Assembly (NCBI RefSeq): GCF_035594765.1
Contig: NC_085842.1
Span: forward strand, 1,302,001-1,366,000
Direction of reading: 5' to 3'
Source: Anolis carolinensis
Taxonomy: Eukaryota
DNA: 64,000 nucleotides
Below the pieces are notes generated by a model. It saw only the letters and a program-made list of their open reading frames with translations. It was not told where the DNA came from and did not search any database. The position numbers and the translations under genes were made by a program. This document shows positions 1-64,000 of this stretch, piece after piece (the stretch's first letter is position 1; the number at the start of each line of letters is the position of its first letter).

Positions 1-25420: not shown

Positions 25421-26303
25421 TTAAATATAATTAGTACATTATTGGTTAAATGTTTGCCTTGTACAGCAGAGTCTCACTTATCCAACATAAACAGGCCGGC
25501 AGAATGTTGGATAAGTGAATATGGTGGCTAATAAGGAGAGATTAAGAAAAAGCCTATTAAACATCAAAATAGGCTATGATTTTACAAATTAAGCACCAAA
25601 ACATCATGTTATACAACAAATTTGACAGAATAATAATAATAATAATAATTTTATTATTATAATTTTATTCTTATACCCCATCTCCCCGAAGGGACTTGGG
25701 GTGGCTTACATGGGGCCAAGCCCAAACAGAACAATAAAAACAAGACAAGAAAACCAATGAAACCAATAATCAAACCATAAAAACAAGTCATAAAAACCAC
25801 ATACAAGATAAAATGTTAAAATCATGGATTAGGTTCAAAGAATCTAGGCCAAAGTGCTAAGAGTGCAAATAAATCATATCATCAAGGGAAAGAGGTTACT
25901 CAGCTATAATGGCTATAAAGTGCCATTATAATGCTGGAGAAGGCATTCACTGAAATGGACAACCGGTCGATGATACAGAGATCAGTCACCAAAAGCCTCC
26001 CGGAAAAGCCAAGTCTTCAGGCTCGTCTGAAAGGAGAGGAGCGTAGGGGCCTGCCTAATCTCCCCGGGGACCGAGTTCCAGAGCCGGGGGGGCCACGAAT
26101 GTGTAGTTCATTACACATTAATGCTATGTAGTAATTACTGTATTTACGAATTTAGCAACAAAATATCACGATGTATTGAAAACACTGACTACAAAAATGA
26201 GTTGGATAATCCAGAACGTTGGATAAGTGAGACTCTACTGTATGTGTACAATGGGATCCGCCCTGAGTCCCCTTCAGGGTGAGAAAGAAGGGCGGAATAT
26301 AAA

Positions 26304-26807
26304 TCTATATATATAAAAGGGTAATGAAATTTCGGCCTAGGACAAAACAACAAAACTACACATCCCAGAAACACTAAACTTGGCAGCACAACCCCTCATT
26401 CATGCCTCTACGTTCATACAACAAAAAGAAAAGAAAAATAAAGTCCTAATTAGAGGGAGAGGAATAATTGTTTTTATCCAATTGCTGACAGGAGGCTAAG
26501 CTCCGCCAACTTGGTCTCCTAGCAACCCACTCAGCCCAGGGGACAGGCAGAGTTAGGCCTCACTATGGCCTCTTCCACACTGCCTATAAAATACAGATTA
26601 TCAGATTTTAACTGGATTATACGGCAGTGTAGACTCAAGGCCTTTCCACACAGCTCTATAACCCATTTATAATCTTATATTATCTGCTTTGCACTGGATT
26701 ATCTTGACTCCACACTGCCATATCATCCACTTCAGTGTGCATTTTATCCAGCTGTGTAGAAGGGGCCTCATACTTCGCCACAGCAACGCATGGCCGGGCA
26801 CAGCTAG
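26304..26807 (+). mobile_element. Non-autonomous Helitron, complete
   Basis: A|TC...gccacagcaacgcatggc...CTAG|T; no TSD. Confidence 0.9.
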
Positions 26808-27039
26808 TACTGCAAATAAAATAAATAAATGATACAGGAAAGAAAGGAGATGCCACCTGAACCTGAGGAAGAACTTCCTGACTGTGCGAGCTGTTCAGCA
26901 GTGGAACTCTCTGCCCCGGCGGAGGGAGTGCGGCGGAGGCTCCTTCTCTGGATGGCCATCTGTCGGGGGTGCTTTGAATGTGGCCAGAATGGGGTTGGGC
27001 TGGATGGCCGCGAGGTCTCTTCCAAGCCTAGGAGACCCC

Positions 27040-27474
27040 TTCGGGACCCCCTTTGAGCCCAGGTGGGGGTTGGAGGCGTGAGCCACACCGAAGGCCCGGA
27101 GAAGCGGGCAGGGGGTGTGCGTGTGGAGATCGATCTCGATCTCCTCACAGTCATGGATGAAGGCCTTCTTCCGACTCTCCTCACGCCCTCACACGCACTC
27201 CGCCCACAAGGCCTCCCTCCAGTCACGAACCTGGGCAGGGTCGGCGCCTCTCCCACGACAGGGCCCAACCTGAAGCCCGCGGAGGCCTTCCCGCCCTCGG
27301 CCTGTCTGTCTGCCTGTCTCCAAGGGAACGGGGCGCGGCCGGCCTGGCCGTGACGTCACCCCGTAGGCCTACTTCCGCCCGGCCCCGTCATGGCGGGCGG
27401 AGGCAGGCGCCCAAAGAGAGGCGGGGCTTGGCCTTAAAGGAGCAGGAGCGCAGCAAGGAGACAGAGAGAGAGAG
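27040..27474. promoter_or_regulatory. CpG-rich promoter block, likely ZNF gene 2 promoter
   Basis: CRE TGACGTCA at 27351, ACTTCCGCCCGG...ATGGCGG; paralogue of 8880-9350. Confidence 0.7.
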
Positions 27475-27670
27475 NNNNNNNNNNNNNNNNNNNNNNNNNN
27501 NNNNNNNNNNNNNNNNNNNNNNNNNNNNNNNNNNNNNNNNNNNNNNNNNNNNNNNNNNNNNNNNNNNNNNNNNNNNNNNNNNNNNNNNNNNNNNNNNNNN
27601 NNNNNNNNNNNNNNNNNNNNNNNNNNNNNNNNNNNNNNNNNNNNNNNNNNNNNNNNNNNNNNNNNNNNNN
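27475..27670. other. Assembly gap (196 N)
   Basis: Run of n. Confidence 1.
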
Positions 27671-28139
27671 CCCATCTCCCCAATGGGGACTCGGAGCGGC
27701 TTACATGGGGACCAAGCCCGAAAACATACAACAATAAAATGCTGAAACAGTTATACCAAAAATAAAACATCAATATCAATAAAACCATCATAGTAATCAA
27801 CATATAGCATAAAATATTAAAAGCAGAAGAGTAAAACAAGGATCTGGGCCAAAGTGCAAAGTATATCAAATGGGAGAGGTAGTTTCTCAATAAAGTGCAA
27901 ATAAGACCTGTAGTTGGAGGAAGGAAGGAAGGGCTTTCTGTGCCCTTTGTAAATAATAATAATAATAATAATAATAACTTTATTTTTATACCCCGCCCCA
28001 TCTCCCCAAAGGGACTCGGGGCGGCTCACATGGGGCCAGGCCCAATACAACAATAAAAAAACCAATCGCAAATGTCCCTCTAGCGATCTCCCAAACCTGG
28101 ACATGTAATCCTTTCTGGGGTTTTTTTTTGGGGGGGGGT

Positions 28140-28391
28140 GGTTTTTTTTTTGTGTCAGGAGAAACCAGAGTTGCTTCTGGAGTGAGAGAATTAGCCATCT
28201 GCAAGGACGTTGCCCAGGGGACATTGCCCGGATGTTTTGATGTTTTACCATCCTTGTGGGAGGCTTCTCTCATGTCCCCGCATGGAGCTGGAGCTGAGAG
28301 AGGGAGCTCATCCGCACTCTCCCCGGGTGGGATTCGAACCTGGCAGTGTTCAGGTCAGCAACCCAACCTTCAAGTCAGGAGGCTTTTATCC
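28140..28391 (-). mobile_element. tRNA-derived SINE (third family)
   Basis: Reverse strand: ggagcctccggtggc head, ggttcgaatccc B-box, poly(A) tail. Confidence 0.7.
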
Positions 28392-29719
28392 CCTAAGCCA
28401 CCGGAGGCTCCGATCCCTTCTGTGTGAGAGTGACAGGCAGACAATCCTTTCATCAGGAGGGCTCTTTGGCACTGTTTACCTAGCCAGATGTGTCGAGTGG
28501 TTTATGATTCCCACGAAAGGCATGGCCAAGTAAGGATAAATAAATTAGCCTTTCGAATGCGTACCCGACCCTCGGGATATGTAGCATCATCACCTTGTGT
28601 CTTCCGTGCCCGGCACTTTTGTCTTCTTCAGATTTAGACTTTAAGTCAGCCAAGGACTCACCTGCCTTCCCACGCCATCGCCCTCATCAGTTCTGTGCCC
28701 TCCGCAGGGTCTCTTCGCAACTGAATGGACCCTCAAACCCTCCAAAAATTGGCTCTTCTTCCTGCCATGAAGTGTGAGGGCAGTTGGGAAAATATAATAT
28801 TAATTTCACAATTAAGATCAAAATTAGAATTATAAAGATTCTAAAATACCTTGATCAGAAAGCACTGCTTCAAAGCTGTTTTCCCTTGTACATTTCCACA
28901 GAACACATCTATCGATTTCTCCCCTTGGCACAATAGGTAAAGGTTTCCCCTGAAATGTCCGACTCTGACCTGAAGAGCCGGCGTTGTCCGTAGACACCTC
29001 CAAGGTCATGTGGCCGGCATGACTGCATGGAGCGCCATTACCTTCCCACCTATTGATCTACTCACATTGACATGTTTTCGAAATGCTAGGTTGGCAGAAG
29101 CTGGAGCAACAGCGGGTGCTCACTCCGCTCCCGGGATTTGAACCTGGGACCTTTCGGTCTGAAAGTTCAGCAGCTCAGTACTTTAACACACGTCACCACC
29201 GGGGCTCCCGTTTAAACATGCACAATAGTCCAAGAGAGGCCTTCCCTCCACTCTCTGGAGCAGGGACTCCCAAACTCTATTCCTCCAGAACTCACCCAGA
29301 ACTCCCAGCTGCCTTGGTCCAAGGTCAGGGATTCTGGGACATGGAGTCCCCAGGAGGTGGAAGGCCAGGGCTTGGGAAGGGAGGCTCCCGAGAAGGGACA
29401 AGGCTTCCACGGCTAAACAGCTCTTACCATCCGGAAATGATTCCTAATGTTTAGGTGGAAGCTTCTTTCCCGCAATGTGAATCAGTTGCTTTGTATTTTA
29501 GTCTCCAGAGAAGCAGGAAAAAAATGCTCTTTTCTCCTCAATGGGACATCCTTTCAAATATTGGCTCTCTTGTCCCCTGGCCTTTTTCCTCCTCCGAATT
29601 AAACACACCCCACTCCCTCAGCCATTCCCTAGAGCCCTTCTCTGCACACATTCTAGCATCTCAAATTTTTGCTTGAATTGTGCTGCCCATAACTGGACAC
29701 AGGGTTATCCCATTGTAAT

Positions 29720-30095
29720 TGTTGTACACGATTCTTAAGAATTCAACAAGATACATACCCTGAATTACATCTTCACATCACATTGAGACATTTCACTACA
29801 TGTGCATCCAAAAATGTAATGTATGTCCATGTAAATTGTTATATGCGGGTATGACTTCTAGGGCATCGCGAACACAGATACAGGAACACTGATACACAGA
29901 CTCCACTTTATATACCCACTTTCAAGAAAACTCTCGTTCTGATGAGAGTTTTACATTCTTTGCAATAGAGAAAGTAAAACCTACTGGAGATAGAAAAAGA
30001 CTTCTTGTACAAAGGAGACTTTCTGGACCTTTATATTAAATTCTGTATTCCCTAAAGGACTGAATGAGAGGCTTGACTTCACCTGCTATCTGTAG
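29720..30095 (+). mobile_element. Degraded Neptune-type Penelope-like GIY-YIG fragment
   Basis: Hand translation across frameshifts gives CPCKLLYAGMTSR and ETFW...PKGLNERLDF. Confidence 0.6.
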
Positions 30096-31930
30096 TTAAG
30101 CAGAGTATTTTAGGTCATGACGCAAGCCAGACGGCACTTGCAACTTGAAAAAACGCATAGAGCCCTGCATGCGCAACAACATGAAAGTCAATTTTATTTC
30201 TGTACATTTCTGTATAAAAGGTAAAGGTTTCCCCTGACGTTAAGTCCAGTCGTGACCGACTCTGGGGGTTGGTGCTCATCTCCATTTCTAAGCCGAAGAG
30301 CCGGCGTTGTCCGTAGACACCTCCAAGGTCATGTGGCCGGCATGACTGCATGGAGCGCCTTTATATTTCTGTATATACTAGACTAAGAATTGAACAACAT
30401 ATGGGGTGTTTACACATATCTATTTAGGTACAACAATTACAGTTACTATAAGTATGTGCCTATGTTTAGAATATTAACATGGAAAGGCCTTGAATTTAAG
30501 CAAGACTGAGCAAGTGTAATTAAGATTAAGAGAGACAGTACTGTATCCACAACTTACCGTAGTCAACTATGAGAAGATTCAGAGAACACAGTTTGAATAG
30601 GACTATAATCATACATCAAAAGACTGTTAAAGATCTATTACAAATATACACCACCTGAAGAAGGATCCCTCGGAACGAGACATTGTACCCGGGATGACTT
30701 GTTGTATAGTTGTGTTTATATATACACCATATTCTTGGACTGTTTTCCATTTGAGATTGATGTATGTTTTGCTTTATGCGTACATAATAAGATAGTACCC
30801 AGTTGGGACTGTAAAGAAAATACTCAGCAATACAAGCATACTGTCTTATGAATATACACACTTAAATCTGTATGAGAACATATATATTTAAGTTTTCTCT
30901 GTTGATACCATTCTTGTAGCATTATCCCAGGGGAGGTCTGATCAAAGTGTAGAAGAGAGTCAACTAAAACTTACTGGGATCTAAACATCATGCTCCCGTT
31001 GGTACAGGCTAAAATCACATTGGCTTTTTAAAGCTGCTGTATCACATTCTTTTTAAAAAATATATTTATTGAAATACAAAAAAAAGAAAAGAAAAACAAA
31101 CCCAAGCATGTTTACACAAATTACAATTTTGGTATTTAAAAACAGTATTTTTAAACAAATAATAATTTTGGTACATTTTTTAAAAAAGCAACTACATAAT
31201 AATTATAAAGGGAACAAGGACACACACCTGCAGAATAAGAACAAAACTGACAACAAATACTAGTCTACGAAACTCTCGCTCACTATATGATTTGTAGCTC
31301 TATTTACTCGATTTCCTTTCAATGCTGTTCTATACTCTATACTTCATCAATGTAGTTAATGTGATGAAGTATATGATTCATGAATCAACGGATTCATGAA
31401 TCTTCATCAGTCATTGCCATCATTGTCTTCCATTCTCTGCAGTTGGGGAGATATGCTGTGTATCCTAATGGACCCTTTGCCAAAGGTGGGGATTAAACAG
31501 TCTCATATCCAGAAAGGGTTTCACTCTAATGGCCTCCTGTTCTAGGGCTCTCTTGGTATAAAGTCTGAGGTTTATTAAACAAACACAAGTCAAGCCAAGA
31601 CCATATTAACTTATAGGAAAACTAAAATCTTCAGTCCGGCTAAAACAGTGATTCTCAAACTTTGGTCCGTGGACCGCCAGTGGTCCACAAGAACTAAAAT
31701 AGGGTCCACGGCCTCACCGTTACTGCACTGTTGCAATGAGAGCGAGTAGTCTCGCAAAACCCTCTTATAGTGCCGAGGCTTATTGAATATGGTTTTCTGT
31801 GGGCGAGCAGATGGCGACTACTGGGTGGCATATGTTCTGTATCAGGAACTAGAGCTGATGTGGTCTCTCCAATGCAGTTTTCTGAATCATCACCCCAAAT
31901 AACCAAACGAAATCTAAAGTTGACCAAAAA

Positions 31931-34900
31931 CTAATAGGCAAATCAAAGATAACATCAGAATTTTAATTAACACGATTGATTATTATGAAAAACATAATGA
32001 AAAACAACTGGCCTTATTATTTATAGACGCTGAAAAGGCATTTGACAAAATTAATTGGGACTATCTAAAATTGTTGTTGAAAGAATTGGATATAGGATAC
32101 AAATTTAAAAATGCGATAGAAGCCATCTACACCAACCAAGAAGCAACATTAGTAATAGACAAGAATGCAAAAAACCTATCCAAATCAACCGAGGAACGAG
32201 ACAGGGATGTCCACTATCGCCATTACTGTTCATTCTAATGATGGAAACTTTGGTAAGAGACATAAATGAAGAACAAATCTTGGAAGGATTGAAAATAAGG
32301 AATTATAAATTTAAATTGAGAGTATATGCAGACGATGTGGTCTGCATTGTTGAAAACCCGCTTAAAAATATTAACGCTTGGCTGGAAAAAATTGAAAAAT
32401 TTGGGAAAATAGCGGGCTTCAAATTAAACAAACAAAAAACCAAAATATTAACTAAAAATATGGATGGTAAGGCAAAGGAGCAGCTAGAGATCAAAACAGA
32501 GAATAAAATAAAATATCTGGAAGTGATATTGATCTCTAGTAATGCTAAGTTGTTGAAAAATAACTATGAACAATTGTGGACAAAGATACAAAGAGATTTA
32601 GAAAAATGGAAATACCAAAATTTCTCCCTTCTAAGACGCATTGCGATAATTAAAATGGCCATCTTATCTCAGTTACTATTTCTATTCCAAACGTTGCCAA
32701 TAATTAGAAATGAGCATCTCTTCAAAAAATGGAATTCGGACATGTAAGGATGTTATGAGTTAACAGAAATTATTATTAATATGATTTTATTTGTTTGTTA
32801 AAAAAAAGGAAGGAGTTATATATTAATGAAGGCAGGCCTCGCATAGAAGCCAGCTGGAAACAGTATACAACAGGTTGCCATAGCAACATAGCCTCTCTCT
32901 GGAGGAGAAGGGGGTGTGGCTTAGTTGGCAGTTAAAGCTTAAACCCTTTTAAAAAGTTGTTGCTGTTCGACTTTTGAAGAAGTTAGTGGCTGTTTGAATC
33001 AGCTGAAGAGAGGTTGCTCTTTGACAGCTTAGAAAAGCTGGGAAATTGAGGCTTGTTCACACAAGCAGACGGCAGCTTATTGTCATTCAGGGAAAGGCTG
33101 AGGATATAAGCTGACCGGGAGTTTAGTCAAGAGGGATTTGGTCAATTAAAAAAAAAAAAAAGATCAATCCACGGCTTGATTGTTAAAGTGATAGTTAGAT
33201 CACTGCTCTTTGAAGAGAAGTTGTTTAAGAAGTATTCATACAAATAAGATTGCACTATAACTCAAGATCCTGAAACGTCTATATATTGCAACCACAAGCT
33301 TATGTACAAATAAACTTGAACTTCGTTGTTGTTCATAAAGATCAGTCTCCTTGCCTCACTCTGTGCCTAAGGGAAAGCCATTACCATTTACCATTTATCA
33401 TTTACGTTAAAAGACATTACCTCATGTTGGTGGCAGTTACCTTACCTTCTTATATAAGTTACCATATTTATTCATATAAATTCCTCAGTTCTGTTATCCT
33501 TCCTTATCCTCCAAATCCTCCTGATATATATACTCCCTCCAGACATATTTTCCCTCCATATTTTAAGGCCAGTTCACAGGACACAACGAAATTTATATGG
33601 AAAAACAAAAAACCAAGGATAAAACTAAAGATACTAATGGATGACAAAAAGAGAGGAGGACTCGGTTTACCTGATCTCAAGTTGTACTATAAAGCCTGTA
33701 GTCTGGTATGGTTGAAGGATTGGACTACTTTGAACCAAACTAAATTATTAATACTAGAAGGCCATGATTTAAGATCTGGGTAGCATGACTATCTATGGTA
33801 TAACAAAAGGAAAATCGAAAAAGATTTCGGAAGTCATTTTATTAGGGCCTCCCTAATTAGAATATGGGAAAAATACAAAACCCCATTATGGATTTCTCCT
33901 ATAGAGGCGAGACACAAAAGAGAATTGGCCACGGAAAATTGGCTTACTTACCAACAATTACTTAAAAAACCCGATAATCAAGAATTAGTAATCAAATCAC
34001 AAGAAGAAATGATGCAGGAATTAAAAAAATTAACATGGTTCCAATACTTCCAAATAAAACAATGTTATAAAGAAGATGCAAAAACAGGCTTTAAACAAGA
34101 ACAAAGTCTATGGGAACTAGTAATAAAAAAGGAAAAAAAATTATAAGAACAATATACCAACAACTACTTCAATGGAACACAGAAGATGAACAGATCAAAG
34201 ACTGTCAAATAAAATGGGCACAGGACTTTGGACACAATATTAGAATAAATCAGTGGGAAGAAATCTGGAACAAAAAACTAAAATTCTCCACAGCAATTGA
34301 CATATGTGAAACTTGGTACAAAATGCAATTTCGGTGGTACCATACACCTGCCAAGATTGCAGAATTTAACAAAATAATGTCCAATAAATGTTGGAAATGC
34401 AAAAAGGAAATTGGCACTTTCTTCCATCAATGGTGGACATGTAAAATAGTTAAAAAGTTCTGGAAAGACATACAGAAGATTTCACAAAAATATTAAAAGT
34501 CAATTTCGCCTTAACGCCAGACATGTACCTGCTCGGCTTAACAAATGTAAAACTAAATGTAAATCAAGACAAAATGTTTTTCCTTATGTGTACGGCGGCA
34601 AGACTTGTCTTAGCCAAAGTGTGGAAACTGGAGAAAATACCATTCCCAAATGACTGGACCTTGAAAATGTTTGACTTAATACAGATGGGCTGTCTGACAC
34701 AAAAACTAAGAAATGCAAAAAACAAAACAAAACAAAAACAAAACAGACTGGTCGGGCTTTAAAGAATTTATTCAGAGTAGAGGAACACCACTCATTATAA
34801 ATCTATCTGATGTATAAACGGTAATAATGGAATAAAAACTGGAACAAACAACAGTTGAAAAATGCAAGGAAAAACAATTACCCTAAAGAGGACAATGGGA

Positions 34901-35046
34901 AGTCATAGTTTTAACTCACGGGATGTATGTGGGTTCCTTTTTTAAAAAACCTATTTTTTCCTACTTTCTTATACCTCCACAACCAATATTTTCCCCCACT
35001 TTCGCTGTAATTATCAGAATAATCACAATAAAAACTATTTTTAAAA
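31931..35046 (+). mobile_element. 5'-truncated L1-clade LINE (ORF2 RT to C-terminal CCHC, disrupted)
   Basis: DAEKAFD, GTRQGCPLSP, YADD, GGLGLPD, CWKC...HQWWTC. 21-bp TSD AAATCTAAAGTTGACCAAAAA at 31910-31930 and 35047-35067. Confidence 0.92.
32743..33578 (+). mobile_element. Solo LTR inserted in the L1
   Basis: TG...CA termini, 5-bp TSD GGACA; L1 coding sequence resumes after it. Confidence 0.85.
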
Positions 35047-35351
35047 AAATCTAAAGTTGACCAAAAATTGATTCGTAACCCTTTTGGTACTAATTTTGGA
35101 GAGTGGTCCCTGGTCAAAGTGGTCCCTGTTCAACTGATCCCTAGTTTAAAAAATGTTGGGAACCACTGAGCTAAAATAATACAATTGGAGCGACACAGTC
35201 AAAGGAACAATGAACACAAGTGCAGGTCAAGAGTCCAATTAATGCAGACAATTCTGCAAATCCAGGTCAGGAGCAAAAATAAACAAGGGCCAAGGTTACA
35301 GTCCAATAGTCACATGCCAGGAGTTCATTCAGCAGAATCCATCAAATATTA

Positions 35352-35400
<49 letters not shown>

Positions 35401-35802
35401 TATTATAACAACCAAAAAATCAAAAGTACAAACCGAATGTAGAGTCCCAAAGTCAAGCCAGAAAGTCAGGGATACAAACAAAGTCCAAGTCCATAAACGA
35501 AACCAGCACATCAGTCCAGAACTTAAAGGCAACGATTCAGGATACAACAAAATCCAGAAGAGGGTTACGGGTGCAGGGGTAGAGTCCAAAATGTTAACCA
35601 AGGGGCAGTAATAATAATAACACTTTATATTCCGCCCTATCTCCCCAAAGGGACTCAGGACGGATCACAGTACACACAATACACATACAGGGCAAACATA
35701 CAATGCCGTTGAATGCAGTAGAGACAGGAGTATGAAGATATGACGCTATCTGTTATCAAAGAGCTATTCTTTTTTCAGAACCCTTTTATCCAGAGATGAG
35801 AA

Positions 35803-35851
<49 letters not shown>

Positions 35852-36279
35852 TATTTTTATACCCTGACTCCATCTCCCCGAGGGGACTCGGGGCGGCTTA
35901 CATGGGGCCAAGCCCGGATAAAACAAACAAACCAAAATAAAATAACATCAGAAAATACAAAACACAAGAATTAAAATGAACATTTTAAAATATAAAAATA
36001 ATAAACATCAGAAAAACATGGATTTGGCACCCAAGAAAAGAGGATAGAACGAACTGGGTAAGGTGAAAAGCGCCCCTCTGAGTGACATCTGCTCCCAGTA
36101 GCCTTCGACCAAGGCCACAAACTGCGAATCATGGTGGAGAGAGAGAGCAAGGTGCTGGCCTTCCTCTTTCCACCCAATTTTTTTTTGGAGAAAGCTTGGA
36201 AATTCAAAGGCACGTACCCTCGAGCGGCGCATGAGTTCTGTGATGTCTAATGTATGCTGAACTCTCTAAAGCTCTTTCC

Positions 36280-36460
36280 ATATTCCGTGTATTTATGTGG
36301 CTTCCCCCGTGTGGGTCCTCTGATGGGAATGCGAATTTCCACTGTGACTGAAGCTCTTTCCCCATTCCATGAATTTCTATGGCTTCTTCCCTATTTGGGT
36401 CCTTTGATAGGAATGCAGATTGTTACTCTGACTGAAACTTTCTCCATATTCTATGCATTT
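36280..36460 (-). pseudogene. Decayed zinc fingers downstream of the gene 3 stop
   Basis: About two further finger units with lost Cys/His and a second stop. Confidence 0.75.
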
Positions 36461-37438
36461 CTATGGCTTCTCCCCTGTGTGGGTCTTTTGATGGTTACGC
36501 AGATTTTTACTATACCTGAAGCTCTTTCCACATTCCACGCATTTATAGGGCTTCTCCCCTGTATGGGTCCTTTGATGGGTACACAGATTGCTTCTCTCAC
36601 TGAAGCTCTTTCCACATTCCATGCATTTATGTGACTTCTCCCCTGTGTGGGTCTTTTGATGGGAACGTAGAGCGTTACTGTGACTGAAGCTCTTTCCACA
36701 TTCTATGCATTTATGTGGCTTCTCCCCTGTGTGGCTCCTTTGATGGGCCTTCAGATTTCCACTCTGACTGAAGCTCTTTCCACATTCCACACATGTATAT
36801 GGCTTTTCACCTGTGTGGGTCCTTTGATGGTAACGTAGACTGTCACTGCGACTGAAGCTCTTTCCACAATTCATGCATTTATGTGGCTTCTCCCCTGTGT
36901 GGGTCCTTTGATGGGAACGTAGATTACCACTCTGATTGAAGAATTTTCCACATTCTATGCATTTATATGGCTTTCCCCCTGTGTGGGTCCTTTCATGGGA
37001 CTGCAGACTTCCATTCCGACTGAAGCTTTCTCCACATGCCATGCATTTGTATGGCTTCTCCCCTGTGTGCTTCCTTTGATGGGAACGTAGATTGCCGCTG
37101 TGACTGAAGCTTTGTCCACATTCCATGCATTTATGTGGCTTCTCCCCTGTGTGGGTCCTTTGATGGGAATGTAGATTGCCACTGAGTCTGAAGCTTTTTC
37201 CACATTCCATACATTTATATGGTTTCTCCCCTGTGTGGGTGCTTTGATGGGAACGTAGACTGCCACTGCAGCTGAAGCTTTCTCCACATTCTATGCATTT
37301 ATAGGGCTTCTCTCCTGTGTGGGTCCGTTCATGTACATTAAGAAAGCGTTTCCTATCAAATTCTCTCCTCAATTCCATACACTGATGTGACTTCTCCCCT
37401 GTGTGTGATCTAGGATAGGGAGGTACAGGATTTGCCAT
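36461..37438 (-). CDS. C2H2 zinc-finger gene 3 (1 degenerate plus 10 intact fingers)
   Basis: ORF 36461-37459; true ATG at 37438; acceptor before exon start 37729. Confidence 0.85.
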
Positions 37439-38399
37439 TCTTTTATATTTATAATTCAAATATTACGCCAGGGGTTCACAGATATAACCTCCTGAATAGC
37501 ACAGTCTTTGTATTGCTGTAGCCTTCTGCTCGCTTTCCCAAGCCTCTCTTTTTTCAGCACAATCTTATTTCCTTCTCCCAACTGCATAGGTTTGTAGCTT
37601 GAAATATATTTTTCTACTACTTTTTTTCTTGTTGTCATTGCTGTGTATCTTGAAGTCACTTTAGAGTTAGGGCACTCCTCGGGCAAAGCTCTCACGCAGT
37701 GTTCTTCACAGAACTTGTTCAGAAGTTACCTGCCAGAGAAAGAGAGGAAAATCTCTTCAGGAGTTGAACAGAGAAAGATCTTGTGACAAAAATATGAATA
37801 TATTATGTGTGGGTATGAATGAATTGAATGGAAGATGAATGAATGACAGCTGAATTTTGAAGACACCATTCAAACTACCTGTTTGCTCCATTGTAAATAA
37901 AACCTGCTAATGAGAGCTGAAATAGTTGACCTGCCTGGTAAACTGTGATAAGAACTGTGACTGATAAGAGGAATGTTTACTTGGATTATCCAGATGCTTG
38001 GATAAGTGAGGCTTGGATGAGTGAGACTCTACTGTAATGGATAAAAAATTAAGGGGAAAAAACTTAGATAAAATAGGGAATTGGACAAAGGTTGGAATGA
38101 AGAAGGAAAGGATTATGGATGAATTTAGAGAAATAAAATTGACATGGTTCCATTATATACAATTAGAACAATGTTTCAAAAAGTGGGTGAAGAATAATAA
38201 ACATAGAAGTAAGCTTAATCAGTTTGAACAAATAATACAAAATGGAAGGGATAGAGAGGAACAAAAAATGTGAAAGGAATAAGTAAAATATATAAAATAT
38301 TAATCGAAATAAATGAAGAAAAAGTAAATAACAAGGGGATTTTGGAAGATGTAGGAATGAAAATCAATGAAATGGAGTGGTCACAATTATTTGTGGAGG

Positions 38400-38900
38400 G
38401 GGGAGGGGGAGGAAGACCCCCGGGAGACCCCACTCCCCTCCGCCCCAGGCCTGGCCACACTCACCGGAGTCCCTGAGGGAGGCCAGGCCCAAACACCCGG
38501 ATGAAGGCAGGCAGGGCGGGAGAGGAGGCCCACGCGAGGCCCAGGCCTGGAATAGAGGACGCCCAAGACAAGGCCCCACTCCTCCGGAAGTGAGCTCAGA
38601 GGGAAGGGCGTCACCATATCCTCCCCTCCTGAGCACTTCCTCCGGCCTCTCTGGGAAGCAGAAGCCTCCCTCTCGCTCTACTTCCGCCCGGACTGAACAT
38701 GGCGGCCACGAGGAGGCGCCCTTAGAAAGGACTGGGGCTGAGCCTCCAAAGAACAGGGCTGAGGCTGCAAAGGGAGAGCCAAACAGGCAGACGGAGAAGA
38801 GGCTTCTTGGGCTGGCTTCCTTCCCTCCCATCTCCTGGGACTCCATCACCCAGAACCCCCGCCCTTGGCTCAAGGCAGCAGAGGCTTCTGGGAGTTGAAG
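38400..38900 (-). promoter_or_regulatory. CpG-rich promoter and first exon, likely ZNF gene 3
   Basis: ACTTCCGCCCGG...AACATGGCGGC (ETS plus YY1); minus-strand donor CCG/gtgagt after 38465; homologous to 56070-56170. Confidence 0.7.
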
Positions 38901-38969
38901 CTAGAAATGGTAAGGAGTGGAGCCTGGGAGTCCCTGCTGAAAAGAGTGGAGGGAAGGCCTCCCTTGGTC

Positions 38970-39019
<50 letters not shown>

Positions 39020-39021
<2 letters not shown>

Positions 39022-39675
39022 CAGGCTGTGCAAGGAAACCGACAAAACCATGGATCATATCCTCAGCTGCTGTAAGAAAATCGCACAGACAGACTACAAA
39101 CAGAGGCACAACTATGTGGCCCAAATGATTCATTGGAACTTATGCCTCAAGTACCACCTCCCAGCAGCAAAGAACTGGTGGGATCACAAACCTGCAAAAG
39201 TATTGGAAAATGAACATGCAAAGATACTGTGGGACTTCCGAATCCAGACTGACAAAGTTCTGGAACACAACACACCAGACATCACAGTTGTGGAAAAGAA
39301 CAAGGTTTGGATCATTGATGTTGCCATCCCAGGTGACAGTCGCATAGATGAAAAACAACAGGAAAAACTCAGCCGCTATCAGGACCTCAAGATTGAACTT
39401 CAAAGACTCTGGCAGAAACCAGTACAGGTGGTCCCGGTGGTGATGGGCACACTGGGTGCCGTGCCAAAAGATCTCAGCCGGCATTTGGAAACAATAGACA
39501 TTGACAAAATCACCATCTGCCAACTGCAAAAGGCCACCCTACTGGGATCTGCACACATCATCAGAAAATACATCACACAGTCCTAGACACTTGGGAAGTG
39601 CTTGACTTGTGGTTTTGCGAAACGAAATCCAGCATATCTATCTTGTTTGCTGTGCCATACAACGTCGTTGTGTTG
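39020..39675 (+). mobile_element. R4/Dong-clade non-LTR element, 5'-truncated, in (TAA)n
   Basis: CRLC...DHILSCC knuckle and PD...IIDVAIP...EK..RY restriction-like endonuclease; (aat)n on both sides. Confidence 0.88.
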
Positions 39676-40273
39676 ATAATAATAATAATAATAATAAAAC
39701 TTTATTTATACCCCGCCACCATCTCCCCAACGGGGACTCGGGGCGGCTAACATGGGGCCACGCCCAGAGCAATACAATATAACAACATATAAAAACAACA
39801 TATCATAACACAATTAAAAGCAATAAAAATAGATGATAATAGACATTACATCAAGAAATAATAATAAAAAACCCCCCAGTAAAACAAGGGCAGGCCGCAT
39901 GGACACAAGGATAAAACTCGGAGTGAGAGGGACAGAGGGGATACTCCATTGTGGGCAGGGACACATGAAAGTGGGGCAGTCTAGAGGATAAATGCTGAGG
40001 GGGGAGTAACACAGAAATATATAACAGAAATTACTCACCGAAAGCACAGCGGAAGAGCCATGTTTTCAGGTCTTTCCTAAAAGCTAAAAGAGTGGGAGCT
40101 TGCCTGATCTCAGTAGGTAGTGAGTTCCATAGTCGGGGGGCCACAGCGGAAAAGGCCCTCTCCCTTGTACTCACAAGGCGGGCCTGGGATATAGACAGTG
40201 GTGATAAAAGGGCCTCCCCGGATTATCATAAAGATCGGGCAGGTTTATGGTAGGAGATACGGTCACGGAGGTA

Positions 40274-41362
40274 CCCTGTTTCCCCGAAAATAAGACAGTG
40301 TCTTATATTAATTTTTGCTGCCAAAGATGCGCCAGGTCTTATTTTCAGGGGATGTCTTATTTTTCCACAAAGAAGAATTCTCATTTATGGTTGAATTTTT
40401 AAAAAATTAAAATTTATTATCTACTGTACAGTAGTTGTCATCACAAACCAGAATAACCAAACTGTGAATCCTTTCAAGAATTTCTATATTATATTTTACT
40501 GGCTGTGCCCGGCCACGCGTTGCTGTGGCAAAGTGGTGGTGATATTGGTTAAAAATTGTTGTGTAATTTTTATTTGACGTTATTTGTATTTTTAAATTAG
40601 TTTTATTGTAAGTTATCTTTTCATTTATTATATTTTATTATTTTCTTGTATTATTTTTAGTTATTTTCTGTTATTATAGTATTTTATTGTATTAATTTTT
40701 TTAGTGTTTTTAATTATTTTTTAGTGTTTTTTATTATTTTTTATTGGGTTGCTAGGAGACCAAGTTGGAGGAGCTTAGCCTTCTAACTGGCAGCAATTGG
40801 ATAAAAGCAATTATTCTTCTCTCTCTAATTAGGACTTTATTTTTCTTTTCTTTTTGTTGTATCAACCTAGAGCCGTGGATGATGGGTTGTGTCGTCAAAT
40901 GTCAAGGTTGGGGGGCCTGTAGTTTTGTTGTTTTGTGGGTTGCCGTGATGCCATCACTCTTTTATATATATAGATTTTATTGCTATATTGCTATACTGTT
41001 TTTAAATTAAAAGGTAAAGGTAAAGGTTTCCCAAGATGTTAATTACTGTTTTAAATTTCTGTTCGCATGTAAATTTATGTTGTTGTTGGGCTTGTCCCTG
41101 TGCAAGCTGCCCTGAGTCCCTTCTGGGAGATGGAGGTGGAATACAACAATAAAGTTATTATTACATTATTATTATTATTTCTTGTTACTACCTTTATTTC
41201 CATGTACAACGATCTATGGTATGTACATTTACCGATCCTGCATGCTTCCAAACAAAAACTTTACTAGGTCTTACTTTCGGGGGAGGACTTATATTTAGCA
41301 ACTCAGCAAAATCTCTACTAGGTCTTATTTTCTGGGGATGTCTTATTTTCAGGGAAACAGGG
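40274..41362. mobile_element. TA-flanked MITE (CCCTGTTTCCCCGAAAATAAG family)
   Basis: TIRs with TA duplication; uninterrupted copy at 55165-55578. Confidence 0.85.
40499..40974 (-). mobile_element. Non-autonomous Helitron
   Basis: 5' TC, hairpin gccac...gtggc, variant CCAG end. Confidence 0.8.
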
Positions 41363-41774
41363 TAGGTGGGTCCCAATCCGTTTAGGGCTTTATAGATGAT
41401 GGTCTGCACCTTGAATTGGGACCGGAAAATGAACGGCAGCCAGTGGAGCTCCTTAAACAAGGGAGTGGATCTCTCCCTGTAACTTGCCCCCGTTATTAAT
41501 CTGGCAGCCGAGCGTTGGACCAATTGTAGTTTCAAGGCCGTCTACAACTCCCACCATGATTCCTGCAGAAGGGCCTAGCACCAGGGTTGCGGACTACAAC
41601 TCCCATCATTGAAACTTCTGCGCCCATACCTTGAGACGCCAGATCCGGCCATGGGCGTCCACGCCTCAGTTGCACCCCGCTTGGACTACTGCCACGCTCC
41701 CCCCCGGGGGTTGCCTTTGGAGACAGTTCAGAGCCTTCCATTGGAGGCCAGACTGCTAACAAGAACCCCGTTCA

Positions 41775-42195
41775 GGAAGCCCTATGAGGAGCGGCTTAAA
41801 GAGCTGGGCATGTTTAGCCTGCAAAAGAGAAGGCTGAGAGGAGACATGATAGCCATGTATAAATATGTGAGTTTCAAGTCATAGGGAGGAGGGAGCAAGC
41901 TTGTTTCTGCTGCCCTGCAGACTAGGACGCGGAACAATGGCTTCAAACTACAGGAAAGAAAGGAGATTCGACCTGAACATCAGGAAGAACTTCCTCACGG
42001 TGAGAAGGGCTGTTTGGCAGTGGAACTCTCTCCCCCAGACTGTGGTGGAGGCTTCTTCCTTGGAGGCTTTTAAGCAGAGGCTGGATGGCCATCTGTCGGG
42101 GGTGCTTTGAATGCAATTTCCTGCTTCTTGGCAGAATGGGGTTGGACTGGATGGCCCCTGAGGTCTCTTCCAACTCTACTATTCTATGATTCTAA
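41775..42195 (+). mobile_element. CR1 3' end inserted in an L2 fragment (about 41605-42500)
   Basis: YEERLKELGMFSLQKRRLRGDMIAMYKY; attctatgattct tail. Confidence 0.88.
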
Positions 42196-42782
42196 GAGAT
42201 CCACTCCCATGTTGTGGCAGCTCCACTGGCTGATGGTCTGCTTCCGGGCTAAATACAAAGTCCTGGTCATTCCCTTTAAAGCCCTAAATGGTTTGGGTCG
42301 AGGTTACTTGACCGATTGCATCTCCTCTTACAAACCAGGCCGGGAAGTGCGGTCAGCAGAGGAGGAGGTCCTGCTCTCAGTCCCACCCCATCCCAAGTAC
42401 GGCTGGTGGGAACAAGAGAGAGAGAGAAGAGAGGGCCTTCTCTGTGGCCGCCCCCACCTCTGGAACCCCCTCCCTCAAGAAATGAAGCTGGCCCCTCCCT
42501 CCTCTCCTTCAACTTATGCTCACTAGCATATGGAGAGGAGGAGGAGGATTAGTTAATGAGAGGTCAGTCCTGAGCCCTTGGTTGGGAACCATGTCGTGTT
42601 TGGACTCTCCTCATCCACGCCAGCCCAATCACCATCGTTTGCATATACAACCAAGCCACACTGTTTTGTGAACTCTAGTTGGCTGTTGTAAATTAATGCG
42701 GATGTTTGTTTAGATTTTATGTTGTTACATAATTTTATTTGACTAGGCGTAGTTTTAATTTATTGATGTTTAGGTTTAATTT

Positions 42783-43062
42783 GGAGCCTCCAGTAACGCA
42801 GCGGGTTAAACCACTGAGCTGCTGAACTTGCTAACCAAAAGGTCGGTGGTTTGAATCCAGGAAGCTAGGTGAGCTACCGTTGTTAGCCCCAGCTTCTGCA
42901 ATTCGAAAACATGCAAAAGTGAGTAGATCAATAGGTACCACTCCGGTGGGAAGGTAACAGCGCTCCATGCAGTCATGCCAGGGGCCACATGGCCTTGGAG
43001 GTTTCTATGAACAACACAGGCTCTTCAGCTGAGAAATGGAGATGAGCACCAACCCCAGAGTG
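42783..43062 (+). mobile_element. Sauria-type SINE, tail missing
   Basis: tRNA-like head; body matches the 25097-25420 copy. Confidence 0.8.
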
Positions 43063-43549
43063 ACTCCCCCTCTGGTTAAGGAGAATACATTCACAACTTG
43101 TCTTCGTAGTATGATAAGGCTCTATACAAGGAATATTTACAGTCTCTCAGAAGACTCTTGTCACATTCTCCTCCCAGACACCCCCAGGTAGCTGAGACCT
43201 TCCTACTTGCAAAAGGCTCTGTCTCGCTGCTCTTGTTCTTCAGCTGGGAACTTCCTTCGAACTGAGGAATGTGCTTCTTATCTCTGAGTGTTGAGCTGTG
43301 CTTGCCGGAGCGAAGAGGTAATAGAGAAAATGCCAGCTCAGAGCGATGGCTTTTGTTATGCTTTGTAAATATGTTTGTAGATATTAAATAAATGTTTGGA
43401 CTTCAGACTACAGATGTGTTTGAGTCTGACATTGAACAGGAATTGGTGAGGCAGACGATTGCAACCAATTCATCAGGGTGCTGGAGAAGACGATTCTCCA
43501 CCCTCAACTCGCACCCTGACCTTCCATGCTGACAGCTCTCTGACCCAAG

Positions 43550-45082
43550 AGCCCCACAATTGGCAACCACACCTCTCACAAAACTCCCTGGAATCCCTCA
43601 GTGACCACCAAGAGAATAACACCACTGTCCAGCAAGAAGTCAGTGGTTTTCCCACCCAACTTCATTGGTACCATGGGATCCAAGGGGGGCAGCTCTACAG
43701 CTTGCCCTGAGCCCAGTCAGTCTGAGTCCTCACACATGAACTTCCCCCGGTTTGGCCTGCAATCCCATTCTCTGGAACCCCCAACCCCCGGTCTCCTTTC
43801 TCTGGGGCAATCTTTCTTCTTATGCCCAGGCTTGCGGCACAGGACACATTGGTCTCGGCTGAGGGGTCCCCGCTCCCGAGATCTTTCTGGTTGCCACCTG
43901 TGTCTGTCCCTCTCCCTCTGTTCTCTCACTGTCTCTCTTTTTCTTGCCGTTCTCTTTTCCTTTCTCCCTCTTCCCATTCCCTTTCTCTCTTTTCAACCCC
44001 TCTGCCTTTTCCCTGTCATTCCTTCTCTTCCCTCTCTCACCCTCTCCTCTCCCTTCTGCTGTCTCTCCTTGTCCCTCTTTCCAGTTGTTCCCTTCTCTCT
44101 CCCTATTAATAAGGCCCAGCCAAGACTGGGGTATAGAACTGTGAGCAAGCTTTCTCCTTTGGTTGCTCCTCTTCCTTGGTGGTTTCTCTGTTATTGTAGA
44201 CCTCAAAGGCAACATCATTTAGCTGGGAGTTGGGCATGTCCTCAGCCCCATCAAGCTTCTGGAACTTGGTCTAGATGTCCACAGTGGACCTTCCTATGAA
44301 GATAACATCTTCTGGTTATCTGGGGAAGCAGGGTCAAGGGCAGTCCACTGGTGGGCAACGTGGCAGATCCTCTCGTAGAACCCAGCTGGGCTCTCATTGG
44401 GCTCCTGTTGGACCTCATAGAGCTTGTTAAGATAAAGTGCTCTAGGGTAGACACAAGGAAAGCTGGCTAGGATTGCCCTCCAGAAGCCACCCAGGGCTAA
44501 ATTCCCCGACTTGGAGTTGGAATCCCAATCCAAGGCCTTTACTTAGGCGACCCCTCATAGTTCGAGGATGATGGTCCTCCATCTTCGCTGTCTTGGGGAT
44601 GGATCCGTAGATGGCTAAAGATACCTATTCTTGATTTGCATGTTCTCCCGCAGGTGGAAGGCAGTCTCGGTCAGGGTTGGCTTGATGGGCCTTCCTGTTG
44701 GCACGTTTCTCCCTTAAGCCCTCCATTCGTGCCTCTTCGAACTCCGCAGCACTGCTGGTCACAGCTGACCTCCAATTAAGAGTGCTCAAGGGTCAGGGCT
44801 TCCCAGTTCTCAGTGTCTTTGCCACAGTTTTTAAGGTTGACTTTAAGCCCATCTTTAAATCTCTTTTCCTGCCCACCAACATTACGTTTCCCGTTCTTGA
44901 GTTCAGAGTAGAGTAGCTGCTTTGGGAGACGGTGATTGGGCATTCGGACAACGTGGCACTACAGTATCTGTTCCTCCCTTGGGATTCCCCCTCATCGCCT
45001 CCTACACTTCTCCTTGCCAGTTAAAAGGACACCCAGGAGAATCATCACATCACCCCAGTTGGGTCAATACGTGACAAATATA
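43550..45082 (-). pseudogene. Class I (gamma/epsilon-like) ERV gag-pro remnant
   Basis: PNWGDVMILLGVLLTGKEK (p30), QQEPNESPAGFYERI (MHR), CVLCRKPGHKKKDC knuckle, then FLLDSG protease. Confidence 0.8.
44540..44955 (-). mobile_element. RTE-clade LINE 3' fragment
   Basis: Reverse complement resembles 45085-45510; taagtaa tail. Confidence 0.75.
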
Positions 45083-45084
45083 AT

Positions 45085-45510
45085 GTGGACTGAATGCTGT
45101 CTCCCAAAGCAGTCTCTCTATTCCCATTTCAAGAATGGAAAATGGAATGCTGGTGGACAGAAAAAAGAGATTTAAAGATGGGCTCAAAGCTAACCTTAAA
45201 AGATGTGGCATAGACACTGAGAACTGCAAAGCCCTGGCCTTTGAGCGTTCTAGCTTGAGGTCAACTGTGACCTGCAGTGCTGTGGAGTTTGAAGCACAAA
45301 TGGAGGGCGAAAGGGAAGAACGTTCCAAGAGGAAGGCACATCAAGCCAATCCTGCCCAGGACCGCTTTCCTCCTGGAAACCTATGTCTTCACTGTGGAAG
45401 AACATGCGGGTCAAAAATAGGGCTCCACAGTCACCTACGTAACCACCACCAAGACACTACACTTGGAAGGCCATCATACTCAGACAAGGAGGGATCGCCT
45501 AAGTAAGTAC
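45085..45510 (+). mobile_element. RTE-clade LINE 3' fragment
   Basis: KRFKDGLKANLK...CLHCGRTCGSKIGLHSH; (taag)n tail. Confidence 0.85.
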
Positions 45511-46761
45511 ATTTGAAGTTCCTGTTTCCAGGGTCAGCTCAATGGAAACAATCAGCTAAAAGAGTGTCAGCTGGCGATTACCTAATCTTGCAAAAGAAAC
45601 CACCTGTTGTCCAGCATATGTGCACAATGGATCTTGATGGTCACCGTTGTCTCGCGTCCAGCCCATCCTCGATTTCCCAGGAAATTCCTCAGCAAGGTCC
45701 ACTAGTGGCGATGACCTCTGTAGCTGGCTCTGTGCAGAAATCCTATCCCATTAATACATTTCATAAACAGGGATATGGGGAGGGATAGGGTACAGTGGAA
45801 GCAGATCATATTAGTTATATTTTATTGAGAAGCAGATATGGATAGGCATATAGGCATAGGCATAAAGGGGAAGGTATGTGAGACGTATGGGGTGAGGCAT
45901 AAAAGTACATAAAAACAGGCACATTTGGACAAGGAAGAGGATCTATTTCTGAAATCACTGCAAAAGGAGAGGAGGCTGGGAATCCGATGAGAAGGGTATC
46001 TGGGGCCCTCCCTTCTCAGGAGCCCTAAGACCCAAAACATCCCCAATTCCCCAAATCTATAAATAACCAGGGTCTCTCTTTACCTGGCCTCCCTCCAAGA
46101 CTTTTAGGTCTTTCTGAGGAGAAAGATGATGGGAGTTGGAGTCCAAATAAGTGCCTTTGGACTAATCATGTAATAATGCAGGAATCTTTATTTCATTTAG
46201 AACTTTGGATTAATATATACCTGATCAACCACTGCCACCAGAAAAGGCAAGTAAACATTAAAGAGGTGGCAGATAATCAATGCACATTCTCCTTATTTCT
46301 TTCTAAATCCTCATCTACATGGATGAACACAAACACATGCGATCCCATGAGTAAAAAAGCCTTTACTTTAAAGATCTTGTGAGACATATTTCTCATGGAC
46401 TACAACTCCCAGACTCCTCCAATGTTTATGCCAGGCCTTTCTGTAGGGGTGATTGCAGTCCAAGAGAGGCCTTCCCTCCACACTTCTGGAGCAGGGATTT
46501 TCAATCTCGATTCCTCCGGGATTTCTTGGACTTCAACACCCAGAAGCCTCAGCTGCCCTGGCCCAAGATCAGGGATTCTGGGACATGGAGTTCCCAGGAG
46601 GTGGAAGGCCAGGGCTTTTTATGTGGGGCTGCCTTTGAAGATACGTTTGGAAGCTTCAGTTGGTCCAGAGATCAGCAGCCAGGTTAATTATTGGAGCACC
46701 GGAAAGGGAGAGAACCACTGGCTGCCAGTCCGCTCCTGGGCTAAATACAAATTGCTGATTA

Positions 46762-47923
46762 TCTATATATATAAAATGATAAAGTTGTTTGCGCAGTGAC
46801 TATAACAACAAAACTAAACATCCCAGAAATACGAAATTTGGCAACACAATGAAAAAGGCTTGCCTCCAGGTTACAACAACACAACCACACCACAAAACCA
46901 CAATCCAGACCCACAAAACTCACAACAACGCATCATGCGATAACAACACAACTAAACGTCCCAGAAATACAAAACTTGGCAACACAATGCAAAAGCCTTG
47001 TCTCCCAGTTGTAACAACACAGCCACACCACAAAATCACACAGGACCCACAAAACTCACAACAACACATCGTGACTATAACAACACAACTAAACGCCCCA
47101 GAAATACGAAACTTGGCAACACAACGCAAAAGCCTTCCCTCCAGGTTGTAACAACACAACCACACCACAAAACCACAATCCGGACCCATAAAACTCACAA
47201 CAACGCATCGTGACTATAACAACACAACTAAATGCCCCAGAAATACGAAACGTGGCACACAACTAAACGCCCCAGAAATATAAAACTTGACAACACAACG
47301 CAAAAACCTTCCCTCCCGGTTGTAACAACACAACCACACCACAAAACCACAATCCAGACCCACAAAACTCACAACAACGCATTGTGACTATAACAAATAC
47401 AAAATTTGACAACACAACTCATCCACCTCCCAAATCCCTACATTCACACTTGGCCTCCAAAAAACAATTACAATAATAACAATGACAACAACAACAACAA
47501 TAAGAATCAACACCATCACAGGCAAGAAACAGCCAGGCACTGAGGCTGAGAGGCCAGTCAGTGCTAAACTGGGCCTCCAAAAAACAATACAGTAGCATCT
47601 AACTTATCCAACCTTCATGACCACAACAACAACAATAATAATAAACACCTACACAGGCAAAACAAAAAAAAGACTATTGTAGCACAATGAAAATATAAAC
47701 CGCACTCAGCAGAATCAGACATTACAACTAACAACAAACCAAAGACAACAGGGATCTCAAGCAATTATCAATCAACACAAAAATAGAAGAAGGTAACAGA
47801 CTTCAAATACTACGACTAATGTGAGTATAAAGAAGGTGGAGGTCACAGCATCAATACAACCTAATGTAGACTGACCAACACCACCAGACTAAGCCACAGC
47901 AACGCGTGGCCGGGCACAGCTAG
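46762..47923 (+). mobile_element. Helitron with internal about 135-140 bp tandem repeat
   Basis: A|TC...gccacagcaacgcgtggc...CTAG|T, splitting an L2 fragment (gatta|ttacctataaag). Confidence 0.9.
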
Positions 47924-47957
47924 TTACCTATAAAGCCCTAAGCGTTTTGGGCTCAGA

Positions 47958-49250
47958 CTATTGGAAATACTGCATCTCTGGGTGGGTCCTTTGATGGGAA
48001 CGTAGACGGTCACTGAGACTGAAGCTTTTTCCACATTCTATGCATTTATGTGGCTTCTCCCCTGTGTGGGTCCTTTGATGGGAATGTAGATTGCCACTAC
48101 GACTGAAGCTTTGTCCACATTCCATGCATTTATATGGCTTCTCCCCTGTGTGGGTCCTTTGATGGGAACGTAAATGTCCACTCTGAAGGAAGGTTTTTCC
48201 ACATTCCATGCATTTATGTGGCTTCTCCCCTGTGTGGATCTTTTGATGGATACGCAGAGTGCCACTACAACTGAAGCTTTTTCCACATTCTAAGCATTTA
48301 TGTGGCTTCTCCCCTGTGTGGATCTTTTGATGAATATGCAGTGTGCCACTACGACTGAAGCTTTGTCCACATTCTAAGCATTTATGTGGCTTCTCCCCTG
48401 TGTGGGTCCTTTGATGGATACGCAGAGTGCCACTACGACTGAAGCTTTGTCCACATTCCATGCATTTATGTGGCTTCTCGCCTGTGTGGGTCCTTTGATG
48501 GGAACGTAAATGTCCACTCTGAAGGAACTTTTTTCCACATTCTAGGCATTTATGTGGCTTCTCCCCTGTGTGCTTCCTTTGATGGGAACGCAGATTCCAA
48601 CTCTGGCTGAAGCTTTGTCCACATTCCATGCATTTGTATGGCTTCTCCCCTGTGTGCGTCCTTTGATGAATACGCAGAGTGCCACTACGACTGAAGCTTT
48701 GACCACATTCCATGCATTTATGTGGCTTCTCCCCTGTGTGGATCTTTTGATGGATACGCAGTGTGCCACTACGACTGAAGCTTTTTCCACATTCTAAGCA
48801 TTTATGTGGCTTCTCCCCTGTGTGCGTCCTTTGATGGGAACGTAGATTGTCACTCCGACTGAAGCTTTCTCCACATTCCATGCATTTGTATGGCTTCTCC
48901 CCTGTGTGGGTCCTTTGATGGGAACGCAGATGTGCACTCTGACTGAAGCTTTTCCCACATTCCATGCATTGATACGCCTTCTCCCCTGTGTGGGTCCGTT
49001 CATGTACAGTAAGATAACTTTTTCTATCAAATTGTTTCCCACATTCCATACACTGATGTAACTTCTCTGTGTGTGATCTGGGATAGGGAGGTAGAGGACT
49101 TGCCATCCTTTTACAATGATAATTCAAATACCATGCCAGGGGTTCACAGATATAACCTTCTGAACAGCAAAGTTTTTGTACTGCTGTAGCCTTCTGCTCG
49201 CTTTCAAAAGCCTCTTTCTTCCACACAATCTTATTCCCCCCCCCCTCCAT
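47958..49250 (-). CDS. C2H2 zinc-finger gene 4 (13 fingers)
   Basis: 430-aa ORF; ATGs at 49250 and 49106 (the latter shared with paralogues); acceptor before exon start 49404. Confidence 0.88.
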
Positions 49251-49931
49251 AATTGCACTAGTACGCAGCTTGAAATATATTATTCTACCACTTATTTCTT
49301 CTTGTTGTCATTGCTGTGTATCTTGAAGTCACTTCATAGACTTCCAGCACTCTTCAGGCAAACCTCTCACAAGGTATTCTTCACAGAACTTGTTCAGAAG
49401 TTGCCTGCCAGAGAAATGAGAGGAAAATCTCTCCAGGAGTTGAACAGAGAAAAATCTCATGGAACATATTAATAATAATAACAACAACTGTCAGGCTTAC
49501 TTCAAAGGACCAGTCTGAACGCAGATCAAAGACAGCTGCTCTCAAACACAATCTTTATTGAAGAATACATGACTTTGGAAAAGTCGAGAATGACCTAATG
49601 TTTACATACATCTGATTTTATCACTTCTGATGCAACGTAATATCACACGCAAATATCATCATCAAACCCCACCTTCTGGATCACATTTCCACCAAGGTTT
49701 CTATCCCCCCCACACTACAGCAATTATAATTGTTTATACTTTCACCCCTGAGTTCCCAGGCTCATTTTATCTTCTCCCGCCAGGTGCTCGCATGTTTATG
49801 TTATGAAGTCAGATTCAGGGCTTGGAAATTCAGCCCTGGGATCTGGCTGCATGACATGGCGCCCCCGTTTTCTTCGTCCTCCTCTTCGGTTCTTCTTTCA
49901 CCATAGCCCTGAAACAAATCAAACAATAACT

Positions 49932-51446
49932 CTATGGGTCCATTTTGTCTAAAGTCCCCATATATTTTTTCAGCAAGCTGCGATGGAAGACTGGGTGTAT
50001 TTTCCCTAAACTTTTTGGCAATGCCAATTGGAAAGTCACTTCATTGATAACACCCTGTATTCTGAATGGTCCAATATATTTGGGGCCCAGTTTTCTTGAA
50101 GGTAACCCCAATTTGATGTTTTGGGTACTTAACCACACTAGATCTCCTTTATCTAATTTATCGCCTTCCACCCTCTTTCTGTCTGCGAACGTTTTATACT
50201 TTTTGTGTGCTTCTTTTAACGATGCAGTCACTTGATTCCAACATTCCATCATTTGCGTTTTCCATTTCCCTGCCTCTGTTCCTTCATTTTCTGTCCACCT
50301 CGGCAATTGGGGTAAAGGTTGTATTTCATACCCGTAAACTACTTCAAAGGGGGTTTTATTTGTTGCTGAATGTATAGTTGAATTAAAGGCTAGTTCCGCA
50401 AATGCCAACCACCTAGACCAGTCATTTTGTCTCATGTTAGAGTATATTCGAAGGAACTGCCCAAGCGTTTGCTGAGTACGTTCTACCGCCCCGTTTGTCA
50501 TGGGGTGAAAAGCAGAACTTAAACTCCTTTCTGCTCCTAGCATTTCCAAGAATTTTTCCCAAAATTTTGCTGTGAATTGTACTCCTCTGTCACTGACTAC
50601 TCTACTTGGACATCCATGTAATTTGTAAATATGGTTTATGTACAATTCAGCTAGTTTCTCAGCCGATGGTAGCTTCGTCAGTGCTATAAAGTGGGCCTGT
50701 TTAGAAAACAGGTCTAATACTGTCCAAATATAACGATGTCCTTTGCTGACTGGCAGTTCTCCCACAAAGTCCATAGCTACACATTCCCAAGGCCTGGTAG
50801 GTTCCGCTACTGTCTGTAACAATCCCATAGGCTTCCCTCCTCCCGATTTATTTCTGGCACAATCATCACATTGGACAACATGATTCTTTATGTCCTTCCT
50901 CATTCCTGGCCACCAACAATGTTTTGCTATTGCCTTTGTTGTTTTGGTAATTCCTGTATGACCAGCGCTCTGGTTGTTGTGAAAACGATGCAGAATCTTA
51001 ATCCTTAATATCGCTGGGATATACAGTTTCTTGTTTACAAACCAAAATCCCCCCTTCTGGTCCCCCTTTTCTGCGTTGGACGCGATCCATTGATCTCCTT
51101 TATAAGACTGTTTTAGTTCATTCCCCCAGTTATCTTCCCCGCCGAGTTCGACAAAAGCCGTGTCCTCCTTTTGGGTTTGTGCTCTTGTCCTGACAGCTAA
51201 GCCCCATTGTTTGTCAGAGAATATTGTCCCCTCCTTTGCTGTGGTTAGGCCTTCGTGTTGAGGCATGCGTGAAAGAGCATCTGCCAAGACATTCTGTTTC
51301 CCTTGAAAAAACTTTAATTGGAAATCGAATCTGCTGAAGTATTGCGCCCATCTGATTTGTTTGGGGGACAATTTTCTAGGAGACTTTAAATACTGGAGAT
51401 TCTTATGGTCAGACCAAATTTCGAATGGGATTCCGCTTCCTTCGAG
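49932..51446 (-). CDS. Gypsy RNase H C-terminus plus integrase
   Basis: SDHKNL, HHCC, AMDF...VSDRGVQF...GAVER (DDE), GPF motif; no chromodomain seen before the stop. Confidence 0.9.
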   Translation of the reverse strand, partial: LEGSGIPFEIWSDHKNLQYLKSPRKLSPKQIRWAQYFSRFDFQLKFFQGKQNVLADALSRMPQHEGLTTAKEGTIFSDKQWGLAVRTRAQTQKEDTAFVELGGEDNWGNELKQSYKGDQWIASNAEKGDQKGGFWFVNKKLYIPAILRIKILHRFHNNQSAGHTGITKTTKAIAKHCWWPGMRKDIKNHVVQCDDCARNKSGGGKPMGLLQTVAEPTRPWECVAMDFVGELPVSKGHRYIWTVLDLFSKQAHFIALTKLPSAEKLAELYINHIYKLHGCPSRVVSDRGVQFTAKFWEKFLEMLGAERSLSSAFHPMTNGAVERTQQTLGQFLRIYSNMRQNDWSRWLAFAELAFNSTIHSATNKTPFEVVYGYEIQPLPQLPRWTENEGTEAGKWKTQMMECWNQVTASLKEAHKKYKTFADRKRVEGDKLDKGDLVWLSTQNIKLGLPSRKLGPKYIGPFRIQGVINEVTFQLALPKSLGKIHPVFHRSLLKKYMGTLDKMDP

Positions 51447-53017
51447 GGCTTTGGGGCTTTTGGCGGCTCCCCCTTCCGGGCCCAGCATTCCGCTGCTCGG
51501 TGGCCCGTCTTCCCACATACAAAGCATCCTGGTTTAGGTTTGTTGTCGTCTCCTCTGGAGGGAATCCCCGGCCTCCCTCCGGGTCTTTCTTGCTTCCTCG
51601 TTTCTCCTCGACCTCTCGCCACCGGTCTTTGCTGGCCGCTGCTGCTCCTGAAGCGCTTTACTTGGGCCAGGGTGGATTCGACGCGCCCCGCTAGTTGAAT
51701 CCATCCCTGGAGCGTCTCGGGGTCGTCTCTGTGCGCGGCCCAGCTGAAAATCTCGGGGCGTAGTCCCTCTTTAAATAGTTCCACTTTGGTTACTTCAGAC
51801 CACTCCGGTACCCTTTCCGCGAGGTGGAGGAATTCCTCTGCGTACTCGGGCACCGTTTTGTCCCTTTGTTTTATTCCTTTCAGCTGGTCTCGAGCCCTCA
51901 ATTGCTCTAGCCGGTCTCTGAACCGGTTCTCCAGTGCGGCGAGGAAGCGGGGCACTGACCTCAGGCATGGGTCGCGTCTGGCATGCAATTGCACATACCA
52001 GCTGGCCGCTCCTCGCTTTAGTGTGTTGCCGATGGCTCGAACCCTGCTTGCTTCGGAGGGAAATGTGTGTGCGTTGTCTTCCATGTATCCTCTAATGCTA
52101 ATTAGAAAAAAGTTCAGTTCATCTGATTCCCCTCCGTATTCCAGCTTGAGATCTTCCCTTCTAGGCATCCATTCCGCAGCCCTTTGATGTTGTCTGGGCG
52201 GCATGGGGAAGGGTTGCATCAGGTTTCCTCGGGCGGCTCCTTGGAACACGCCGCGCCCCACTCCGGTGGTCATTCTGCGCGGCTCCTGGAAGTCTGCCGC
52301 CGCTGTCGGCTCTTCCGCCCATCCGCATACTGGCCTAGCTGTAGCCCCCTCATCTCGCCTTTCCTCGTCGTACGGCACATCCTCCTCCTCTTCCTGGACC
52401 CCCCGCTCCTCTCCGCCTTCGTCTGCGAATCCACTGGACCCGATCCCTGGCCCCAGTGGCCTTTCCACCCCGACGCCCATTCTGGGGGTTGGGAGCTCTG
52501 TTGGAGACGGCGGCCTCAGGGTCCCCAGGGCTCGCTGACGCTCCACTTCTCGCGCCATTCTGTCCCGGAACTGCAGCTCCTGCCAGTATTCCTCATCTCC
52601 CTCGTCCCTTGCCGCCACGGGGCTCTGCGTTGACGCCCGCTGGCCCCTCTGGCTCCAATCTCCTTCTTTGCTTGGTTCTCTCTCGGCGCCATATCGGCTG
52701 GCCTCCTTCTGGAGATTCTCTTCCAATAATGGCACCAATCTCTCCACGGTTTCCGATAGCCTGGATAAATTAGTTTCCAGGATGGATAACCGCAGGGCCA
52801 CGGTCTCCGGCATACTTCCTCCAGATCCCCAACTGGTTTCTGCAGCCGCAGAGACGCCTCTTCCGAGCCTGGGAATTCTCTGGGTCACGCCGTTCGGCTT
52901 GGGGTACCCCGTAGAGGAAGCTATGGCTTGCAGCGTCTCTTCTCTCTTCGGCCGGGCCCCTTGCAAAGGCCTCTCTGCCTCATTTGGGCTTTGATCTTCT
53001 TCCTCGCTCATTATCAC
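51386..53017 (-). CDS. gag: Gypsy Gag (sushi/PEG10-like capsid plus CCHC)
   Basis: LKRGAASWY...QRDKTVPEYAEEF...FKEGL; CFVCGKTGHRAAEC. Confidence 0.9.
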   Translation of the reverse strand: MIMSEEEDQSPNEAERPLQGARPKREETLQAIASSTGYPKPNGVTQRIPRLGRGVSAAAETSWGSGGSMPETVALRLSILETNLSRLSETVERLVPLLEENLQKEASRYGAEREPSKEGDWSQRGQRASTQSPVAARDEGDEEYWQELQFRDRMAREVERQRALGTLRPPSPTELPTPRMGVGVERPLGPGIGSSGFADEGGEERGVQEEEEDVPYDEERRDEGATARPVCGWAEEPTAAADFQEPRRMTTGVGRGVFQGAARGNLMQPFPMPPRQHQRAAEWMPRREDLKLEYGGESDELNFFLISIRGYMEDNAHTFPSEASRVRAIGNTLKRGAASWYVQLHARRDPCLRSVPRFLAALENRFRDRLEQLRARDQLKGIKQRDKTVPEYAEEFLHLAERVPEWSEVTKVELFKEGLRPEIFSWAAHRDDPETLQGWIQLAGRVESTLAQVKRFRSSSGQQRPVARGRGETRKQERPGGRPGIPSRGDDNKPKPGCFVCGKTGHRAAECWARKGEPPKAPKPSKEAESHSKFGLTIRISSI

Positions 53018-54924
53018 TTCACTGCGAATTCCGCAGGAGGGTGAGAAATGGGATTCTCGACTTTAATGTCAGGCTTACTTCAAAGGACCAGTCTGAACGC
53101 AGATCAAAGACAGCTGCTCTCAAACACAATCTTTATTGAAGAATACATGACTTTGGAAAAGTCGAGAATGACCTAATGTTTACATACATCTGATTTTATC
53201 ACTTCTGATGCAACGTAATATCACACGCAAATATCATCATCAAACCCCACCTTCTGGATCACATTTCCACCAAGGTTTCTATCCCCCCCACACTACAGCA
53301 ATTATAATTGTTTATACTTTCACCCCTGAGTTCCCAGGCTCATTTTATCTTCTCCCGCCAGGTGCTCGCATGTTTATGTTATGAAGTCAGATTCAGGGCT
53401 TGGAAATTCAGCCCTGGGATCTGGCTGCATGTTCATGTCATGCAGCCAGATCCCAGGGCTGAATTTCCAAGCCCTGAATCTGACTTCATAACATAAACAT
53501 GCGAGCACCTGGCGGGAGAAGATAAAATGAGCCTGGGAACTCAGGGGTGAAAGTATAAACAATTATAATTGCTGTAGTGTGGGGGGGGATAGAAACCTTG
53601 GTGGAAATGTGATCCAGAAGGTGGGGTTTGATGATGATATTTGCGTGTGATATTACGTTGCATCAGAAGTGATAAAATCAGATGTATGTAAACATTAGGT
53701 CATTCTCGACTTTAATGTCAGGCTTACTTCAAAGGACCAGTCTGAACGCAGATCAAAGACAGCTGCTCTCAAACACAATCTTTATTGAAGAATACATGAC
53801 TTTGGAAAAGTCGAGAATGACCTAATGTTTACATACATCTGATTTTATCACTTCTGATGCAACGTAATATCACACGCAAATATCATCATCAAACCCCACC
53901 TTCTGGATCACATTTCCACCAAGGTTTCTATCCCCCCCACACTACAGCAATTATAATTGTTTATACTTTCACCCCTGAGTTCCCAGGCTCATTTTATCTT
54001 CTCCCGCCAGGTGCTCGCATGTTTATGTTATGAAGTCAGATTCAGGGCTTGGAAATTCAGCCCTGGGATCTGGCTGCATGACAAACAACTTTATTCTTGT
54101 ACAGTAGAGACTCGCTTATCCAACATTCTGGATTATCCAACACAGGCTCCCTTTTAGTAGTCAATGTTTTCAAAACATCGTGATATTTTGGTGCTAAATT
54201 TGTAAATACAGTAATTACTACATAGCATTACTGCGTATTGAACTACTTTTTCTGTCAAATTTGTTGTATAACATGATATTTTGGTGCTTAATTTGTAATG
54301 ATGTTTAATAGGCTTTTCCTTAATCCCTCCTTATTATCCAACATATTCACTTATCCAATGTTCTGCCGGCCCTTTTATGTTGGATACGTGAGACTCTACT
54401 GTATTACTAATCTAATAATGCAGCACAGAAGAGATAAAGGGGCAGCAGAGGAATATGTGGCTATTCCAAAAAGGTCCAAGTCTCATAAAGAAGAGATTGG
54501 ACCAGAATGAGGAAGCATAAGGATTAAGGTAGCAGAAATAACATCAAGAGATAACACAGGAATACCTGGCTATGCCAAAGGGATCCCAGTGTGTTCAGGC
54601 CAGGTAATGTATATATTTTTCAAGATGAACAGAAGAGCAGAGAAGCACAGAAGAGATGGAGTTTTTTTTGAGATTATTGGGGATCAACTCGAGTTGGGTG
54701 TGAGGTTTGCTGTGAGTCTGACCCAGAAGCAAGAAGGTGTTGTTGAGGGCGGATCTAAAAAGGAGTGACTGGAGTAAAAAATAAGGAACTGAGAGGAACA
54801 GTGAACCAGAGTGTCTCCATTTTGTCTATTGCTGTCAGCTTGAACATTAGAGTGTCTGTTTTAACTAATATTAAAAGTCTGATATTAAAAGTTGCACCCT
54901 GCCTCTCCAGAGGAAAGGCAAGTG

Positions 54925-55155
54925 CCGGGCTGTGGCGCAGGCTGGAAAGCAAGTCAGCTGCAACAAATCAACAAATCACTCTGACCAAAGAGGTCATGAG
55001 TTCAAGGCCAGCCCAGTGCCTGCGTCTTGTCTCTGTCTGTTCTATGTCACGGCATTGAATGTTTGCCTTTATGTGTGCAATGTGATCTGCCCTGAGTCCC
55101 CTTCGGGGTGAGAAGGGCGGAATATAAATGCTGTAAATAAATAAACAAACAAATA
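54925..55155 (+). mobile_element. Short L2-tailed tRNA SINE (similar copy at 60722-60950)
   Basis: Same head and tail as 61950-62393, middle absent. Confidence 0.8.
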
Positions 55156-55849
55156 AGTGTCATACCGTGTTTCCCCGAAAATAGGACTGTGTCTTATATT
55201 AATTTTTGCTCCCAAAGATGCACTAGGTCTTATTTTCAGGGGATGTCTTATTTTTCCATGAAGAAAAATTCACATTTATTGTTGAACAAAAAAATGAACA
55301 TTTATTATATACTGTGCAGTAGTTGTCATCACAAACCAGCATAACCAGACAAACTCTGAATCCTATGAAGAATTTCTTGTTACTACCGATATTTCCATTT
55401 ACAACACTCTATGGTACGTACATTTACTGATCTGTTCTGGTGTTCTGTTTGTTGGGCATGCTTCCAAACAAAAACTTTGCTAGGTCTTACTTTCGGGGGA
55501 GGCCTTATATTTAGCAATTCAGCAAAACCTCTACTAGGTCTTATTTTCTGGGGATGTCTTGTTTTAGGGGAAACAGGGTAAGAAGTTCCAGAGAACATTT
55601 GTGGTTGGCCGATGTGGTCAGCTACTTACTGGAAAATATATGCAATATACATTATGCTACAGGTGTTGTTTACTCCAAAGGATATAGCTCAAACTTTGGA
55701 AACTTTGCGGTGAGATGCTTGCTAAATTTTGTAAGGCTTTGTACTAGAAAAGAGGAACTTTAGGTGATAAACAAGTAGGGTATATAAGGCTCCCGGCACA
55801 AAGGCTCGGGGCGACAGCTTAGCCCACAACATAATGAATATGTTGTCTG

Positions 55850-57000
55850 TCTGTCAGGCGCATGCGCAGAGGCGCCGCTGCCATGGTCCCTGAGGGCACC
55901 ACAGGCCTCAGAGTCTCCCGCTCCCTTTCAAGGCCGGACCGGTAAGGAAGGAAGGAAGGCCTGTCAGCACGGCCGGGGGGGGGCACGAACCAAGGGGACC
56001 AGCACCCCCCCCCCCCCCGTTGCCTCTCCCTTCTTCCCACGTTCGTTCTCTTTCTCACCCTTCGCCTCCTCCTCCGCAAGTGAGCTCACAGGAATAGGCG
56101 GCAATCGACCGTCTAGGAAACGGAGGCCTCCCCCTCTCGCTGTACTTCCGCCCGGAACAAAAATGGCGGCTGCGGGCAGGAAACCCATAGAGAGGCGGGG
56201 CTTCGCGGTAGTTCAACGGCACTGCGACCCCAGCGAGAGACTGACGCTCCTCCTTTCTTTGCCTCCAAAGGTCCAAGATCCGCCAATGGGAACCCGTCTT
56301 CCTCTCCGGCGTCATCTGTCTCCGGGCAGCATCTCCCCCGGCCCTTTCCTCCGCCCTTCTGCCACTAACGGTCATTCCCGGGACCGGCCAATAGGAATCG
56401 TCCTCTGCTCGCGGCGTCATCGGTCTCCGGGCAGAATCTCCCCCGGCCCTTTCCTCCGCCCTTCTGCCACTAACGGTCATTCCCGGGACCGGCCAATGGG
56501 AATCGTCCTCTGCTCGCGGCGTCATCGGTCTCCGGGCAGAATCTCCCCCGGCCCTTTCCTCCGCCCTTCTGCCACTAACGGTCATTCCCGGGACCGGCCA
56601 ATAGGAATCGTCCTCTGCTCGCGGCGTCATCAGTCTCCGGGCAGATCCTGGCATGACTGGCTGAGTGACCGTTGGGAACGTGGAGGCCTAAACCTCGCTG
56701 CTGGTGCTGCTGCCGGTGAAGAGGCCCAGTGAAGGTTCTCTCTCCCGCCCGCCCGCCCGCCCGGGCTGCCTGCCTGCCTCTCTCTCCCGGTGAGTTTCGT
56801 TTCCAAACCCCCCGGAGGGAGGGAGGGAAGGCCGGAGAGGGCCCGGGCCTGTTCCCCTCCCGGGCGGGCCTTTCTCTCCCGCCCTCTTCCTGGGAAACCA
56901 GGCCTCAATCACCACCGCCGCTCCCTCAGCCAGGCCTGGGCCAGAATCCCTCCCCTCAAGCCCTTCCTTTTCCCCTTCAGCCACTTCAACTGAGGAAAGG
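55850..57000. promoter_or_regulatory. CpG island, probable bidirectional promoter (ZNF gene 4 and KRAB-ZNF)
   Basis: NRF1 GCGCATGCGC at 55858-55867, ETS ACTTCCG, YY1 AAAATGGCGGC at about 56160, CCAAT/GC boxes; plus-strand donors after 55941 and 56789. Confidence 0.8.
56282..56645. repeat. 105-bp tandem repeat, about 3.5 copies, in the CpG island
   Basis: cggcgtcat recurs at 56307, 56412, 56517 and 56622. Confidence 0.95.
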
Positions 57001-57729
57001 GCCTGAGGCTTCCAGGTGTTTTGGACTCCAACTCCCAGAGTCCATGAAGCGGCTGAGGGGAGAAAGGGAGGAGCCTGAGGCCAGGAATTCTGGGAGTTGG
57101 AGTCCAAAACACCGCCAGGGAGGGGGGGGGGCAGCACGGTGGTATGGGATATATAATCTGTTTTTCAATAATAAATAATAATAATAAACTTTATTTTTAT
57201 ATCCCGCCCCATCTCCCCGAAGGGACTCGGGGCGGCTCACAACAGGGACAAGCCCGAACAACAACAACATATTTAACATAACCTAAAACATTCCAACAAT
57301 ACACAAAATAAAATAATAGACAAATACATTAATAATAATAATAATAAAACTTTATTTATACCCCACCACCATCTCCCCAACGGGGACTCTGGGTGGCTTA
57401 CATGGGGCCATGCCCAAAACAATACAATGTAAACAGCATATAAAAGAACAGCACATCACAATACAATAAGCAATACAATAAATAATAATATCCATTACAA
57501 AATAAAACAAGGAGACAGTGAAAACAAGGGCAGACCACATGAACATTAAGTTAAATCTCGGGGTGAGAAAGACATAAAAATAAAAACCACAGCGAACAGG
57601 GTCATATTAAAAGCAACCCAGTGGGGACAGGTTTCATAAAGTGCTGTATCATGGAAATAAGTAGCAATGATAAAGTGCCGTATGTTTTCAAAACAGGAAA
57701 AAAGTATTCTAATAACAGAGTTCCAAGCT

Positions 57730-58560
57730 TGGTAGATGAAGTAAATGCAGAGGATGTAGCACATCTTGCTTTCAGTAAGACCTCTGGAAAGGCCTCCCAT
57801 GGTTTTACAAACAACAAGTAAAAGTGGGCTGGATAATACTCCTGTTCAGTGGATTTGTAATGGTTTGAGCGACCAGAGTGCCGCAGGGTTCTGTCCTGGG
57901 CCCAGTACTGCTCAACATGCATATCATATTTTCAGATGACAACAAATTAGCAGGGATAGCTGACAGTCTAGAAGATAGGATCAGAATTCAAAATGGCCTG
58001 AACATGGTAGAGAGCTGGGCCAAAACTAACCCAAATAATGTCAACAAGAATATATGTAGAGTAGTGCACTTAGGCAGGAGAAAAATGCCATGCACAGGAA
58101 CAGGGTGGGCGATACCTGGCTTGACAATCATTCATATGATGGGGTCTTGGAGTGTTAGAGGACTACAAGTGGAACATGAGCCAACAATTAAGGATGAAGC
58201 ATGAGGATCTTGGACGAATGGAATTGATTATATATATGTTTTTAAGGTTTTTATAATGTGTTTTACGAATGTTATTAATAGATCTGTTTATATTGTTTTG
58301 TTTTTATGATTGCATTTTGGGCATTAAATTTTGCCAATTTTTGTAAGCAGCCCCGAGTCCCCTCGGGTGAGAAGGGCAGGGTATAAATGCTGTAAATAAA
58401 TAAATAAATAAACAATGTGAGGCAGCAGCTGAAAAGACTATGGGATTTTGGGCTGCATCCAAAGGAGTATCGTGTCTAGATTCAGGGAAGTCATGGCGAC
58501 CACCTTTCTCCTTTGGTGAGACCTCACCTGAAATAACACTGTGTCCAGTTCTGGGCACCA
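57730..58560 (+). mobile_element. Old CR1 RT fragments
   Basis: PQGSVLGPVL...FSDDNKL...VVHLGR. Confidence 0.75.
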
Positions 58561-58823
58561 CGATAGAAGCGGGAACATGCTCAGATTCCATTTCTGATTC
58601 TACGTATCAATTAAGAAATTGTTCTTACCTGTGACCAACTGGACGTCTCTACAAAGCTTACAACTGTGGCATGGAGGCCTTGGCCTTATGTTGTACTGTT
58701 TATTTTATGTATTGTATTATTTAATTGCATTATGATATGGTTATATTGTATTGTCCTGGGCATGGCCCCATGTAAGCTGCCCCGAGTCCCCATTGGGGAG
58801 ATGGTGGCGGGGTATAAATAAAG

Positions 58824-58873
<50 letters not shown>

Positions 58874-58984
58874 GCCCTTTCCCTTTCAAACAACCAACAG
58901 GAATGTAAATCTGCTTTAAAGATTTTCTCATTATTTTTCTTGACAGCTCTCATGTGAGGAGGGAATCTTTTCTTCTTCCGCCAG

Positions 58985-59111
58985 GGCCCAATCGCCTTTG
59001 TGGACGTGGCTAAGGATTTCTCCCTGGAGGAGTGGGTTCTCCTGAATCCGGATCAGAAAGCCTTGCACAAGCAGATCATGGAGGAGATGAATGGGATTGT
59101 GGACTCTCTTG
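58985..59111 (+). CDS. KRAB-A exon of a plus-strand KRAB-ZNF gene
   Basis: ccag/GGC...CTTG/gtaagg, 127 bp, [42 protein letters not shown]. Start exon not identified. Confidence 0.9.
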
Positions 59112-59226
59112 GTAAGGCTCCCTCACTGATGGGGATTTCTGTTTCAAAAGGCAGTATTATCCTAAATCATCACAGTCACTGAGGGTCCACAAGGCAGGGC
59201 TTATGTTAGGAATGTATGACATAAGC

Positions 59227-59262
<36 letters not shown>

Positions 59263-59316
59263 TTAGTACCAATTCAGACTCAAGTGGGAAGATTTCCATA
59301 ACGAATCAAGTCGAAG

Positions 59317-59378
<62 letters not shown>

Positions 59379-60007
59379 GTTTGTGTGAGAGGCAAGGAGA
59401 GGGAAGGAGCAGATTGGCTGGAGAGGGGCCGGAGAATGGATCATGAAGAAAAACAAACTTCCCCTAGCTTCAGATACGCAGAGGCAGCTATACATCTTAC
59501 GATTGGTGTATTCAACCTTGTTTTTCCTCCCAACCAGGCAGGCTAGTCTTTGCGTGTCTGAAGACTAAGCTCTCTCTCTACGCTGTCTCTCTCAGCACAC
59601 AAACAGGCCCTAGCCTCATTCACTCGGTGACTTGTAATATCATGTGTTCTGTGCTTGTGAATGATTGGGGCTCAGGGTTTTTTGTGCACTGGGAGAGACA
59701 TAGAGCAGCCGTCAAACACTCTGCCCCTTTCCTTCAAGTAGTAAGAGTGTCATTCATGGTAGTTTCACATCGGCAGAAATCTGTTTTTGTTTATTCATTC
59801 AGTCACTTCTGACTCTTTGTGACCTCATGGACCAGTCCATGCCAGAGTTCCCTCAGCACCTTCAAGGTCAAGCCAGCCACTTCAAGGATACCATCCATCC
59901 ATCTTGCCCTTTGTTTGGCCCCTTCCTTTTGCCTTCCCTATTCCCCGGCATCTTTCTCTTCTCTAAGCTTTCCTGTCTTCTCATAATGTGGCCAAAGTAC
60001 TCTTTGG

Positions 60008-60377
60008 GGTTGTTTTTCCAGAAGTATTCTCTCTTGATGTTTCACCCACATCTATGGCAGGCATCCTGAGAGGTGTGAGATATATTGGAAACTAGGCTAG
60101 TGAGGTTTGTAGATCTGTCTTTCCCACATACCTGACAACCTGTTTTTATAGTATATTTGTTGCTGGCCCTCGTGGCAGAATGTAAGCCGCTCTGAGTCCC
60201 CTCGGGGAGAAGGGCGGGGTATAAATGCATGTAATAAATAAATAAATAAACCTCTGAGGATGCCTGCCACAGATGTGGGTGAAAGGTCAGGATAGAATAC
60301 TTCTGGAACATAGCCATACAGCCTGGAAAACACACAACAACCCTGTGATTCCGGCCATGAAAGCCTTTGACAACACA
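60008..60377. mobile_element. Two oppositely oriented Penelope pseudo-LTR fragments around an L2 tail
   Basis: Hammerhead-like core at 60251-60291 (+). Confidence 0.7.
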
Positions 60378-61339
60378 TAGTTCCTCTTTGCCCCTCATAT
60401 CACTTCACTTCACTTTATTTCTTAATTAGTCGTTCTCCACCAGAGTGCTCCGAGCGACTTACAATTTAAAATATCATTCCACAATATAAAAACATTCAAC
60501 ATAAAAACATTCAACAGTGACTATTTGGCAAATTAGATCTGATTTACTTAAATGCACAACCATATCCTTCCCTGCAGTGAGCAGCCAGGCATTATTTCCT
60601 GGAGTATGAGCTTCTTGTGGCTCAAGGCACTCTCAGGATTTTCCTCCAGCACCAAAGTTCAAAAGTATCTCTCTTCCTTTGCTCAGCCTTCCTTATGGTC
60701 CAGCTCTCTCACACATCCATAGGGCTCGGGCTGTGGCGCAGGCTGGAGAGCAGCTGCAATGAATCACTCTGATCAGGAGGTCATGAGTTCGAGGCCCGCT
60801 CGGAGCCTATGTTTGTCTGTCTTTGTTCTATGTTAAAAGGCATTGCATGTTTGCCTATATGTGTAATGTGATCCGCCCTGAGTCCCCTTCGGGGTGAGAA
60901 AGAAGGGCGAAATATAAATGCTGTAAATAAATAATAAATAAATAAATAAATTACTATGGGATATACAGTAGAGTCTCACTTATCCAACATAAACGGGCCG
61001 GCAGAATGTTGGATAAGCGAATATGTTGGATAATAAGGAGAGATTAAGGAAAAGCCTATTAAACATCAAGTTAGATTATGATTTTACAAATGAAGCACCA
61101 AAATATCATGTTAGACAACAAATCTGACAAAAAAGTAGTTCAATACGCAATAATGCTATGTAGTAATTACTAGTGTATATATGAATTTAGCACCAAAATA
61201 TCACGATGTTTTGAAAACACTGACTATAAAAATGCGTTGGATAATCCAGAACGTTGGATAAGTGAGACTCTACTGTACCATTGCTTTAACCATGCGGACC
61301 TTCATTGCCAGTGTGACATCTCTACTCTTTACTGTTTTG

Positions 61340-62657
61340 TGTCACACTCAAGGCAGCGGAGCACCAAGAACCATACACGGAGGCCAATAAACTATCTAAT
61401 ATCTTTATTAAGGAAATATGTAAGAATAATAAAAGCAAGTAGAAAATATAGCCCAGAGGCAGACCTTTCAAAGGAGGTCAAATATAGTCCAGAAATAGTT
61501 TGTCCAATAAATGATATTAGAGTCCAAAGATAAAATCCAATAAACCGAAACACACACTATTGCCAAGCAATAGTGTGGGGAATTGTCCAGGGTCTTTCAA
61601 AGGTCCAAGGTATGATTCACAACAAGCTGAAATAAAACTTGGTTCTAGGAATAAAGTCCGTGACTAAGAACGAGGCAAGGCAAATCTTGAAATACTTGAA
61701 TGAGCAAGGCAAGGAAACTGGATTTGCAGACTTTGCGAAGTCCACACAAGGCTGGAACACGATTTCACTCCTGAAGCTGCTCTGTTGACTCCGCACCGGA
61801 CCAACCGTGCCAGGCACCTATATCTGGGTCTCGTTTTCCCGCCAAGCAGGTGTCCAGCGTTCTCTTTCCCTAGAGAACGGGAAACAAAACCCAGCTTTCT
61901 CCAGATGTGAGACTCCCTGGATTTTCCCAGGGGAAACATGGCTAATCAGGCTGTGGCGCAGCTGTTGAGCAGCTGCCTTAAATCACTCTGACCATGAGGT
62001 CATGAGTTCGAGGCCAGCCCGTGGCGGGGTGAGCACCCGTCAATTAAAAATAAAAAATAGCCCCTGCTCGTTGCTGACCTAGCAACCTGAAAGATAGTTG
62101 CATCTATCAAGTAGGAGATAAGGTACCACTTATAAAGTGGGGAGGCAAGATTAACTAATTTACGACCTGGAATGAGGAAGTGCCGTCAGTGTGGATGATG
62201 AAGCAGCTGCTCCCCCCTGTGGCCAGAATCGAACATCCCCTCAGAAGAACGTTAACTTGCCTCTGCGTGTGTCTCTCTGTCTCTGTTTGATGTGTTTATG
62301 GGCATTGAATGTTTGCCCTATGTGTGTTATAATGTGATCCGCCCTGAGTCCCCTTCGGGGTGAGAAGGGCGGAATATAAATACTGTAAATAAATAATCAG
62401 TGTCTTGTTTGGCTGCAGTTCTCAAGCTCCTGCGAACCCGCTCTTTCACTCCCCTGTCTGCAGCAAAGGACTGTCTCCTAGCGAAGGGAGGTGAGAGCTG
62501 CTCAAGGTCTGTCTTAATTGGTTCTGGGGCGAGAACATCAACATCAGGCATCTGGAAAGATTCCAGCTGTTGTTGATCCGGAGAAAACCCTATGTTTTCA
62601 TCCTCATCTGCCACAGTGACACTAGGAGCGGGACTACAAGGCCCATGAGACATCACA
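61340..62657 (-). mobile_element. Solo LTR containing a SINE
   Basis: TG...CA termini, 5-bp TSD TTTTG. Confidence 0.85.
61950..62393 (+). mobile_element. L2-tailed tRNA SINE
   Basis: TSD TAATCAG; A/B-box-like head; (taaa)n tail. Confidence 0.85.
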
Positions 62658-63901
62658 TTTTGTCATCAAGATTGGTCCTTGCTCTGCTCCCAAGAAGTAA
62701 AAACACATCCCAACTGTCAATCAGGAGACAAAGGGAAGGGATTCCCTCAGCCTATTGTGAAACTAGCTCACTGTTTCTCATTGGGGACTGCAGACTTGAG
62801 CAGCGTGGGGTTGAATCACAACAAATGTATCAGCAGCTCTTTCCTCTGGGACACAGTCTTGTCCTTCCTCCCAAACTGGGATGGTGTGGAGGCAGTCTCT
62901 TCTCTCTCACGTGGGATGTTATGCGGATTCCACTCTATCTGGCTGAGTCCTACAGACATCCCTTTTTTGTTCCCTTCTCTACCTTCATCATTGTTCTCCA
63001 CTTTATCTTTACAATCACGGTTTTGCACATTCACAACTTTGTCAGGCAAATCTATCCCTTTGGAACTCATATTTACAGGACTGTAAAAGTCTTCCCAGGA
63101 CTGAACTTTTTATGTACTTAAATTCCGACAGTGTTGTTTTATGCAACTCATTCTTTATTTGTAGTCAATTTTTAGTAGTCAATGTTTTTGAAGTCAATGT
63201 TTCCAATACATTGTGATGTTTTGGTGATAAATTCATAAATACAGTAATTAATCCATAATGTTACTGTGTATCGAACTGCTTTTTCTATTGATTTGTTGTA
63301 AAACATGATGCTTTGGTGCTTAATTTGTAAAATCATAAAGTAATTTGATGTTTAATAGGCTTTTCCTTAATCCCTCCTTATTATCCAACATTTTTGATTA
63401 TCGAACATTCTGCTGGCCAGTTTATGTTGGATAAATGAGACTGCTGTACTCTGAAATTAGGTATGGGACCTTCTACGTTGGAATGGAAAAATCCAGCCTT
63501 AAGGGATCATGGAGAGAGAGAACTGGGATTGGGGGAGAGAAAGAAAAAGGAGGGAACGATGATGAAATGGGTGGTAGCTAGGTAAAGTCTAAAGACAGAG
63601 AAAAAGGCCAGCATTTGGATGTGAAGGGAAAAGGCATCCATTCCCCAGAGAGAAGGAGACGGAATAAAAAACCGGGCTGGAATGAGCAATAGGAAGCCTC
63701 TGGAGCATATGTTACTCATCTCTCTCTTAGAGGCTCTAGGCATCTTTGCTGAACAAGGGGTGGGGAAAGGACAACATGTATATCTTCTTTTCCTCCATGT
63801 CTATGTTGTTTTGAGGATAATTTCAATCCACTTCTTATCCCACTTCCTTAGAGTCCTTATCACTCACGCTGAGGAATGATTCTTTCTGTTCTTCTTCACA
63901 G

Positions 63902-64000
63902 TAGATAACGGGGAGAAGAGCCCAGTATGCACTGAATGCAGGAAGCATTTGGGGCACAACGCGGGCCTTTGTCGAGACCAGCAAGCCCACACAGAAGATG
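63902..64000 (+). CDS. Start of the zinc-finger exon of the KRAB-ZNF gene (runs off the window end)
   Basis: Acceptor ttcttcttcacag; the phase-1 join to the KRAB exon reads VDNGEKSPVCTECRKHLGHNAGLCRDQQAHTED (degenerate finger). Confidence 0.75.

What the first reader, a model, noticed from the sequence alone, without database searches (positions are those of the whole stretch)
53053..54083. LTR / inverted-U3 / LTR triplet: a possible integrated snap-back product of self-primed reverse transcription
Seen: in element sense (minus) the order is full LTR (54083-53716), TT plus AAAGTCGAGAAT, antisense copy of the LTR's 5' part (to 53436), a 4-nt joint, an LTR missing its first 3 nt, the same PBS, gag. 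The strand switch sits exactly on the 12-mer (53702-53713) shared by the PBS and its complement inside the LTR. The inverted copy also extends by the 2 nt (CA) that precede the 3' LTR, like an unprocessed cDNA end; this is weak, since 2 nt can match by chance. Known: plus-strand strong-stop DNA ends in a PBS copy. Inference: in a self-priming element that end can fold back on R and copy U3, and the hairpin was then joined to a second cDNA and integrated. I do not recall this structure being described in a vertebrate genome.
Basis: partly seen in the sequence, partly recalled or inferred. Interest (0 to 1): 0.85.

Follow-up and report, generated by a model that had tools for sequence, protein, structure and literature searches.

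The report
Fold-back LTR copy in anole retrotransposon
A very young, internally deleted Ty3/gypsy retrotransposon in the green anole genome has an extra 5' LTR and an upside-down copy of the LTR's promoter half, joined at the ends expected of reverse-transcription intermediates. It looks like a fossil of a reverse-transcription accident specific to self-priming elements, though no sequencing reads could be used to confirm it.

Summary
On the minus strand the order is: LTR1 (368 bp), TT, 12-nt PBS, a 280-nt antisense copy of [CA+U3+first 12 nt of R], AA, LTR2 lacking its first 3 nt, TT, PBS, gag, a pol remnant and a 3' LTR. All LTRs are identical. A 6-bp target duplication (GTTGTT), the length seen in five of six checked close relatives, flanks the outermost LTRs.

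The host is Anolis carolinensis. The family is an apparently active Tf1/sushi-like self-priming Ty3/gypsy element. PBS pairing with the start of R is kept by compensatory changes in four lineages.

The best reading is a plus-strand strong-stop DNA whose retained PBS 3' end primed on the plus-sense start of R. It copied U3 to the unprocessed cDNA end (+TG), then switched end-to-end onto the minus-strand 3' end. The composite was completed and integrated by integrase.

Weaknesses: this is a single case, ten other copies are normal, and the read-level check failed. The public runs were short contigs of a very high-copy family. I found no description of this structure in the searched literature. 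Rivals are a post-integration inverted triplication and an assembly artefact.

The parts
54084..54089 (-). Upstream copy of the 6-bp target-site duplication GTTGTT
   Evidence: It matches 49483-49488. Six-bp TSDs were found in L001-L003, L007 and L009.
53716..54083 (-). LTR1, complete (368 bp, TGTCA...TGACA): U3 1-265, R from 266, AATAAA at 298
   Evidence: It is 100% identical to the 3' LTR.
53807..53818 (-). Self-primer ATTCTCGACTTT (predicted start of R) inside LTR1, with a TATA-like ATAAAAT 30 nt upstream
   Evidence: Covariation with the PBS is shown.
53702..53715 (-). TT plus the 12-nt PBS AAAGTCGAGAAT, which is also the first 12 nt of the inverted copy (the strand-switch site)
53434..53713 (+). 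Inverted copy of CA+U3+R1-12 (280 nt), lying sense on the + strand and therefore antisense in the element. It has one extra G in the G7 run near 53582-53589.
   Evidence: Alignment; pairs I2 and I4; 99.6% identity. It shares LTR variant 243C with this element's own LTRs.
53432..53435 (-). Joint TGAA: TG is the complement of the CA that precedes the 3' LTR, and AA is unexplained filler
   Evidence: CA precedes the 3' LTR in the nine A. carolinensis copies of this and the closely related subfamilies (L001-L004 and L007-L010).
53067..53431 (-). LTR2, lacking the first 3 nt (TGT)
   Evidence: 365/365 identical to LTR1 positions 4-368.
53053..53066 (-). TT plus the PBS of the functional 5' end
51386..53017 (-). 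gag ORF (Retrotrans_gag, Ty3_capsid, zf-CCHC)
   Evidence: It is 97-100% identical to Anolis carolinensis LOC proteins.
49932..51527 (-). pol remnant (RNase H tail, integrase H2C2, rve, SH3_Tf2-1). Relative to L001, 1739 bp covering PR and RT are missing, with the junction at 51446/51447.
49857..49880 (-). Polypurine-tract region, ending ...GGGGGCGCCA immediately before the 3' LTR
49489..49856 (-). 3' LTR
49483..49488 (-). Downstream copy of the TSD GTTGTT

Best explanation
This is an integrated product of aberrant plus-strand synthesis in a self-priming (Tf1/sushi-like) Ty3/gypsy retrotransposon of Anolis carolinensis. In these elements the PBS is complementary to the first 11-12 nt of R. A plus-strand strong-stop DNA (U3-R-U5-TT-PBS-3') therefore has a 3' end that can pair with the minus-strand PBS complement (the normal second jump). 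It can also pair with the start of R on any plus-sense strand.

Inferred step 1: a displaced strong-stop DNA paired its PBS end with R1-12, either on itself (snap-back with a 93-nt loop) or on another plus strand. It was then extended through U3 to the template's 5' end, which includes the 2 nt (CA) that integrase normally trims, giving ...GACA-TG.

Inferred step 2: after 2 untemplated A's, synthesis switched end-to-end onto the 3' end of a completed minus strand, entering 3 nt in. It continued as a normal plus strand (LTR2-PBS-gag...3' LTR). The mirror-image event, in which the minus-strand 3' end jumps onto the fold-back strand, gives the same product.

Inferred step 3: the minus strand copied the fold-back strand back to LTR1's U3 end, giving a full duplex with two proper LTR termini.

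Shown: the outermost LTR termini carry a 6-bp target duplication, so integrase inserted the composite, or the element it derives from. The locus has no evident function. It is a mutational fossil, and it leaves a palindrome of about 275 bp covering U3.
For: Anatomy: searches show the exact structure, with the switch on the only 12-nt inverted repeat and the other end of the inverted copy at the U3 terminus plus 2 nt. Those 2 nt (TG) sit directly after GACA and match the PPT side (CA). They do not match the host flank of LTR1, where TT would give AA.

Self-priming premise: the pairing of the RNA 5' end with the PBS is kept in four lineages (gag identity down to 53%). Five of 11 pairs changed on both sides and none is broken. 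TATA-like or TATA boxes lie about 30 nt upstream of the self-primer.

Folding: the 382-nt strong-stop DNA pairs its 3' PBS with R1-12 in both the MFE and the centroid structures.

Integration: GTTGTT flanks the outer LTRs, and 6-bp TSDs occur in five normal copies.

Same-lineage template: the inverted copy carries this element's LTR variant 243C, whereas L001-L003 have T.

Youth and activity: all three LTRs are identical. Full-length relatives have identical LTR pairs and one intact 1608-aa gag-pol ORF.

Literature: for Tf1, about 50% of cDNA keeps the PBS as a single-stranded 3' tail, about 20% keeps PPT nucleotides at the other end, and RT adds non-templated nucleotides to most 3' ends (PMC11042837, citing Atwood-Moore 2005 and 2006).
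Against: This is a single instance. Ten other copies (L001-L010) are normal, so recurrence at the same 12-mer is untested. Read-level confirmation was not achieved: the four runs laid were short contigs of a very high-copy family, and no contig was listed across either junction. The left junction is not diagnostic, because any template switch, in vivo or in vitro, would use the 12-nt inverted repeat. The TG match has a 1/16 chance, and the joint can also be read as a perfect head-to-head junction in which T is replaced by AA. The model needs two strong-stop DNAs and an end-to-end jump, and neither has been shown for this family. The TSD does not tell integration of the composite apart from rearrangement after a normal integration.
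Confidence: 0.6

Rival explanations
1. Post-integration replication or repair error. A normal element integrated, giving the TSD. Later a nascent DNA strand switched templates at the 12-nt inverted repeat (quasi-palindrome, FoSTeS/MMBIR or ODIRA-type switching) and switched back. The result is a forward-inverted-forward triplication of U3.
For: The architecture is formally an interstitial inverted triplication whose first junction lies in a short inverted repeat, as in ODIRA and DUP-TRP/INV-DUP models (PMC4689423, PMC10766183, PMC11293582; found). The TSD is equally compatible with this order of events. The 12-mer is the only long inverted microhomology available.
Against: The second junction lies at the U3 terminus plus 2 nt. 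A chromosomal template would carry the inverted copy on into host flank: from LTR1 the next bases would be AACAAC, but TG is observed. Only the 3' LTR, 3.5-4 kb away, has the matching CA. The switch back would then have to fall within 2 nt of the LTR boundary by coincidence, roughly a 1-2% chance over a few hundred possible positions. Untemplated filler and a 3-nt loss at an LTR end fit cDNA ends better.
Confidence: 0.15
2. Assembly, cloning or sequencing artefact. A chimeric or fold-back read from a very high-copy family was built into the assembly, and the real locus has one 5' LTR.
For: The family is extremely abundant: summed contig word depths reach the thousands to over a million, and contigs are only about 80-130 nt. 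That invites misassembly. The three LTRs are identical, the palindrome is a hard sequencing template, and the only difference in the inverted copy is a homopolymer length (G8 versus G7), a typical sequencing error. No independent read support was obtained. Exact look-ups of ORFs spanning the junctions found nothing.
Against: Missed-adapter palindromes and random chimeras break at arbitrary positions. Here all three junction features coincide with reverse-transcription landmarks: the PBS 3' end, the unprocessed U3 end, and a U3 end with filler. The structure is not a simple mirror image of adjacent sequence. The inverted copy carries this copy's own LTR variant 243C. Flanks and TSD are coherent.
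Confidence: 0.12
3. A completed snap-back hairpin was ligated by host end-joining to the U3 end of a second, full-length cDNA, and the product integrated.
For: The joint (2-nt overhang copy, 2-nt filler, 3-nt loss) looks like an end-joining junction between two U3 termini.
Against: Ligation to the open end of a hairpin leaves a closed loop (R-U5) at the far end. LTR1's U3 terminus would then be buried in the stem next to the joint. In the genome that terminus lies 650 bp from the joint and is joined to host DNA with the family's 6-bp TSD. The hairpin must therefore have been copied into an open duplex.
Confidence: 0.06

Closest known systems
Tf1 (Schizosaccharomyces pombe) self-primed reverse transcription and its cDNA end structures
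   Same: The PBS is complementary to the first 11-12 nt of the transcript, and full-length copies have a single gag-pol ORF. The junctions show a retained PBS copy at a plus-strand 3' end, retained PPT nucleotides at the U3 end and non-templated nucleotides, all reported for Tf1 cDNA (PMC11042837; PMC10085805 for the self-priming 'pretzel' structure).
   Different: No fold-back (PBS to antisense U3) product, free or integrated, is described in the Tf1 papers I could read. The known aberrant Tf1 insertions are tandem, not inverted. The anole family has no chromodomain.
Self-priming of HIV-1 minus-strand strong-stop DNA at the TAR hairpin
   Same: A strong-stop DNA folds back on itself and is extended into a dead-end hairpin, competing with the proper strand transfer (PMC1919501 and PMC3185427; the rest is my own knowledge).
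   Different: That involves the minus strand and the first jump, is known mainly in vitro and is suppressed by nucleocapsid. Here the plus strand and the second jump are involved, the cause is the self-priming design itself, and the product was rescued and integrated in a germline.
Inverted triplications by replication template switching (ODIRA; DUP-TRP/INV-DUP)
   Same: The order is forward-inverted-forward, with the first junction in a short inverted repeat (PMC4689423, PMC10766183, PMC11293582).
   Different: The scale is 0.65 kb rather than kb to Mb. The second junction lies at a cDNA terminus with a PPT-side dinucleotide rather than at a second inverted repeat in chromosomal sequence.
Unprocessed retroviral LTR ends, as seen at 2-LTR circle junctions
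   Same: The 2 nt beyond the conserved CA are preserved when an end escapes integrase processing (established retrovirology, my own knowledge). The TG here is in exactly that position.
   Different: Circle junctions join U5 to U3 head-to-tail. This joint is U3 to U3 head-to-head.

Membership tests
Ty3/gypsy (Metaviridae) LTR retrotransposon | LTRs with TG...CA termini flanking gag and pol, with a TSD | tested here: met
   The 368-bp LTRs read TGTCA...TGACA and the TSD is 6 bp.
Ty3/gypsy (Metaviridae) LTR retrotransposon | Domain order PR-RT-RH-IN with a Ty3-type capsid | tested here: met
   The full-length relative L001 shows Ty3_capsid, zf-CCHC, aspartyl protease, RVT_1, RNase H, H2C2, rve and SH3_Tf2-1 in that order. 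The window copy keeps gag, the RNase H tail and IN only.
Tf1/sushi self-priming group | PBS complementary to the 5' end of the element's own transcript instead of to a tRNA | tested here: met
   There is a 12-nt complement 93 nt upstream. It is conserved with compensatory changes in four lineages, and a TATA-like box lies about 30 nt upstream. The transcription start itself was not mapped.
Tf1/sushi self-priming group | Chromodomain at the integrase C-terminus (chromovirus) | tested here: not met
   There is no chromo hit in the window ORF or in the 1608-aa L001 polyprotein. The ORF ends just after the SH3_Tf2-1 domain.
Tf1/sushi self-priming group | RT/IN phylogenetic placement within the group | not tested
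   Only indirect hints were seen: a gag relative is named PEG10-like in A. sagrei, and the integrase SH3 domain matches the Tf2-1 type.
Snap-back / self-primed strong-stop DNA product | Strand switch at the 3' end of the strong-stop DNA, with the inverted copy ending at that DNA's own 5' end | tested here: met
   The switch is on the PBS 12-mer and the end is at the U3 terminus plus the PPT-side CA. This is compatible with priming in cis or in trans.
Snap-back / self-primed strong-stop DNA product | Direct detection of the intermediate, or recurrence at independent loci | tested here: inconclusive
   None of ten other copies has it. Reads were uninformative. A genome-wide search was not possible with these tools.
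ODIRA-type inverted triplication | Both junctions at short inverted repeats in chromosomal sequence | tested here: not met
   Junction 1 qualifies (the 12-mer). Junction 2 has a 7-nt asymmetric centre at the LTR terminus, with TG that the local host flank does not template.

The most novel reading that the evidence does not exclude
Self-priming retrotransposons have a built-in failure mode. The same PBS-to-R complementarity that starts minus-strand synthesis makes plus-strand strong-stop DNA prime on U3. Such products can be rescued, integrated and inherited in a vertebrate germline. The integrated product would then be a ready-made hairpin locus. Transcripts from LTR1 would read through about 275 bp of antisense U3 and then sense U3. 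That could feed small-RNA silencing aimed at the promoter of a currently active family, much as the inverted Mu killer locus does in maize.
Probability: 0.1. Interest if true: 0.8.

Novelty: new variant of a known kind. Interest (0 to 1): 0.5.

Why it matters
If real, this is a natural, heritable record of a reverse-transcription side reaction that self-priming elements should be prone to, and which I did not find described. It shows which cDNA ends exist in vivo in a vertebrate Tf1/sushi-like element: a retained PBS tail, an unprocessed U3 end and untemplated additions. It also gives a precise junction signature that can be searched for in any genome carrying self-priming elements, and in Tf1 cDNA. 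The long U3 palindrome in an active family is also a candidate fragile site and a possible source of hairpin RNA. If it is an artefact or a one-off, it is only a curiosity.

Tried and rejected
All were Logan contigs and the family is so abundant that contigs are about 80-130 nt. No contig was listed across 53701/53702 or 53432-53435. One bin (53141-53307) showed zero depth. This gives no verdict either way.
- Exact look-ups of the two ORFs that span the junctions found nothing on record. Such short ORFs are rarely called, so this means little.
- An exact search for the left junction in JGI metagenome contigs gave 0 hits, as expected.
- I tried to reach the same locus in an annotated assembly through the neighbouring zinc-finger ORF. 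It returned only generic C2H2 relatives from other species and was useless.
- I could not establish which assembly the window comes from, so independence from GCA_035594765.1 is unknown.
- The Tf1 primary papers (PMC1563812, PMC1287563, PMC6388632) are not held. Their results are cited second-hand from PMC11042837.
- Literature searches for a described LTR-PBS-antisense-U3 structure found none. The library lacks most subscription journals, so older retrovirus papers on aberrant circular DNAs could not be checked.
- Rejected: nested integrase-mediated insertion of a second element, because the inverted segment's inner end is not an LTR terminus.
- Rejected: a missed-adapter palindrome, because the flanks are not mirrored.
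- Rejected: reading AA as a copy of the host flank, because it is not adjacent to GACA.

Full report
**What is there.**
- LTR1 (54083-53716) and the 3' LTR (49856-49489) are identical over 368 bp.
- LTR2 (53431-53067) equals LTR1 positions 4-368.
- Both 5' LTRs are followed by TT and AAAGTCGAGAAT.
- The reverse complement of that 12-mer lies at LTR positions 266-277. These are its only occurrences in the window.
- From the 12-mer at 53713-53702 the sequence continues, in element sense, as the antisense of U3 down to the U3 terminus, plus TG (to 53434). Then come AA and LTR2 without its first three bases.
- The 280-nt inverted copy differs from CA+LTR(1-277) only by one extra G in a G7 run.
- GTTGTT is present directly outside LTR1 and directly outside the 3' LTR.
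- There are no other copies of the family in the window.

**What the element is.**
- The internal region encodes a gag (Retrotrans_gag, Ty3_capsid, CCHC) and a pol remnant with the end of RNase H and a complete integrase of the Tf2-1 SH3 type.
- Gag is 97-100% identical to many 'uncharacterized LOC' proteins of Anolis carolinensis, so the genome is the green anole.
- I fetched ten other copies of this and related families through those proteins.
- Full-length relatives have two 368-bp LTRs around 4951 bp that carry one intact 1608-aa gag-PR-RT-RH-IN ORF and no chromodomain.
- The window copy lacks 1739 bp (PR and RT) relative to them.
- LTR pairs are 100% identical in nine of the ten copies. 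In the tenth, L008, the ungapped comparison found the two LTRs not identical. The families are therefore very young.
- The laid contigs show the family at very high copy number.

**Self-priming.**
- In the window family, in a 91%-gag relative (L004), in a 63% relative (L005) and in an A. sagrei relative (L006), the bases after the 5' LTR are complementary to an 11-12-nt stretch inside the LTR. A TATA or TATA-like box lies about 30 nt upstream of that stretch.
- In an alignment of the four predicted RNA 5' regions, all 11 pairs of this helix are kept in all sequences. Five of them are kept through changes on both sides.
- Self-priming is the known hallmark of the Tf1/sushi group, including vertebrate members (PMC10085805, PMC6317226). 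This part is not new, and it agrees with the earlier scan note s1-517424.

**How the triplet most likely arose.**
- A plus-strand strong-stop DNA of this element is U3-R-U5-TT-PBS-3'. Folded as DNA, its 3' PBS pairs with R1-12 in both the MFE and the centroid structures, leaving a recessed, extendable 3' end.
- Extension would write exactly what follows the PBS at 53701 and below: the antisense of U3.
- The copy stops at the U3 terminus plus TG. TG is the complement of the CA that precedes the 3' LTR here and in the nine other A. carolinensis copies of this and the closely related subfamilies (L001-L004, L007-L010). L005 and L006 end in CC and TC instead. This is the position of the two bases that integrase trims from an unprocessed end.
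- The host flank of LTR1 would have given AA directly after GACA, and that is not what is seen. The template therefore ended like a cDNA plus strand, not like a chromosomal LTR.
- For Tf1 it is reported that about half of the cDNA keeps the PBS as a single-stranded 3' tail, about a fifth keeps PPT nucleotides at the other end, and RT adds untemplated nucleotides to most 3' ends (PMC11042837, citing Atwood-Moore 2005 and 2006, which I could not read directly). All three features are in these junctions.

- A hairpin ligated to a second cDNA would stay closed at its loop and would bury LTR1's U3 end beside the joint.
- In the genome, LTR1's U3 end lies 650 bp from the joint. It is attached to host DNA with a 6-bp duplication, the length found in five normal copies.
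- The fold-back strand was therefore copied into an open duplex. The simplest route is an end-to-end template switch between the fold-back strand's 3' end (...GACA-TG, plus AA) and the 3' end of a completed minus strand, entered 3 nt in. Displacement synthesis back to LTR1 follows, and then ordinary integration.
- Priming in trans on another plus strand gives the same product, so cis and trans cannot be separated.
- The joint can also be read as a perfect head-to-head U3 junction in which T is replaced by AA. That changes no step of the model.

**Rivals.**
- Post-integration rearrangement. The order forward-inverted-forward is that of replication-based inverted triplications (PMC4689423, PMC10766183, PMC11293582), and the 12-mer would serve any template switch. 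The left junction is therefore not diagnostic and the TSD does not discriminate. What speaks against a chromosomal origin is the second junction: it lies at the LTR terminus, carries the PPT-side dinucleotide and does not continue into host flank.
- Artefact. Random chimeras would not be expected to break at three reverse-transcription landmarks. The inverted copy also carries this element's own LTR variant 243C, where L001-L003 have T.

**Novelty and weight.**
- None of the ten other copies has an inverted LTR piece, and the scan's notes hold no second case.
- Four literature searches found no description of an LTR-PBS-antisense-U3-LTR structure. The library lacks much of the older retrovirus literature.
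- I rate it a new variant of a known kind: an aberrant strand-transfer product of a self-priming element, fixed in a germline. Interest is moderate, and confidence is limited by the single instance and the missing read support.
- A side effect worth testing is that LTR1-driven transcripts would contain a U3 hairpin of about 275 bp.

Noticed in passing
window 51446-51447 (compare L001:9567-11305): The window copy lacks 1739 bp covering protease and reverse transcriptase, with 2 nt shared at the junction. It could only have moved with proteins supplied in trans. Contigs in three runs diverge exactly at this point (loose ends at 51446), as expected from the more numerous full-length copies. Whether the deletion is unique to this copy is unknown.
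   Followed up: partly
L001-L004, L007, L009, L010 (A. carolinensis); L005; L006 (A. sagrei): Several related self-priming gypsy lineages have 100% identical LTR pairs, and L001 has one uninterrupted 1608-aa gag-pol ORF. The group looks currently active in anoles. The integrase has no chromodomain.
   Followed up: partly
L001:8001-9647 and L001:12845-12949: NCBI's 578-aa gag models join the gag region to a short exon that runs from the PPT region into the 3' LTR, skipping pol. This matches the earlier scan note about a pol-spanning intron giving a Gag-only mRNA.
   Followed up: partly
window 47958-49250 (minus strand): A 430-aa ORF of tandem C2H2 zinc fingers (84-nt repeat family D1) lies about 240 bp downstream of the element on the same strand. 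The element may sit in an intron or upstream region of a zinc-finger gene.
   Followed up: no
window 49402-49471: In run X1 a 498-nt contig at low depth (26.8) matches the flank up to 49471 and then continues with unlike sequence, 17 nt before the 3' LTR (table 8). This could be an empty-site or microsatellite-variant allele, meaning the insertion may be polymorphic.
   Followed up: no
window 54100-54300: The host flank upstream of LTR1 is a very high-copy short repeat containing TACAGTAGAGTCTCACTTATCCAAC-like units (summed contig word depth in the millions). It is presumably an anole SINE.
   Followed up: no
L010:7577-7584 and L010:13259-13266: This copy has no matching target duplication (ATCTCAAA versus GTTATTCA), although its gag protein is identical to that of L009. 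It may be a recombinant between two insertions.
   Followed up: no
L003:4822-5972 and L003:15710-16860: Identical 1151-bp direct repeats flank the element in L003, suggesting it is nested inside another, larger LTR element.
   Followed up: no
window 27475-27670: A run of 196 N, either a gap or masked sequence.
   Followed up: no
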